DNA of 63,819 nucleotides, the filler included, from Bdellovibrionota bacterium (GTDB lineage Bacteria; Bdellovibrionota; Bdellovibrionia; Bdellovibrionales; JAEYZS01): NCBI GenBank assembly GCA_963169515.1. It is 6 parts of 6 records of this genome, joined end to end, with 100 filler letters (N's around TTAATTAATTAA, not from the genome) between each part and the next. Parts side by side here need not be neighbours in the genome. Positions count along the whole stretch, not along the records: positions 10,912 to 23,913 come from CAUJEF010000078.1; 5 more parts are not named here. One strand, 5' to 3'. This document shows positions 1 through 63,819 of the stretch, one piece after another (position 1 is the first letter of the stretch; every line of letters starts with the position of its first letter). The position numbers were made by a program, and so were the translations under genes. Below the pieces are notes generated by a model, which was not told where the DNA came from, ran no database searches, and saw only the letters and a list, made by a program, of their open reading frames with translations.

Positions 1-2
1 GA

Positions 3-3000
3 ACGCTGGCAACGGCAATACAAACAGGCAGTAGCAATGCAAATAATCTGACAATCAGCGGGAAAACGGCCACATTTTCTAAATCCATTGCAGACAACAT
101 CGGAGTGGGTGATGCGCTTCAATACGATAGCGACGGGAATAGTACCATTGATCAGATCGCTTTTGTTTTTGCGCGAATAGATAATAATAATTACAAAATT
201 CGAAAGGCCGATGGTTCTGACCCTGTGGCCGTAACCAATGACCAGGACTGGTCGTTTTACAGGGCGTACACGTCACTTTCCAATGCGGAAACGGGCACCG
301 AGAATACGGGCATAGATGATTCTGTTGAGAATTTCGATACATGGAGCGGGGGGAAAGATTTAGTTACCGCACAACAGGTGTGGAGTCTTGCGTGTTATGG
401 CGATGGTGTGGATACTTCGGCTGTGACCATCGATGGGTGGACCACAAATTTGGAGTTTGGATTAAATATATATACTCCTGTCGAGTCGTATGACGTCGGA
501 ACTTCACAACGCCACAGTGGATACTGGGGGTCTGCAGGGTATGAGCTTAATGTTTCTGATCCTGTTGGGCCTGTCATTGATATCAATGATGAAAATGTCA
601 GTATCGAAGGACTACGAATTGGTCGGACTGGGTTTTCAAACAATTCGTCGGTTATTGGGATTGGTGCATTGGGTGCAAGTGCAAAAATTTATTTAAGCGC
701 GAATCTCATACGCGGTTTTGCACCTTACAATATTGGTGTCGGGGTGAACACAAATTCCGGTATCAATTCAGCGGCAAAGATTTATTTTTATAACAATATC
801 GTCCATGATCTTGCGACAACAGGTGGCGGGGCCGGCATTCGTGCCTATGGATTAAATTATATATACAATAATACGTTTGTAAATCCGGGCGATAATGGAA
901 TTGATTCTTATACTCCATTCACGCATGTCATTAAAAATAATATTGTTCAGGGATCCAACGCCAATGCGTACACAAGCGGCGGGGGTTGGGATGCATCAAA
1001 TAATTACAACCTCTCCGACGATGCTTCTACAACAGGGGGAGCAAACGACAGGGCCAGCAAATCGGTGCGGTTTGTTGATGCTGCCAATTTTGATTACAGA
1101 TTATCGCCAACTGACCGCGAGGCAAAGGATCTTGGAACAAGCCTGGCATCGGACGCAAATATTGCGTTTACAAACGATATCACAGGTCGCACCCGTGCGG
1201 TTTGGGATATCGGGGCGCACGACACCGATGGTAAGGCCATTTACAGATCCGTCGGCCCCAACAGTGTGCATGCACTGGCAACAGGGGCAGGTAACTCTGT
1301 AACCATTACGTCTGGCGATGATGCGGTAACATTTGCGTCGGCTTTGCCAAAAAATGCTGGTGTGGGTGATGCCCTTGTATTTGATTGCAGCGGCAATGCG
1401 GCTTTGGGAACAGGTGATTGTGTGATTTTTATTTCCCATCGGTATTCGGATACGTCCTATTTATTCAGAAAAGCTGATGGATCATTGCCTTCAAACACCT
1501 ATTCCGGCACGACGTGGAGCTTGTATAGAGCATACACATCACTTTCTGGCGCTGAATCCGGAACAGAAAACGCTTCAATTGCTGCAATCGATGCAACGCT
1601 GGGAAATTTTGATTCTGGAAATCGAAACATCGCCACCAATAACGAAATTTGGAACGTCGCCCTCTATGCAGACGCGCCGGAAACAGCCGGGGTTGATTTA
1701 TACGGATGGACGACATCGAAAAATAATTATTTTAGAATCTTTGCGCCTTATAAATTGACGGAAGTGGGCATATCACAAAGACACAGTGGGGTTTGGGATG
1801 ATTCCAAGGCGACCATCAATACTAGACACCCGAACTATCCAATTTCTGACCGGTTGCTGTTTTCAAGAATTGAAGGTTTACAGATTAAGGGTTACCAATC
1901 GGGCACATATCAGGCCCTAGTGAGTGTATGGGCTCTGCCAGATCAAACACCCGCTGAGTTTTATCTTTCAGACAACATAATAACTGATAATGCATCTTCT
2001 GTGACTGGTTTTGCCGCAGCACTTTCCATCAGTGATCTGCAGAGCGGAATAGTTGCATACGTTTTTAATAACATTATTTATGATTTTCTGGCCGGACCCG
2101 ACAGCACTATGTGCTTATATCTGACTAGCGGAGGCACATATTACATTTACAACAATACGATGTATTCCTGTGACCGCTATTACATGGACTACACTGCTTA
2201 TTCGGGCTTTATGTATTTGAAAAATAATATTCTAGATTGCGATTGGCCAGCTGGCTGCCTGAGCGCTACGGATAAGCCATACATTGAGGCGTCAAATAAT
2301 GTCTACAGCGTTGCAGGGGAGACTTATGACGGAGCAAACGAGCAAAGCGGCACTCTTCCCACATTTGAAAATGCAGCGGGAAAAGATTTCCGTCTTGCGG
2401 ATAATGACACAATTGCAAAAAACAAGGGTATAACCTTAGCATCCACGTTCCCAGGCGGCGAAATGAAGGACTATATTAATACAATTCGACCGCAGGGGAC
2501 AGGCTGGGACATTGGCGGGCACGAGGCCGGTGCGAGCTACTTTGTGGACGATGATAACGGTGGCTCGGAATTTGGTGGTGGGTCTTATTCTAATTCCGAA
2601 TATTCAAGCGGTGTACGAATGAAGGCGTGGACCGCGGCTGAACGTGAGCTTCAAAACGCGGACGCAACATTTGATACAACCAATTTGGTTGGAATTTGGC
2701 ACATTAACGGCGCCACGATGAACGAGACTACAAATCCGACTCTGGCCGACTCAGGTCCGAATGGATTAACCGCCACAATTTCGACGGCAGAGGGTGCAAC
2801 AAATAAATCTGTTGCAGGAAAATTAAATGAATCGATTGATTTAGACGGAACTGATGATTTTGTTTCTGTTCCTGCAGGAGCTGCAGTCGACAATTTATCC
2901 GCCATCACGGTATCAGCGTGGATTTATCCTGAAACAGGTGCTGCTGATGGATGTATCGCTTGTAAGATAAATGCCGACACCCATCCTTACGGGGGGTGGA

Positions 3001-4508
3001 TGTTCCATGTTGATGCAAGTAACTATTTGTCATTCAAAGCAGGCCACGCCACGACGTCGTTGGTGAGGACCGTGAGCCAGCCGATCACTCTAAACACATG
3101 GCACCATGTTGCGGTTACATGGGATGGCAGTACGACAGCTGCAAATGTCAAAATTTATTTAGATGGTGTAGAGCAATCGTATTCGACGACAACAAATGCC
3201 TCGGGCGCTAGGGATGATGATTCTACTTATAATCTTGGATTTGGCCGAAATCCATCCAATACGAATCAATTATTTGATGGGCGCATGGATGAGATTTTAT
3301 TATTCGGTCGTGTTTTGGGGAACTCGGAAATTTCAGAAATATTCTCACGGCAGTATGATCAATTCGGTGGCGGCGAGGTATCAACCTTTACATCGCGGGT
3401 AATTGACGCAACTACAACCCACACATGGTCAAATTTGTGGCCAAAGCTTGCATTACCTATGGGTAAGGAAATCGTCCCAGGAAATGAATCATCTGGTGCG
3501 GGTGGTTACACCAATGGTATGGATTTGTCAGCAAACCTTGTGGGTTACTGGAATTTTAATGGGCCAGTTGATCAGCTTGTCACGACAGCGGCAAACAGGA
3601 TTAGCGATTTATCTTCGAATAACATTCATGGAACGGGTGTTGATACGGATAGCACGCTTACGTTTAAGACGGCTCCTTTAAATCAGGGGCTTGATTTTGA
3701 CGGGGCCAACGACGCCGTTTCGATTGCAGACAATTCAGTTCTTAATGTCGTGGGTAACAGGTATTATACATGGTCCATGCGGTTTAAGGCCGATACTTTT
3801 ACAGAATGGAATCCATTATATTCAGCTGTGCAAAGCTCAACTGTGTTTTTGGGGATCTATGCGCATACCTCAGCCACGATGGGCGTTACAGAAGGTATTG
3901 GTGTCGAGTTTTATAATGGTGCTGAATACGTTAAACAGATATCTAATGATTATGTCATTCAGTCTGGCCAATGGTATCAGTTGACTGTTACTTACGATTC
4001 AGCGCAAGCAGCCAATAGCAGATTTAAAATTTATATAAATGGCGTGGATCAGACAAAATCGGGTGGGGGAACGTCAAGTGGTACTATTAACGGATCTGAT
4101 ACGATCAACCCAGCCGCGAATCAAATCCGAATTGGCGGCTATAATGATGGTACAATCACACGATTCTTCGACGGAATGATTGATGAGGTTGCAATTTGGG
4201 GCGGAACAACCAATGCGGCGAGATTTACGGCATCTCAAGCCCTTGATTTGTATCGGCGGGGCAAAGGCAATTTCAAGGTTCAAGTAGAGACCTGCGATGA
4301 TGGTGCGTGTTCCGGCGAAACTTTCGCAGGCCCTGACGGCACAGCCGCTACGTATTTTACAGAAGCGCCAACCATTGTTTCTGCAATTCAAAACCTACTC
4401 AATTTCCCGCCAAATCGATACTTCCGCTATCAAGTGACCCTCGAAAACGGCGGAGATTCCAGCTTCACCCCCGTCTTGGAGCGCGTCCGCATCAACGCCA
4501 ACCAATAA
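3..4508 (+). CDS. Giant surface/secreted protein, 5'-truncated: two repeated modules with parallel beta-helix-like segments, then two LamG/concanavalin-like domains
   Basis: Frame is open from base 3 (TLATAIQTG...). Module repeated (GVGDAL..D; WS.YRAYTSLS.AE.G.EN; GWTT; VG.SQRHSG.W; F..AA..D.RL; WDIG.H). LamG motifs WHHVAVTWDG/KIYLDG/FDGRMDE and WYQLTVTYD/KIYING/FDGMIDEV. Confidence 0.8.
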   Translation, partial: TLATAIQTGSSNANNLTISGKTATFSKSIADNIGVGDALQYDSDGNSTIDQIAFVFARIDNNNYKIRKADGSDPVAVTNDQDWSFYRAYTSLSNAETGTENTGIDDSVENFDTWSGGKDLVTAQQVWSLACYGDGVDTSAVTIDGWTTNLEFGLNIYTPVESYDVGTSQRHSGYWGSAGYELNVSDPVGPVIDINDENVSIEGLRIGRTGFSNNSSVIGIGALGASAKIYLSANLIRGFAPYNIGVGVNTNSGINSAAKIYFYNNIVHDLATTGGGAGIRAYGLNYIYNNTFVNPGDNGIDSYTPFTHVIKNNIVQGSNANAYTSGGGWDASNNYNLSDDASTTGGANDRASKSVRFVDAANFDYRLSPTDREAKDLGTSLASDANIAFTNDITGRTRAVWDIGAHDTDGKAIYRSVGPNSVHALATGAGNSVTITSGDDAVTFASALPKNAGVGDALVFDCSGNAALGTGDCVIFISHRYSDTSYLFRKADGSLPSNTYSGTTWSLYRAYTSLSGAESGTENASIAAIDATLGNFDSGNRNIATNNEIWNVALYADAPETAGVDLYGWTTSKNNYFRIFAPYKLTEVGISQRHSGVWDDSKATINTRHPNYPISDRLLFSRIEGLQIKGYQSGTYQALVSVWALPDQTPAEFYLSDNIITDNASSVTGFAAALSISDLQSGIVAYVFNNIIYDFLAGPDSTMCLYLTSGGTYYIYNNTMYSCDRYYMDYTAYSGFMYLKNNILDCDWPAGCLSATDKPYIEASNNVYSVAGETYDGANEQSGTLPTFENAAGKDFRLADNDTIAKNKGITLASTFPGGEMKDYINTIRPQGTGWDIGGHEAGASYFVDDDNGGSEFGGGSYSNSEYSSGVRMKAWTAAERELQNADATFDTTNLVGIWHINGATMNETTNPTLADSGPNGLTATISTAEGATNKSVAGKLNESIDLDGTDDFVSVPAGAAVDNLSAITVSAWIYPETGAADGCIACKINADTHPYGGWMFHVDASNYLSFKAGHATTSLVRTVSQPITLNTWHHVAVTWDGSTTAANVKIYLDGVEQSYSTTTNASGARDDDSTYNLGFGRNPSNTNQLFDGRMDEILLFGRVLGNSEISEIFSRQYDQFGGGEVSTFTSRVIDATTTHTWSNLWPKLALPMGKEIVPGNESSGAGGYTNGMDLSANLVGYWNFNGPVDQLVTTAANRISDLSSNNIHGTGVDTDSTLTFKTAPLNQGLDFDGANDAVSIADNSVLNVVGNRYYTWSMRFKADTFTEWNPLYSAVQSSTVFLGIYAHTSATMGVTEGIGVEFYNGAEYVKQISNDYVIQSGQWYQLTVTYDSAQAANSRFKIYINGVDQTKSGGGTSSGTINGSDTINPAANQIRIGGYNDGTITRFFDGMIDEVAIWGGTTNAARFTASQALDLYRRGKGNFKVQVETCDDGACSGETFAGPDGTAATYFTEAPTIVSAIQNLLNFPPNRYFRYQVTLENGGDSSFTPVLERVRINANQ

Positions 4509-4596
4509 GGTACGCCGTTCCCTTTCAGGAGACAGCGCGCCGTAAACACGCAAACAAAATGGCGCGCTGTCTCCTGAAAGGGAACGGCGTACCTTA
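4506..4596. repeat. Perfect 36-bp inverted repeat with 19-nt loop (REPIN-like; may also terminate transcription)
   Basis: TAAGGTACGCCGTTCCCTTTCAGGAGACAGCGCGCC (4506-4541) and its exact reverse complement (4561-4596). Confidence 0.95.
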
Positions 4597-4783
4597 GAGG
4601 GTAGGCCGTACCTTTGGCGCTACCTAGGCTTAGCTCAATTTATGCAGTAAAATTAGCTGTTTAAGTTAGTCATTATGTTTATAAAAAATGTTCTAGTAGT
4701 GGTTTGAGAGTCATGATACTATAGTACTGTGATACCATGGTGTGCTGAAAGCACTACAATCTCCAAAGGAGTAGATTTACTCG

Positions 4784-5311
4784 ATGAGCTCATTTTCCGG
4801 TAAATTTGTATTGCGGATCCCAGCTGGGTTGCATCGCAAGATTGCTAGAGATGCTTCGGCGCTAGGGAAATCCCTGAATCAATTTATTTTAGAGAAGTTA
4901 ATGGAATCTCCTGCTGATTCCAGGGTCGATCTCATCCAAGGTACTTATAAAAAAGACTTAGTGGGTGTTGTCCTGTTTGGATCCAAGGCCCGTGGCGATC
5001 ATACTGAGACTTCTGATGAAGATCTGCTCATAGTTCTAAAATCGGAAGTGAGTTTGAATCGTGACATTTATGATCGCTGGGATAAATTTATCGAACCGCG
5101 GTTTCCAAAAGTGTCCCCACAATTTGTCAATTATCCACGAGACATAAAAAATGTTGGGGGTATTTGGTTTGAAGCGGCTTTGGAGGGTAAAGTTCTATTT
5201 GAAAATGGACAAATAGTGACACGGCTTTTGAGTCAGCTTAAGCAATTGATCATTACTGGGCATTACAAAAGAAAATGGAGTCATGGCCACCCGTATTGGG
5301 TAAGGGGCTAA
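4784..5311 (+). CDS. MNT-type nucleotidyltransferase antitoxin with N-terminal HicB-like ribbon-helix-helix domain
   Basis: N-terminal SGKFVLRIPAGLH...KSLNQFI; pol-beta motif LFGSKARGD...SDEDLLIV; lies upstream of a HEPN gene. Confidence 0.8.
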   Translation: MSSFSGKFVLRIPAGLHRKIARDASALGKSLNQFILEKLMESPADSRVDLIQGTYKKDLVGVVLFGSKARGDHTETSDEDLLIVLKSEVSLNRDIYDRWDKFIEPRFPKVSPQFVNYPRDIKNVGGIWFEAALEGKVLFENGQIVTRLLSQLKQLIITGHYKRKWSHGHPYWVRG

Positions 5312-5334
5312 GGCGCGAGGGTTAAGGGGCATAT

Positions 5335-5742
5335 ATGCATAATAAAGGGTTGGCAAAGGATTATATTACACGATCGGAGATCCGGCTCTTGGCCGTTGAG
5401 GTTTTGTACCAAAAGCAATCATGGGCCGATGTCGTCCGGGAATCCCAGGAAATCGTGGAGTTGTCTTTGAAATCCCTGTTGCGACAGTTCAATATTGAAA
5501 TCCCTCGCATCCACGATGTTTCCACGATCTTAAGTGAAGAAAAGGATCGATTCCCTGCGATCATTCAAAAAAATCTGGAAAACTTAATTGAAATATCCAG
5601 AATGATGCGTCGAGATCGAGAACTGTCTTTTTACGGTAGTGAGGATCTGACGCCCATGGAATTCTACAAGAAAAAAGACGCCGATAGAGCCTTTAAGGAT
5701 GCCAGGTTCGTCGTTGAAACCGTTAAGCCCCATATCGCTTAG
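5335..5742 (+). CDS. HEPN domain protein (partner of the MNT)
   Basis: SQEIVELSLKSLL...PRIHDV...RELSFYG pattern; follows the MNT gene. Confidence 0.8.
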   Translation: MHNKGLAKDYITRSEIRLLAVEVLYQKQSWADVVRESQEIVELSLKSLLRQFNIEIPRIHDVSTILSEEKDRFPAIIQKNLENLIEISRMMRRDRELSFYGSEDLTPMEFYKKKDADRAFKDARFVVETVKPHIA

Positions 5743-5785
5743 CTATACCGGGTCTTTCGTAATTCTCCAGTGAAGTTGACCTATT

Positions 5786-6049
5786 TCAAAAAGGTACAAA
5801 AAGAGAACGGCGGACCTTGAAAATTGTTTTGTAAATTTCTTTAAGAAATTTTTTTTCTTTTTGGGTTCGCTTTTTGGTGACAAGATTGAATACATATCTC
5901 TCACGCTTCCTATCTGTCACAGGCAGTCCGAGGGAAACTTTTCTTTTTATGATTTTTGTCGATAGTTTTAAGCGGGCAATTAAAAGATTTGAAATTTGCA
6001 GATCGAGCTTGTCCAATTGTTTTCGTAAACTTTCAATCTGCTTCATCAC
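5786..6049 (-). CDS. Chorismate mutase, AroQ (type II) family, stand-alone
   Basis: IESLRKQLDKLD...LLIARL...KRK...PVTDRKRE matches the AroQ signature; start overlaps the U32 stop codon. Confidence 0.75.
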   Translation of the reverse strand: MMKQIESLRKQLDKLDLQISNLLIARLKLSTKIIKRKVSLGLPVTDRKRERYVFNLVTKKRTQKEKKFLKEIYKTIFKVRRSLFVPF

Positions 6050-7284
6050 GCTTGCACAAGGTATGCTTGTTCATTGATTATTTTTGACAGTCGAACGCGC
6101 CCCAATCCCGTGCCTGGATGTAAAATTTCTTTTTGGTTACCATTACCGTCAAACAAAGCTTCAACTGTTGCCGTGGCTTCTTCAGATGGGGTAATGACCC
6201 GCACTTCTTGCCCTATGCGAATTTGCCCCTTTACTTCAAGAGTAGTTTCATTGTCGCCACTGTTTTGAACAACACCGATATAGTTGTGCTGGCGGTGGGT
6301 CTTTGATTCGTAATTTTGTGCGTCTTTGCCAGGGCTACCTAAAAGAAATCCCTTATGATATCCGCGAGGGGAGAGCTTATTAAGGTCTGTCACCAGTCCC
6401 TGATCAAATGGTTTCCCCGCAATCATATCATCAATCGCTCGTCGATAATTTCGAGCGACCATTGCGGTATAAAAATCAGACTTTGTGCGACCCTCTACTT
6501 TAAGTGAGATAACTCCGGCATCAACAATTTCTTTAAGGTGCTCAATCAGGCAGAGGTCTTTAGAGTTCATGATATAAGTCCCATGCTCATCTTCCTCAAT
6601 AGGATAAAATTCGGCAGGATCACGTAAGTCTTGCAAATAAAAGTCGTGTTGTGCAATTTCAGATTCTTTATAAAGCCGATATGGGTATCGGCAACTGTTG
6701 TCGCAGACCCCCTGGTTCGCGTCCCGGTGGCTCATATACTGGGAAAGTAGGCAGCGTCCGGAATAGGCGATGCATATTGAGCCGTGCACGAAAGCCTCAA
6801 GCTCTATGTCCGGAACACGTTGTTTGATTTCTTGGATTTCAGTAAGCCTTAACTCACGACTTAATATAATTCGAGAAATACCTTGGGCTTGCCAAAATTT
6901 TACTGACCGCCAATTCATGCAGTTTGATTGAACGGATAAATGGATCGGAACATCTAATTTTTCTTTTACGATGTCGATTAAACCTGGATCGCTCATGATA
7001 AGCGCATCGGGTTTCAATGAAGCGATTTTGTCTAAGGCTTTTGTGAAAGCGTTTATTTTTGCATTTCGCGCAAAAATGTTCACAGTCAGATAGAGCTGTT
7101 TGTTTTTATCTTTCGTAAGACGAATTCCTTCTTCAAGGGATTCGTACGAGAATTCATTTTCGCGAGCGCGCAGACTGAAAATCGGAACACCGGCATAAAC
7201 GGCATCGGCGCCAAAATCGAGGGCGGCTTTTAATTTTTCTAAAGAGCCCGCAGGCATCAGTAATTCGGGTTTTAATTTATTCAT
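6046..7284 (-). CDS. trhP: U32 family protein, TrhP/YegQ-like tRNA U34 hydroxylase
   Basis: PELLMPAG, GADAVYAG, HLSVQ, EAFVHGSICIAYSGRCLLS, NQGVCDNSCR (Fe-S Cys), EEDEHGTYIMNSKDL, SLKVEGR. Confidence 0.8.
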   Translation of the reverse strand: MNKLKPELLMPAGSLEKLKAALDFGADAVYAGVPIFSLRARENEFSYESLEEGIRLTKDKNKQLYLTVNIFARNAKINAFTKALDKIASLKPDALIMSDPGLIDIVKEKLDVPIHLSVQSNCMNWRSVKFWQAQGISRIILSRELRLTEIQEIKQRVPDIELEAFVHGSICIAYSGRCLLSQYMSHRDANQGVCDNSCRYPYRLYKESEIAQHDFYLQDLRDPAEFYPIEEDEHGTYIMNSKDLCLIEHLKEIVDAGVISLKVEGRTKSDFYTAMVARNYRRAIDDMIAGKPFDQGLVTDLNKLSPRGYHKGFLLGSPGKDAQNYESKTHRQHNYIGVVQNSGDNETTLEVKGQIRIGQEVRVITPSEEATATVEALFDGNGNQKEILHPGTGLGRVRLSKIINEQAYLVQA

Positions 7285-7657
7285 TGCCAGTTTTCATTTT
7301 TTTAACTTTTCCAATTATGTCTTCCAAAAGATGGTTTGCCTCGTCAGAATTAAAATCTTCATGATATTTTTTAGACACCTTATAGTCAGAAAGTACAATG
7401 TGGGTGGATGGTGTAACATTGTGCCTTTTTAGACAGTTGAGCGCACATTTTAATGGGCATCCGTCGATTGCCAGAATCGGTCTCCCAGATTTGGCTGTTG
7501 CCACCAGGCTTTTCACGTCACCACCAACGCCTGCGATGCAGCTCATCTCTGCAATTCCCTGCCGGTCTAGGCGTAATGCCAGATAGTTGGCCATTTGTGC
7601 CGCCGAGGAACATCCCGAACAAGAATAGGCAAGGGGTGTGTTTTTTTTATCGTTCAT
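7277..7657 (-). CDS. DGC-domain putative zinc/metal-binding protein
   Basis: YSCSGCSSAAQ, MSCIAGVGG, IDGCPLKCA motifs. Confidence 0.8.
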   Translation of the reverse strand: MNDKKNTPLAYSCSGCSSAAQMANYLALRLDRQGIAEMSCIAGVGGDVKSLVATAKSGRPILAIDGCPLKCALNCLKRHNVTPSTHIVLSDYKVSKKYHEDFNSDEANHLLEDIIGKVKKMKTGNE

Positions 7658-7792
7658 GATTTACTCCTCTATCCATTACATCTCATATGAGACTTCCGCA
7701 ACCTTATATGACCCAAATCATAATTTATTTATAAAGTTGTCATGTCTTCCAAAAAAGTTTAGTTTTGATATGAACTAGAAGGGGCGTAATTT

Positions 7793-8203
7793 ATGAAAAT
7801 GTTTTTGGGATTAATAGGAATTTCCTTGGCACTGTCCGCGTGTGCACATCATCGTGATGTACGCCCGGGCGCTGATGGCATACACAGGGTCGTTGTGAAG
7901 GCGGAAGATACTGAAGAAGGGGCCCAAGACGCCATTAAACAAGCTAACCATTTTTGTGAGGAGCGCGGGAGTCATGCGGCTTTTATAAATGAAGATCAGA
8001 AATACACGGGCGATATGGATGAAAAAAGCTATAAAAATGCAAAGCGAGTTACTAAGGTTGCGAAATCTGTTGGTGGTGCCGTGTGGGTTTTTGGCGGGCG
8101 CAAAGAATCCAATCTTGGCGGTCTTGTGGGCTTGGGGGGTGCAGCTGGTGACGCGGCTCTTGGCGATGGCTACACCGTTGAAATGCGCTTTAAATGTATG
8201 TAA
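7793..8203 (+). CDS. Lipoprotein of unknown function
   Basis: Lipobox LSAC after a hydrophobic signal; purine-rich SD; Gly-rich C-terminal half. Confidence 0.75.
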   Translation: MKMFLGLIGISLALSACAHHRDVRPGADGIHRVVVKAEDTEEGAQDAIKQANHFCEERGSHAAFINEDQKYTGDMDEKSYKNAKRVTKVAKSVGGAVWVFGGRKESNLGGLVGLGGAAGDAALGDGYTVEMRFKCM

Positions 8204-8214
8204 TCAGATTAGCT

Positions 8215-8556
8215 TTAATTGCGTATGGTGACACCGAGTGCCGCTACGTTGGCCTTGTAAAGTTGATTACTGCCGCGCAATCTTGCTTCGGCATTGCCCG
8301 TTAGCGTAAAAATTGTCAAACAGAACTTCCCACTTTCAGAAACAATTGTTGAGTAAAAACCAGGTCTTTTCCAGTTTGGATCAGATGTGACTTCAACAAT
8401 TTTTATTTGATTATCAACAGTTTGCAGCTCGCCGCAGATTTCTGCGACTTGGGTGTTAGAGCCTGTGTAATTGAACGAAGTAATTTTAACTTCATTTTCT
8501 GTCGCGGACGCAGAAAAGCCTAACATTGTTAAGGTAAAAATATATATGTATTTAAT
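8215..8556 (-). CDS. Small secreted hypothetical protein (probable ATT start at 8556; ATG alternative at 8526)
   Basis: Starting at ATT gives MKYIYIFTLTMLGFSASA, a complete signal peptide, with AGGGGGG just upstream. Confidence 0.6.
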   Translation of the reverse strand: MKYIYIFTLTMLGFSASATENEVKITSFNYTGSNTQVAEICGELQTVDNQIKIVEVTSDPNWKRPGFYSTIVSESGKFCLTIFTLTGNAEARLRGSNQLYKANVAALGVTIRN

Positions 8557-8614
8557 TGTGCCCCCCTAGAAGCGTGTTTTTTTATTAGAGACATAGCAGA
8601 CATCTATGTCAACA

Positions 8615-8814
8615 AAAACTGGCACACTTGCGTGTTGAAATATCAGCCTTAGAATTAACCTAACCTATTGTTTTATTGTAAAAATCTAGGGCTGCTCTCA
8701 GGCAGCGCCGCTCAATACCGTGAGCATCACATTTGCGGAACTCATTTTTACAAGAAAAATAATAGGTTAGATGAACGGAATCTTTCTTTACCAACACACA
8801 AGTGTGCCAGTTTT
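8615..8814. repeat. ~200-bp fold-back element with nested inverted repeats
   Basis: Outer arms 8615-8637 and 8792-8814 match at 22/23 bp; inner arms 8660-8685 and 8744-8770 are near-complementary; the core holds small GC-rich hairpins. Confidence 0.85.
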
Positions 8815-8935
8815 AAAAATGCGGCGCAGCGATCGCCATCGAAATTATTGGAACTGGAGCGTCCAATATATATGATCTTGTTAAGGCGCCATCGCGCTCA
8901 GATTTCCAAAAATTGCATATGAAAGGGAAAGCCTA

Positions 8936-10811
8936 ATGGATTTAGAATTTCTGCCAGTTGAAAACAACAAGGAACGATCTCGAATTGTAGGGCCAAAGAA
9001 GCGCAATACCCAATTTGCGGACGATTTTTCCGCTGAGGTTTTTAATTTAACCTACAAATTTGCCGGTGAAAAAAACATTAATGATCGGCATTTAGCAATA
9101 GCGAAAGACATAGCCTCTGTGGAGAGGCCGGAGCTTCGCGCTTATTGGACCGAGAAATTTTTGGATATTCTTGAAAACTTCCGATTTGTACCGGGAGGCC
9201 GCATCACCTCGAATGCTGGTACCGGATTGAACGGTACGACATACATTAATTGTTTTGTCAGCGGATTTAGGGGTGAAGATCAGGACTCGATGATCAGTAT
9301 TCTGGATGAGCTTCGTCGTCAGGCTTTGATATTGAAATCCGAGGGGGGCTATGGATTCTGTGCCGACGTATTGCGACCGCGCGGTGCCTATGTGGATGGA
9401 ATAGGCGGCGATTCGCCCGGAGCCGTCAAACTTTTGGAAATGTGGGACACTCAAAGCGCCGTCATAACCGCGGGAAGCGGGATTAGAAAAAAAGAAGAGC
9501 GGGGTAAAAAGAAAATCCGTAAAGGCGCTCAAATGGTCACTCTGTCAGTATATCATCCCGATATCGAGGAATTTATTACTGCAAAACAGACGCCCGGAGT
9601 GCTAACTCGGTTTAATATGTCAGTTTTAATTTCTGACGATTTCATGCACGCGGTGGAAAATAATTTGTCGTGGAACTTGGAGTTTCCAGACCATGAAAAG
9701 GCTAAAGACGCTTATAAAAAATATTGGAATGGCAATTTAACCGAATGGAAGGGGAAGGGTTTTCCGGTTAAAGTTTATAAGACCTTTGAGAACGCCAATA
9801 CCCTTTGGGATCTGATCATGCGCTCGACATATAATCGTAACGAACCCGGCGTATTATTCCCTGACACGATCAATGGGTTGAACAATCTGTATTATGTCGA
9901 ACATATTAATGCAACAAATCCTTGCGGGGAACAGGTCTTGCCCGTCGGGGGCTGCTGCCTATTGGGATCGATCAATCTTACGCAATTTGTGGTTCCAGAA
10001 AAACAAACTTGGGACTTCCAACTTTTGCGCGAAACGGTGCGTACTGCTGTTAGGTTCATGGATAACGTCAATGACCGCACGAATGTTCCACTTGATGAAC
10101 AAAAAGAAAATCTGAAAAACAAACGGCGAATAGGTCTCGGAGTGCTCGGTTACGGATCAGCCTTAATGATGATGAAGGTCCGTTACGGATCGGCTCAAGC
10201 ACTGAAGCTTACGGAAGAGCTTGCGTCTTTTATTATGAACGAAGCCTATAGTGCTTCTGCGGACCTTGCCGAGGAAAAAGGTAGTTTCCTGCTTTATGAC
10301 GAGAAAAAATATTTGGCCGGTAAATTCGTGAAACGCCTCTCGTCGAAAACGCTCGATCGCATTCGGGAAAAGGGTATTCGCAACAGTCATTTGTTATCTA
10401 TTCAACCGACGGGAAACAGCTCGGTCCTTGCGAATAACGTATCGGGCGGCCTTGAACCGTTGTTTTTGAGTGAATATACCCGTACCTCTATGCAGCCTTA
10501 TCCCCCTGAAGGGTTGGCATTGCCCAAAGATGTGAACTGGCAAGCGCAGACCTTCAGCATTGATGATCCGGATGCGGGATGGAAATGGGCGAAAGAGGGT
10601 GGAGAAAATATTCTCATTGCCCACCACAATAATGAGGTTTGGAAGTACGACGCTTCCCGCGGATTATTGAAAGAAACGCGAGTTCGGGACTATGCTGTGC
10701 GTTTCCATCAGGAGCGGGGAACTTGGGTCCCGGACGCTGACTGGGCTGCCGCCGCTTTGCAACTCACCATTGACGATCATGTGAAAACGATGAAGGTATT
10801 TTCACGTTATA
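8936..10811 (+). CDS. nrdJ: Class II (adenosylcobalamin-dependent) ribonucleotide reductase, 3'-truncated at contig end
   Basis: VPGGRI, INCFV, HPDIEEFITAK, NEPGVLF, ATNPCGEQ, RRIGLGVLG, IQPTG. Confidence 0.85.
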
Positions 10812-10911
10812 NNNNNNNNNNNNNNNNNNNNNNNNNNNNNNNNNNNNNNNNNNNNTTAATTAATTAANNNNNNNNNNNNNNNNNNNNNNNNNNNNNNNNN
10901 NNNNNNNNNNN
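10812..10911. other. Artificial contig linker
   Basis: 44 N + TTAATTAATTAA (stops in all six frames) + 44 N. Confidence 0.98.
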
Positions 10912-10913
10912 AA

Positions 10914-11714
10914 TTTAAATCTTCTGCGGAACTTGCCGCCGCGTATGGAGTAGCCATCATTGCAACAATGGCGATTACAACGTGTCTCGCTGCGGCCGTT
11001 GCCTGGCATGTGTGGAAATGGCCCTGGTATAAAACCGCTCCATTTTTATTCATTTTTTTAGCTCTCGACTTTCTGTTTTTAACATCCAGTATCGCGAAAA
11101 TTCCAGACGGAGGTTGGATTCCTCTTGTGATGGGGGGACTTGTATACCTTGTTATGACCACATGGAGCACGGGCAGAAAAATTTTGCGTGAACATTTAAA
11201 GAAACGCTCGCAATCTGTGGATGAGTTTATTCAAAAAATCAAGGCCAATCCTCCGACGCGCGTTCCTGGGACGGCAATTTATATGTCTGGCGATCCGTGG
11301 GGTATCCCACTACCTCTTTTGCATAATTTAAAACACAACAAAGTCATGCACGAGCGAATTGCGATCCTCACAATCACAACAGCAGCAATCCCGGTAACAA
11401 AAAAATCTGAATTTTTGAACATAGAAAAGCTAGCTCCAAATTTTTATCGTATTGTTGCCAAATATGGTTTCACCGAGGCTCCAAAAATCACAGAAATTAT
11501 GGAGTCTTGCAAAACAATAGGCATAGACTTTTCGCTTGATGATTCGACATTCTTTTTAGGTCGAGAAACTATTTTAGCCAGCGGTCACCCTGGGATGGCA
11601 ATCTGGCGCGAAAAGCTGTTTGCTGTTATGTCACGAAATGCACAACGACCAACGAACTACTATGGAATATCCAGTGATCAAGTGATTGAGGTCGGCATCC
11701 AGGTAGAAATATAA
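10914..11714 (+). CDS. kup: Potassium uptake transporter Kup, C-terminal part (5'-truncated)
   Basis: FKSSAELAAAYG, KIPDGGW.PL, RVPGTAIY, LLHNLKHNKV.HE, TFFLGRET, IEVGIQVEI. Confidence 0.92.
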   Translation, partial: FKSSAELAAAYGVAIIATMAITTCLAAAVAWHVWKWPWYKTAPFLFIFLALDFLFLTSSIAKIPDGGWIPLVMGGLVYLVMTTWSTGRKILREHLKKRSQSVDEFIQKIKANPPTRVPGTAIYMSGDPWGIPLPLLHNLKHNKVMHERIAILTITTAAIPVTKKSEFLNIEKLAPNFYRIVAKYGFTEAPKITEIMESCKTIGIDFSLDDSTFFLGRETILASGHPGMAIWREKLFAVMSRNAQRPTNYYGISSDQVIEVGIQVEI

Positions 11715-12619
11715 TGAAAAAAAACATTGTCCAGTCCAAGCAGGATTCATTTCACTGGATGGATATTTTTGACCCGAACGAAGACGGTCTTCGTGATGTC
11801 GCAAAAAAATATCACTTGCCGCTTTCTGTGGTAGAAGAGTGTTTGGACCCGCAGCACCTGCCAAAATATGAAAAAACAGATGCTTACACATTTCTAATTT
11901 TGAGGGCATACGATGAATATGCTACAAACGACGCAGATACAGTTAACGAATTGACTCGGAAGCTTTGTATCTTTGTCGGGAAAGATTTTATTTTATCTAT
12001 CCATCGAAAAGATCAGCCCTATTTGGAGCAATTGCGCATACAGTGGTCCGCGATTTCAGATGTAAATAAGACTTCGATGAATCTCATAATATCAGATCTG
12101 ATCAGTTCCGTTGTCTGGTCCTATGAAGTTCCGCTGAATGATATGCAAACAAAATTAGATGAACTTGAAACAAAGCTTTTTAATACACGCGGATCATCTG
12201 CAATCGTACAACAGGGTTATTATCTGCGACGAAAATCTGCAGTGATAAAACGAATGTTGCGCTTTTCAATTGATGTGTTGCCTCGGTTGAATATGGGGCA
12301 GGTACGTGAAAGTTTAGACAGTTTGTATTTTTATGCTGACGAAGTTTTGGATAATGTGAACAGTCTGATCAGTTTACACATTACACTCGCGTCGCAAAAA
12401 ACCAATGAAGCTAGCCACAAATCCAATGAAGTGATGCGCGTTCTTACTGTATTTAGTGTTTTCTTTTTGCCGCTAAATTTTATAGCAAGTATTTACGGAA
12501 TGAACTTTACACATATGCCTGAACTGAATCATCCACTGGGATACTATGGCGTGCTTTTAATTATGGCTGCCGTGGCGACGGCCATTTATCTTTGGTTCCG
12601 TCGCCAGCACTGGCTCTAA
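11714..12619 (+). CDS. corA: CorA family Mg2+/divalent cation transporter
   Basis: NEVMRVLTVFS...YGMNFTHMPEL signature and two C-terminal transmembrane helices. Confidence 0.9.
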   Translation: MKKNIVQSKQDSFHWMDIFDPNEDGLRDVAKKYHLPLSVVEECLDPQHLPKYEKTDAYTFLILRAYDEYATNDADTVNELTRKLCIFVGKDFILSIHRKDQPYLEQLRIQWSAISDVNKTSMNLIISDLISSVVWSYEVPLNDMQTKLDELETKLFNTRGSSAIVQQGYYLRRKSAVIKRMLRFSIDVLPRLNMGQVRESLDSLYFYADEVLDNVNSLISLHITLASQKTNEASHKSNEVMRVLTVFSVFFLPLNFIASIYGMNFTHMPELNHPLGYYGVLLIMAAVATAIYLWFRRQHWL

Positions 12620-12921
12620 CGAATAGTAATATGGTCGATCCAGCAGGTGTCAGTTACAGCACCTGTGAATGCATCGATCACCAATAAACGATCCGTATCA
12701 CAAACTTGGAAAGATGAAAAAGACCTGAACCCGATTCTTTGAGCATCCCAAAGGCCAAGACAAACCCCTGTGGTTACATTAAAGTCACGTGCTCCTGATG
12801 TATATACTATGAGAGAACTCGAAGATGTCACTTCAAATCCAGTCATTGCAGAATAAGGAATGCACTCATGCGCAAGCGCGGTTGAAAAGATAAAAGGTAA
12901 TAATAGTAATATTTTTTTCAC
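12616..12921 (-). CDS. Small secreted Cys-containing hypothetical protein
   Basis: Signal peptide MKKILLLLPFIFSTALA; four Cys; GGGGG SD. Confidence 0.65.
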   Translation of the reverse strand: MKKILLLLPFIFSTALAHECIPYSAMTGFEVTSSSSLIVYTSGARDFNVTTGVCLGLWDAQRIGFRSFSSFQVCDTDRLLVIDAFTGAVTDTCWIDHITIR

Positions 12922-12967
12922 AAGGTCCCCCCTTTTTAGTTACCCCAAAACACTATCATGCTAGTCT

Positions 12968-13046
12968 CAAGGTACCCACTCACTTTTGGCGTAACGGCGC
13001 GTCTAACTTAGACGCGCCGTTACGCCAAAAGTGAGTGGGTACCTTG
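12968..13046. repeat. Perfect 39-bp-arm palindrome with 1-nt centre (REPIN-like)
   Basis: CAAGGTACCCACTCACTTTTGGCGTAACGGCGCGTCTAA-C-reverse complement; part of the arm recurs at 40553-40581. Confidence 0.97.
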
Positions 13047-13053
13047 GAGGTAT

Positions 13054-13521
13054 ATGCTAAAACTTTCACCGACAACGAAATTACGCTTGTTTGGCTTAAC
13101 AAAGATTCCTCTTTTATTTTTAATCCGGCCAAAAGTGACTCGGTTGGACAGCGACTGTTGCGAAATATTGGTGCCGCTCAACAAAATTACAAAAAATCAC
13201 GTGGGTAGTATGTATCTGGGAACACTGGCGATTGGAGCCGATGCCGTCGTCGCAGTTTTTGCGCTCTACAAAGGCGATAGCCATCCAATAAAAAAAATGA
13301 TTCCCATCTTTAAAAATTTTAAAGCTGATTTTTTAAAACGCGCAGAGCATGATGTTGTTTTTCGCTGTTCTGCCGGAGAACAAATCGAGCGCATGATCAA
13401 TCAAGCATCTGAAACCGGTAATCGCATAACCGAAGACATTCCAATTGATGCTTACACGCCCGCTGATAATAACGAAATAGTGGCTCGCTTTACGCTCGGG
13501 CTTTCCATTAAAATGAAATAG
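13054..13521 (+). CDS. Hotdog-fold thioesterase-like protein (DUF4442/PaaI-like)
   Basis: TKNHVGSMYLG...GAD; FKADFLKRAEHDVVFRC. Confidence 0.75.
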   Translation: MLKLSPTTKLRLFGLTKIPLLFLIRPKVTRLDSDCCEILVPLNKITKNHVGSMYLGTLAIGADAVVAVFALYKGDSHPIKKMIPIFKNFKADFLKRAEHDVVFRCSAGEQIERMINQASETGNRITEDIPIDAYTPADNNEIVARFTLGLSIKMK

Positions 13522-15459
13522 CTAGGCTCGCACCTGACTGCACATTGGAAAATCCTTTGGTGCTTGGAAAACTTCGATCCAGTAATTTGGTATCTTATTT
13601 ATTTCTGTCCGAGGAATAAGACGCAAACCTTCAGGCGAAGCCACAATCATGTCGTCTGTGCGCCAACGGCGTTTTCCTGGGAAAAATGTTATCGGATCAT
13701 AGTTTGTCATCAGACGAAGGCCTGACTTGGTATCGACCACAACCGCTCCATGCAATATCAAGTACTCTACATAAGGCTCTTGGGCACCAACCGCCACCAT
13801 TTCATAACAGGTCGAATTTGTTGGAATCAGACCCAAGATGTGCGCAGAGATTCCAACTCCGGCAGCAGGGGGTGGTGGTGGCGGCGGTCTTGGAAAATCT
13901 CTCAACACTACACTTATTTTTTTTGTGTCCAACCTCTGACCTGTTTTAACAAAATTAGGGTTGCCGACAAAACCAGCAGGGCGAACTCCCCTTGCCCCAA
14001 CATCTGGTTGGTCAATTGGGGCAATTGGAACAAACTCTTTCTCTTTCTTAAGGGTCGTCACAATATACTGTTTTGGCGTTGGGCTCACTTTCTCTGGTGC
14101 CTTGGCTTGAGCAACTACGGGAACCACAACAGGAGTGGCTTTTGGCTCTTCCGGTAGCCTCTCAACTAGTTTTTTTAGATTTTCTTGCGCCTCTACCACA
14201 GCATGCTGTGGTTCGATTTTTGCGATGGGAGGTAGTGGCGGCTTTGGAGGTGGTTTTGTTTCTACTGGAGTATTTCTCGCCACGACAGCAGGCGCTGGCC
14301 GCTCTGGACGACCGGTCAAACGCGCAATTAGACCTTCCCGCCCCAAATGATTTGCACGCATTTTCATAAGAGAAATTTTTGCTGCAACGATGGCCGCAGC
14401 AGAGGAAGACCCCAAAATGACTCCTTTATCGGTTTCAATTCTAGATGGCGAAAGAATTTCTGGCTTCTTTTTTGACTTGGATTCAGAAGACGCGTTCGTA
14501 TCAATCGCGCCAACCGTAATGACATATGGGCTGTCGGCAGGCGCAAAAACACTCTCATCTGAAGTATAATTTAAAAATCGCAACCCATGTCCTTCCGCCA
14601 GGATTCGAATTTTTCCAGATCCTTCGAAATTATGACCACGATCTTTTACGATTAGATAATACCTGCCTCTCGGCAGCTTTGCATAAATAATTTCTCGCAA
14701 CTCTCCAGGTTTTGTCCTGCCCGAGTTCGATAGGGTTTTAAAATCTTTATCAAGTAGAATGAGATCCAGGTCTGCTGTAGTACCATTTTGATTTGTATTC
14801 CAAATTAGAGAAAGTTCTCCTTCGCAATTTTCACGATCGCACATCACTGTTATCGCATTGTTTTCAGTTGGAATCAGAATTGTTCCGTCCCTGTCGGGAG
14901 CACCCACGGCCGAGCTGTACGACGTCATACCAAAGTTTCCGCTTGCATTTACCCACACCACGCCAGCATCTGTGGCGCGTTTCACTTGGAAGTTAATATT
15001 ACGAGCATCCTTATCGCTTACTTCATAAACGGGGGTGTGAACAACTATATCTACGTTTCGGGCCAAGACCTCATCCATTGCATGAGGGAAATCAGAGGCG
15101 TCTTTTACTTCAATCAAATATACTTGGGGCTCCAAATCGGACCGTAATAAGCCATCTGCAACAAAGGCCGTATAAATTTGAGCTGTCGTTAGTCCATGTG
15201 TTGATGTTGATGGAGTAGAGCTTTTAGATCTGGGTATGTATTTCGTTTGTCTTGGTAGAGTTTTTCCAATTTCTTTTTTATATCCGCTAAAGCCATTATC
15301 AATAATAGCAATGGTTAATTGTTTTTTAGGGTCTCGCACCTGAAGATACAAATCACTGAAACCATAACGAATTGTATATTCGTCAAGCTTCTTAATTTCT
15401 AATGAAAACCCATCTAACGAGACCAGAGAAAAAAGCAACGCCACGAGGTATTTCGCCAC
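13522..15459 (-). CDS. Secreted S8 (subtilisin-like) peptidase with Pro-rich linker and unknown C-terminal domain
   Basis: Signal peptide; IAIIDNGF (Asp), STHG (His), NASGN (oxyanion), VITVGA, KPEI, GSSSAA (Ser). Confidence 0.8.
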   Translation of the reverse strand: MAKYLVALLFSLVSLDGFSLEIKKLDEYTIRYGFSDLYLQVRDPKKQLTIAIIDNGFSGYKKEIGKTLPRQTKYIPRSKSSTPSTSTHGLTTAQIYTAFVADGLLRSDLEPQVYLIEVKDASDFPHAMDEVLARNVDIVVHTPVYEVSDKDARNINFQVKRATDAGVVWVNASGNFGMTSYSSAVGAPDRDGTILIPTENNAITVMCDRENCEGELSLIWNTNQNGTTADLDLILLDKDFKTLSNSGRTKPGELREIIYAKLPRGRYYLIVKDRGHNFEGSGKIRILAEGHGLRFLNYTSDESVFAPADSPYVITVGAIDTNASSESKSKKKPEILSPSRIETDKGVILGSSSAAAIVAAKISLMKMRANHLGREGLIARLTGRPERPAPAVVARNTPVETKPPPKPPLPPIAKIEPQHAVVEAQENLKKLVERLPEEPKATPVVVPVVAQAKAPEKVSPTPKQYIVTTLKKEKEFVPIAPIDQPDVGARGVRPAGFVGNPNFVKTGQRLDTKKISVVLRDFPRPPPPPPPAAGVGISAHILGLIPTNSTCYEMVAVGAQEPYVEYLILHGAVVVDTKSGLRLMTNYDPITFFPGKRRWRTDDMIVASPEGLRLIPRTEINKIPNYWIEVFQAPKDFPMCSQVRA

Positions 15460-15496
15460 GGAAAGCTCCTTTTTTTCTCCCCCCTAACAGTCATTG

Positions 15497-15512
15497 TGCA
15501 AATTTACAGCCA
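15497..15512 (-). promoter_or_regulatory. Putative sigma-54 promoter for the S8 peptidase
   Basis: Minus strand TGGC-TGTAAAT-TTGCA with -24/-12 spacing, 37 nt upstream of the start codon. Confidence 0.45.
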
Positions 15513-15543
15513 TAGCTAGCCAGCCCAGGCGGGGCAAGAGCGA

Positions 15544-16023
15544 TCATTTTCCTGACGAAAAAGCACCTAGCTCCATATACCAGCCAGCTCTAGCTAATTT
15601 GACGAAGCCAAATGGTACATTACCGATATTTCCATATTCGTCCGAAGAGTTAGAGAGTTTACATGTGTCAAACTCGCCAGCTTTAACATATACCTTTTCC
15701 AATACGCTACCATCACCCGAACAGTTACTGAGCAAATATTCTACCTCGGCGCTAGATATTAATGAATCAGCATCCACCCAAGTCTCTTCAACATTGGTTT
15801 GTTGGCCCGCCTGAACCGTTGTTTCAACGTATTTAAATTGATTTAAAGATTCATCGAACGCAGTCAGTTCAATTGTTTTTTGAAAAGGCACAGAGTGTCC
15901 AGATATAGTTTCGGTTCCTGAGTATTCAGCACGATCGCCCACCGCTGGAAAAGCCAACGCTCCAGATGATGACAGTAACACTGTTCCCAAAAAGGACATG
16001 ATAATTTTCATTTTTTCCCCCAT
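15544..16023 (-). CDS. Secreted hypothetical protein
   Basis: Signal peptide ending in ALA; 159-aa ORF. Confidence 0.7.
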   Translation of the reverse strand: MGEKMKIIMSFLGTVLLSSSGALAFPAVGDRAEYSGTETISGHSVPFQKTIELTAFDESLNQFKYVETTVQAGQQTNVEETWVDADSLISSAEVEYLLSNCSGDGSVLEKVYVKAGEFDTCKLSNSSDEYGNIGNVPFGFVKLARAGWYMELGAFSSGK

Positions 16024-16099
16024 ACATAAAAAATTTATATCACTCGAATTATTCCTGAATCCCGAGGGCGCTGATTTTGTGACGCAGCTTCTCTCCGCC

Positions 16100-16645
16100 T
16101 CATACTTTGCCCCATTCAGCTTTCAAGTTAAGGCGTTCTACCCATTCATTAATGTAGGCCTCATCAATTTCAACATTCACCAGAACATCGCGGATGTCAT
16201 CTAAGTGTTTTTCTGATCGCCCTTCCTGGAAATAGGCGAGTTTCTGTAAAATTAGATCTTCGGGTGATGCAATAAAGATTTCAATGCCGGGAGCAATAGT
16301 CAATTTTCTTCGTCGAGCGAATTCAGACTCGTAAAACTCCGTCTCTTTGTCGAGCACAACATCTACCTTTATCCCCGATTCTTGGTGAATAAGATTGAAA
16401 CTCCCTTTTCTTAAGACCTCGTCGTGTAAAACCTCCCGGGGAGGACAATAATATTCTTCGAGAGGAAACATCTTCTCAAAATGCATGACCTGGCGAGCGT
16501 TGATTCGAACAACTAAATCTACATCTTGAGTGAATCGGGCTCGGCCATAATACATTGTGGCTAGTGAGCCGACGAGGAAGTAGTCGAGGCCTAGGTCATC
16601 GAACCGCTTGACCACATCTTTTAAGACGTCGAGAAGACTCTTCAC
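16100..16645 (-). CDS. Nucleotidyltransferase-fold toxin, MenT1/DUF6036-like
   Basis: FLVGSLA...GRARFTQDVDLVV; SPEDLILQKL...RSEKHLDDI. Confidence 0.7.
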   Translation of the reverse strand: MKSLLDVLKDVVKRFDDLGLDYFLVGSLATMYYGRARFTQDVDLVVRINARQVMHFEKMFPLEEYYCPPREVLHDEVLRKGSFNLIHQESGIKVDVVLDKETEFYESEFARRRKLTIAPGIEIFIASPEDLILQKLAYFQEGRSEKHLDDIRDVLVNVEIDEAYINEWVERLNLKAEWGKV

Positions 16646-16836
16646 TTTGATTTTTCCTCGTTTAGCTTTCTAAAATACTCGGCAGTCATCCTATGAAGTT
16701 CCTCATCGGATAGTTCAGGATGCAAATGCGAAAATCGCGTTTTCTTAACAAGAAAGGCGTCCTTAAACATTTGGTTCGCCATTTCGAGATTAGTCCATTT
16801 TCTCTTTGGATGAGGGGATTTTAAAGACTCCGACAT
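16642..16836 (-). CDS. 64-aa putative antitoxin (MenA1/Rv0078B-like)
   Basis: LEMANQMF...RF..LHPELSDEEL; its stop overlaps the NTase start; true start lies downstream of the tRNA. Confidence 0.6.
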   Translation of the reverse strand: MSESLKSPHPKRKWTNLEMANQMFKDAFLVKKTRFSHLHPELSDEELHRMTAEYFRKLNEEKSK

Positions 16837-16853
16837 GAAACACCCCCGAAAAC

Positions 16854-16938
16854 TGGTGCCCGGCGAGGGACTTGAACCCCCATGCCTCGCGGCGCTAGAT
16901 CCTAAGTCTAGTGTGTCTGCCAATTTCACCAGCCGGGC
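16854..16938 (-). tRNA. tRNA-Leu(TAG)
   Basis: GCCCGGC acceptor stem; anticodon arm CTAGA-CTTAGGA-TCTAG; long variable arm; GGTTCAAGTCC; encoded CCA. Confidence 0.97.
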
Positions 16939-16944
16939 AATTTA

Positions 16945-17340
16945 TTATTTTTTATCTTTTCCAATTAGCGTTTTATATTCTGGAGCACGAATTAGATTTG
17001 CTAACTCGCGTTCATTATCCATTTCAATTCGAATCAACCAACCATCATTTGATGGATCGTCGTTCAAAGTTGCAGGTTCTTCCATAACCGCGTGATTCAC
17101 CTCGATTACAGTTCCCGTAACTGGAGAATACAAATCGCTCACCGCTTTTACGCTTTCAACAACACCAAAAGTATCGTTTTGACCAACCTTTTGGCCTTCT
17201 TCCGGAAGCTCTACATACACAATTTCACCCAGTGATGACTGCGCGTAATCTGTGATCCCAACGGTGACTATATTTTCGTCCACTTGGGCCCACTCGTGGT
17301 CCTTGGTATAATAGTAGTCTTCAGGAACTAAATATTTCAT
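16945..17340 (-). CDS. gcvH: Glycine cleavage system H protein
   Basis: YTKDHEW, VGITDYAQ, VESVKA (lipoyl Lys). Confidence 0.95.
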   Translation of the reverse strand: MKYLVPEDYYYTKDHEWAQVDENIVTVGITDYAQSSLGEIVYVELPEEGQKVGQNDTFGVVESVKAVSDLYSPVTGTVIEVNHAVMEEPATLNDDPSNDGWLIRIEMDNERELANLIRAPEYKTLIGKDKK

Positions 17341-17357
17341 GCTTATAAGTCCTTTGT

Positions 17358-18443
17358 TCAAACAAACGGTGTTTTTACCACAAGAGCTTTAACTCTTCGA
17401 TTGCGAATTTCAACAAAAAACTCACTACCTAGAGCGGCTTTTTCTGTTTTTATGTACCCAATGCCAATGGGTTCATCCAATGACGGCGACATTGTACCAC
17501 TCGTTGTAATTCCGATCATATTTCCATCCAAATCCATTAAGTTATAGCCATGCCTTGGAATTCCCTTGTCTAACATTTTAAACCCAACCAACTTTCGCTT
17601 CGGTCCTTCTTCTTTGACGCGGGCAATAATATCCCTGCCTATAAATTCGCCCTTATCCAGTTTCACAACCCAACCCAAGCCCGCTTCGATGGGATTGGTT
17701 GTGTCGTCGATTTCATTTCCGTACAGGGAAAATTTCTTTTCAGTACGAAGAGTATCGCGCGCACCCAAGCCAATGGGCTTTACACCGTATTCTTCGCCTT
17801 GCTCCAAAAGCTCATGCCATAAATCAACAACAACTTCATTTGGCAAAAAGATCTCAGCGCCATCTTCGCCAGTGTAGCCTGTTCGGGCGACAATCGTGTC
17901 GTAACCTTGAAATTCAATTTTTTGAAAATGAAAAGAAGGTATCGCATCCAGATCTTGTTTGAAAACATCTTCAAGCAGCGGCATAGCCTTTGGCCCCTGA
18001 ACCGCAATTTGCGACCATTTTAAGCTTTCGTTTACAATGTCTGCATCACGATTATTGTTTTTCATCCATTCAAAGTCTTTTTCAGTATTGGATGCATTCA
18101 CGCATACTAAATATTCTTGATGCCTCTTTATACAATAAACGATGATGTCGTCGACAAGCCCCCCGTGTTTGTTGGGCAACAAAGAATACTGCGCTTGTCC
18201 GTCTTTAAGATTATCGATGTTATTTGACGTCAGCCACTGCAGCGTCGCAAATGAATTTTTCCCGCGGACAAAAATTTCGCCCATGTGGGACACATCAAAC
18301 AGACCCACCGCCTTTCTGACGGCGTGATGTTCTTCTTTGATCCCTGCGTATTGGACAGGCATATTCCAGCCAGCAAATTCGACCATGCGGCCGTTCAGTC
18401 TTAGATGTTCAGAATACAATGGTGTTTTTTTTGCATTAGACAT
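17358..18443 (-). CDS. gcvT: Glycine cleavage system aminomethyltransferase T
   Basis: FAGWNMPVQY, LFDVSHMGE, RTGYTGEDG, GLGARDTLR. Confidence 0.96.
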   Translation of the reverse strand: MSNAKKTPLYSEHLRLNGRMVEFAGWNMPVQYAGIKEEHHAVRKAVGLFDVSHMGEIFVRGKNSFATLQWLTSNNIDNLKDGQAQYSLLPNKHGGLVDDIIVYCIKRHQEYLVCVNASNTEKDFEWMKNNNRDADIVNESLKWSQIAVQGPKAMPLLEDVFKQDLDAIPSFHFQKIEFQGYDTIVARTGYTGEDGAEIFLPNEVVVDLWHELLEQGEEYGVKPIGLGARDTLRTEKKFSLYGNEIDDTTNPIEAGLGWVVKLDKGEFIGRDIIARVKEEGPKRKLVGFKMLDKGIPRHGYNLMDLDGNMIGITTSGTMSPSLDEPIGIGYIKTEKAALGSEFFVEIRNRRVKALVVKTPFV

Positions 18444-18449
18444 TTGTAC

Positions 18450-19295
18450 CTACACTGTCAATTCAGCCAAATCGACCGTATTTTTCATAAGCATTGCGAT
18501 TGTCATGGGTCCCACCCCACCGGGCACAGGCGTTACTGCCGACGCCCAGCCCTCGAGTTCTTCAAACTTCACGTCGCCACACAAATTTCCGTCAGCAGGC
18601 CTGTGCATTCCCACATCAATAACCACAGCACCTTTTTTTACACCTGCTTTACCAATCAATTTGGGTTGTCCGACTGCAACGACCAGTATGTCTGCGGTCG
18701 CAGTTATCTCTTCCAAGTTTTTTGTTTTGGAATGGCAAACCGTGACGGTGGCATCTGCTTCCATTAAATAAAGCGCCATCGGTTTGCCGACTATATTTGA
18801 TCGTCCAACAACAACGGCGTGCTTTCCAGCCACAGGAATTTTGTAATACTTAAGAATTTCCATAACCCCCTGCGGGGTGCATGATTTAACGCGCGATTGC
18901 CCAGCCCAAGAATAACCCAGGTTTTCGTAAGTCATCCCGTCTGGATCTTTGAATGGAGAAATCAATGACAGCACCTTGTTTTTATCAAATGCATCTGGCA
19001 GCGGTAACTGCACTAAAATGCCGTGAATATTTGAATCTAAATTCAATTTTCGTATCAAATCGTAAAGGCTTTCGACCGGGGCAAAGCTTTCAATATTATG
19101 CTGAAAAGAACGGATCCCAACCTGTTCACATTCAAGCTTTTTGTTGCGAACGTAAACCTTACTGGCGGGGTCTTCGCCCACCAAAATAACTGCTAATCCA
19201 GGGGGTTTTCCTGCTTTTTTTACGAACGCTTGGACGCGTTTTTTGGTCAGCTCTCGCCAGTGTTCAGCGACTTTTTTTCCATCGAGCAAAGTCAT
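18450..19295 (-). CDS. folD: Methylenetetrahydrofolate dehydrogenase/cyclohydrolase
   Basis: PAS.VYVRNK, GILVQLPLP, GRSNIVGKP, TPVPGGVGPMT. Confidence 0.96.
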   Translation of the reverse strand: MTLLDGKKVAEHWRELTKKRVQAFVKKAGKPPGLAVILVGEDPASKVYVRNKKLECEQVGIRSFQHNIESFAPVESLYDLIRKLNLDSNIHGILVQLPLPDAFDKNKVLSLISPFKDPDGMTYENLGYSWAGQSRVKSCTPQGVMEILKYYKIPVAGKHAVVVGRSNIVGKPMALYLMEADATVTVCHSKTKNLEEITATADILVVAVGQPKLIGKAGVKKGAVVIDVGMHRPADGNLCGDVKFEELEGWASAVTPVPGGVGPMTIAMLMKNTVDLAELTV

Positions 19296-19389
19296 GTAAA
19301 ACCTATAAAAATTTCAGCTGTTTAAATGCGTATTAACCCGAGCATTTTATACCCCACAGCCTTAACCATGCATATAACTCTTTTGAGTA

Positions 19390-19419
19390 TTGACCCAATA
19401 GGTCATTAGCCCTTATACT
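19390..19419 (+). promoter_or_regulatory. Sigma-70-type promoter with overlapping palindromic operator
   Basis: TTGACC-N18-TATACT; TGACC-N5-GGTCA at 19391-19405. Confidence 0.5.
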
Positions 19420-19446
19420 CTCCCAACCGTAACCATTGGAGGACAG

Positions 19447-19878
19447 ATGGAAAAAGTAGTTAAGGTATCAAAAGACGGAGCATCGATCGATTTTTTCCAG
19501 TCTGAGAAAATCCCAGTATCGCCAAAAAAATTTAGAAATGGGCCCGAGCTTGAAGGCTTTTACCGATTCATTTTTGAAAACGATTTGCGTCGCGAGGCTT
19601 TGGCAATTATTGATCGTATTTTCGTAGCCCGAAAAATAAAAAAGACCACAAAGCCTGCTGCAATGGAAGAGTCTAAAATGGATCCAAAGCAAGCCTTAAA
19701 AAAAGCCGCCAAAGATGCCGCTGCTGCAAAATTGGCTCCGGTAAAGATTAAAATCGAGACAATTGCAAAATCAGCCAAAAAGACCGTGGCTTCATCTACA
19801 AAAAAGCCTGCTACAAAAACTAAAAAAACTCCTGCTAAAAAAACTTCCAATAAAAAATCCGGCAAGAAAAAGAAATAA
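19447..19878 (+). CDS. Hypothetical protein with Lys/Ala-rich histone H1-like C-terminal tail
   Basis: GGAGG SD; globular N-terminus; KK-rich tail (AKKT, PAKKT). Confidence 0.75.
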   Translation: MEKVVKVSKDGASIDFFQSEKIPVSPKKFRNGPELEGFYRFIFENDLRREALAIIDRIFVARKIKKTTKPAAMEESKMDPKQALKKAAKDAAAAKLAPVKIKIETIAKSAKKTVASSTKKPATKTKKTPAKKTSNKKSGKKKK

Positions 19879-19973
19879 TCCGATAACCGGACTTAATGTT
19901 TCCCAGATGCGATAAAAGCCAGTTCCTCTGGCTTTTGCTTTTTGCACTCCTTCTTCTGCAAAGGAGCTTTTGC

Positions 19974-20213
19974 ATGAAGTTTTCAAATCAAGATGGACAG
20001 GGCCTTATCGAGTATTTAATTATTGTTGCTTTAATGGGTGTGGCCACAATCAGCATTTTAAGTGTCGTCGGCAGCAGTATGTCACGCAAGTTTGCCGGAA
20101 TTGCCAACGCCATTCAAGGCGACCCACAGGATGTCGGAAAAGTTGAAGTCAACGAAGGCCAATACAAGCGCAAGGACCTGGGTGATTTTCTTAAGGGAGC
20201 TGTCGTCAGATGA
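19974..20213 (+). CDS. Flp family type IVb pilin
   Basis: GQGLIEY motif followed by a hydrophobic helix; AAGGAG SD. Confidence 0.85.
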   Translation: MKFSNQDGQGLIEYLIIVALMGVATISILSVVGSSMSRKFAGIANAIQGDPQDVGKVEVNEGQYKRKDLGDFLKGAVVR

Positions 20214-20530
20214 TTCCCGCAGTTATTCTTGTTTTCAATTTTTTATTCTGGGGGCCTGGGATTGCAAAATCCATTTATCGGGGGGTGAGCGTCTTAATTT
20301 GTGATTATATTCTACACGAAGCGCTCATTTGTGCTGAAGAAATTCGTCTGCCGAATAACTGCAAAAAAGAGGCTGAAGACACCTTACAAGCAATCCTGCC
20401 ATGGAAGACATCAGTAAACGTATACATTCGCATGATTGATCGCAAATACAACGGGACAATGACCGTCGTATTTGATCAGAACCACATCCATACACGAAAT
20501 TTAACAATTAACATGGACAGGTTACTATGA
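20210..20530 (+). CDS. Hypothetical membrane-anchored protein in Flp/Tad cluster
   Basis: Coupled to the pilin gene; hydrophobic N-terminus. Confidence 0.55.
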   Translation: MIPAVILVFNFLFWGPGIAKSIYRGVSVLICDYILHEALICAEEIRLPNNCKKEAEDTLQAILPWKTSVNVYIRMIDRKYNGTMTVVFDQNHIHTRNLTINMDRLL

Positions 20531-21198
20531 AACAGCGTGGCTTTATAATGCTCGGTCTGATTGGATTTTTGCCTGTCTTGGTGACGCTATTAATTTCTAT
20601 TTCTGCTCTGGGTTTATATTTGAAAACCCGATCATCCACGCATTACAAATGTCGCAAAGAGCTACTGTCGATTCAAAAAGAAATGGTTCAGTCGCTTAAT
20701 CAATTGCAAGCCCTTAACCCAAAGGCAACGGGTTTGCGAGCTCAAGAAAAAATATTGAAAGCAAGTCTTGCCGTTGCTGTAGTGTCAAACCCTCCGGCTG
20801 TGCCGGGGTTGCGCGCTCAACTTGCCGCAAATCAAGCGCAACAAAGTTCGCTCCATTTAAAACAACTTGCAATCATAGGTAGCGCAACTGTTAAATCCAA
20901 GCACAGCCTCACAAATCTAAGATCAGATCTCCATGCACAAAATATTTATTCTGATATCCCACGTCTTGCTGTTGAACCCATTCCGCCCTCTGCAATTGCC
21001 CCAGACTATGTACCCGTTCGCCAGTTTGAATTTCGCCAAGCAATCTCAGTGGAGTGGCAAAACGATAAAAACAAATACTTAAAGCCTCTTTTTGAAAATG
21101 AACGAAACCTACCCACTTTGAAGGGGCAATGCTCAGCTACGATTTCTAAAAACGCGAGGAACCAATGGACAGAAAAGCTCGGAATGGCCAGTCTCTGA
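20527..21198 (+). CDS. Pilin-like/Tad-associated protein
   Basis: Prepilin-like MKQRGF followed by a transmembrane segment. Confidence 0.6.
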   Translation: MKQRGFIMLGLIGFLPVLVTLLISISALGLYLKTRSSTHYKCRKELLSIQKEMVQSLNQLQALNPKATGLRAQEKILKASLAVAVVSNPPAVPGLRAQLAANQAQQSSLHLKQLAIIGSATVKSKHSLTNLRSDLHAQNIYSDIPRLAVEPIPPSAIAPDYVPVRQFEFRQAISVEWQNDKNKYLKPLFENERNLPTLKGQCSATISKNARNQWTEKLGMASL

Positions 21199-21386
21199 TA
21201 GAGTTTTTAATCGTAGCTGCATCCCTTACAGGTGGACTGTTGTTCGGCGTTCGAATTTTGCAGTCCACATACTGCGTGGTCAGAAAACACGAATTCGGAC
21301 AGGATTACAATAACGCTTGGGAACGAAAGGCCTGCAATGAAAAAAATCTTAATAAATCTTTCGAAATACATCGACGATTTCGATAA
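21165..21386 (+). CDS. TadE-like pseudopilin
   Basis: RNGQSLIEF followed by a hydrophobic helix. Confidence 0.6.
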   Translation: MDRKARNGQSLIEFLIVAASLTGGLLFGVRILQSTYCVVRKHEFGQDYNNAWERKACNEKNLNKSFEIHRRFR

Positions 21387-21840
21387 GTTTATAAAACCAA
21401 AAACACTTTATATAACATTCATTGCTATCGGCGTACTTGCATTGCTATGGGACCTGAGACATTCCAGCTCCCCTCCGGATGCCCCCAAAAAAATCGATAT
21501 TTCGACTGTCGACACGCTCATTCCCGAGGGGTACGTTCTTGTGCCCATCGATATTCAAAACTATGCGGCACTGGATTCAATGATTGGCTCTTATGGCGTG
21601 GTTGATCTGTTCGCGCCCACAGGTACTAGCGATGGATCAAAAAGAGTGGCTCAAAAGGTTAAAATAATTCGTGCACCATTAAATCCATCGCAGTTTGCTG
21701 TCCTTATTAAAGAAGAAAATTCTACTGAGATCGCACGTTACCCAGGTGCATTCTACGTCATGGTTCAAAATCCAACAAAGCAAGGCGCAGAGTTTACAAA
21801 AAAGTTTAAAAGAAGTGCCATTATTACAGAGGATATATGA
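21337..21840 (+). CDS. CpaB/RcpC-like Flp assembly protein
   Basis: Transmembrane segment then IPEGYVLVPI...VDL; Tad context. Confidence 0.5.
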   Translation: MKKILINLSKYIDDFDKFIKPKTLYITFIAIGVLALLWDLRHSSSPPDAPKKIDISTVDTLIPEGYVLVPIDIQNYAALDSMIGSYGVVDLFAPTGTSDGSKRVAQKVKIIRAPLNPSQFAVLIKEENSTEIARYPGAFYVMVQNPTKQGAEFTKKFKRSAIITEDI

Positions 21841-22799
21841 AAAACATCATTATTTGGCTTATGGTATTTTGTATGTCCGCCAATGCATCGGCCTCTGTTG
21901 CCATCCGCGGCCTGGGATCTTCAGAAGAACAATTCGCTGGGTTTATTGCAAACCAAAAAGCTAAGCTAAAAAGCTTTACGGCAGATCACATAGAAGGTAA
22001 AACAGACGAACTAAAATCACAAAAAATTACCGGCCTATTCGAAGATGGATTGAAATATTTTTTCGCTGGTTCAAAAAAAATGGCCTCTGAAAGTTTTTTA
22101 GAGATCATTTCATACGCGTACGATTCTGACTGGCGTGTAAATCAAACGGACATGATCGTCCAGTCATATATTAAACTCGCTACGTTGAATCCAAACAAAG
22201 AAACCGAATATTTGAAACAGGCAATAAATTTCCAATATGAATACGCGCCGGCTTCAGAAAAATGGAAAAGCGTTCGGGATAAAATAAAGATTTTGCATTG
22301 GCAAATGACGCCTTTTAAAAAATTTGATTACGTCATCGTAAATAGCAAACCTTACAATCTAAAGTCGACGGACGAAATCTTGTTACCCATCGCAGAGCAC
22401 CGGATCACTTTTGTTTCAAACCTGTATCGTCCCCAGACCTTTCGTATGCACACAGATCAATTGGCCGTGATGGCGGCACCGACAATTCCATTTTTGGATG
22501 GGGACTGCGAAAATCCCGGCCCTGCCCCAGATGGGGATGTCATCGCGTTTTTTAACAGCAACTGTATCAAAGAAAATAATGGCGCGCGGTGGGTAAACTA
22601 TAATGAACATACACCGCCCGACCTGAACCCCGAAACGCCCTCACAGTCGTTCACGAATTTCGGTGATGGGCCAAAACCCCTTTCCAAAAAAGCTTGGTTT
22701 TGGGCAGCAATTGGCGTTATCGCCGGGACAATTATTTGGGTAGCGACAAAGAAGAAAGCTTCGGTAGGTCCCTCCACAGAAACTGTTGATGTTGAATAG
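21837..22799 (+). CDS. Secreted protein with C-terminal membrane anchor
   Basis: Signal peptide; C-terminal KKAWFWAAIGVIAGTIIWV. Confidence 0.7.
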   Translation: MKNIIIWLMVFCMSANASASVAIRGLGSSEEQFAGFIANQKAKLKSFTADHIEGKTDELKSQKITGLFEDGLKYFFAGSKKMASESFLEIISYAYDSDWRVNQTDMIVQSYIKLATLNPNKETEYLKQAINFQYEYAPASEKWKSVRDKIKILHWQMTPFKKFDYVIVNSKPYNLKSTDEILLPIAEHRITFVSNLYRPQTFRMHTDQLAVMAAPTIPFLDGDCENPGPAPDGDVIAFFNSNCIKENNGARWVNYNEHTPPDLNPETPSQSFTNFGDGPKPLSKKAWFWAAIGVIAGTIIWVATKKKASVGPSTETVDVE

Positions 22800-22846
22800 A
22801 GATTACATGAACACTTCCAATCATTTATTGCATATTGAATATTTCA

Positions 22847-22875
22847 TTGAATTATTATATAATTTAAATTATACT
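22847..22875 (+). promoter_or_regulatory. Sigma-70 promoter of TA operon with 16-bp palindromic operator
   Basis: TTGAAT-N17-TATACT; perfect palindrome TATAATTTAAATTATA at 22858-22873. Confidence 0.6.
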
Positions 22876-22895
22876 CTTTCTTAAAGGGTCGCAAC

Positions 22896-23141
22896 TTGGA
22901 GCAACCTCAATACGTTTTGGATTGTTTGCGAGATGGCGACTACCGGATTACATTACATGCGAAGCAACGAATGGCTGAACGTAATGTCTCCTATGCTGAT
23001 ATTCGATCATGCAGTGAAACTGGAACGATTACGTTGGGGCCCGATGGCAAAATAAAGATTGTGGGCTCTGATATTGAAGGTGAAGAGCTAACTTTGATCT
23101 GTGCAGAAGAAGATAGTGTTTTAATTATCACGGTTTTTTAG
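22896..23141 (+). CDS. DUF4258/RelE-like toxin
   Basis: ITLHAKQRMAERNVS...VLIITVF. Confidence 0.75.
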   Translation: MEQPQYVLDCLRDGDYRITLHAKQRMAERNVSYADIRSCSETGTITLGPDGKIKIVGSDIEGEELTLICAEEDSVLIITVF

Positions 23142-23153
23142 GAGCCCTTAGGA

Positions 23154-23570
23154 GTGCTAATGAAAAAATGGAAAGAAAATCTCGCTGGCCTTATAAGTCT
23201 TGAATATGTTCATTTCATTAATGTCCCCATGAAAGATTCGAAACACGGCCCCGTGATCGACCTAGCGCCTGATGTATTGGAAACATTGGCAGCAAAAGCT
23301 GTGATTACCCACCGAGTTCCTCTTCGCGGAAAAGAAGTTAAATTTTTGAGAAAAACAATCGGTCTTTCGCTCGAAAAATTCGCGAACAAACTGGGTCTTA
23401 CTTCTGGAAGCGTCTTTCACTGGGAAAGGGCTGGAAATGAACGATTGGCCCCAATTAACGAGGCTGCCGTTCGTTCTCTTGTCGCTGAAGAATTGAATAT
23501 TGAAATATCGGGAAAGTTCTCGGACCTGCTTGGTGAAAAAATCTGCAAAATTAAAGTGAAGGCCAGTTAG
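23154..23570 (+). CDS. XRE helix-turn-helix antitoxin (MqsA/HigA-like)
   Basis: EVKFLRKTIGLSLEKFANKLGLTSGSVFHWE. Confidence 0.8.
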   Translation: MLMKKWKENLAGLISLEYVHFINVPMKDSKHGPVIDLAPDVLETLAAKAVITHRVPLRGKEVKFLRKTIGLSLEKFANKLGLTSGSVFHWERAGNERLAPINEAAVRSLVAEELNIEISGKFSDLLGEKICKIKVKAS

Positions 23571-23621
23571 GAAATCGAAAAACTGCTGACCTTGCTGAAG
23601 TTCCCCCCAATTCAAGTGAAC

Positions 23622-23853
23622 ACTTTATAACGCAGCCTTTCGTCTCCATGAGATGGTTGAATGTCCGTATTTCGGACGCAGCATTCTAGGTCCTCCTTGG
23701 AGATAGGGGGCGATATGAAACGTAGAAAAGCTGCGAGGCTTTATTATGTTAATTATCGGAAGGTTCTCCATAAACTTAACGGCCTTTGGAGTGTTGTACG
23801 TTTGTCCTTTCTCCTTGGGAAGTTGGTTTATTTTCTTTATGAAATACTGAGGT
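23622..23853 (+). repeat. Dispersed ~230-bp element, copy 1 (structured leader plus small ORF)
   Basis: Homologous to the minus strand of 29375-29605. Confidence 0.9.
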
Positions 23854-23855
23854 AG
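23715..23855 (+). CDS. 46-aa basic/hydrophobic peptide (type I toxin candidate), copy 1
   Basis: MKRRKAARLYYVNYRKVLHKLNGLWSVVRLSFLLGKLVYFLYEILR; AGGGGG SD; frame conserved without indels in copy 2. Confidence 0.6.
   Translation: MKRRKAARLYYVNYRKVLHKLNGLWSVVRLSFLLGKLVYFLYEILR
23753..23779 (-). promoter_or_regulatory. Sigma-28 (FliA)-type promoter antisense to the small ORF
   Basis: TTAAGTTT-N11-TCCGATAA versus the consensus TAAAGTTT-N11-GCCGATAA; identical in copy 2. Confidence 0.6.
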
Positions 23856-23913
23856 TCCTAGGGCGGGCTTGGAACTCTAAATTCTTTAGTTAAAACCCAA
23901 GGGGTTGATCGGG

Positions 23914-24013
23914 NNNNNNNNNNNNNNNNNNNNNNNNNNNNNNNNNNNNNNNNNNNNTTAATTAATTAANNNNNNNNNNNNNNNNNNNNNNNNNNNNNNN
24001 NNNNNNNNNNNNN
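23914..24013. other. Artificial contig linker
   Basis: N44-TTAATTAATTAA-N44. Confidence 0.98.
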
Positions 24014-24272
24014 CAACGGGTCCTGTCGGAAGCAAAAGTGTGAAGCCTTTTTTTAAATCGACCATCGTTGAATCGGACAACCACGCTTTCTGAGAGTTAT
24101 TGATTCTTTGTGAATGAAAGACACCGAACGGATTTTCCCAAAGTTCTGGCGAACGAATCCCCAGCTTTTCTGTTACGTCAATCAATGAGACCTTATAACC
24201 ATGCGTGGCCAATTCTTTAGCTAACCAATGCGCTCGCCCATAAGCAGACACCAAGGTTATTTTTTGTAACAT
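24014..24272 (-). CDS. Hypothetical protein with degenerate Rossmann-like N-terminus, 3'-truncated
   Basis: ITLVSAYGRAHWLAKELA..GYKVSLIDV; runs into the linker. Confidence 0.6.
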
Positions 24273-24823
24273 TCAAACACCCTTCTCACAACACGATGCT
24301 CACTGATGTGGATTTGGAATTCACTTGATTCTAAAGTATCTGTCGAAACTATCTTTCGCTGCAACAATATCAGTCCCTTATCGACGGCAGGAGTGACTTC
24401 GTGAATGGTTACACCCATTGGCGCCTTGTCGTTAAAAGAACGTTCGATGCTTTTTAACCCTGGATAGGTTGGCAACAGGCTAGGATGAACATTAAAAATC
24501 CGGCCAGACCAATTTTTCAGAAAATTTTCAGGACAAATTTTCATAAATCCCGCTAAAAAAATATAATCTATCAGATACCGTTTCAGTTGATTTTGCAAGT
24601 CATCCCAATCATTATTTTCAAAATGGTAAGTGGGGATTCCGCGACGACGTGCGCGACTTAGACCATAGGCGTTTTTCTTATCGCTTATAACAAGTCCCAC
24701 GCTTAAAACCGGATCGAGATCTAACAAGGCACTTAGGTTTGATCCTGTGCCGGATATCATGACCGCCCAATTTGATCTCAGCGTGTCAGTAATCGTAGAC
24801 AATTTTTTGTGATCCTTTTTCAA
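24257..24823 (-). CDS. purN: Phosphoribosylglycinamide formyltransferase (start uncertain)
   Basis: ISGTGSNL, LAGFMKI, NVHPSLLP.YPG, GVTIHEV..AVD.G. Confidence 0.92.
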   Translation of the reverse strand: MKKDHKKLSTITDTLRSNWAVMISGTGSNLSALLDLDPVLSVGLVISDKKNAYGLSRARRRGIPTYHFENNDWDDLQNQLKRYLIDYIFLAGFMKICPENFLKNWSGRIFNVHPSLLPTYPGLKSIERSFNDKAPMGVTIHEVTPAVDKGLILLQRKIVSTDTLESSEFQIHISEHRVVRRVFECYKK

Positions 24824-25775
24824 TTGTACCCAATGGATACGTTCGATAACCTAACTGATGTGCTTGATTGATAACCGTTTTTGCAAAATCCGGCGCAACA
24901 ATGACGACCAGCCCAATCCCACAGTTTAGTGTCGTCAGCATCTCTGCATAGGACATTCCTGTGCGTCTTTGCACTTCTTTAAATTCTTCAGGCCATTCCC
25001 ATTTTTCTAACTTTAAAGTCACATCGTCCGGCAAAACCCGCGGGATGTTTTCGACTCCTCCTCCGGTAATGTGAGCCACACTTTTAATTTTTGAATGATC
25101 CATGGAAAGTATTAAATTTACATAAATATGGGTCGGTGTCAGAAGCCTTTTCGCCCAATCTTCCATATCTTTTTCAAATACCTTTCGGATCAAGGAATAA
25201 CCGTTGGAATGAAATCCACTACTCGAAATTCCGATGGCAATATCGCCAATTTTCACTTTGTGCTTTCCCAGCATTTTCTCTTGATCAACAACACCCACAG
25301 CAAAACCGGCACAGTCGAAGTCTTTGCCGTGGTACATCCCCGGCATTTCTGCGGTCTCGCCACCGACAAGGGCACATTGGGCCTCGGCACAGGATTTTCG
25401 AACACCAGTCAAAAACTGCTTTGCAGCGGCCAAATCCAACTTTCCTGTCGCATAGTAATCCAAGAAAAAAAGCGGTCTTGCGCCCGTTGTGATCAAATCG
25501 TTCACGCACATCGCGACCAAGTCTTGAGCTACGGACTCATAACTTTCAAAATCGATGGCAATTTTTAGCTTTGTCCCCACGCCGTCTGTTGATGAAACCA
25601 GAAGTGGTCTTTTCATCTCGGGAAAGTCGCCTCGAAATAGCGATGCAAACCCCCCGATGCCTTCAACCAGCCGATCTTGATGCGGAATTTTTTGGGGAGC
25701 AGATTCTGAGAGCCAGTCAACCAAACGATCACCAGTCTCGATGTCTACGCCGGAATCTTTGTAATTAAAACCCAT
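24786..25775 (-). CDS. purM: AIR synthetase
   Basis: YKDSGVDI, STDGVGTK, DLVAMCVND, GGETAEMPG, SSGFHSNGYS, HITGGG. Confidence 0.96.
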   Translation of the reverse strand: MGFNYKDSGVDIETGDRLVDWLSESAPQKIPHQDRLVEGIGGFASLFRGDFPEMKRPLLVSSTDGVGTKLKIAIDFESYESVAQDLVAMCVNDLITTGARPLFFLDYYATGKLDLAAAKQFLTGVRKSCAEAQCALVGGETAEMPGMYHGKDFDCAGFAVGVVDQEKMLGKHKVKIGDIAIGISSSGFHSNGYSLIRKVFEKDMEDWAKRLLTPTHIYVNLILSMDHSKIKSVAHITGGGVENIPRVLPDDVTLKLEKWEWPEEFKEVQRRTGMSYAEMLTTLNCGIGLVVIVAPDFAKTVINQAHQLGYRTYPLGTIEKGSQKIVYDY

Positions 25776-26149
25776 TCTTAGCTATCCGATGTAAGCGACC
25801 GAAACCACACCGCTTTTTAAAGCTGAAAGCAAGACCAAAAAGCGACGGTTTTGGGCTGTTTTGTATACTCTTTATCTATCAAATAATCGATTAAATTACA
25901 AAAGAAACCTTTTCTTAACTCAAACCTCATTAAATACCTAATCACCCATGGCTTCTGCCTTGCTCTTCTATTTACTTAGGACGAATTTATGATGTTTATA
26001 TGTGCATCCCTCTTATCGGCAATTATCATGGTGAGTTTTGAGCGCCGCCTAAATGGCATCCTCGCGGCTGTATTGTGGTTCGCATTTTCTGCCTACGCAT
26101 TCCTTTAAAATCTCTTTATTAATAACTCAAAAATAGCTACCTTTAACAA

Positions 26150-27142
26150 ATGAAACAGCGGTTTCTCATTATTCGATTTTCCAGCTTTGGAGATATTGTC
26201 CAATGCCTGGGGGTACCTAAAGCATTTTTGCACGCATTCCCTGAAGCTGAAATCCACTGGGCCATTCGCTCAGACTTCAAACCCCTTTTGCAAGATCACC
26301 CCCATATAAATAAAGTTTGGGACTATGACCGAAAAACCGGACTCAAAGGTCTGTGGGCATTAATTCAGCAACTAAAGCAAGCCCAATTTACCCACGTTTA
26401 TGATGCCCATAACAACATTCGCTCACGTCTAATTTGTTTTTTTATAAAACCCAATTACTTCATTCGACGTTCAAAAGATCGAATCAAAAGAATCTTGCTG
26501 TTCGTTTTTAGAAAAAATCTTCTGCCAAAACCGTTTGTCGCCCAAAAATCTTTTTTGGAGCCTCTTCTTAGCTGGGGTGTAATCCCGCATATTCCGCCGC
26601 CGCCACAGTTTTTCATTAAGCCTGAAACATTTGAAAAGATCAAAAACCTGATTCCCTTCTCATCGTATGTCGCACTTTCACCGTCGGCCGCGTGGGAACT
26701 CAAGCGATGGCCCGTGAATTATTGGAAGAAGCTGATTGAATTAACCTCGGAAAACTTTGTCATTCTCGGCGGCCCTGAAGACAGCTTTTGTTCAGAACTT
26801 GTCCTAAAAGGCGAAGAAAAACGGATTGTCAATTTAGCCGGCCGCTTGACCCTGATAGAAAGTTGTTCTGTCGTCGAAAAGGCGAAACTTCTCATAGCAA
26901 ATGACACGGGCCTAATGCACGTTGCAGACCAATTGGGGATCCCATTAATTTCGCTCATCGGTCCGACGGCTTTTGGCTACCCGGCAAGTTCCCGAGCGAA
27001 AGTCCTAGAAGTTAGTCTGCCGTGTAAGCCGTGTTCAAAAGACGGTCGCGGCCGTTGCCGAAATGCAACCTATAAGAAATGTTTGCGAGATATTTCCCCA
27101 GAACGAGCTGTTATTGCAGTTCAGGAGCTTCTAAATGCGTAA
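26150..27142 (+). CDS. GT9 ADP-heptose:LPS heptosyltransferase
   Basis: IIRFSSFGDIV, KRWP, NDTGLMHVA. Confidence 0.88.
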   Translation: MKQRFLIIRFSSFGDIVQCLGVPKAFLHAFPEAEIHWAIRSDFKPLLQDHPHINKVWDYDRKTGLKGLWALIQQLKQAQFTHVYDAHNNIRSRLICFFIKPNYFIRRSKDRIKRILLFVFRKNLLPKPFVAQKSFLEPLLSWGVIPHIPPPPQFFIKPETFEKIKNLIPFSSYVALSPSAAWELKRWPVNYWKKLIELTSENFVILGGPEDSFCSELVLKGEEKRIVNLAGRLTLIESCSVVEKAKLLIANDTGLMHVADQLGIPLISLIGPTAFGYPASSRAKVLEVSLPCKPCSKDGRGRCRNATYKKCLRDISPERAVIAVQELLNA

Positions 27143-28218
27143 CGCCCAGTGGATCGCATTTTATCGCGTGATTGCGTTCCCTCTTTTGTGGGTTGTTTTT
27201 TTTATTTCTAAATTTTTCAATAAAAAAATAAAAAAGGGATTTGAAATTCGTCAAAAAGTAAACGGCGTTTATCCTTGGCTCAATTTTCCAAAACACTCGC
27301 AACCGGTATGGCTTCACTGTTCCAGTGGAGAATTTGAATATATCAAACCTGTGATCAAGCACCTGAAAGAGGTCATGCCTGAACAGCAAATTCTTGTGAC
27401 CTATTTTTCACCAACCTATGCGGACAGCATCAAAAATTTTAAAGGCGTCGACATGGCCTGCCCGCTTCCATGGGACACATGGCATAATATTCGCGATTTT
27501 TTACTTCACCATCGTCCACGATGTTTGTTGATCTCAAGAACTGACCTGTGGCCTGAAATGCTTCATCAATGCTACACAAAAGGCATTTTAACATTGCTGT
27601 TTTCGGCAACCCTGTCTTCGAATAGTATTAAAATCAGGAATAAATTTTTCAAAAAAATATTTCACTGGGTTTATTCTTATATTTCAGCTGTCTATTGCGT
27701 TTCCGAAAAGGATAAGGAAAATTTTTCTTTAATCGTTGACCCCCTTAATTTAAAAGTCACCGGGGATACGCGGTTTGACCAGGTTCAAGAGAGAATCAAA
27801 AACCCTAAAAATGTTCGCCGTGAACTGAACCCCTATTTTAAGCAGGCCAGTTTCATTGAGCGAATTGGTTTTAAGACAGAAAAACATCCGGAACGCATTT
27901 TTGTAGCCGGATCTACCTGGGATGAAGATGAAGCCATCATATTGCCAGCGCTCTGTCCCTTGAAAAGGTCTGTTCGATTAATCCTTGCCCCACACGAACC
28001 AACGGCCGAGCATTTGGAACAAATCAAATATCGCTTACATGCACTTGATTGGTCCTATGTGCTGTATAGTGAAACCGATGCGTGGCCCGCAGAAAGTGTA
28101 TTGATTATCGATCAAATGGGAATTTTAGCTGATCTTTATTCATGGGGACAGATGGCTTTTGTAGGTGGATCATTTAAAAAAACAGTCCACAGTGTTATGG
28201 AACCCCTTGCCAGTGGAT
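27135..28218 (+). CDS. waaA: Kdo transferase, 3'-truncated
   Basis: WLHCSSGE, PLPWD, DLWP, GDTRFD, VAGSTW, AFVGGSF...HSVMEP. Confidence 0.9.
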
Positions 28219-28318
28219 NNNNNNNNNNNNNNNNNNNNNNNNNNNNNNNNNNNNNNNNNNNNTTAATTAATTAANNNNNNNNNNNNNNNNNNNNNNNNNN
28301 NNNNNNNNNNNNNNNNNN
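28219..28318. other. Artificial contig linker
   Basis: N44-TTAATTAATTAA-N44. Confidence 0.98.
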
Positions 28319-29225
28319 CAATTCCGACGGTGGATCTCATTTGATTTTGGCGTTCACGCAATATACTTGCCCCACGAGTAATCTTTTCTATTGGGATAAA
28401 ACCTCCAATATTTAGAATTCGCACATTTTCTCGAATATATTTAAAAATATCTCTGTCGAGCCCATGGGATTCATTGGCTTCATTGATTCGAATTGCACCT
28501 CTTCTGAAATCTAAAACCTTAGTGCATGTAAACATCAAATCATGCAATTCAGCTGCGTTTACTTTTACATCCGAAATTATGCGATCTTTGATGCCCTCAA
28601 CCCATACTGCCTGTTTGGTCCCCCAAAACGGGGTGCCCAAGGTAATAGCTGCATCTAGATGTTTTACATATTGAGGAAAAAAGTCTGGGACACCAAATTT
28701 GCGCGGAATTATGGTCTGCAGAAAAGCATTAAATATCCACTGCGAACCCACCAGACCACCTTGAGAGTGCATGATAATAGATATTTTGTCGCCTTCACGA
28801 ATGGGTGTACCTGCGATGAAATATCGATTTACCTCAGCTCCGAACTCAGCCGCAAATCTGTAGCTTGTTTTATCCTGCAAGGTTGTGACAATTCTCCCTG
28901 TCTTTTTATGAATGCGGACCTTTCCATCTTTGTCACGTACAGGAACTGGCCCCTTCCCGCCTGTGTCGTAAGTCACAAGGACAACTTCATTATTATACTC
29001 TGGCCTAATTCTATTTAGATAAAGCTCAATTGCTTTGTCTAAATTAGGAAATGTTGTCGCATCCCCTGCAATCCCATGAATCAAAAAGACAATAAAACGA
29101 GGTTTCTTTCCAGCGTATTTAAATGGCGGAACCTGCAGCCCTAATTTATTTTTCGGAGCTAATACATCCGCAGCCATCGCGGCTTGAGCAGACAGAATTA
29201 ATAAAAGACTAAATAATATTTTCAA
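28319..29225 (-). CDS. Secreted alpha/beta-hydrolase (lipase/esterase-like), 3'-truncated
   Basis: Signal peptide; FLIHGI, MHSQGG nucleophile elbow, TLGTPFWG. Confidence 0.75.
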
Positions 29226-29351
29226 TCTAAAGCTCCGATGGCTGTAATCGACTCATTTTATCCAAGTTTTGTGCCATGAGCTTATAAGTGATATGTTAGA
29301 CTCAGCGGGTAACCTGCTGTAACTTAAGCTCTTTATCACTATCAAACAGAT

Positions 29352-29513
29352 CTACATGGGCCCTATTTGGGCCCACCTCAGTATTTGATAAAGAAAATAA
29401 ACCAACTTCCCAAAGAAAACGAACCAACGTACAACGCTCCAAAGGCCGTTAAGTTTATGGAGAACCTTCCGATAATTAACATAACAAAGCGGTTGAGCTT
29501 TCCTACGTTTCAT
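29352..29513 (-). CDS. 53-aa basic/hydrophobic peptide (type I toxin candidate), copy 2
   Basis: MKRRKAQPLCYVNYRKVLHKLNGLWSVVRWFVFFGKLVYFLYQILRWAQIGPM. Confidence 0.6.
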   Translation of the reverse strand: MKRRKAQPLCYVNYRKVLHKLNGLWSVVRWFVFFGKLVYFLYQILRWAQIGPM

Positions 29514-29605
29514 ATCTCCCCCTATCTCCAAGGAGGACCTACCATAGTCCGAAGCCAACCTGAGCCTCGGCATTCTCATGGAGACGAATAATCGCGTCAC
29601 AAAGT
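29375..29605 (-). repeat. Dispersed ~230-bp element, copy 2
   Basis: Homologous to 23622-23853; begins at the tsaE stop codon. Confidence 0.9.
29449..29475 (+). promoter_or_regulatory. Sigma-28-type promoter antisense to small ORF copy 2
   Basis: TTAAGTTT-ATGGAGAACCT-TCCGATAA. Confidence 0.6.
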
Positions 29606-30039
29606 CAGAGCCTGTTGGCGGATGAGCCAGTTTTAAAGAATCTAACCTCACCTTTTCGGTCGATTTGGATCGAAACAACTTTCCATGATTTTGGAAAACT
29701 CAGATAAGACAATTTTTCAGCCCATTCGATCATGACAATATTTTCATCTCGAAACAGATCCCAAAAGCCTGTGGACTCAAGATCCTCTTCGTCTTTGACC
29801 CTGTAAAGATCAACATGGAATACCTCGGCAATTTTAGTCTCATAAGAGTTGATCACAGAAAATGTTGGAGATACGGCGCCAGTCCCACCCAGTAGCTCTA
29901 TCAGAAATTTTACAGATTGGGTCTTGCCGACGCCCAATTCTCCTGAAATAAGAACTACGGTCTGCTTACTGAGAACCGGAACAATTTGTTCTTTTAAAAA
30001 AAATCGCAACTCTTCTAAACTTCGAATCTCTGTCATCAC
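29605..30039 (-). CDS. tsaE: tRNA t6A biosynthesis ATPase
   Basis: GELGVGKT, SPTFS, HVDLYR, IEWAE. Confidence 0.94.
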   Translation of the reverse strand: MMTEIRSLEELRFFLKEQIVPVLSKQTVVLISGELGVGKTQSVKFLIELLGGTGAVSPTFSVINSYETKIAEVFHVDLYRVKDEEDLESTGFWDLFRDENIVMIEWAEKLSYLSFPKSWKVVSIQIDRKGEVRFFKTGSSANRL

Positions 30040-31496
30040 TCAGTTTCAATCCATTTCAATGCACGGGGAAGATCATTTACCAGGTCAGATGGTGTCATAC
30101 TTCTATCACTCTTGCCCTCATTGACCCAATTGTCCGCAATGAGCCCATGTATGTACGCACCCAATAACGCGGCTTCTGCCACCGGTCTCTTCTGACAGGC
30201 CACGCCGCCGATGATCCCCGCCAAAACATCGCCAGATCCAGCCTTGGCCAAAGCCTTATTGCCGGTCCCGATGATCCAAAATTTTTCACCGCCTACTATT
30301 GTGCGGAAACCTTTTAACAAAACATTACATCCCAGCATATTTTTCGCTTTTTCGATTGCTTTAAAGCGATCGGACTCTATCTCAGCCGCGGTTACCCCAA
30401 TCAATCGTGACAATTCACCCGAATGTGGGGTGATTAGCCAGTTTGGATTAAGCTGCCGTACCCCAAATTGAGCCAAGCTTGTTAACGCATCAGCATCCAC
30501 AATAACATTGTCGTTATCTATACGAGCGAGAAGCTTATAAGTTGCTTCGTCAACGCCTAAACCAGGGCCAACAACAATAGCGTCAAATGTTGAAAATGTT
30601 TGAATATGGTCCAAGGATTTTACAATCAACTCTGGCTGTTCTGGCAAATACGAAAGCGGGTTTTGATAACTGGCCCAATATACATAGCCCGCCCCCACAC
30701 GCAAAGCTGCCTTACAACACAAAAGCCCCGCACCCCAGTAATTTTCACTGCCCGCAATAACAAGCAGCTTTCCCCTTTGAGATTTGTTCGCAGTCGTTGA
30801 TTCAGGTCGAAGCATTTCTCTTGCGTCTTTCCTTTCAAATAGGAATACGGATTGCGCAGTTCGATCCAATAGATTTTTTGGAAATCCAATGTTTTTTATT
30901 ATCAATTGTCCAGTGTAACTGGGACCCTCTTGAATATAAAAGCCTGGCTTGCCCAATCCAAACGTAATCGTGACATTTGCGCGAATTGCAGTCCCCATAG
31001 GATGACCCGTATCCACATTCAAACCAGACGGAACATCCAAAGAGTAACGAAAACTTTCCCAAGAATTTACAGTATCAATTATGGTTTTAAGACCACCCTC
31101 GACAGGCTTATTCAGTCCAATCCCAAAAATTCCATCAATAACAACCGCGTATTTATCTTCAAGTCGGTCAACGAAGGGAATATTTAAAGCACGAACACGC
31201 TCTAATTGAAGTTGGAAAAGCCTGTTCGCAGATTCGCCAACCGCAAAAAACATATCAATATTGGTGTAACCGAGAACATGCAGGTGGCGCGCAACAACCA
31301 AAGAATCAGCACCGTTATTACCAGGTCCAACCAAAACTAGAATCTTTCCCTTGCTTAGCTCTGATGGAAACTTTTCATGAATACATTCTGCAGCAGCCTG
31401 CCCCGCCGTCTCCATCAATACTTCTGGGGTCAGATTGAACTGTGCTGTCGCCAATCTATCCACGCTTTGCATTTCTTGGGAGAAGGCAAGTTTCAT
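30036..31496 (-). CDS. nnr: Bifunctional NAD(P)HX epimerase/dehydratase
   Basis: LMETAG, GPGNNGAD, DVPSG, GPGLG, VDADAL, TPHSGE, AGSGDVLAG. Confidence 0.93.
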   Translation of the reverse strand: MKLAFSQEMQSVDRLATAQFNLTPEVLMETAGQAAAECIHEKFPSELSKGKILVLVGPGNNGADSLVVARHLHVLGYTNIDMFFAVGESANRLFQLQLERVRALNIPFVDRLEDKYAVVIDGIFGIGLNKPVEGGLKTIIDTVNSWESFRYSLDVPSGLNVDTGHPMGTAIRANVTITFGLGKPGFYIQEGPSYTGQLIIKNIGFPKNLLDRTAQSVFLFERKDAREMLRPESTTANKSQRGKLLVIAGSENYWGAGLLCCKAALRVGAGYVYWASYQNPLSYLPEQPELIVKSLDHIQTFSTFDAIVVGPGLGVDEATYKLLARIDNDNVIVDADALTSLAQFGVRQLNPNWLITPHSGELSRLIGVTAAEIESDRFKAIEKAKNMLGCNVLLKGFRTIVGGEKFWIIGTGNKALAKAGSGDVLAGIIGGVACQKRPVAEAALLGAYIHGLIADNWVNEGKSDRSMTPSDLVNDLPRALKWIETE

Positions 31497-32221
31497 AATA
31501 TTCGCTTCATCTTTTTTATGGCTATTTTAAGCCCACGATCAAGCCCCTCACAAATGAGGAAGTGTCCTATGTTAACCTCTTCCAAGTACGGTAGATGTTT
31601 TATTTCCTTCGTGGTTTTGTAATCCAGACCATGTCCGGCGTGTACTTTCAAGCCAAGATGATGGGCTAAAACGGCAGCCCTTCTTAGCCGATCCCACTCC
31701 CTCTCTTTCGCATTGCCCTTGAGATGAACCCATTTGCCCGTGTGGAATTCAACTGCATCTGCGCCCACCTCGAACGAGGCTTTGACTTGATCTAGGTTTG
31801 CTTCAATAAATGTGGAAACACGGATATTTTTTCTTGAAACTGCGCGAACAAGCTTTTGAATTTTCTGCTTCATCCCTCTAACATTGAGGCCGCCTTCAGT
31901 GGTTAGCTCCGCTCTTTTCTCTGGCACCAAACAAACAATGTACGGTTTGTATTTGAGAGCGATCTTTGTCATTTCCGAAGTCACAGCCATTTCAAGATTT
32001 ACAGGCACCCGAGCTCTCTTCACAACCAGAGCAAGATCATGATCCTGTATGTGTCGGCGATCCTCACGCAAGTGAAGTGTAATTTGATCTGCACCAGCTT
32101 TTTCAGCCTGCCTCAGATAATAAGCAAGATCTGGATATGGAGTCGTACCGCCGCGAACTTGGCGTAATGTTACCACATGATCAAGATTAACCCCGAGCCT
32201 AATTTTTGTTTTCATAAACAA
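31493..32221 (-). CDS. pdxJ: Pyridoxine 5'-phosphate synthase
   Basis: LGVNLDHV, HLREDRRHI, LVPEKRAELTTEGG, HAGHGL, NIGH. Confidence 0.96.
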   Translation of the reverse strand: MFMKTKIRLGVNLDHVVTLRQVRGGTTPYPDLAYYLRQAEKAGADQITLHLREDRRHIQDHDLALVVKRARVPVNLEMAVTSEMTKIALKYKPYIVCLVPEKRAELTTEGGLNVRGMKQKIQKLVRAVSRKNIRVSTFIEANLDQVKASFEVGADAVEFHTGKWVHLKGNAKEREWDRLRRAAVLAHHLGLKVHAGHGLDYKTTKEIKHLPYLEEVNIGHFLICEGLDRGLKIAIKKMKRIL

Positions 32222-32247
32222 ATATCACAAGCTAATATCATAGCCGC

Positions 32248-33615
32248 TTAAGATAATTCTTTTTGCAGCAATTGTGCAAGCTGGTCAGCATATTCACTAA
32301 TCTGTTTTGAGTCTGGACCTTCTACTAAAATACGCAGCAGCGGCTCTGTGCCCGAATACCTGACAAATAAGCGCCCCTTACCCTGAAGGTCCTTTTCAAT
32401 TTGCTTATAAAGAACATCGTATCCAGAAATCTCCTCAAGAGGTTTTCTAATACGCACTTTGACGTTTCGAAGCACCTGAGGCACTTCTTCCATAACTTGA
32501 TTTAAAGTATTCAAAGGCGTGTTTTGGCGCTTCATCACAGACAAAACCTTAAGAGCCGCAATCAAACCGTCACCCGTTGTCGAATGATCCAAAAAGATAA
32601 TATGACCGGAAGACTCACCACCTAAGGACAAACCATGTTGCCTTAACTCATCGACGACATATTTATCGCCAACATTTGTTTTTACAATTTTGACTCCGTT
32701 TTGCGCCATGACCCGATCAAGGCCGTAATTCGACATATGGGTCGTAACAATTGTATTTCCCTTAAGCGTCCCTTGTTTTTTCATCTCAAGGGCACAGATT
32801 GCTAAAATGCGATCGCCATTCACCAAATGACCCTTGTGATCCACCATAACAACCCGATCTGCATCTCCATCAAGGCTGATTCCAACGTCGGCACGGAACT
32901 TTGTTACGGTTTGCGCCATTCTCTCTGGGAACAGAGCGCCACATTCGTCATTCACGTTGGTTCCATCGGGTTGATTTCCAATAACTATCACCTCGGCCCC
33001 AAGCTCTTCTAAAATTGCTGGGCCCACTTTGTAAGCCGCGCCATTTGCACAATCCAAAACCACTCTTAACCCATCCAAAGTCAAATCTAACGGGAAGGTA
33101 TTTTTCACATAAACAATGTATCTGCCGGCGGCATCGTCAATCCTTTTGGATCGACCAATTCCACTCGATGCCGGCAAAAGAGAATTGATGTCTTCTTTAT
33201 AAACCAGTCGTTCAATTTCCAATTCCAAATTACGCGAAATTTTATATCCATCAGCTCCAAAAATTTTAATTCCATTGTCATAATATGGGTTGTGTGACGC
33301 CGAAATAACAATTCCCGCATCCGCACGCATATTCTGGGTTAAAAACCCAATCCCCGGCGTCGGCAATGGCCCAACCAACTGAACATTCACGCCCATGGAA
33401 TTAAGTCCGCTTGCCAATGCCATTTCCACCATGTAGCCGGATAACCGCGTATCCTTTCCAATGACAACTTTCTTTTTGTCCTGGGCCTTCCCTCGTGAAT
33501 TTTTTCGAAGCAAAAAACCCAAGGCTTGTCCAACACGAAGAACCGTATCTGGGGTCATAGGATAGTTATTTGCCGTTGCTCGGATACCATCCGTTCCAAA
33601 TAATTGACCTTTCAT
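32248..33615 (-). CDS. glmM: Phosphoglucosamine mutase
   Basis: FGTDGIR, ISASHNP, DGDADR, GGESSGH, RYSGTEP. Confidence 0.96.
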   Translation of the reverse strand: MKGQLFGTDGIRATANNYPMTPDTVLRVGQALGFLLRKNSRGKAQDKKKVVIGKDTRLSGYMVEMALASGLNSMGVNVQLVGPLPTPGIGFLTQNMRADAGIVISASHNPYYDNGIKIFGADGYKISRNLELEIERLVYKEDINSLLPASSGIGRSKRIDDAAGRYIVYVKNTFPLDLTLDGLRVVLDCANGAAYKVGPAILEELGAEVIVIGNQPDGTNVNDECGALFPERMAQTVTKFRADVGISLDGDADRVVMVDHKGHLVNGDRILAICALEMKKQGTLKGNTIVTTHMSNYGLDRVMAQNGVKIVKTNVGDKYVVDELRQHGLSLGGESSGHIIFLDHSTTGDGLIAALKVLSVMKRQNTPLNTLNQVMEEVPQVLRNVKVRIRKPLEEISGYDVLYKQIEKDLQGKGRLFVRYSGTEPLLRILVEGPDSKQISEYADQLAQLLQKELS

Positions 33616-33620
33616 ATCCC

Positions 33621-34277
33621 CTACCTTGTGCTCGCTGTTACTGTAACATTTTTATCCTCTACAGGAAGCACACCTGCAAAGTTTAACTCTTTAAGTTGCG
33701 TGCGAATTTCAACTGATTTTCGGCTTCCGTCAAGCACGAGATGCTTCATATTAATGGGTTCTGTCCAAACCGCATCCAGGCGATTCAGCACAGATGATGC
33801 TCCCTTCACTTGAATCCCAGATGGTTTAATACTAACCACTCTAACCGATTCGACAGGCCTGTCCTCTGACACCCAATCTACACGAATTGGAAGCCATTTC
33901 ACTGTCAGGCGATCAATATCAAGCACTAAGCTAGAAGGTGTAATTCCCAAAATTTTGGATCCAAACGGCAACCCAATTTCCTCTGTCGGGATTGGAATAA
34001 CTGTACGGCCTGGTTTTGCATCTCTTAAATTGAGAGTAATCGGCGGAATCCCTTTATGGATTTTCTTAAGTGATAATCTGGAGCCTGAAATTTGGATTTG
34101 AACCTGGTCTGCTATTGGATTGGCTACGATCAGCTCCTCGGGCAATCTAATGTCAAGTTTTGCAGATTTGTAAATATTGAGATCCTTACTTCCCAATACA
34201 GTTACCCATAAGATCAGCGTTATTAATAACGCCACAATCTTATAACTGCCATTTTCCATCAGCCATTCTTTAATCAC
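33621..34277 (-). CDS. cdaR: CdaR/YbbR-like regulator of diadenylate cyclase
   Basis: N-terminal transmembrane segment KIVALLITLILW; lies between cdaA and glmM. Confidence 0.8.
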   Translation of the reverse strand: MIKEWLMENGSYKIVALLITLILWVTVLGSKDLNIYKSAKLDIRLPEELIVANPIADQVQIQISGSRLSLKKIHKGIPPITLNLRDAKPGRTVIPIPTEEIGLPFGSKILGITPSSLVLDIDRLTVKWLPIRVDWVSEDRPVESVRVVSIKPSGIQVKGASSVLNRLDAVWTEPINMKHLVLDGSRKSVEIRTQLKELNFAGVLPVEDKNVTVTASTR

Positions 34278-35089
34278 TCATTACCTCGTTCCAGTGCAAA
34301 TTCCATTTGCATATTGAACGCTGTATAGAGCATCTCTCGCAAAGTCTTATGATCCAAGTCGGCCGACATATGTCCCGCTTCGACAAGGCTAATTCTTTTA
34401 TTTTCCTCACTGACAACAAGAACCAGCGCATCTGTTTCTTCAGTCAGTCCAATCGCAGCTCTGTGACGCGTGCCCAGATTTTTATCAATCTGAACACTTT
34501 TGGTCAATGGCAAGAAACATCCCGCCGCCCGTATGCGACCACCGCGAATAATAATTGCGCCATCATGAATTGGAGATCCTGGCAAAAAAATCGAGTTCAT
34601 TAACTCTGAGCTGACCGATGCATCCATTGGAGTTCCAATTTCAATAAAATCTTCAAGGCCCATTTCACGCTCAATTACGATGAGGGCACCGTAGCCCTTC
34701 TGTGCAAGAATCATGGTACCCTTTGCAAGTTCTTCTATAATTTGAGTTTCCTCAACAACCGAGACCCCGCTAAAAAACGGATTCCGACCAATGTGGGCAA
34801 GAGCTTTTCTAATTTCATTCTGAAACAAGACCACAACAATCACAAATAAGTTATCAAAAAACTTTTCGAGCAACCATTTGATGGTGAATAGATCAAGCCA
34901 CGCGCTTGAAACATACGTAATGGCTAAGATTCCGAGCCCAGAAAGCATTTGAATCGCACGAGTTTGTCGGATCAGCAAAAGTATTCTGTAGACGATCAAC
35001 CAGACAAGAAACATATCAACCAGATCCCAAATTCTTACCTGGCTAATAATCCACGACATATTTTCCAAGAACCGGTCAATAAAGATCAA
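34274..35089 (-). CDS. cdaA: Membrane diadenylate cyclase
   Basis: Three transmembrane segments; FQNEIR; HDGA; GTRHRAA; VSEE. Confidence 0.95.
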   Translation of the reverse strand: MIFIDRFLENMSWIISQVRIWDLVDMFLVWLIVYRILLLIRQTRAIQMLSGLGILAITYVSSAWLDLFTIKWLLEKFFDNLFVIVVVLFQNEIRKALAHIGRNPFFSGVSVVEETQIIEELAKGTMILAQKGYGALIVIEREMGLEDFIEIGTPMDASVSSELMNSIFLPGSPIHDGAIIIRGGRIRAAGCFLPLTKSVQIDKNLGTRHRAAIGLTEETDALVLVVSEENKRISLVEAGHMSADLDHKTLREMLYTAFNMQMEFALERGNE

Positions 35090-35097
35090 TCTACCTC

Positions 35098-37086
35098 TTA
35101 CGTTGTAACTGGCCCCGGTATTCCGCTAGGCCCCCCGCCCGCTTTTTTGAGCGCGGCTGCTTTTTCTTCTTCTGCTTTTCGATTTGCCTCTTCTTGCTTC
35201 TTGTTTTGCTCTTCTAAATCTTTTTGTCGTACTTCACGTTCTTTAACCAATTCCGCAAGTGGCGTTCCGCTTATCACAAGATCAATTTCTTTTCCATCAA
35301 GGGTTTCAAGCTCGAGCAATGCTGTTGCCAAAAGCTCTAGCTGGGAACGTTTTTCTGTCAGTATTCGTATAGCCTCAGAATGACCAAAAGTAACCAGGCT
35401 ACGGATTTCACGATCGATTTCGCGCGCTGTCTCGTCCGAATATTCCTTTTCGCTTCGACCACCGCTCATCCCTAAAAAAACTGGGTTGTCACGGCTTTCA
35501 TATTTAAGTGGTCCCAACTTTTCACTCATTCCCCATTCAGTAACCATTCGACGCGCAATTTCTGTTGCACGCTCAATATCGTTTGCGGCCCCTGTGGTGA
35601 ATTCTTTAAAGACCACCTCTTCCGCAGCACGACCACCAAATAAAAAGGCAATCATGTTTCGTGCCTTTTCAGTTGAAAGATTTAATTGCTCATCTTCTGG
35701 CAATGTGTGGGTCACTCCCAATGCCATTCCACGGGGAATAATTGTTACTTTATGAATAGGATCGTTGGTTGGTAGATTTTTTCCGACCAGCGTATGACCT
35801 GCCTCGTGGTATGCTGTAATTTTTCGATCTTGCTCGCTGATAATCATAGATTTTCGTTCAGGGCCAAGCATAACTTTGTCTTTTGCGTGCTCAAAATCAT
35901 CCATATCAACCACGTTCTTATTTTGACGGGCCGCCAGCAATGCGGCCTCATTTACAAGATTTGCAAGGTCCGCACCAGAAAATCCGGGCGTGCCTTTTGC
36001 AATTTTCTCAAGGTTCACCTCTTGGGCCAGAGGAGTTTTCCTGCTATGAACTTTTAAAATTTCGAAGCGGCCATTTAAATCTGGCTTTCCAACAATTACG
36101 CGTCGATCAAAGCGACCCGGACGCAATAGCGCGGGATCAAGAACATCTGGTCTGTTTGTTGCCGCAACAATAATAACACCGTCATTTCCCTCAAAGCCGT
36201 CCATTTCGACCAGAAGCTGGTTCAACGTTTGTTCACGTTCGTCGTGTCCGCCGCCAAGCCCCGCACCCCTGTGTCTTCCAACCGCATCGATTTCGTCTAC
36301 AAAAATAATACATGGGGCGTGTTTCTTGCCTTGCTCAAACAGATCACGGACTCGGCTGGCACCAACCCCCACAAACATTTCAACAAAATCTGAACCCGAA
36401 ATACTAAAAAAAGGAACTCCAGCTTCCCCCGCAACCGCACGAGCCAACAAGGTCTTTCCCGTTCCCGGAGGGCCGACAAGCAAAACGCCTTTTGGTATTT
36501 TGCCACCCAATTTTGCAAATTTCTTGGGACTTTTCAAAAAATCGATAATTTCTTTAAGATCTTCTTTTGCCTCTTCAATGCCAGCGACATCTGAAAAGGT
36601 AACTTTGTTTTTGTTTTCGGTCAGAAGCTTCGCACGGCTTTTGCCAAAGCTCATGGCTTTGCCACCACCAACCTGAATCTGGCGCATGAAAAACATAAAC
36701 ATTAAAAAAATCACAAGAAGCGGCATCCAGCTGAACAAAACAGAATTTAAAAATGAGCCATTATCTGTATTCACATAATTTGGCTTGATTCCATATTCAT
36801 CAAGCTTGTTTACATAATAATCTGACGTATTGCCCGTTACAGAAAATGTTTCACCACCGTATTTGTCTTTGAACTCAGGTTTTATTTGCCCCGTATAAGT
36901 TTCGGCATTTTTGTTGATAACGATAGAATCGGGTTTAACCTCTTTATTTTCAACGGCAGCAATAAATTTATTAAAATTGAAGTCGCGAATTGCACCCTGC
37001 AACCGCTGATCGTAAAACTGGTACAAAACAATTGCTAAAACGATTAACAACGCCCACAGCGCCATAGTTTTTTGTGAAGATCTCAT
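35098..37086 (-). CDS. ftsH: ATP-dependent zinc metalloprotease FtsH
   Basis: [27 protein letters not shown]. Confidence 0.98.
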
Positions 37087-37180
37087 AAATTCCTTTCGGA
37101 TAACCTTTCAAGCCCCGATTGCTGTAAGTGACAGTACAAATTTAACATGAAAACGCCTTACAGAAAAACGGTAAAGAAAA

Positions 37181-38110
37181 TTAGGACGTTAGACACCGGA
37201 TGTGCCGAGTGTCAACCGTCCAGTCCAAACCGCTGACTCTGAATGTGAGCACTTTTTGTGAGGTGTCAAGGCGTTTTAAAATTTCATCGATTTGTGAAGA
37301 TGTGTAATTTTTTACATTTTTTTGTCTCAAATAATGAGCAACGACCCGTCTTTTATCTCCCTTTCCAAGCCCTATTAAACTCGACCGGGAAATCCCTTCC
37401 TCGGTCACAAGACCAGCAAGATCCAAATCTCCCTTGTCCGCCGCTAAATTATCTAAAGACTTTGCAAGTGCACTTGCTGATCCTGGTCGGTATTTTTCAA
37501 GCCGTGGCAACCAATCATAACGCAACCAATTTCGAAGGTATTTTTTATCTTGGTTTGAAGGATCATTAAGAAATTTTAATTCGTTTTGACTGACATAATC
37601 TTCAATATCCGCACGCCTCAAACCCAAAAAAGGCCGATATACTCCGGACTCCATTTCTGACATTGCTCGCAGGCCTTGCCCGCCAACCCCTCGGATCAAT
37701 CGAATCAATCGTGACTCCAACAGATCATCTTTATGATGGGCTACCGCGATCACATCGCATTGCTCAGAGGTAAAAACATTCCGCAAGTTCTCATAGCGAA
37801 CCTCTCGCATCTCGCTTTCGGAGTCAGCCTTACCATAATGTTTTTTAATAACAAGGGGCACTCCGAGTTCTTTTGCTGCCTCTCTCACAAATGCAATAGA
37901 TTTCGTTCGAAATTGATTTGTCTTCTTGTTTTTTGAAGGTCCATGGTGAATTGTTGCTACAATAAGACTCAAATTAAAATGCTCTTTCAATTGGAAAAGA
38001 GCATACAGCAAAGCAATCGAATCCATTCCGCCGGAAACGGCGACAAGAATCTTCTTGTTCTTTAATTTATGTCGGATCAGTGAAGCAAATAAATGTTTTT
38101 CTAAAATCAT
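37181..38110 (-). CDS. tilS: tRNA(Ile)-lysidine synthetase
   Basis: AVSGGMDS, AHHKDD..E, DPSN, RNWLR. Confidence 0.92.
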   Translation of the reverse strand: MILEKHLFASLIRHKLKNKKILVAVSGGMDSIALLYALFQLKEHFNLSLIVATIHHGPSKNKKTNQFRTKSIAFVREAAKELGVPLVIKKHYGKADSESEMREVRYENLRNVFTSEQCDVIAVAHHKDDLLESRLIRLIRGVGGQGLRAMSEMESGVYRPFLGLRRADIEDYVSQNELKFLNDPSNQDKKYLRNWLRYDWLPRLEKYRPGSASALAKSLDNLAADKGDLDLAGLVTEEGISRSSLIGLGKGDKRRVVAHYLRQKNVKNYTSSQIDEILKRLDTSQKVLTFRVSGLDWTVDTRHIRCLTS

Positions 38111-38115
38111 TTGCC

Positions 38116-39588
38116 CTACGTGTTTCTCCTCATCGTCGGAAAAAGAATGATGTCCCGGATACTCGGTTGGTCCGTGATAATCATTACCAATCGTTCCACC
38201 CCCAAACCCACGCCGCCTGTGGGTGGCATTCCAACGTCAATGGCATGTATGAAGTCCTCATCTATAGGCTGATGCTGCTCACCCACTTTGCGATCTTGTT
38301 CCTGCAGACGGCTCAGCTGTTCTTCTGGATCGTTCAACTCCGAATACGCGTTTCCCAGTTCCATCTGGGCAACGTAAGGCTCAAAACGCTCCACAAGCTT
38401 GCTATTTTTTCTATGCACTTTTGTGAGCGGAGAAATTTCAATTGGATGATCTGTCACAAATGTTGGTTGCCACAATTGCTTTTCGACAACCTGATCAAAC
38501 AACATCATAACCATTTCCCCATGGCTTTCGGGCTTTTCAACATCTGCCCCCAGTTTTTGCAACTCCTTAAATATTTCGGCCGCACTCATTTTGATTACAT
38601 CGTACCCACCGTGCTCTTTGAGCGCGTCGTAAACAGTAACTCTCCTCCACGGTGGTTTAAAATCAATTTCCTTTCCCTGATAGCTCACGACAAAAGACCC
38701 CGTAACTGTTTTTACAACATGGGACACGAGGTCTTCGAACTGTTTCATTTGATAATTGTAATCGGTGTAGGCTTCGTACCACTCAAGCATCGTAAATTCA
38801 GGATTATGCGATCGATCGATGCCTTCGTTTCGAAAGTTTTTATTTAAGTCGTAAACTTTCTCAAACCCGCCGACGATTAAACGCTTTAAGTAGATCTCTG
38901 GAGATATTTTCATGTACAACGTCATATCCAGCGCGTTGTGCTTTGTCGTAAAAGGCTTGGCTGCGGCTCCACCGTAAAGCGGCTGTAAGATTGGCGTTTC
39001 AACCTCAAGAAAGCCACGGGCATCTAAAAAATTACGAACTTCTTTAATAATTTTTGATCTTGTTTCAAAAATCTTACGGCTTTCAGGGCTCATAATAAGA
39101 TCCAAATGCCGAAGGCGATATTTCAATTCCACGTCAGCCAAACCATGAAATTTTTCAGGAAGTGGTTCGATTGTTTTTGTAAGCATCACAAATTTTTGTG
39201 CGTGAAGGGACAGTTCCCCTGTTTTTGTGCGAAATGGATACCCTTCAACACCAACAATATCACCCAGATCTAAGTTTTCGTAACTGAAGCGATCCACTTC
39301 TGGCAGTTCTTCTATTTTTAAGTACACTTGCACAGATCCTGATTGATCACTGATATTAAAAAACGCAGCTTTCCCCATCGGCCGACGTGTTAACACCCGA
39401 CCCGCGAGGCAAACATTATTCTTTTCTATTAATTTTTCCTGAACACCAAGGCTATTAAATTCCTTGTGGAATTCTACCGCTGTATGAGTTCGGCTGTAGG
39501 CATAGGGGAATGGGTTTATTCCCCTCTCTTTGAGGGCATGAAGCTTTTTTCTTTTTTCCGCTTTGAGTGGATTATCTTTTTCTAACAT
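38116..39588 (-). CDS. lysS: Lysyl-tRNA synthetase (class II)
   Basis: PLPEKFHGL, GFLEVETP, FRNEG..RSHNPEFT, GMPPTGG.GLG. Confidence 0.98.
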   Translation of the reverse strand: MLEKDNPLKAEKRKKLHALKERGINPFPYAYSRTHTAVEFHKEFNSLGVQEKLIEKNNVCLAGRVLTRRPMGKAAFFNISDQSGSVQVYLKIEELPEVDRFSYENLDLGDIVGVEGYPFRTKTGELSLHAQKFVMLTKTIEPLPEKFHGLADVELKYRLRHLDLIMSPESRKIFETRSKIIKEVRNFLDARGFLEVETPILQPLYGGAAAKPFTTKHNALDMTLYMKISPEIYLKRLIVGGFEKVYDLNKNFRNEGIDRSHNPEFTMLEWYEAYTDYNYQMKQFEDLVSHVVKTVTGSFVVSYQGKEIDFKPPWRRVTVYDALKEHGGYDVIKMSAAEIFKELQKLGADVEKPESHGEMVMMLFDQVVEKQLWQPTFVTDHPIEISPLTKVHRKNSKLVERFEPYVAQMELGNAYSELNDPEEQLSRLQEQDRKVGEQHQPIDEDFIHAIDVGMPPTGGVGLGVERLVMIITDQPSIRDIILFPTMRRNT

Positions 39589-40514
39589 TAATCGGCCGCC
39601 ACAAAAATATCTTGGGCTTTATGAATCAAATCAATTGCTTCTTTACGTGTCCTCTGAAACGCGTTTCTTCCCATGATGCTGCCGAATGATCCACCTGCGG
39701 CCAGACCTTTTAGTTCTTCTATTACAGCATCCGTACCTTTTGCAGGTCCTCCGCTGAAAATCACGATACGCTTACCATTGAAACAACTTTGCACAACATG
39801 GCGCACACGATCTTCTAATGTTGCTATAGGGATTTTTTGTTCTTCGTAAACTTTTTTAGCTTCTTTTTGTTCAATATGTGCGGTTGGGGGTTTTACCTTT
39901 ACGATATGAGCCCCCAATTGGGCTGCAATTTGAGCAGCATATGCAATCACGTCAATCCCTGTTTCCCCGTCTTTCGAAATTTGTTCGCCACGAGGATAGG
40001 ACCAAATAACAACCGCAAGGCCGGCTTGCTTTGCTTGTTCTGCGATTCGTGCAATTTCTTCGTACATTTGCTTTCTTTGAGAGCTTCCGGGATAGATCGT
40101 AAATCCAATTGCCGAGCAGCCCAGTCGCAATGCAGTTTCAACAGATCCAGTGACTGCTGAAATTGGGCCTTCAGGCGAGAACAGGACGTCTGAGTTGTTC
40201 AATTTTAAAATCAGGGGGATTTGCCCAGCATACTCGCGAGCGACTGAATCGATAAATCCAAGGGGTGCAGCATAAGCGTTACAACCGGACTCCATGGCAA
40301 GCTCACAGTGATAAATTGGATCGTAACCCGCAGAGTTCTTTGCAAAACTTCGTGCCGGGCCATGCTCGAATCCTTGATCCACTGGCAAAATCACAAGCTT
40401 CCCCGACCCACCAATGCGTCCGTGATTTAAAATTCGTGTCAAATTGGCAAGTACCCCTGGATTATCGGAACCGTACCAACTTAAAATTTCCCGAACTCTT
40501 GTATTTTCAGCCAT
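39588..40514 (-). CDS. fbaB: Class I fructose-bisphosphate aldolase (DhnA type)
   Basis: ILPVDQGFEHGP, IWSYPRG, GAHIVKVK, GRNAFQ. Confidence 0.9.
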   Translation of the reverse strand: MAENTRVREILSWYGSDNPGVLANLTRILNHGRIGGSGKLVILPVDQGFEHGPARSFAKNSAGYDPIYHCELAMESGCNAYAAPLGFIDSVAREYAGQIPLILKLNNSDVLFSPEGPISAVTGSVETALRLGCSAIGFTIYPGSSQRKQMYEEIARIAEQAKQAGLAVVIWSYPRGEQISKDGETGIDVIAYAAQIAAQLGAHIVKVKPPTAHIEQKEAKKVYEEQKIPIATLEDRVRHVVQSCFNGKRIVIFSGGPAKGTDAVIEELKGLAAGGSFGSIMGRNAFQRTRKEAIDLIHKAQDIFVAAD

Positions 40515-40552
40515 GGTTTTTCCTCTCTAGAATCTATTTATCATAAAATCAA

Positions 40553-40581
40553 AAGGTACCCACTCACTTTTGGCGTGACGG
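40553..40581. repeat. Partial copy of the 12968 palindrome arm at a contig end
   Basis: AAGGTACCCACTCACTTTTGGCGTGACGG; one mismatch against 12969-12997. Confidence 0.92.
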
Positions 40582-40681
40582 NNNNNNNNNNNNNNNNNNN
40601 NNNNNNNNNNNNNNNNNNNNNNNNNTTAATTAATTAANNNNNNNNNNNNNNNNNNNNNNNNNNNNNNNNNNNNNNNNNNNN
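40582..40681. other. Artificial contig linker
   Basis: N44-TTAATTAATTAA-N44. Confidence 0.98.
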
Positions 40682-40683
40682 CG

Positions 40684-41205
40684 GCTCCAGGTAGACTGGA
40701 TTTACTTGAAAAGTATTCCTTGTGCGCGAATAACTACTGCGTGGTGCATCCGGGTATGGGGGGGTCTGCATTAAATTGGTCACCAGACATTTATGCGGAT
40801 TTGATTGGAAGATTGGCAAAAAAACAGACTGTTGTTGTGACTGGGGCGGTACAAGACAAAAAATGGGTGGATCCAATCCGCGAGCAATTGGGCAAGATGC
40901 AGAATGTGGTTTGGTTGGACCAGAAACTTTCTATTTTAGAGGTTCTAGATATTTTGAAATTTTCAAAAATAGTTATCGCTCCAAGCACAGGGATAGTCCA
41001 TTTGTCGGCGTCGCTCGGAACCCCCACTGTGGGTATATATAGCCCCGTTACGGCGGAATCCCCTACGCGTTGGGCGCCGAAGGGCAGGCGTGTAAGAACT
41101 TTAGTCCCAAAATTGACTAGCCAAAAGGGCGAGTCTGACGTAATGAGATTTTTAAAAGTAGAGGAAGTGTTAGAATCAATAGAAGAACTTACGAGCGGGA
41201 ATTGA
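40684..41205 (+). CDS. GT9 glycosyltransferase, 5'-truncated
   Basis: VVHPGMGGS, STGIVHLSASLG.PTVGIY, RWAP. Confidence 0.85.
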   Translation, partial: APGRLDLLEKYSLCANNYCVVHPGMGGSALNWSPDIYADLIGRLAKKQTVVVTGAVQDKKWVDPIREQLGKMQNVVWLDQKLSILEVLDILKFSKIVIAPSTGIVHLSASLGTPTVGIYSPVTAESPTRWAPKGRRVRTLVPKLTSQKGESDVMRFLKVEEVLESIEELTSGN

Positions 41206-42197
41206 TGGGTTTAGAGCAGGAACTTCAAAAAATCAACAAACAAAAGGTCATCGTCGTTGGTGATGTGGGGCTGGACGAATATGTGAATGGTTCGGTTAAA
41301 AGAATCAGTCCCGAAGCTCCGGTTCCTGTGGTCGAAGTTGCGCGTGAAGAGGTGCGTTTGGGCCTTGCAACTTTTGTTGCCCAAAATATTGCGACATTAG
41401 GTGGTGTGCCTTTGTTGGTATCTGTAATTGGTGAAGACAAAACGGCCGATGTTCTTTGTGGGTTATTAAAAGAAAATGGAATAAGCGAAAAATATTTGAC
41501 TCGTGATTCAAGCCGCCCAACGACGCGAAAGATGCGTATCATGTCTGAACATCACCATGTGGTACGCATCGATTATGAACATAGAAGATTTTTATCCCCT
41601 GAAATTCAAAAAAAAGTTTTGTCCAACGTCAAAGACCTTTTGCCGACGGCACAGGGTATAGTCATTCAAGATTATGCCAAGGGCGTTTTGAGCGAGTCCT
41701 GCATCCAAGAAATCATCCGCGAGGCAAAAAAATCAAAAGTTACTGTAATGGTAGATCCGCACAGGACCACGCCTGTGGGTTATTACAAGGGTGCAGATAT
41801 AATGACGCCAAATACGGAAGAGGCCATTTTGCTTTCACAGCTTCCAATTGATGATCTCAGGAAGGCATCGGATGGACTTGTAGAGGTTGGCCAAGAGCTT
41901 ATGAATAAGATTGGCTCTGAAAAAATGATTATTACTCGTGGCAAAGATGGGATTGCTCTGTTTGAAAGGTCTAAGGTTGAGTATCTACCCACTGTTGCGC
42001 GTGAAGTATTTGATGTGACAGGCGCGGGGGATACTGTCATCGCAACGCTCGCTCTTGCGGTAGCGGCCAACGTCCCATTGAAAGCTGCGTGCGAGCTTGC
42101 CAATCACGCAGCAGGCGTTGTCGTTGCTAAAATCGGATGCGTCCCCTGCACCCGAGCCGAGCTTGCAGCGTGGTGCCAGACACCATCTGTCCGGTAG
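41202..42197 (+). CDS. rfaE1: D-glycero-manno-heptose-7-phosphate kinase (HldE kinase domain, RfaE1)
   Basis: RISPEAPVPV, RPTT.K.R, DYAKG, DVTGAGDTV. Confidence 0.9.
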   Translation: MMGLEQELQKINKQKVIVVGDVGLDEYVNGSVKRISPEAPVPVVEVAREEVRLGLATFVAQNIATLGGVPLLVSVIGEDKTADVLCGLLKENGISEKYLTRDSSRPTTRKMRIMSEHHHVVRIDYEHRRFLSPEIQKKVLSNVKDLLPTAQGIVIQDYAKGVLSESCIQEIIREAKKSKVTVMVDPHRTTPVGYYKGADIMTPNTEEAILLSQLPIDDLRKASDGLVEVGQELMNKIGSEKMIITRGKDGIALFERSKVEYLPTVAREVFDVTGAGDTVIATLALAVAANVPLKAACELANHAAGVVVAKIGCVPCTRAELAAWCQTPSVR

Positions 42198-42220
42198 CCG
42201 GACGGATGGTGTCTGGCACC
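42172..42220. repeat. 23-bp inverted repeat between convergent genes (REP-like; possible bidirectional terminator)
   Basis: GGTGCCAGACACCATCTGTCCGG-TAG-CCGGACGGATGGTGTCTGGCACC, one G.T pair; the loop is the rfaE1 stop codon. Confidence 0.9.
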
Positions 42221-42222
42221 CG

Positions 42223-43302
42223 TCAAGTCAAATCCATGTCTTCTTCGATTCGGTGGTAACCGCGCCAGTGTTTGAGGCGTGAGCGTGGTTTCGTGCTCTC
42301 GGGATCGTACTCTAATAGCACATAGGTAAGCTTTGTAATTTTACCAAAGCTAGACATATCAAGTGATGTAACATCGGTCCAAGTGCCAGTATTGAAGTAA
42401 TGCTTTGACGACGGATACTGCTTAAACTGATACACATGACTATGGCCAAAAATGACGGTATGTACGCGGTCGTCTTTTAGAATTTTTTGAGCAGCCTCAC
42501 CGAGATCAGGAAAAACTTGTCCTTCCCTGAGAATTTCCAATAAAAAGCCTAAAGTAAATGGATTTTTAGAATCCTTTTTGAATGCGCTCTTAATTAAGAA
42601 CGCATACATTTTAAAAAGAGTCTTAATTGTGAACCAAGTATCTTGTAAAAGGCCCCAGCGCAGGTATGCGCGGAAGGGACGAACTTTATCAATGTGCTGA
42701 TCATGCTTTTTGACCTTCATTACAAACTCAACAAAGAAATAAGTTCCAAATGGAAGATGCAAAATCGGTTCTGGCACATTTTTTCGAATAAAGAATTTTT
42801 TAGGATCCAAACGATTAGCGACGTCATGCATATGTCCGTGTTCAATGTGAACCCCATCAAAATAATAGACTATGTTTCGATAGCGGATGCTGTATTCGAC
42901 GGCCTCGTTTAAATATTCGCGGGTTTTAGGCCAAAGCATTTCTTGGTCGTGGTTACCAATGACATATGTAATGGTATGATTGGGGCTTTTCCCAAATTTT
43001 TTTAACGCTTCAAAAAAACCAGGATGTCCAGCAACAATACGTTTTAATTTTTCGAGTGATATGGATTCTGTGAGAACGGCAAGATGATGTCCGCGATAAT
43101 CAACCTGAATTAGATTAAAAATATCACCGTTAAGAATAAGTTCCACATCGCAGTTTGCGTATTCTCCGGTGGTGTAGTAATTTACAAATTCAGAAAAACG
43201 GTCGTCGTAATGAAATTCTTCTAAAAGGTTGACGTCATCCCCCAATACGTTTTTTCCAGTTCCGAGGTGTAGGTCACTGACAACCAGTTTGATTTTCTTC
43301 AT
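42223..43302 (-). CDS. Calcineurin-like metallophosphoesterase
   Basis: SDLH, NGDIF, GNHD, EHGH, GHSH, NTGTW. Confidence 0.88.
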   Translation of the reverse strand: MKKIKLVVSDLHLGTGKNVLGDDVNLLEEFHYDDRFSEFVNYYTTGEYANCDVELILNGDIFNLIQVDYRGHHLAVLTESISLEKLKRIVAGHPGFFEALKKFGKSPNHTITYVIGNHDQEMLWPKTREYLNEAVEYSIRYRNIVYYFDGVHIEHGHMHDVANRLDPKKFFIRKNVPEPILHLPFGTYFFVEFVMKVKKHDQHIDKVRPFRAYLRWGLLQDTWFTIKTLFKMYAFLIKSAFKKDSKNPFTLGFLLEILREGQVFPDLGEAAQKILKDDRVHTVIFGHSHVYQFKQYPSSKHYFNTGTWTDVTSLDMSSFGKITKLTYVLLEYDPESTKPRSRLKHWRGYHRIEEDMDLT

Positions 43303-43320
43303 TTTAAATCCCTCGGACCG

Positions 43321-44658
43321 TCAGCTGGCTACGTATACAATGTTTCGAGTTAAATTTTTCCCACAATACATTGCTTCGTCGGCAACTTGGAGGATCTTCT
43401 TTTTGCTTTTTGCGTGCTCAGGAAAGCACGCAATTCCAATGCTCAAAGTCACGTGAACCCTGGTCCCATCAATTACAAAATCCGTAGACGCAATTTGTTT
43501 TCGAATTCTTTCTGCGACAACGGTGGATTGGTCGGTGCTTGTGTCAGATAGAACGAGTAAGAATTCATCGCCGCCGTATCGGAAGCAGTAATCCACAGAA
43601 CGAACATTCTGCTTTAATATTTTTCCAATTTCTCTTAATACCTGAGACCCAACGAGATGTCCATTTTTATCGTTAACGCTTTTAAAGTGATCAATATCAA
43701 TAAACAACACCGAAAATTTTGAGTTATCGCGTTTTACCTTTTCGATCTCCTGATCGAGCACAAGATGCAAGTACCTTTGATTGTACAGGCCAGTGACTTC
43801 ATCAACAAAGCTTAATTCTTCTACGCCATACATGCGTTCCTGAACCTGAACAATATGACAGATTTCCTTATGGAGAAATTGAAAATATTTTTGATTTTCT
43901 ACGTTGAACGATTTTGAACCCTGAAATGCGTAAAAACAGAGATTTCGGTCTTCGTGGTGGGTGAGGACGGGGAAATATAAATATTCGTCTTCGACAATAA
44001 TATTTTGTGATATCACCTTTTCGACGGAGAATTTTTCTGTGACCCTAAAGATTTCACTGGTGTTGTTTTCGTTCCAGGCTAAGACTTTTTTCTCTAGCTT
44101 TGTATGGTCTCGATTGTTTGCTTCAGTTGACGTCTGATAAAACCAGCAAATCGCTTTCTGAGCTTTTAATTCCTGTGCGGTAAAATCCATAATTGCTTTA
44201 TATGCGTCGGCTTTATTTTTACCGATCAAACGATGCTGCAGGGTGCGGAGCTGTTCTGCCAAAACCTCTCGGCGCCGAAGATCCTTCCGCAAAAAACTTT
44301 TGCTGATCAAGCGATCTAATATGTGTGCAAAGGCTTCCTTGGGACCCAAATGCTGCATTAAAACGTGATCAGGTATATTTGTGTTAAGAGGATAGGTATA
44401 TTCCAATGCCGGATCTAACACGATCGACGGGATCGTTGCATCATATTTGACGATGCTGTCAAAAAGGGGCTGATTCGGGTTATGTTTGCTCTTACTGTAA
44501 ATAACGGCGTGGATCTTTTCGCTGTGAATTAATACTTGGGCCTCTGAGAAATTGGAAACTTCATAAATATCGAAGTTTTTTGAACTCAAAAATTTTTTCA
44601 TCCCGCGAAACATATATGGCGCTTCGTCGATCAAAAGAACACCGGGCTTTGCTATCAT
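43321..44658 (-). CDS. Diguanylate cyclase (GGDEF) with degenerate receiver-like N-terminus
   Basis: DIDHFKSVND, RSVD inhibitory site, RYGGDEF. Confidence 0.9.
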   Translation of the reverse strand: MIAKPGVLLIDEAPYMFRGMKKFLSSKNFDIYEVSNFSEAQVLIHSEKIHAVIYSKSKHNPNQPLFDSIVKYDATIPSIVLDPALEYTYPLNTNIPDHVLMQHLGPKEAFAHILDRLISKSFLRKDLRRREVLAEQLRTLQHRLIGKNKADAYKAIMDFTAQELKAQKAICWFYQTSTEANNRDHTKLEKKVLAWNENNTSEIFRVTEKFSVEKVISQNIIVEDEYLYFPVLTHHEDRNLCFYAFQGSKSFNVENQKYFQFLHKEICHIVQVQERMYGVEELSFVDEVTGLYNQRYLHLVLDQEIEKVKRDNSKFSVLFIDIDHFKSVNDKNGHLVGSQVLREIGKILKQNVRSVDYCFRYGGDEFLLVLSDTSTDQSTVVAERIRKQIASTDFVIDGTRVHVTLSIGIACFPEHAKSKKKILQVADEAMYCGKNLTRNIVYVAS

Positions 44659-45455
44659 GTATCACTTCCGGTTTTTTTGATGTCGGCACTGCCGAGCCCT
44701 TCCCCTTCGAGCATGGTCAGGGCCAAACGCAAAGCTTTGACGGTACGGCGGATTTGGTCTTTGTAAGTTTGCAAATTTGCATTCAGATCTTTGCCACGTG
44801 TTTTGTAATTTTCCAGTTCGTTGGCTAATTGATCTAGTTTGTACCGCAGATCTAAAATCATTTCATCTTTACTTGTAAGCGCGACCTGACCCTCTAGCTT
44901 TAAAAGCTCCAAACGATTTTCCAGCTCTCGCTCTCGAATGCGAACGCCGTTGAGTTTTTCTTGGAGTCGACTCTGAAGCTCTTCGTTTTTTGATTCGAGC
45001 TGGGTCTTTTCGCGATTCCTTTCGTTCACAATGTTTTCCAATAAGGTCTTTTCCTCTTTGAGAATCTCATGATTGTTGCGATTTTGCTTTTCGATATTCT
45101 CGATTTTTGACACAGCAGTTTCATATTTTTTTTGAAGGATGATCGCGGCAGTCGACAGCTGTTCGTTTTCAGAGCGCAGCGTATCCAGGTTTTTTTCTAG
45201 TTCGGTAATTCTTTTTTGAGCAACTCGAAGATATTCTGATTGTTTGAGGCTTGCTTCAACATTGACCATGTGGTCTTGCATTGGACTGTGCGAAACTTGT
45301 TTTGATTTTTCCTTGGATGGAATTATGTGACTGCCGGTAATTTGAGTCTTTTCCGGATTTTTTTGTTTTAGCGGGTCCACTGTTTTGGACAATTCTTCAT
45401 CCAAAAGAAAGTGCGTAAAGTCTTCTTTAATGCCTTTGTCTTTTTTGTCAGCCAT
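44655..45455 (-). CDS. Coiled-coil hypothetical protein
   Basis: E/K/L-rich heptad pattern; coupled to the GGDEF gene. Confidence 0.75.
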   Translation of the reverse strand: MADKKDKGIKEDFTHFLLDEELSKTVDPLKQKNPEKTQITGSHIIPSKEKSKQVSHSPMQDHMVNVEASLKQSEYLRVAQKRITELEKNLDTLRSENEQLSTAAIILQKKYETAVSKIENIEKQNRNNHEILKEEKTLLENIVNERNREKTQLESKNEELQSRLQEKLNGVRIRERELENRLELLKLEGQVALTSKDEMILDLRYKLDQLANELENYKTRGKDLNANLQTYKDQIRRTVKALRLALTMLEGEGLGSADIKKTGSDT

Positions 45456-45465
45456 GCTCGTTAAC

Positions 45466-45492
45466 TTATCGGAAAGGCTGATAAAGTTTTTA
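45466..45492 (-). promoter_or_regulatory. Sigma-28-type promoter
   Basis: TAAA-N15-TCCGATAA, 10 nt upstream of the start codon at 45455. Confidence 0.6.
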
Positions 45493-45497
45493 ATTTT

Positions 45498-46412
45498 TTA
45501 CGAAAGGTCTAGTTGTACGGAACTAAAGTATTCTTTCCAGCGAGTTTGAATATCTGGCTTTGCAATTTGGATCAACTTATTCAGACCAAAGTCTTGAACC
45601 GTGAAGGATGCTAAGAGGCTTCCCTCAAAGCAAGCACTTTTAAGAGTTCGCAAATCCATGCGGCAGTTATTTTGGCAAAGATAGCCGACGAAACCGCCCG
45701 CAAAGGTGTCACCAGCGCCTGTTGGGTCAACGACTGTTGCGAGTGGAAAGGCTGGCAGCACAAAAAATTTATTTTCAAAATAGAGCAAGGAACCATACTC
45801 GCCACGTTTAATAATAACAACATTGGGTCCCATTTTTGTCAGTGATTGTGCGGCGCCAATGGCATTTTGTTCACCAGTTAAAAGCGTTGCTTCCCCTTCG
45901 TTCACGAGCAAAACGTTTGTTCTTTTTAACACAGCTTTAAGAGGCTGCAGTTTTGATTTGATCCAGTAGTTCATCGTGTCCAGAATGACCAGTTGAGGGG
46001 CATCGACTTGTTCCAAAACTTTTAACTGAATTTCGGGGTCAATGTTTGCCAAGAAAACAACCTTTGATTGTGCGTGCTCAATAGTAATGTGCGGATCAAA
46101 TGTTTCAAACACGTTCAAATGGGTTGCGAGTGTAATCGCATCGCTCATGTCGCCTTGGTAGCGGCCTTCCCAATGAAATGTTAACCCTTTTTTTCTAATG
46201 ATTCCTTTTGTGTCAATACCACGCGAGCTCAAGATTTTTAAATCAGCGTCAGTGTAGTCTTCGCCGACAACGCCAACGACCTTGATCGGAACATACATTG
46301 AGGCCGCGACAGAAAAATAATTTGCAGAGCCACCCAATGCTTTTTCTGCGTGTCCGAGCGGTGTTGAAATAGTATCGTATGCTAAGCTGCCCACGACTAA
46401 AATTGGTTCCAT
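45498..46412 (-). CDS. PfkB family carbohydrate/nucleoside kinase
   Basis: GGSANY, KRGEYG, DPTGAGDTFAGG. Confidence 0.9.
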   Translation of the reverse strand: MEPILVVGSLAYDTISTPLGHAEKALGGSANYFSVAASMYVPIKVVGVVGEDYTDADLKILSSRGIDTKGIIRKKGLTFHWEGRYQGDMSDAITLATHLNVFETFDPHITIEHAQSKVVFLANIDPEIQLKVLEQVDAPQLVILDTMNYWIKSKLQPLKAVLKRTNVLLVNEGEATLLTGEQNAIGAAQSLTKMGPNVVIIKRGEYGSLLYFENKFFVLPAFPLATVVDPTGAGDTFAGGFVGYLCQNNCRMDLRTLKSACFEGSLLASFTVQDFGLNKLIQIAKPDIQTRWKEYFSSVQLDLS

Positions 46413-46414
46413 TT

Positions 46415-47485
46415 TTATGCCCTCATTTCCTCTTGTGACATTTTTCCAGGGTGCTTTTCATACAGTGTGCGAAGCTGCCCGCAGGCGGCATAGATGTCGC
46501 GCCCCATTGTTCTGCGAATCAATACGTGCATCCCCAGGTCCATTAAGACCCTTTGAAATTGGTGAACTTCATCGCCGTTTGGTCGTTTGAAATCAGCCTC
46601 TGGATGTTCGTTGAACGGAATTAAATTGATTTTACATTCAAGGCCGCGAGTAAGTTTGTGTATGCGCTTTGCATCGTCAGTGGAATCGTTTACACCCTTC
46701 AACAACACATATTCAAAGGTAATGCTTTCTTTTGTTTTCTTGTAATAATCTTTGCAGGCCTGAAGCAAAACTTCCAGAGGATATTTGCGATTGATTGGCA
46801 TAATTTTATCGCGCAGATGGTTTGTGGTTGCGTTCAGGCTTACGGCAAGGCGTGCCCCAGAATTTGCGATCAGATCAATTTGTGGAACCAGGCCCGAAGT
46901 AGAAACCGTAATTCGCTTTCGGGAAAAGTTTAACCCCACTTGGTCATGCAGAATATCGATGGCTTTAAAAACATTTTCAGGATTATCCAGGGGCTCACCC
47001 ATTCCCATAAATACAACATTTGAAATTCGCTCTTCTGCGGGGAGAGCCTTTTGAACCATCAAAAACTGTAGAACAATTTCTCCAGCCGTTAAACGCTTTT
47101 TCAATTTTTGTTTTGCGGTAAAGCAAAACTGGCAAGCCATGTTGCAACCGACCTCTGATGACACGCACAAAGTGCGCCGATCTTCTGAAGGGATCAAAAC
47201 GCTTTCGATCGTATCCCCATTCGCAAGTTTGAATAAAAACTTCCGAGTCCCATCGACGCTTTTAAGGTGACTGACCATTTCAAGATTTGAAATGTCAAGC
47301 AATTGGGGTAAATCTCTGCGGAACTCTTTAGATAAATTAGTCATTTGCTCAAAATCGCTTACCCCCTTTGTGTAGACCCATTGAAACAATTGGTGTGAGC
47401 GAAATTTTTCTTTTCCGTAAGACTTTACAAGGTCCTGCAGTTCTGGGCGGGTAAGATTAAAAAAATGAGGTCGTGGTTCTGCCAT
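46415..47485 (-). CDS. rlmN: Radical SAM 23S rRNA/tRNA m2A methyltransferase
   Basis: GCNMACQFC, FMGMGEP, INLIPFN, AACGQL. Confidence 0.95.
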   Translation of the reverse strand: MAEPRPHFFNLTRPELQDLVKSYGKEKFRSHQLFQWVYTKGVSDFEQMTNLSKEFRRDLPQLLDISNLEMVSHLKSVDGTRKFLFKLANGDTIESVLIPSEDRRTLCVSSEVGCNMACQFCFTAKQKLKKRLTAGEIVLQFLMVQKALPAEERISNVVFMGMGEPLDNPENVFKAIDILHDQVGLNFSRKRITVSTSGLVPQIDLIANSGARLAVSLNATTNHLRDKIMPINRKYPLEVLLQACKDYYKKTKESITFEYVLLKGVNDSTDDAKRIHKLTRGLECKINLIPFNEHPEADFKRPNGDEVHQFQRVLMDLGMHVLIRRTMGRDIYAACGQLRTLYEKHPGKMSQEEMRA

Positions 47486-47616
47486 TGCGAGCGGGATACT
47501 AGCACTTAGTTCTGCACCCCGCCACTGTAAATTGATCCACCCCAGCGTATCAGATATTTGGCAAAAATTTTTGATAAGCTATTGAAACCACGAGTTTTTT
47601 TGTCTACGATTGGGAC

Positions 47617-48837
47617 ATGATAACAATTGAGCAGTCATCTAGAAAATCAACCCCAGCACAGCTGAAAAAAGCAGTTGGGGCATTTAGAAAACTTTTAGCC
47701 CGCAAGGATCTGGGTTTTTTTAATCTTTCAAAAGATCAAAAGTGGATCGATCAATGCCAAAATCGGGCAAACCAGATCAAAAATTTCAAAAAAATAATAG
47801 TGTTAGGAATTGGGGGGAGCGCTCTGGGTGGCGTAGTTTTAAAAAAATTTTCCCAAGATGAAGAACGGTTATTTTTTTTTGAAAATGTCGACGGAGATGC
47901 ATTTGAACATAAAGTTGACGGGCTTAATTTAGAGACCTCCCATTGGATAATTATTTCAAAAAGTGGAAAGACGATCGAAACGCTAACGCAAGCCGCGTTC
48001 CTTAGCCAAATCTATGAAAATAAAAAGCTCAATTTTTCCAGTAACTGTACTGTGATTTCAGAAATCAGAAGCAATCCTTTGTCAGACTGGGCTCGTAAAA
48101 ACAGCGTGCCGATTCTTGATATCCCAGAAAATATTGGTGGACGGTTTTCTGTCCTGTCGCCGGTCGGTTTATTACCGGCGGCCTGTTTGGGCTTAGATAT
48201 TCAAGGCCTGTTTGTGGGGGCCGCATGGGCGAAAAAGCAAGAAAAGCTTGTCGCTGAAATTGCGAATCAAGCACTCATGAGTTGGAAGAAAAAAGAATGG
48301 ATTACAGTATTTTGGATTTACTCTGAGCATTTGCAAAAGTTTGGACCATGGCTTTCGCAATTATGGGCTGAATCCCTAGGCAAGAAAAAATCCAGGAAAA
48401 ATAAAAAAGCCCCACGCGTAAGCACACCAATTGCTTTGGTTGGGACCAACGATCAACATTCAGCTTTACAGCAGGTTATGGACGGGTATCGTGATAAGTT
48501 TGTTTTCTTTGTTAAGACAAAAAAGAAAAATACTGGCCTAAAGTTAACCAAAGCTGTTTTTTCAGACACAGAGCTTATGGTTGGAAAGACTATGAACGCG
48601 CTATTTGAGGCAGAGGCGACGGCGACTCAAGAGTCATTACATAACAATAAGATTCCGACGTTGGTGCTGTGCCTTGAGGAACTGAATCTAGAAAGCGTGG
48701 GTGCACTGTTTATGCTTATGCAGCTTGTGATCGGAACTTTGGGCGAGCTTCTAGATATAAATGCATTTGATCAACCTGGTGTTGAGGTTGGAAAAAAAAG
48801 GACTCGCGAAAGGCTTATTTCGCTCGACAAGAACTGA
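47617..48837 (+). CDS. pgi: Glucose-6-phosphate isomerase
   Basis: GIGGS, SKSGKT.ET, GGRFS, QLWAESLGK, DQHS, FDQPGVE.GK. Confidence 0.92.
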   Translation: MITIEQSSRKSTPAQLKKAVGAFRKLLARKDLGFFNLSKDQKWIDQCQNRANQIKNFKKIIVLGIGGSALGGVVLKKFSQDEERLFFFENVDGDAFEHKVDGLNLETSHWIIISKSGKTIETLTQAAFLSQIYENKKLNFSSNCTVISEIRSNPLSDWARKNSVPILDIPENIGGRFSVLSPVGLLPAACLGLDIQGLFVGAAWAKKQEKLVAEIANQALMSWKKKEWITVFWIYSEHLQKFGPWLSQLWAESLGKKKSRKNKKAPRVSTPIALVGTNDQHSALQQVMDGYRDKFVFFVKTKKKNTGLKLTKAVFSDTELMVGKTMNALFEAEATATQESLHNNKIPTLVLCLEELNLESVGALFMLMQLVIGTLGELLDINAFDQPGVEVGKKRTRERLISLDKN

Positions 48838-48858
48838 TCGTTTTCTGATAATAGCTCT

Positions 48859-49779
48859 ATGTCTTCATCGAATGATAACGAAGAAAAAACCAGTGTCGTA
48901 TCCACGGATACGTTTAAAATTCGTCTGAATGAAGCGAAACAGGCGCCGCCCTGTTTTATTCTTTTGATGGGTCCCGTACAGCAAGTTGGTAAACAGTGGC
49001 CAATCGAAAAATCTGGCGTCATTTTGGGCCGCAGTGCAGAGACCTATGTTTATATCGATGATCGCAGTGTCAGCAAAAAACACGCCGAAATTACGATAGA
49101 TGGCAAAGATATTTTTATTATCGATTTGGAATCAACCAATGGAACTGAAGTCGGCGGAGTAAGATTGAAGGCGGGTGTGAAACAAAAACTTACAAATAAT
49201 GACCAGGTAAAAGTTGGAAACGTCATTTTAAAATATTTGGAGCAGGGAAACCTTGAGTCCTACACAACTCGCAAAACATTTGATAAAACGCAGGTCGACC
49301 CACTGACGCAAATCTTTAACAAAGGGGCCCTGGTCGCGCAGGGGCACGAATCTGTAAAAAAAGCGAAATTGATCGACGTCCCGCTGGGTGTGATCGTTTT
49401 TGATTTGGATAATTTTAAATCTGTAAATGATACTTACGGTCACCCGGCAGGCGATTACGTACTGAAAGAGTTGTCCGATGTTATTTTAAAAAAATTGATC
49501 CGGTCTGAAGACTTTTTCGCCCGTTTTGGGGGTGAAGAATTTTGTTTGATTTTGCTGGGCAGCCCATTGAAAAAATCTATCGAAGTGGCTGAGCGTATTC
49601 GAACTACAATCGAAGGACATTCATTCAAATGGAAGGGTACGAAGCTTCCGGTAACAATTTCCATTGGCGTAGCGAACCTTGACGCTTCGATGGAAACGTG
49701 GGAACAAGTCTTTGAAAAGGCGGATCAGGCCGCGTATCTTTCAAAGAAAAATGGAAAAAATCGGGTATCGACAATTTAA
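48859..49779 (+). CDS. FHA-GGDEF diguanylate cyclase, DgcB-like
   Basis: EKTS tail; FHA motifs GR..., SKKHA, STNGT; RSED inhibitory site; FGGEEF. Confidence 0.88.
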   Translation: MSSSNDNEEKTSVVSTDTFKIRLNEAKQAPPCFILLMGPVQQVGKQWPIEKSGVILGRSAETYVYIDDRSVSKKHAEITIDGKDIFIIDLESTNGTEVGGVRLKAGVKQKLTNNDQVKVGNVILKYLEQGNLESYTTRKTFDKTQVDPLTQIFNKGALVAQGHESVKKAKLIDVPLGVIVFDLDNFKSVNDTYGHPAGDYVLKELSDVILKKLIRSEDFFARFGGEEFCLILLGSPLKKSIEVAERIRTTIEGHSFKWKGTKLPVTISIGVANLDASMETWEQVFEKADQAAYLSKKNGKNRVSTI

Positions 49780-49814
49780 CCATTCCTAAAAATTTAGAAG
49801 CACAAATTTTTAAA

Positions 49815-50777
49815 TTGCTTTCTGATCAGAACGTAAATATCAGCCAATCCAAAAAAATTGCCGAGAGCATTTTAAGACAATCCGATTTTTATATTGAAAA
49901 TCCGATTAAACCAACGCCGTGGGATCAGGGGTGGGCGCGAATTGCACAAATCGCCTATTTTTTTCCATTAAATTATATTCGATTCGAAGCCGTGCTTCGA
50001 GAGGCACAAAGGCAGAATTTTTTTTCAGATCTTGTCCATTTTTTTGATTTTGGAAGTGGGCTTGGCGTCGCTTCTCAGCACTTAGAGCCCCTTTTTGACT
50101 TTGGAATTTGTATTGAAAATAACCCTGTGGCGGAAAAACTGCACAAGCAGATACAGAAATCAAACAAACTAAAATGGACCCAGCGAATTTACGAAATTCC
50201 AACCCCCATAAAAACGCTTGCGACGTTTTCATACGCATTGACAGAAATTGCAGATATTCCCGACTGGGCATTAAATTGCGAAGCGCTATTGATAATGGAA
50301 CCGTCGACCCAGCAAGATAGTCGAAAGCTTTTAGGGGTCCGTCAAAGTTTGATTGATCAGGGATTTTATTTATGGGCCCCGTGTACGCACCAGTTGGAGT
50401 GTCCACTGCTAAAACACAGTAACAAAGATTGGTGCCACGACCGTGTGTTCTGGGATATGCCGGATTGGTTTAAAAAAATTGAAAATGAATTGCCCATCAA
50501 AAACCGAACGCTCAGTTTTTCATATTTGCTGGCTCGGAAAAAGGTACCGCCTTCGATGGATCAAAAGGCTCGTGTCGTCGGCGATATCCAAGAGGAAAAG
50601 GGAAAATCAAAGATTATGGTTTGCCGGAACGATAGCAGAGAGTTTTTAAGCTGGCTTCACCGAGACATTAAGGAACAGCCCTTGGCGCGGGGAATGGTAA
50701 TCGATTTCCCCAAAGAATACGAAATTAAAGCCAATGAAATTCGGGTTACAACGGCAATTAAAACGAACCCAAGATAA
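49815..50777 (+). CDS. Rsm22-like SAM-dependent methyltransferase
   Basis: DFGSGLG, APCTHQLECPL...WCH, FSYL. Confidence 0.75.
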   Translation: MLSDQNVNISQSKKIAESILRQSDFYIENPIKPTPWDQGWARIAQIAYFFPLNYIRFEAVLREAQRQNFFSDLVHFFDFGSGLGVASQHLEPLFDFGICIENNPVAEKLHKQIQKSNKLKWTQRIYEIPTPIKTLATFSYALTEIADIPDWALNCEALLIMEPSTQQDSRKLLGVRQSLIDQGFYLWAPCTHQLECPLLKHSNKDWCHDRVFWDMPDWFKKIENELPIKNRTLSFSYLLARKKVPPSMDQKARVVGDIQEEKGKSKIMVCRNDSREFLSWLHRDIKEQPLARGMVIDFPKEYEIKANEIRVTTAIKTNPR

Positions 50778-50896
50778 AATAAGATAAAACAAGATGAAAC
50801 AATTTCTAAACTATCAAATCTTTTGACGATAACAGTCTCGGGTAAGGGCCTTATATTGCCGAAGAAGGGGCATTAAGTTTGTATGGTTAAATTTCC

Positions 50897-51409
50897 ATGA
50901 AGATAAGCATATTTATCCGTTATTCTACATTCGTACTGCTGACCATATTGGGTGCGAATTCTTTTGCTCTTCAAAGGGCCGAACCACTGCCTATTGATAA
51001 ACCCCTTCTCAGGGATGCTGAATTAGAGCAGCAGATTGAAGATTATTTTCGTAAGCTGTATTCGTCCCGAGAAGGATTCTATGTTGTCGAAGATCGTCGA
51101 AGCGTAAAAATATTGTGTGCTACCAATTGCGCGTGTTTTGCAAGAAAGCTCAATGAAAATATCTTACGGCACTCAGGCTACACTGTACGGCAGATCTATT
51201 TGCGTGGTTTGCCGCATTTAGGAGTGGAGGTGGTTCTTGGGGATATCCGTCGTTTTTATGACTATCACGTTGCCGTCTTAATTGAGAGCAGGGATAAAGC
51301 AATGATTGTCGATCCAATCGTTTTGTTTAATACGAAACCAATTGCAGTCACGGAATGGCGCAAACTATTCAAGAATGTCACTGTGGGCGTGTTTGGTTTT
51401 GCACGGTAA
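50897..51409 (+). CDS. Secreted protein-glutamine glutaminase/papain-like Cys-His-Asp enzyme
   Basis: Signal peptide; C..FAR, YHVA, IVDP. Confidence 0.5.
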   Translation: MKISIFIRYSTFVLLTILGANSFALQRAEPLPIDKPLLRDAELEQQIEDYFRKLYSSREGFYVVEDRRSVKILCATNCACFARKLNENILRHSGYTVRQIYLRGLPHLGVEVVLGDIRRFYDYHVAVLIESRDKAMIVDPIVLFNTKPIAVTEWRKLFKNVTVGVFGFAR

Positions 51410-51534
51410 CCAGCCCCAAACTTATGAATAATTCAAATAGCCCTAATAACTGAAACTTTAAGATCCCGAAACAATTGATAAACTTGAAATTGAACAAAAA
51501 TCTGTGGGTCTTTAAAAAAAATCAAAAAAGTATT

Positions 51535-51562
51535 AACCTTTGTCCAGGTGATTGAAGTCTAA
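51535..51562 (+). promoter_or_regulatory. ECF (sigma-E-like) promoter, probably autoregulatory
   Basis: AACCTT-N16-GTCTAA upstream of the ECF gene; same spacing at 55958-55985. Confidence 0.5.
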
Positions 51563-51635
51563 TCGCCAGGACCCCTTAGCCAAAGTAACTCGATTTGCTA
51601 GTGGCAAATCGAAGGAAGACTAAAAGGGGGGTCTT

Positions 51636-52235
51636 ATGAATTCGGATGATATTGATATTATCAAGCAGGTTTTGTCCGGTGATCGTGAGAAGTTTTCCGA
51701 GATCGTAAAAAGGCATCAAAAGAGCTTGTTGCGATTGAGCTTGCGGTTCACAAAATCGCCAGATCTCGCTGAAGACATAGTCCAAGACACATTCATCAAA
51801 GCTTTTAAAAAGCTGCACCTTTTTGAAGGTCGGTCGGCCTTTAAAAGCTGGCTATTTCAAATCGCGATGAATACTGCGAAAAACAAACTGCGCTCGCAAC
51901 GGGACCACGCGAGCCTTGATACTGTTCAAATGGCAGTCGATGGAACTATGGAAAAGGAACTGATACAGGAAAACCTGCAGGCACTTGTTAAACAACTTGT
52001 AAATGCGCTACCGAAAAAACAAAAGACGGCGCTGTCACTTCGAATTTTCGATGATCTGAGTTTCAAAGAAATAGCTGAGATCATGGAATGCCCATACGAC
52101 ACGGCCAAAGCAAATTATAGACACGCAATTATGAATATTAAGAAAGGAATTAAAAACGAGGAGCTTTTAGATCACTGGGGGGCAATGGACAGCCCTATAT
52201 CAATAGATGTAACCACGAATCTTAAGAGTTCTTAA
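51636..52235 (+). CDS. ECF RNA polymerase sigma factor
   Basis: AEDIVQDTFIKAF, FKSWLFQIAMN, LSFKEIAEIM. Confidence 0.93.
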   Translation: MNSDDIDIIKQVLSGDREKFSEIVKRHQKSLLRLSLRFTKSPDLAEDIVQDTFIKAFKKLHLFEGRSAFKSWLFQIAMNTAKNKLRSQRDHASLDTVQMAVDGTMEKELIQENLQALVKQLVNALPKKQKTALSLRIFDDLSFKEIAEIMECPYDTAKANYRHAIMNIKKGIKNEELLDHWGAMDSPISIDVTTNLKSS

Positions 52236-52287
52236 ACTTTAAAAAAAGAAAGTAACCCACAATTACTTATTTTAATTAGGAGGACCC

Positions 52288-52617
52288 ATGGAAAATTTTA
52301 AAGAAGTATTGCTCGTTGAGCTGCTGGAAAGCGAACTGTCGGCGGAACGCAGGAACCAGTTGTTGATTAACCTGGTGAAAAACAACATCACCGAAGAGGA
52401 GCTTCGGGATTATCAGACACTACGTCTTGCAATCAAGGGATCTGATGATGTGGATAAATTAATGCCTACAATCGACACGGACGCCCTACACAGCCGTATT
52501 ATGTGTAAGGTGAAAACAACGCGAACCTTTTATGATCCGGTAGATGATTTCAAAGTAGCGACACTGGATCATCTGATATCGGCCCAAAGGATAAAAAACG
52601 ATCGATATCAATCTTAA
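52288..52617 (+). CDS. Hypothetical protein, possible anti-sigma factor
   Basis: AGGAGG SD; directly after the ECF gene; N-terminal LLESELS.E.R helix. Confidence 0.55.
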   Translation: MENFKEVLLVELLESELSAERRNQLLINLVKNNITEEELRDYQTLRLAIKGSDDVDKLMPTIDTDALHSRIMCKVKTTRTFYDPVDDFKVATLDHLISAQRIKNDRYQS

Positions 52618-52979
52618 TTTTCAAACGGGGGAGTTTTCATAAAATAGAAAACTTCCCCTTTATACGTTACAGTCTGAAGATCCATAGAAACTTCCAGATC
52701 GACCGGCCAAGGGCCACAGGATAGTGTATCATTACACCCATTGCCGGTAAAACAAACATCACCTCCAAAAAAATAGAGCGAGTCCTTGTAGGTTTCAATT
52801 GTCTCGCCGCCAAGGGTTTGGCACGTAAAGTTTTCTTCTATGTGATAGAAATGCTTTGTTTGTAGGGTTTGCGACGCCTCTGTCTGAAGCTCCTCATAAG
52901 GATATTTTGCACAGTTTTGAAATGCGACTAATAATGCGCCTACGATCAATAATGGGATAAAAATTATTTTTCCAAACAT
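52614..52979 (-). CDS. Lipoprotein with VAFQNC signal
   Basis: LLVAFQNC lipobox variant; Cys-rich mature part. Confidence 0.7.
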   Translation of the reverse strand: MFGKIIFIPLLIVGALLVAFQNCAKYPYEELQTEASQTLQTKHFYHIEENFTCQTLGGETIETYKDSLYFFGGDVCFTGNGCNDTLSCGPWPVDLEVSMDLQTVTYKGEVFYFMKTPPFEN

Positions 52980-53112
52980 GAGACCATATCGGCAATTCAG
53001 GGCCGCCAGATAATAGTTGGGGTTTATGCAGTCTCAGATTAAAACGCCTCATTTAAAAGCCTTTAGTCCAGGTATCAAAATCCGAAAAGAAACGGTCAGG
53101 GAGCAAAACTTC

Positions 53113-53760
53113 ATGAACAGGATTCTCATTTTTGGAATTTTTGTATTGGCAGCAGCGGGATGTGCTCGTGAGGTTTCCAATACGTCCAAGATTCGATTGG
53201 AAGCACCTGCGAACCAAGCTGGCAGTATGGCAGCCATCCCTATTAATCAAAAACCATGTTACGGCGTAAGTGTAAAGGGTTCAAATTTAGGAGGGGGACC
53301 TGTAAATTCGTGCAGCCCGGATTTGGGTTTGATCGGTGGATATGCGAGCGCGGGCGAAACCCTTGAACTGGAAGTCGCTAAAGGTTCTGGTTATACAATA
53401 GATCTTTATCTGTATTTAAAAGATATCGGTGACAACTCAGCGTGTCCTGTTTTTACAAGAACATTTTCGGCCAATGATTTGAATCATGTTTATCATGTAG
53501 GAACGGCAGCGGGCGTGAATCTTTCTAAAGATGAAGAGGTCGTTACCATTAGCTCATTTTTTCCGGGCGTGGGGGCAACGATTGCTGGTAACTATGCATC
53601 GAACTGTTCCAATGTTTCCAGTGCAAGTAATGTTTTTAGAATTTCATCAGGATCCGGTTTGGTCTCAGGAGCTTCTTACAAGGTAAGAGGCCGGATTGGA
53701 AGTGTCCAAGGCGGACAAGTTTTATCTGGTGGGGGATATAAGATCGTAACCAACAAATAA
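53113..53760 (+). CDS. Lipoprotein upstream of the fibre gene
   Basis: [17 protein letters not shown] lipobox; AGGGAG SD. Confidence 0.7.
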
Positions 53761-53771
53761 GGAGTTCCGGT

Positions 53772-55868
53772 ATGGCAACTACGGTACGTATTCTGTTTGG
53801 ATTTGCAGCTTCCTTAATTGCAAGCACAGTGCTTGCTTCAAATTTATCTCAAAACTTTAATTTTGATGGACAGCTTTTGGATCCTTTCGACGTTCCAATT
53901 GTGACGCCAGCAACGGTTGTATTTCAGGTCTACAACCCGGCGGCATCCTGTTTGTTGTATGAAGAATCACAAGTTGTGAATCCTGATGCGAACGGATTTT
54001 TTTCAGTAAAAGTCGGAGCAGGTAGCCGTGTATCCCCTGGCGTTGATGGTGGCCAGCCGTTCAGAGTCATTTTCCAAAACGACAGTATGATTCGTCCTTG
54101 TTATACCCCATCAAATGGTGATGGACGCTTACTGCGAGTCACCGTGAACGGAAACCTATTGTCACCAGATTATTCGATGTCCGCAGTTCCAATGGCAAAT
54201 GTCGCGGAAACCTTGCAAGGAAAAGTTCCTGCGGATTTTATGCCTGCGGCGGCAGGTCTTGGTTCTAGTGGACAAGTTTTGCAAACAGACGGTGCAAATA
54301 ATTTTACATGGGTAAACCCAGCAAGTGGTCCAACTGGTGCCACGGGCCCGACTGGCGTAATGGGAGCTACGGGTGCAACAGGATTCACTGGGGCGGCAGG
54401 AGCGACGGGAGTTACTGGAGCGACGGGCGTTACTGGAGCAACCGGCGCGACTGGATCATTCACAGGCGGAACAATGTCCTCGGCGATTGATATGAGCGGT
54501 TATGGAATCACGAACTTGGCTAATCCAATTGCAGCTCAAGATGCTGCTACAAAAGCTTACGTGGATACAACTGCGGGCAACTACTTACCACTTGCTGGTG
54601 GTACAATGGCTGGTAACCTTGCGATGGGCAATAATAAAGTTATTGGCTTAGCCGACCCTACGGCGGCTCAGGAAGCTGTCACTAAAAACTATGCTGATAC
54701 TACATTAAAAGGTTCTGCGATCGAAGCCACTGCTCCTACCGCCGGACAAATATTAAAATGGACAACTAACGGTTGCGGTGCTGGGGTTGATTGCTGGGTG
54801 GCTTCGGCTGATAGTGCGACTGATAATACTAAAGTTGCCAAAGCTGGCGACACAATGACTGGAAACCTTGTTATGTCCGGTGGCGCGTACATTGATGCAG
54901 GTTCTGAGAAAATTGTAAATATCGATGACCCAACAACAGCTCAAGACGCTGCGACTAAAAATTACGTTGATACTGCCATCAGTACGGGAACGAGTGCTTA
55001 CTTACCGCTTGCGGGCGGCGGAATGACGGGCGCATTAAACATGAATGGCAATGCGATCAGCGGTGTTTCGAATCTCACCACAACAGGTGATGTGCTTGTT
55101 GGCAATGAACAGGAATTGCGGTTGGCGGAAAATACCAGCAACGGTTCTAATTATGTATATTTACGCTCTCCGAATTCGCTGGCTGTAGACTATGGAATCA
55201 CTCTTCCGCCTAATCCGCCGACAGCGGGTAATATGTTGGTATCAGATGCTGCGGGTAACTTAAGTTGGGTTTCAGATCCAAGCCCGAGTATGGTAAGTAA
55301 ATTTGGCGATACGATGACTGGCAGCAACTTTGTAATGAACAATTCCAGTATGCAATTTTCAGGATCAGGCTATATCCAGTTTCCAGGGAATGGAACGGTC
55401 AACGCACCATCAATTTATCTAGGTTCTGGAGGCCTGTATTCGAATGCAGGTGGTGATTTGAGATTTACAGCTGACCAGGTCACTGATCACGTTGTAATCA
55501 AATCAAACGGCAATGTTGGTATTGGAACCACATCGCCGACGGCAAAGTTAGATGTAAATGGTTCAGTGAGGTTTGGAGCATCAGGGGCACCAATTCAATC
55601 CGTAATGTATTTTGATAGCGTGACTTGTTCTATGGGCGGTTCTATTCCAGCGGGATCACAGGGTAACTGCGTTGCTACAGTACCAGGTGTTGCAACAAAC
55701 TCAAAAATGGTTGCAACTTGCAATCCGTATGGGCCGCTTCCCGCGGGCGTGGTGTTTTCATGTCATGTAAGCGCAGCCAATCAGGTGCAAATTACAGCGT
55801 ATAATGCGACGGGGGCGTCCCAGTCAGCCCCAGGCGGCTGGAACATCATGGTGACTCAATTTCAGTAA
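53772..55868 (+). CDS. Phage-fibre-like mosaic adhesin with collagen-like segment
   Basis: Signal peptide; CLLYEE N-terminal domain; DAATKxYVD and YLPLAGG.M.G repeats; [15 protein letters not shown]; Gly-X-Y run. Confidence 0.75.
54327..54455 (+). repeat. Collagen-like (Gly-X-Y)14 repeat, Y mostly Thr
   Basis: [43 protein letters not shown]. Confidence 0.9.
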
Positions 55869-55957
55869 GCGCCGGACTTTACCTGGACCATGGTCTATAT
55901 TTAAAAGATCTTGGTCCAGTTTATTTTTATATTTACCGACTTATATACAGGTACGAG

Positions 55958-55985
55958 AACCTTTTCGGCCAGGTTCTGAATCTAA
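55958..55985 (+). promoter_or_regulatory. ECF-type promoter
   Basis: AACCTT-N16-ATCTAA before the 74-aa ORF. Confidence 0.45.
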
Positions 55986-56003
55986 CAACATAAGGAGGGC
56001 TGC

Positions 56004-56228
56004 ATGAGAAAGTATTTAATCATTCTAAGTCTGGTGTTTAATTCGCAAACAGCATTGTCAGTCGATGTAAAAGAAGATGTGCGCAAACCGCAAACCGTAA
56101 AAGATGAAGACAAAAAGAAAGATGAAAATTACGAAGATAAAGAAGCTACTGAAAAATATAAAGCTGAAAAAGAAAAGAAATACAATCAACGGATGCATCA
56201 CTGGATGGACAAAGAATTGTCTAAATAG
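56004..56228 (+). CDS. Small secreted highly charged protein
   Basis: TAAGGAGG SD; signal peptide; K/E/D-rich. Confidence 0.65.
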   Translation: MRKYLIILSLVFNSQTALSVDVKEDVRKPQTVKDEDKKKDENYEDKEATEKYKAEKEKKYNQRMHHWMDKELSK

Positions 56229-57246
56229 AAATTTTGGCAAGCTCATTTTTTGGTTTTGAAGAATGAGAAAGCTCCTTACAGTATTCTAAGAACTTCTTCA
56301 TGTCAGCACCCAAGCGTTGATATGCGTTTTCAAATAGGCCCAGATCTTCAGAATACACTTTGTAACCCATAAGAACGGCATTGTTCAGTTTTGAATCTGA
56401 AAATTTTGCGTAGTCCTTGGTTTTCATTTTTGGCAAAATATTTTTTTTAAATCGATCTGTAATTTCTTTTAAGCGATGCTCTTTGAGCGTCGTATCGTGC
56501 CTATTGTTTGCATACCAAGTTTTTAAGCTGCCGATTTCTTCTGTAATGAATATAGAAAAATTCTTTTCGTCTTGGTTTGAGTCTTGAATGAGCTTTAGCG
56601 TCGGCGAGTCCTTGCCCTCTTTAAACGTGTAGAATCGCTCTGTCCCCTTTGCCGCCACAAAAGATGCCAGCTGCTCGTTAAAATCAGCAGAACTTTTCAG
56701 ATAAACCGTTGCGTGGGTTGATTCATGAATGATCAAATTGACCAGGTCCCAATCCTTATAATCCATCATACTGGACAGGATCGGATCCTTAAGCCAGCCG
56801 AGCGTGCTGTATGCACGAACGCCGCGAACCATTGTATCGAAGTTTTTTACTTTTAAATTACGGGCTTCTGCCTCGGCGTCGTCTTTGTTGAAAAATCCTT
56901 TATAGGGAAGTTCTCCCACGATGGGAAAGCTCCATAGATAGTGATCGAGCTCATAAGGCGGTGATGCTTGAACGATATAGGTAACGTATGGACGATTCAG
57001 TTGAACGTATGTTTTATAGTTTTCCGTTGTGGTTAGCCCCAATTGAGTTTGGGAAAATTGTCGGACTTCATCGATCAATCGAATTTTTCTTTTGTGATCG
57101 CTTGGAATTTCGGGGTCGTTGAGGATGTTTGCTATTGGAACCCGATCACGTATCAATTGCGCCTGGTCATAACCGCTGCGAATCAGATAGCCCATCTGGC
57201 AGCCTGTTAGCAAAACTGTAAAAATGAAATATTTTAAAACATCCAT
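56221..57246 (-). CDS. Putative zinc aminopeptidase lipoprotein (DUF2265-like)
   Basis: LTGC lipobox; W.FPIVG..PYKGFF, AYSTLGW..DP, HESTH, FNE.LA. Confidence 0.85.
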   Translation of the reverse strand: MDVLKYFIFTVLLTGCQMGYLIRSGYDQAQLIRDRVPIANILNDPEIPSDHKRKIRLIDEVRQFSQTQLGLTTTENYKTYVQLNRPYVTYIVQASPPYELDHYLWSFPIVGELPYKGFFNKDDAEAEARNLKVKNFDTMVRGVRAYSTLGWLKDPILSSMMDYKDWDLVNLIIHESTHATVYLKSSADFNEQLASFVAAKGTERFYTFKEGKDSPTLKLIQDSNQDEKNFSIFITEEIGSLKTWYANNRHDTTLKEHRLKEITDRFKKNILPKMKTKDYAKFSDSKLNNAVLMGYKVYSEDLGLFENAYQRLGADMKKFLEYCKELSHSSKPKNELAKISI

Positions 57247-57803
57247 GAAATGCCAGCGCGGGCTGCAATGTCAAAAGCTATGGGGTCATCGTCACCCGTA
57301 TCTAACGGAGACGTTATCACCTCGCAGCCGGTTCGAATAACAAAACTTCCCATAAGAATGCGTAACCCAACTCCTGCAGATGGAGACCAGCCACGAATGC
57401 GTCCAAGGTTAATTGGATCTTGGTTTACTTGTTTATACTGTGAGCGTTTTTCTTGGTAGGCAGCTCCTAATTTTACGTAGGGTTTGAAAGGTGCGTCTTT
57501 GCCTGCAACCAAGGTGTACATGAAATCAAGTCCATACACTTGAATGAATGTGCGTGTTTTATACTGCGGTCGATTTTCGTCGTTGGTCCCGTCAGTGTAG
57601 CTTAGCTCTAAAGCGGACTGCTCTGCAAAATAGTACGAAAGCGACCCCGTAACTGTCGAGTAGATGTTGTAGCTTTTTTTATTGGTCGTCTGATCGTAGC
57701 CGTAGTAGCTTTGTCGATAGTTTCCGGAAATTCCGAGCTCTACGACGCCGGCTATGACATTCGAACACAGGAATAATATGGATATAAAAAGAATGGCGCG
57801 CAT
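57234..57803 (-). CDS. Outer membrane beta-barrel protein
   Basis: Signal peptide; PYVKLG; C-terminal ARAGISWMF. Confidence 0.8.
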   Translation of the reverse strand: MRAILFISILFLCSNVIAGVVELGISGNYRQSYYGYDQTTNKKSYNIYSTVTGSLSYYFAEQSALELSYTDGTNDENRPQYKTRTFIQVYGLDFMYTLVAGKDAPFKPYVKLGAAYQEKRSQYKQVNQDPINLGRIRGWSPSAGVGLRILMGSFVIRTGCEVITSPLDTGDDDPIAFDIAARAGISWMF

Positions 57804-57872
57804 CTTGTTTATTTTATCAAAAAAATGTAAGCGAATAGCGTCCAGTTTATAGAATCGGACCCGGCAAAAATT

Positions 57873-58688
57873 TTACTGCTTTTTGGTCCGGGCAAAGTAT
57901 CGTGGATCGAACCTGATAGCGAAGGCGTAATGCAAATGAATTTTTCCGTCTTCAGACACAATTTCTTTTGGTGGGTTGATGAAGGGCGCGGCAGCTTTGA
58001 TGCCGTCTTTCGGGGCTAAATCGAGGGGCTGTGAGCCAGATGAATTTACAATGACCGCTTTTTCGAAATTCCCCTTTTTATCTAATAGTATTTCCAGTCG
58101 CGTCGACCACAGGTCTTTATTTAAACGCAACAGCTCGATAATTACAGGGTCACCTAAATAAGTGCTGACTCGACGTAGCCATTCATAACGAATTTGTGGG
58201 GCAATCCGGTCATAAAAAGAAGCGTAGATCGAGTAGTCCGTGTTCAGTAACGTGACTGAGCCGTATTGAATTTTATCTAATACGAAATTGAATTGTGACT
58301 GGATGTCTTGAGTATATTCAAGAGTAGGCAGAGCTTTCGGAACACGAAGCCCTTCGCCGAGGGCGATTTCTTTTAGAGGTTTTGTTTTTGGTGGCCTATA
58401 GCCATTTTGAAAATTACCAAGGTGAGGACTGACAGTTTCCTTCGGTACACGATTGGTGTTTGATCCTAAAAACTGTGCTTCTTTTTGTGGTTTTGCTTCA
58501 GTTGGGTTCTGAAGTGTTTGGACCAGGTTTTTTGAATTTTGGTTGATAACTTGAACTTCAATCGTGGGGTTATTTACGATGTTCGAAGTGTGCCTAAATA
58601 CCGGCATTTGGTATAGACCGATTACAAGCAGCAGATGAAAAATGAAGCTGCCTGCAACTGCCTGAAATTCCTTGTTATTATCCATCAT
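57873..58688 (-). CDS. TonB C-terminal domain protein
   Basis: Transmembrane S..FH motif; SSG...LD.A...I..AAPF.NPP. Confidence 0.78.
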   Translation of the reverse strand: MMDNNKEFQAVAGSFIFHLLLVIGLYQMPVFRHTSNIVNNPTIEVQVINQNSKNLVQTLQNPTEAKPQKEAQFLGSNTNRVPKETVSPHLGNFQNGYRPPKTKPLKEIALGEGLRVPKALPTLEYTQDIQSQFNFVLDKIQYGSVTLLNTDYSIYASFYDRIAPQIRYEWLRRVSTYLGDPVIIELLRLNKDLWSTRLEILLDKKGNFEKAVIVNSSGSQPLDLAPKDGIKAAAPFINPPKEIVSEDGKIHLHYAFAIRFDPRYFARTKKQ

Positions 58689-58729
58689 TACAGCCCGTCT
58701 ATAGTGCTTATTAGACTCGATAAAACGCC

Positions 58730-58756
58730 TAAAGTTGAGACATTTTCATCCGATAA
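58730..58756 (+). promoter_or_regulatory. Sigma-28-type promoter
   Basis: TAAAGTTG-N11-TCCGATAA upstream of the PilZ gene. Confidence 0.65.
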
Positions 58757-58815
58757 GTCTTCATGAGTCAAGCTAGGGTCGTCTGCGGCGACCCATAAGA
58801 CAGTCCGGGGGGAAT

Positions 58816-59331
58816 ATGTCTAAAGGGAATGTGATTGATATTTCTACGCATTTGAAAAAGCGTGGGAAATCTAACAAACAAGAAGATGGCAAAGCGCAGG
58901 TATTAGATATGGTCGAGCGCCGCCAGGCCGCGATCACCGAAGAGCGCCGCTCGATGAAGCGAACCATCTTAACAGAGTTTATTGGATTTAAGGTTGTCAT
59001 TCCCGAGAGAGGGCTTCTGGATGATGTTTCGCTCTATGATGTTTCTTCAAAAGGGCTTGCATTTGAACATGAAGCAAAACTCAATGGTCTTTCTGTCGGC
59101 AGCGAAATTGCGGCACGAATTTATTTAACTCAAAACAGTTATTTTCCGTTCACGTTGAAAATCACGAATATTCGCTTTCAGCAAGATGAAGGGGTCTATC
59201 GCTATGGTAGCGTGTTGTTGAAAGAAGATCATAACAAAGAAGCGCTTGGATTTTTTATTAAATTCATCGAGAGTGTCAGCCCGTCATTGCGAAATGACAA
59301 AGGTGATCTCGTAACGCGCATTTTCCGATAA
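58816..59331 (+). CDS. PilZ domain protein
   Basis: RSMKR (RxxxR) and DVSSKG (DxSxxG). Confidence 0.75.
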   Translation: MSKGNVIDISTHLKKRGKSNKQEDGKAQVLDMVERRQAAITEERRSMKRTILTEFIGFKVVIPERGLLDDVSLYDVSSKGLAFEHEAKLNGLSVGSEIAARIYLTQNSYFPFTLKITNIRFQQDEGVYRYGSVLLKEDHNKEALGFFIKFIESVSPSLRNDKGDLVTRIFR

Positions 59332-59424
59332 AGCCCATTTTTCACTTGTTTCTGAGATTGGATTCACTAAACTGAAATGGTATTGATCTAGCATTTTGAT
59401 CAAAACCGACGGAGGATCCTCTTT

Positions 59425-60762
59425 TTGACCGACAACCCAGCGAACTACGAACGTCACATTGTTATTGATACGAACATAATTCTCTTCGACGCCCAGGCGA
59501 TTTTTAAATTTAAAAACTCTTGCCTGTACATTCCGATGATGGTCATCGAAGAAGTTGATACATTTAAGCGCGAATTGGGCGAAAATGGACGAAACGCGCG
59601 TCAGTTTTCCCGCTTTATTGATACTTTGCGCGAGGAAGGCTCGCTTGCTGACGGCGTGAAGCTTGAAAAAAGTGCATCGCTTTTGATTGTACACACGTAC
59701 TCTAACGGAGCCATACTCCCGAAAGACTTGGATCCTGAAAAAGCGGACACAAAAATACTGGGCACAGCTCTCGAGCTGCAAAAAAAATACAAACGCGATT
59801 CTGTTGAGCTAATTTCAAAAGACATTAATTTGCGCATCAAAGCAGACGTTTATGGTATCACAGCAAAAGACTACGAGCCAGATAGCATTGCAATTGAAGA
59901 ATTGTATGCGGGCTACAAGGAAATTGAAGTAGACCCAGCGGTCATCGATGAATTTTATGATAAAAAATTTTTGCAGATGCCAGAATCAACATTTCTTTCA
60001 AACCAATATGTAATCATGAAAGATAAGCACAATTCTAACCACAGTGCGATTGCTCGCTTCAGTCAAGAAAAGCAAGGCATGGTTCCGCTGATTCACTTAA
60101 ATGAAAGTGTGTGGGGGATTTTCCCGCGGAACGTGGAGCAAAGCTTTGCCTTAGATTGCTTGTTAAACGATGACATTAAAATGGTGAGTTTGGTGGGCAA
60201 AGCAGGGACAGGGAAGACTCTAATTGCGCTCGCCGCGGGCTTAGCAAAAACTTTGGACGAAGGAAAATATCACAAGCTCCTCGTGAGCCGTCCAATTTTC
60301 CCAATGGGTCGGGATATCGGTTATTTGCCTGGCGATGTAGAACAAAAACTAAACCCATGGATGCAACCGATTTTCGATAACGTGGAATTTTTGATGGGCT
60401 CTGACAATTCTCAGAAAAAAGCAGCGGGTCGCGCTCAAGAATTGATTAATCAGGGTATGCTCAATATCGAGCCTCTTACATACATTCGCGGTCGCAGCAT
60501 TCCAAAGCAATATCTGATTGTGGACGAAGCACAGAACTTAACCCCTCACGAAATCAAAACGATCGTAACCAGGGCCGGGACGGGGACAAAAGTCGTTCTT
60601 ACAGGCGATTGTTACCAAATTGACAACCCATATGTTGATTCGGCGAATAGCGGACTTACGTACGCTGTAGAAAAATTCAAGGGCCAGATGATCGCGGCCC
60701 ATGTCACCTTATCTAAGGGCGAGCGCTCCGAACTCGCCGAACTCGCCTCAAACCTATTATAA
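59425..60762 (+). CDS. PIN-PhoH (PhoH2/YlaK-like) protein
   Basis: IDTNI, SKDINLR.KA, GKAGTGKT, GYLPG, RGRS, DEAQN, GD..QID. Confidence 0.92.
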   Translation: MTDNPANYERHIVIDTNIILFDAQAIFKFKNSCLYIPMMVIEEVDTFKRELGENGRNARQFSRFIDTLREEGSLADGVKLEKSASLLIVHTYSNGAILPKDLDPEKADTKILGTALELQKKYKRDSVELISKDINLRIKADVYGITAKDYEPDSIAIEELYAGYKEIEVDPAVIDEFYDKKFLQMPESTFLSNQYVIMKDKHNSNHSAIARFSQEKQGMVPLIHLNESVWGIFPRNVEQSFALDCLLNDDIKMVSLVGKAGTGKTLIALAAGLAKTLDEGKYHKLLVSRPIFPMGRDIGYLPGDVEQKLNPWMQPIFDNVEFLMGSDNSQKKAAGRAQELINQGMLNIEPLTYIRGRSIPKQYLIVDEAQNLTPHEIKTIVTRAGTGTKVVLTGDCYQIDNPYVDSANSGLTYAVEKFKGQMIAAHVTLSKGERSELAELASNLL

Positions 60763-60858
60763 GGTGGTGCCCAGCACCCACAGATCAAAAAAAGGAAAAA
60801 AATTTGCAAGGACACACAAAAAATTTAAAAAAAAAAAAAAAATAAAAAAAAAAAGAAA

Positions 60859-60958
60859 NNNNNNNNNNNNNNNNNNNNNNNNNNNNNNNNNNNNNNNNNN
60901 NNTTAATTAATTAANNNNNNNNNNNNNNNNNNNNNNNNNNNNNNNNNNNNNNNNNNNN
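60859..60958. other. Artificial contig linker
   Basis: N44-TTAATTAATTAA-N44. Confidence 0.98.
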
Positions 60959-61153
60959 GTTTCTTTAATGGATGGAAGGTATGGTCCCTATGTTAAGTGG
61001 GGGAAAGTTAACGTTTCCCTTCCTGAAGACCAAAAACCTGACAAATTGACTCTTGATCTTGCTTTGAAGTTGATTGCTGCCAAAAATGGTAACGGTGGAA
61101 AAAAGGGCGGAAAAAAGGGCAATAGCAAAGGTAGATCTAGAAAAACAGCATAA
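60959..61153 (+). CDS. topA: DNA topoisomerase I C-terminal repeat, 5'-truncated
   Basis: DGRYGPYVK.G..N.SLP...LTL..AL.LI plus Lys-rich tail. Confidence 0.75.
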   Translation, partial: VSLMDGRYGPYVKWGKVNVSLPEDQKPDKLTLDLALKLIAAKNGNGGKKGGKKGNSKGRSRKTA

Positions 61154-61259
61154 GTAACAGACACTTATATGCTTTCAAAAACACTTGAAAATACCCTCTT
61201 TAATAGATGATAATGGCACGCATCAAACTTGCGTTGATGATGGCTATTAATGAGGGCGA

Positions 61260-62096
61260 ATGAAGCAATTAGAACTTCAGATTGGGCGTGAAAAGGAGCC
61301 TGACCGTAACCATAAACATGGCGGTCGGAGTTTTTATTTTTTTGATTTAGACGATAATGTCTTTTTTCTGAGCACTCCAATTTACGTTTTTGATAAGCAT
61401 ACCGGGCAAGAGCTTGGTTTAAGTTCGCGGCAGTGGGCGCTTCATCATCATGAGATTGGAAAAATCGGTCCGTACGAAAATTATTTTATTGATCCTACGG
61501 ATCAAGGAAGCTTCCGTCGTTTCCGAGACTCAGCCCAATGTGAAAGCCAACCTTTCCAACAGGATTTGCTTCAAGCGTTAAGGACGGCAGAGGTGGAATG
61601 GAAAGGTCCCTCATGGACCACATTTTTCCATGCGACTTTTAATCAGCGTCCGATTGCAATCATCACAGCCCGCGGTCATGCTCCGGAAACAATAAAAGAA
61701 GGCATTGATCTTTTTGTAAAAGAAGGGCATCTGCCCATCGCTCCGAACTATTTAAAAATTTATCCTGTTTCAAACCCGACTGTTATGAGCGAACTGCAAC
61801 CGGACGGCAAAGCTCTTTCGGTTGCAGAGTTGAAGCTCAATGCCATATTGGATTCGGTTGAGCGCGCAATGCAGGCCTACGGTTTTAGTGTTCATCATCG
61901 TTTTGGAATGTCTGACGACGATCCAAAAAACCTTGAGCTCATTTATGAGGCAATGCGCATTCTAAAAGGGAGATATCCTGAGAATTCATTTTTTGTCATT
62001 CAAACAAATGACTCCGGTTATGTTAAGCAGGAAGTGTTTTTGAACCGCATTGAAACTCAACCTTTTAACCAACCGCCTCAGCTCAGCCTGTTTTAA
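61260..62096 (+). CDS. HAD-like hypothetical protein
   Basis: FFDLDDN, ITARGH, K, GMSDDD motifs in HAD order. Confidence 0.6.
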   Translation: MKQLELQIGREKEPDRNHKHGGRSFYFFDLDDNVFFLSTPIYVFDKHTGQELGLSSRQWALHHHEIGKIGPYENYFIDPTDQGSFRRFRDSAQCESQPFQQDLLQALRTAEVEWKGPSWTTFFHATFNQRPIAIITARGHAPETIKEGIDLFVKEGHLPIAPNYLKIYPVSNPTVMSELQPDGKALSVAELKLNAILDSVERAMQAYGFSVHHRFGMSDDDPKNLELIYEAMRILKGRYPENSFFVIQTNDSGYVKQEVFLNRIETQPFNQPPQLSLF

Positions 62097-62178
62097 TTTG
62101 ATCTGGACGTTAGTCGCAGCACAATATATTGAAAATAAACCGATAGAGGTGATACAAATAAAGTCTTTAGGAGCCACC

Positions 62179-63819
62179 ATGTTCAATCTCAAAACGATAT
62201 CCAAGCTTCTGTTATCGCTTATTTTTGTATCTCAAGGTAGTTTCGCCGCTGAAGCGCAAGTTAAAAAGCCAGATCAGCCCAGTCTTCCAACGACAATTAA
62301 AAACAAACTGTTTTCAACCAAAGAAGAGGATCGTCGCAGTAATCTGTCATGTCCATATGTATTTTTGATTATGAACGCAATGCTAAGACAGCATATGTTG
62401 TACGACAAGTTTTCAAGCCAGCTCGAAAAGCATACGATCGAGCAGTACATTAAGAGCATCGATCCACTTAAAACGTACCTGCTGCAGTCGGATGTCGATC
62501 TTATTACAAAAGACTTAAAGTCGATGGAAAAATGGCTTGGAGGACAAAACTGTGAGCCAATTCTAACTGTCCAAAATATTTTAAAAGAACGTGCGGCAGA
62601 ACGCCGTGATTTTACAAAACAGTATTTGGGCAAGGAATTTAAAATCGATAAAACAACTTCGATTCAACTTGATTCCGAAAAACGTCCCTTTCCAAAGACA
62701 AAAGAGGAGCTGAACGAATTTAATAAAAAGTATTTGCAGTTCCAAGTCGCGAACTTTGTAGCGTCAGACATGAAGCTGGAGGAAGCGAAAAATAATGTAA
62801 TTCGTCGTTACGAGCGCACAGTAAAGCGTTTGGAAGACCAAAAAGAAGATGAAATCTATTCGAACTTTTTAAACGCATTTGCGGGTTCGCTGGACCCACA
62901 TTCGAATTATTTATCTGCGGATGATCTTGAGGATTTTAATATCTCAATGCAGCTTTCATTGGAAGGTATTGGGGCCACACTGTCCAATCAAGATGGATAC
63001 ACCGTGATCGAACAGTTGATTGCTGGTGGCGCGGCCGAAGCCTCTGGCCAGCTGGAAAGCCAAGACAAGATTATTGCCGTTGCTCAAGGAGAAAGTAATA
63101 ATTTTGAATCCGTCATCGATTTGCCATTGCGTGAAGTGGTTCAAAAAATTCGTGGAAAAGCAGGGACAAAAGTGCGCTTGAATATTTTGAGAAAATCACC
63201 AGACGGCATGAAAAATTTTAAGGTTACATTGAGCCGAAGAAAAATTAATTTGGAGGAAGAAGCTGCGCAAATCAGCTACATCGACAAAGATATCAACGGC
63301 AAAAAACGTAAATTTGGAATTTTGAATTTGCCGTCATTCTACCACGACAGTAGCAAGAAAGATGGACGGTCTGCTTACAAAGATGTGAAACGTCTTTTGA
63401 AAGAAGCTCAAGACAAAAAAGTCGATGGATTAGTTCTAGATTTGTCTTCCAATGGTGGCGGCAGTCTGGATGATGCTGTAAAATTGGCGGGTTTATTTTT
63501 TAAAACTGGAAATGTTGTGAAAACCCAAGGTCGTCCAGACATTCCGTCAGATACATTAGCTGATAGTGATCCTGAAGTAAATTATTCAGGACCGCTTGTT
63601 GTGCTGACAAGCCGCTTAAGCGCTTCGGCATCTGAAATTGTGGCAGGGGCACTGAAGGACTACAAGCGGGCGATCATAGTCGGTTCGGATCATACATTTG
63701 GAAAGGGAAGTGTTCAGCAGGTACTTCCGCTTCCGCGAAAATTGGGTGCTTATAAGGTTACAATCGGCATGTTCTTTGTACCCGGCGGCAATTCAACACA
63801 ACACCGAGGTGTAGACGCA
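62179..63819 (+). CDS. prc: S41 carboxyl-terminal processing protease (Prc/Tsp-like), 3'-truncated; missing from the ORF track
   Basis: AGGAG SD and ATG at 62179; signal peptide; LDPHSNY, LEGIGA (PDZ), NGGGSL, SASASEI, TFGKGSVQ; open to the window end. Confidence 0.88.
   Translation, partial: MFNLKTISKLLLSLIFVSQGSFAAEAQVKKPDQPSLPTTIKNKLFSTKEEDRRSNLSCPYVFLIMNAMLRQHMLYDKFSSQLEKHTIEQYIKSIDPLKTYLLQSDVDLITKDLKSMEKWLGGQNCEPILTVQNILKERAAERRDFTKQYLGKEFKIDKTTSIQLDSEKRPFPKTKEELNEFNKKYLQFQVANFVASDMKLEEAKNNVIRRYERTVKRLEDQKEDEIYSNFLNAFAGSLDPHSNYLSADDLEDFNISMQLSLEGIGATLSNQDGYTVIEQLIAGGAAEASGQLESQDKIIAVAQGESNNFESVIDLPLREVVQKIRGKAGTKVRLNILRKSPDGMKNFKVTLSRRKINLEEEAAQISYIDKDINGKKRKFGILNLPSFYHDSSKKDGRSAYKDVKRLLKEAQDKKVDGLVLDLSSNGGGSLDDAVKLAGLFFKTGNVVKTQGRPDIPSDTLADSDPEVNYSGPLVVLTSRLSASASEIVAGALKDYKRAIIVGSDHTFGKGSVQQVLPLPRKLGAYKVTIGMFFVPGGNSTQHRGVDA

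Follow-up and report, generated by a model that had tools for sequence, protein, structure and literature searches.

Among described systems, the closest in organisation to the element analysed here are the E. coli type I toxin–antitoxin loci Ibs/Sib (QUAD) and Ldr/Rdl (LDR). These are multicopy intergenic units of a few hundred nucleotides, each carrying a very short ORF. LDR and QUAD were originally described as repeats, and type I families usually have a narrow distribution confined to one lineage. The paralogs are highly similar save for short, highly variable segments; in the portion of the Sib/Ibs account available (PMC2943612), two such regions distinguish the paralogs and set cognate specificity, one of them a hairpin loop with its target in the ORF and the other lying in the translation-initiation region. 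Further parallels come from hok/sok and AapA/IsoA, and the available part of the T1TAdb description (PMC8594479) has toxin mRNAs recognised by SD/anti-SD pairing together with long-range pairing of the 5' and 3' regions. A third kind of parallel is provided by REP/REPIN-RAYT, PATE (IS200/IS605-derived) and MITE sequences, which are lineage-specific, structured and intergenic, often lie at gene 3' ends, form modular mosaics and decay by deletion. Type I systems were formerly known from Proteobacteria, Firmicutes and Tenericutes only, according to the part of PMC12390103 available, and full-text searches of the literature gave us nothing on type I systems or repeats of the present kind in Bdellovibrio.

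The element is an intergenic repeat in the genome of a Bdellovibrionota bacterium (assembly GCA_963169515.1). Like Ibs/Sib and Ldr/Rdl, it is multicopy and narrowly distributed, holds one very short ORF per unit and varies strongly between paralogs in a short segment. It differs from them in having no similarity to any known toxin family, in an antisense RNA that is a candidate only, in copies that are scattered and not arranged in tandem (two may lie ~1 kb apart, on contig C30), in a peptide that is longer than Ibs or Ldr, basic at its N-terminus and hydrophobic at its C-terminus, in the lack of protein-level purifying selection on that peptide, and in a 5' module that is separately mobile. 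With hok/sok and AapA/IsoA it shares a putative, strongly folded transcript of ~400–450 nt, an SD accompanied by anti-SD motifs, and pre-SD and stop-codon regions predicted to pair with each other, which are determinants in the available part of T1TAdb (PMC8594479); in contrast to them it has no U-tract terminator, no overlapping mok-like frame and no homology, and its pairings are predictions on near-identical copies. The likeness to REP/REPIN-RAYT, PATE and MITE sequences covers all the traits listed above and extends to a genome rich in Y1 (IS200-like or RAYT-like) genes. Unlike them, the element shows no terminal inverted repeats or target-site duplications, the Y1 genes have a different flanking repeat, and an SD-preceded ORF is kept together with one hypervariable loop; at ~450 nt it is also far longer than REP. 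The best single reading of this lineage-specific modular repeat, which we put forward tentatively, is that of a type-I-toxin–antitoxin-like module riding on a mobile 5' repeat. A non-coding mobile repeat is nearly as likely.

The repeat unit, its copies and its distribution

The window, that is, the whole stretch of 63,819 nt of DNA that was analysed, is a chain of contigs with N/TTAATTAATTAA spacers between them, and its two copies of the element (copies 1 and 2) therefore lie on different contigs. An earlier reading of the sequence alone had noticed two leader strings common to both. These are exact matches: TAGGTCCTCCTTGGAGATAGGGGG occurs exactly twice in the window (23687–23710 on the plus strand, 29518–29541 on the minus strand), as does TTCGTCTCCATGAGA (23639–23653, plus; 29574–29588, minus), compared with ~0 occurrences in shuffled sequences. 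The 46 codons said to be shared align gap-free between the two copies, and 37 of them (80%) are identical.

The observation is thus confirmed, and it can be extended, because the element is real, larger and more numerous than had been supposed. The bounds first proposed, 23622–23855, are too short: the unit of copy 1 starts at ~23580 and runs past the stop codon into the contig end at 23913. The full unit is ~440–480 nt long and extends ~130 nt 3' of the stop codon, and the 234-nt "leader plus peptide" is its middle part. It had also been overlooked that the leader opens with a separately dispersed repeat of ~80 nt. The count of two copies has to be raised to seven in the genome itself (2.38 Mb, 173 contigs), with 88–94% identity, on contigs C166, C30, C34/C31, C58, C65, C78 (copy 1) and C81 (copy 2); the description of different contigs and unrelated contexts was right, and all seven copies are intergenic. 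A same-strand gene lies less than 200 nt upstream in five of the seven, and the upstream neighbour is divergent in the other two. The features of the two window copies are collected in Table 1.

Table 1 Features of the two copies of the element found in the window
Copy	Feature	Position	Strand	Basis or detail
1	5' module, ~80-nt dispersed repeat, core RACGCR-N4-TTCKTCTCCATGA	23580–23664	+	nhmmer match C78 12669–12753, offset-mapped
1	Hairpin GTCCGTATTTCGGAC, 7 pairs, loop invariant	23663–23677	+	Helix 2 of predicted folds
1	Junction of 85-nt internal deletion relative to full-length copies	23686–23687	+	Alignments
1	Invariant block TAGGTCCTCCTTGGAGATAGGGGGCGAT: anti-SD-like CCUCC, SD-like GGAGA, G-run SD	23687–23714	+	Alignment; pairings predicted
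1	ORF, 46 codons and stop (MKRRKA...YEILR)	23715–23855, stop 23853–23855	+	
1	Hypervariable 6-nt loop, flanked by AAAGC and GCTTT	23732–23737	+	From third position of codon 6 to second position of codon 8
1	Conserved 3' domain, start only, rest cut off by contig end	23856–23913	+	
2	5' module	29564–29642	−	nhmmer match C81 1324–1246
2	Long hairpin (GCCGAGGCTCAGGTTGGCTTCGGAC...) and SD block	29514–29563	−	
2	ORF, 46 shared codons and 7 more	29352–29513	−	ATG 29513, end 29352
2	Hairpin GGGCCCAAATAGGGCCC (GGGCCC-AAATA-GGGCCC), replacing the usual 3' domain	29358–29374	−	

Upstream of copy 1 are a DUF4258 gene and a weakly HTH_3-like gene, which resemble a type II toxin–antitoxin pair; the 5' module begins 10 nt 3' of the stop of the HTH gene, and the G-run SD ends 4 nt 5' of the ATG. 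The end of this contig (C78) overlaps C30 exactly over 100 nt, and from the sequence copy 1 probably continues on C30, ~1 kb from another copy. Copy 2 is flanked by tsaE upstream and by an esterase-like gene downstream. The first ~35 nt of its 5' module are shared with the 3' end of tsaE (29605–30039), taking in the final codons and the TGA stop, and the frame of copy 2 comprises 53 codons because the stop codon is TGG there. The 85-nt skip of copy 1 is also seen in one contig from DNA run X3. Copy 2 is without a 66-nt segment of the full-length unit, upstream of the long hairpin, which is different from that deleted in copy 1. These internal deletions indicate that copies are decaying.

Outside this genome we have found nothing related to the element. 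With blastn against 60 relatives, the flanking gene alone was matched and the element was absent. A six-frame search with a peptide HMM gave a best outside match of E = 0.002 per genome, partial and at the level of noise, in 384 genomes of the order, and no match at E ≤ 0.001 in 400 genomes of the phylum. The word-indexed protein collection gave two near-identical ORFs alone (75 and 67 aa), and 1.84 billion representative proteins yielded the near-identical 67-aa ORF, one repetitive false match and nothing else. The peptide matches no family in Pfam and has no similarity to the known toxin families as these are represented there (Hok, Ldr/Fst, Ibs, TisB, ShoB, Zor, AapA, TxpA/BsrG etc.); a search of the ESM Atlas was uninformative, with a recognition value of 2006, below the 2300 reached by most real families. 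Rfam, searched up to E = 10 with the window copies and three full copies, gave two weak and irrelevant matches within the element, to Histone3 (window 29354–29399; 14.6 bits against a gathering score of 34 bits) and to PutA_thermometer (L003 294–357; 19.5 against 51), and none to a riboswitch, ribozyme, omega/HEARO RNA, group II intron domain or known antitoxin sRNA. Plasmids and phages were without a match by blastn. Scans for the exact pattern gave two matches among genome contigs (Actinomycetota and a Myxococcales MAG) and one among metagenome contigs, all taken as chance, and none among viral contigs; the metagenome match presumably falls in a membrane-transporter gene, which its translation resembles. 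The element is therefore restricted to this lineage among the ~780 other genomes of the phylum searched, and it belongs to no described family. Since nothing related was found elsewhere, all that we conclude about function rests on seven close paralogs, and no homologues were found that would allow an independent evolutionary test.

The 46-codon reading frame

The sequence-only reading had held that frameshifts or stops in further copies would speak against a toxin. We looked for these and found the ATG, the SD and the 46 codons free of indels in all seven copies. The two deleted copies are included in this number, and in both of them the block of ORF and SD is kept despite the loss of different leader segments; in one copy the SD is AGGAGG. 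In a neutral star-tree simulation all seven ORFs remained open in 2.5% of 20,000 trials, and the true chance probability is greater than this because the simulation overcounts independent events.

The encoded peptide of 46 aa (53 in copy 2) is cationic, with a basic N-terminal part and a hydrophobic C-terminal half, and in size it falls within the range of type I small hydrophobic proteins (under about 60–70 aa). Ten of the 15 residues from 27 to 41 are I, V, L, F, C, M or A, by a hand count on the alignment of copies 1 and 2. This just satisfies the 10-of-15 rule for hydrophobic residues that is given for proteins under 50 aa in the available part of Fozo et al. (PMC2887945). The hydrophobic stretch is broken by R29 and K36. 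AF2 predicts one helix, from residue 3 to residue 45, with a pLDDT of 85. Residues R29, K36 and E43 follow one another at a 7-residue spacing, which we take to recall the polar stripe of TisB.

The alternative to a peptide-encoding module that survives best is a structured mobile repeat of intergenic regions, non-coding and akin to MITE, REP or PATE sequences, in which the 46-codon frame is accidental and any constraint is on the fold of the DNA or RNA. We regard this as possible, if somewhat doubtful. It is favoured by the pattern of substitution, since no purifying selection at the protein level is detectable among the paralogs: dN/dS is 0.76 (0.78 without codons 6–8), and the variable sites at codon positions 1, 2 and 3 number 11, 11 and 8, with third positions not favoured. 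Codon usage points the same way, being like that in the upper tail of spurious ORFs; the score lies at the 0.7–4.9th percentile of real 46-codon gene segments and at the 69–87th percentile of off-frame ORFs. Conservation is highest in the last third of the ORF and, most strongly, in the ~80 nt 3' of the stop codon. As the best-conserved stretch includes third positions and sequence beyond the stop, the constraint acts on nucleotides. A rough estimate is that, with both strands counted, a stretch of 450 nt would by chance contain about one ORF of 46 codons or more. What an accidental frame leaves unexplained is the survival of ORF, ATG and SD in every one of the seven copies.

The dispersed 5' module and mobility

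The first ~80 nt of the unit form a separate dispersed repeat of about 24 copies, and at least 8 strong sites and ~10 weaker ones have this module alone, with the rest of the unit absent. Its core (Table 1) is matched 20 times in the present genome; a further 200 genomes of the order, six of them from the same family, gave one match in total, with one mismatch, in genome G255. Three genes, namely tsaE (at copy 2), a cation-efflux gene and a 253-aa gene, run into the module with their last codons and stop, and in one case the module lies directly 3' of what is, by appearance, the 3' end of a tRNA. At two motif sites a different "tail" of ~110 nt then follows, and the 3' 170 nt of the HTH gene adjoining copy 1 are homologous to such motif-plus-tail repeats elsewhere. 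Of 23 motif sites, 12 have a same-strand upstream neighbour and 17 have a downstream neighbour on the opposite strand (crude ORF calls in both cases). We also considered the module as a promoter. It has no sigma-70 match, and a promoter role for downstream genes fits badly with the opposite strand of the downstream neighbour at most sites, making this unlikely.

The repeat family is thus modular and behaves like inserted DNA, as is seen from the dispersal of the module alone, its overlaps with gene ends and the alternative tail. The whole module has probably spread as mobile DNA, given that the ~80-nt part is also scattered by itself over gene 3' ends. All of these features, together with the orientation of the downstream neighbours and the 85- and 66-nt internal deletions, count in favour of the mobile repeat with an accidental frame, according to which the DNA would have spread, perhaps as folded single strands by means of a Y1 (HUH) transposase, and landed at gene 3' ends. 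The genome contains 12 Y1_Tnp ORFs and several other repeat modules, which also agrees with this explanation.

Other observations fit it less well. No terminal inverted repeats, direct repeats or target-site duplications were seen on inspection of the aligned assembled ends, and both the left and the right border of the unit are fuzzy. No empty site was found in four DNA runs (X3, X6, X9 and X10) at the one locus searched, that on C166. There is no transposase adjacent to any copy. The shared flanks of the Y1 genes are short and the repeat associated with these genes is a different module of ~100 nt; the present repeat was not found to flank a Y1 transposase gene or to match its ends. On C145, one copy of the motif is separated by 470 nt from a Y1 gene downstream of it. 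As to other mobile functions, the genome has one copy of IS110, which is elsewhere, and five tyrosine recombinases, none of them adjacent to the element, and searches of the genome for TnpB and reverse transcriptase found none. Finally, a mobile repeat as such does not explain why a single 6-nt loop is close to saturation while the other loops are invariant.

Folding, the variable loop and the proposed module

The predicted minimum free energy of the sense RNA is −123 to −140 kcal/mol in the five full copies, compared with −93 to −114 kcal/mol for the antisense RNA, and in each of the five the sense strand has the advantage, by 13–39 kcal/mol. For the full sense RNA z is −3.64, none of 100 shuffles reaching the same stability. 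A 177-nt antisense segment has z = −3.7, which is no evidence of transcription. In the predicted folds the SD pairs with the upstream CCUCC or with a UCUCC inside the ORF, the pre-SD region pairs with the stop-codon region, and the stems hold invariant G–U pairs that can be formed by the sense strand alone. The pairings of TCTCCA with TGGAGA and of CCTCC with GGGGG proposed earlier are possible and are present in these folds; as their columns are invariant, they are untestable by covariation. More generally, the columns of the SD pairings and of the long-range pairing are all invariant or changed on one side only, and two-sided compensatory changes occur in 0 of the 96 predicted pairs. One-sided changes that preserve the pair are found in 23 pairs, compared with 7–12 in slid controls, a count that is biased towards structure because the structure was derived from the same sequences. 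From these models the SD is predicted to be sequestered in the transcript. A 5' hairpin with a compensating stem was also considered; scored in fixed register over 15 copies of the motif, it did not outperform shuffled or slid controls and was rejected.

The hairpin AAAGC-N6-GCTTT covers codons 5–9. Between pairs of copies the six bases of its loop differ on average by 0.67 per site, compared with 0.071 in the rest of the shared region, that is, about nine times the variation elsewhere, and the loop ranks top of 175 6-nt windows. The loop is near saturation and the other loops are invariant. Since this is so, and since the variable block is not aligned with the codons, the pattern suggests that diversifying selection has acted on a recognition loop in the RNA, and not neutral drift or protein variation. 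The idea that the loop acts as a guide was dropped, as it has no consistent match to the flanks or to the rest of its own copy.

Strict scans for sigma-70 promoters and terminators were empty for one full copy and for copy 2. For copy 1 their yield was one antisense promoter-like site, TGGAGA-16-CATAAT (9/12), and two terminator-like sites, all within or near the level of shuffles; in a relaxed scan TGGAGA-16-CATAAT recurs in one other copy only. The relaxed scan also showed an antisense site, TTAAGT-16-GATAAT, inside the ORF in six of the seven copies. This site is weak (an 8/12 match, a quality that is common) and is no evidence of transcription; an RNA initiated from it would begin where the hypervariable hairpin has its base. 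RNA runs X17–X20 gave five contigs of 151–200 nt with a depth of 2–3, which are strandless and possibly derived from DNA.

The stability of the sense fold, its sense-only G–U pairs, the excess of one-sided pair-preserving changes (with the bias just noted) and a loop that behaves as a specificity element would also suit paralogous structured regulatory or dual-function RNAs with no toxin–antitoxin role. The functional product would then be the fold, with the hypervariable loop directed at different targets and the ORF either untranslated or coding for a harmless peptide. We think this improbable: the strict scans of the full copy and of copy 2 found no promoter or terminator for such an RNA, Rfam has no match, there is no two-sided covariation, and the loop consistently matches neither its own flanks nor its own copy. 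It is very improbable indeed that the element is the terminal piece of a larger mobile element (IS, integrative element or prophage) left unassembled here, for although copies lie at contig ends (C78, C30 and C34/C31) in this assembly of 173 contigs, exact contig overlaps of 83 and 100 nt account for those cases, five copies have both ends assembled, with a constant extent of ~450 nt between unrelated genes, the depth in DNA run X3 (78–90 over the element, 10–12 in the flanks) is ~8 times that of the flanks in agreement with seven assembled copies, no transposase adjoins any copy, and no plasmid or phage is matched.

We return to the type I toxin–antitoxin-like module. The original proposal of such a system is partly supported: its architecture fits, its antisense RNA and its expression are putative, and no sign of protein-level purifying selection was seen. 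If the putative module is transcribed, its sense strand would give a strongly folded mRNA, translated into a toxic, cationic peptide of 46 residues that is predicted to be one helix, with a hydrophobic C-terminal half. The SD of this mRNA would be kept closed through pairing with any of three anti-SD motifs, UCUCC or CCUCC. The antisense RNA would begin within the ORF and base-pair over the start region, and the hairpin just after the start codon, whose loop is different in every copy, would be the first point of contact. The variable loop would thereby keep each antisense RNA specific to its own mRNA, like the TRD regions of E. coli Sib/Ibs. A bolder version of this model, which we offer as a speculation with the odds well against it, is a self-spreading type I module of ~450 nt, in which an SD-locked toxin mRNA and its antisense RNA are coupled to a mobile 5' module of ~80 nt that inserts at gene 3' ends and rewrites their last codons, the copies being insulated from one another by rapid diversification of a 6-nt kissing loop that lies close behind the start codon.

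The repeat breaks assemblies, tsaE and other genes take their final codons from it, and its ORF is annotated by gene callers as a protein of 67–75 aa. If the ORF is accidental, the element is one more lineage-specific structured repeat, and its value is mainly for annotation. If the peptide is toxic and under antisense control, this would be a type I family in a phylum for which we have found none in print. It would also be a very clean case of paralog insulation, with seven near-identical copies that differ almost only in a 6-nt loop.

Repeat sequence at the 3′ ends of genes

The two genes lying directly 5′ of copy 1 of the long element, the ~450-nt intergenic repeat, encode a DUF4258 protein and a weakly HTH_3-like protein (Table) and are, from their sequences, like a type II toxin–antitoxin pair. 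Over its final ~170 nt, the HTH_3-like gene shows DNA homology with the repeat at C145 29170–29027 and C155 11807–11661, where the 5′ motif is followed by the ~110-nt tail. Repeat sequence thus appears to make up the C-terminus of the HTH_3-like protein. At copy 2, ~12 final codons of tsaE and its TGA stop fall within the 5′ module, and the repeat appears to provide the C-terminal tail of the protein. Two further genes, one for cation efflux (C155) and one of 253 aa (C58), likewise have their 3′ ends within the 5′ module and appear to take their C-terminal tails from it. The window consists of contigs chained with N/TTAATTAATTAA spacers. The ends of ORFs that extend into these, for example 23958–24272 (−), are artefactual.

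Coordinates of genes, frames and repeats, in the window or in its own genome (G000)
Feature	Location	Strand	Remark
DUF4258 gene, 81 aa	window 22896–23141	+	E = 1e-10
Weakly HTH_3-like gene, 138 aa	window 23154–23570	+	after DUF4258 gene
tsaE 3′ end within 5′ module of copy 2	window 29605–29642	−	
Spacers between joined contigs (N/TTAATTAATTAA)	window 23914–23993, 28220–28320		
13–17-codon frame in full-length copies	e.g. L020 1186–1222	−	opens at conserved CCATGAGA
Solo 5′ motif (L078)	G000 C19 5873–5960		begins directly after tRNA-3′-end-like sequence
Y1_Tnp ORFs, about 182 aa	C69, C145, C128, C7, C137, C84, C1, C110		
Y1_Tnp ORFs, about 217–244 aa	C139, C152, C105, C96		
Four bracketed ORFs	G000 C155 11082–11603; C166 13611–14858; C142 6347–6826; C30 18199–18855		

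The 5′ motif and its short frame

In the six copies that retain the region, CCATGAGA of the 5′ motif opens a frame of 13–17 codons (MR.LNVRISD.AF...). This frame is probably not translated, because it has no SD and the short frames encoded in solo copies of the motif are unrelated. Just before one solo motif, L078, stands a sequence (GGTTCAAATCC...CCA) that resembles a tRNA-gene 3′ end.

Y1_Tnp ORFs and ORFs bracketed by repeats

The genome holds 12 Y1_Tnp (IS200-like/RAYT-like) ORFs, seven of them close paralogs of 180–194 aa with that on C110 as a divergent eighth, and the paralogs share conserved sequence only within the gene itself and over the preceding ~60 nt. A different repeat module of ~100 nt, sometimes in inverted pairs, is found near several of these ORFs and also elsewhere (C77, C99, C8).

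Each of four other ORFs is enclosed by a pair of repeats (5′ motif or long element) in direct or inverted orientation. Two of the four were examined against Pfam and gave no family; some have hydrophobic, signal-peptide-like N-termini, as judged by eye. The bracketed ORFs look as if they were cassettes or landing zones.
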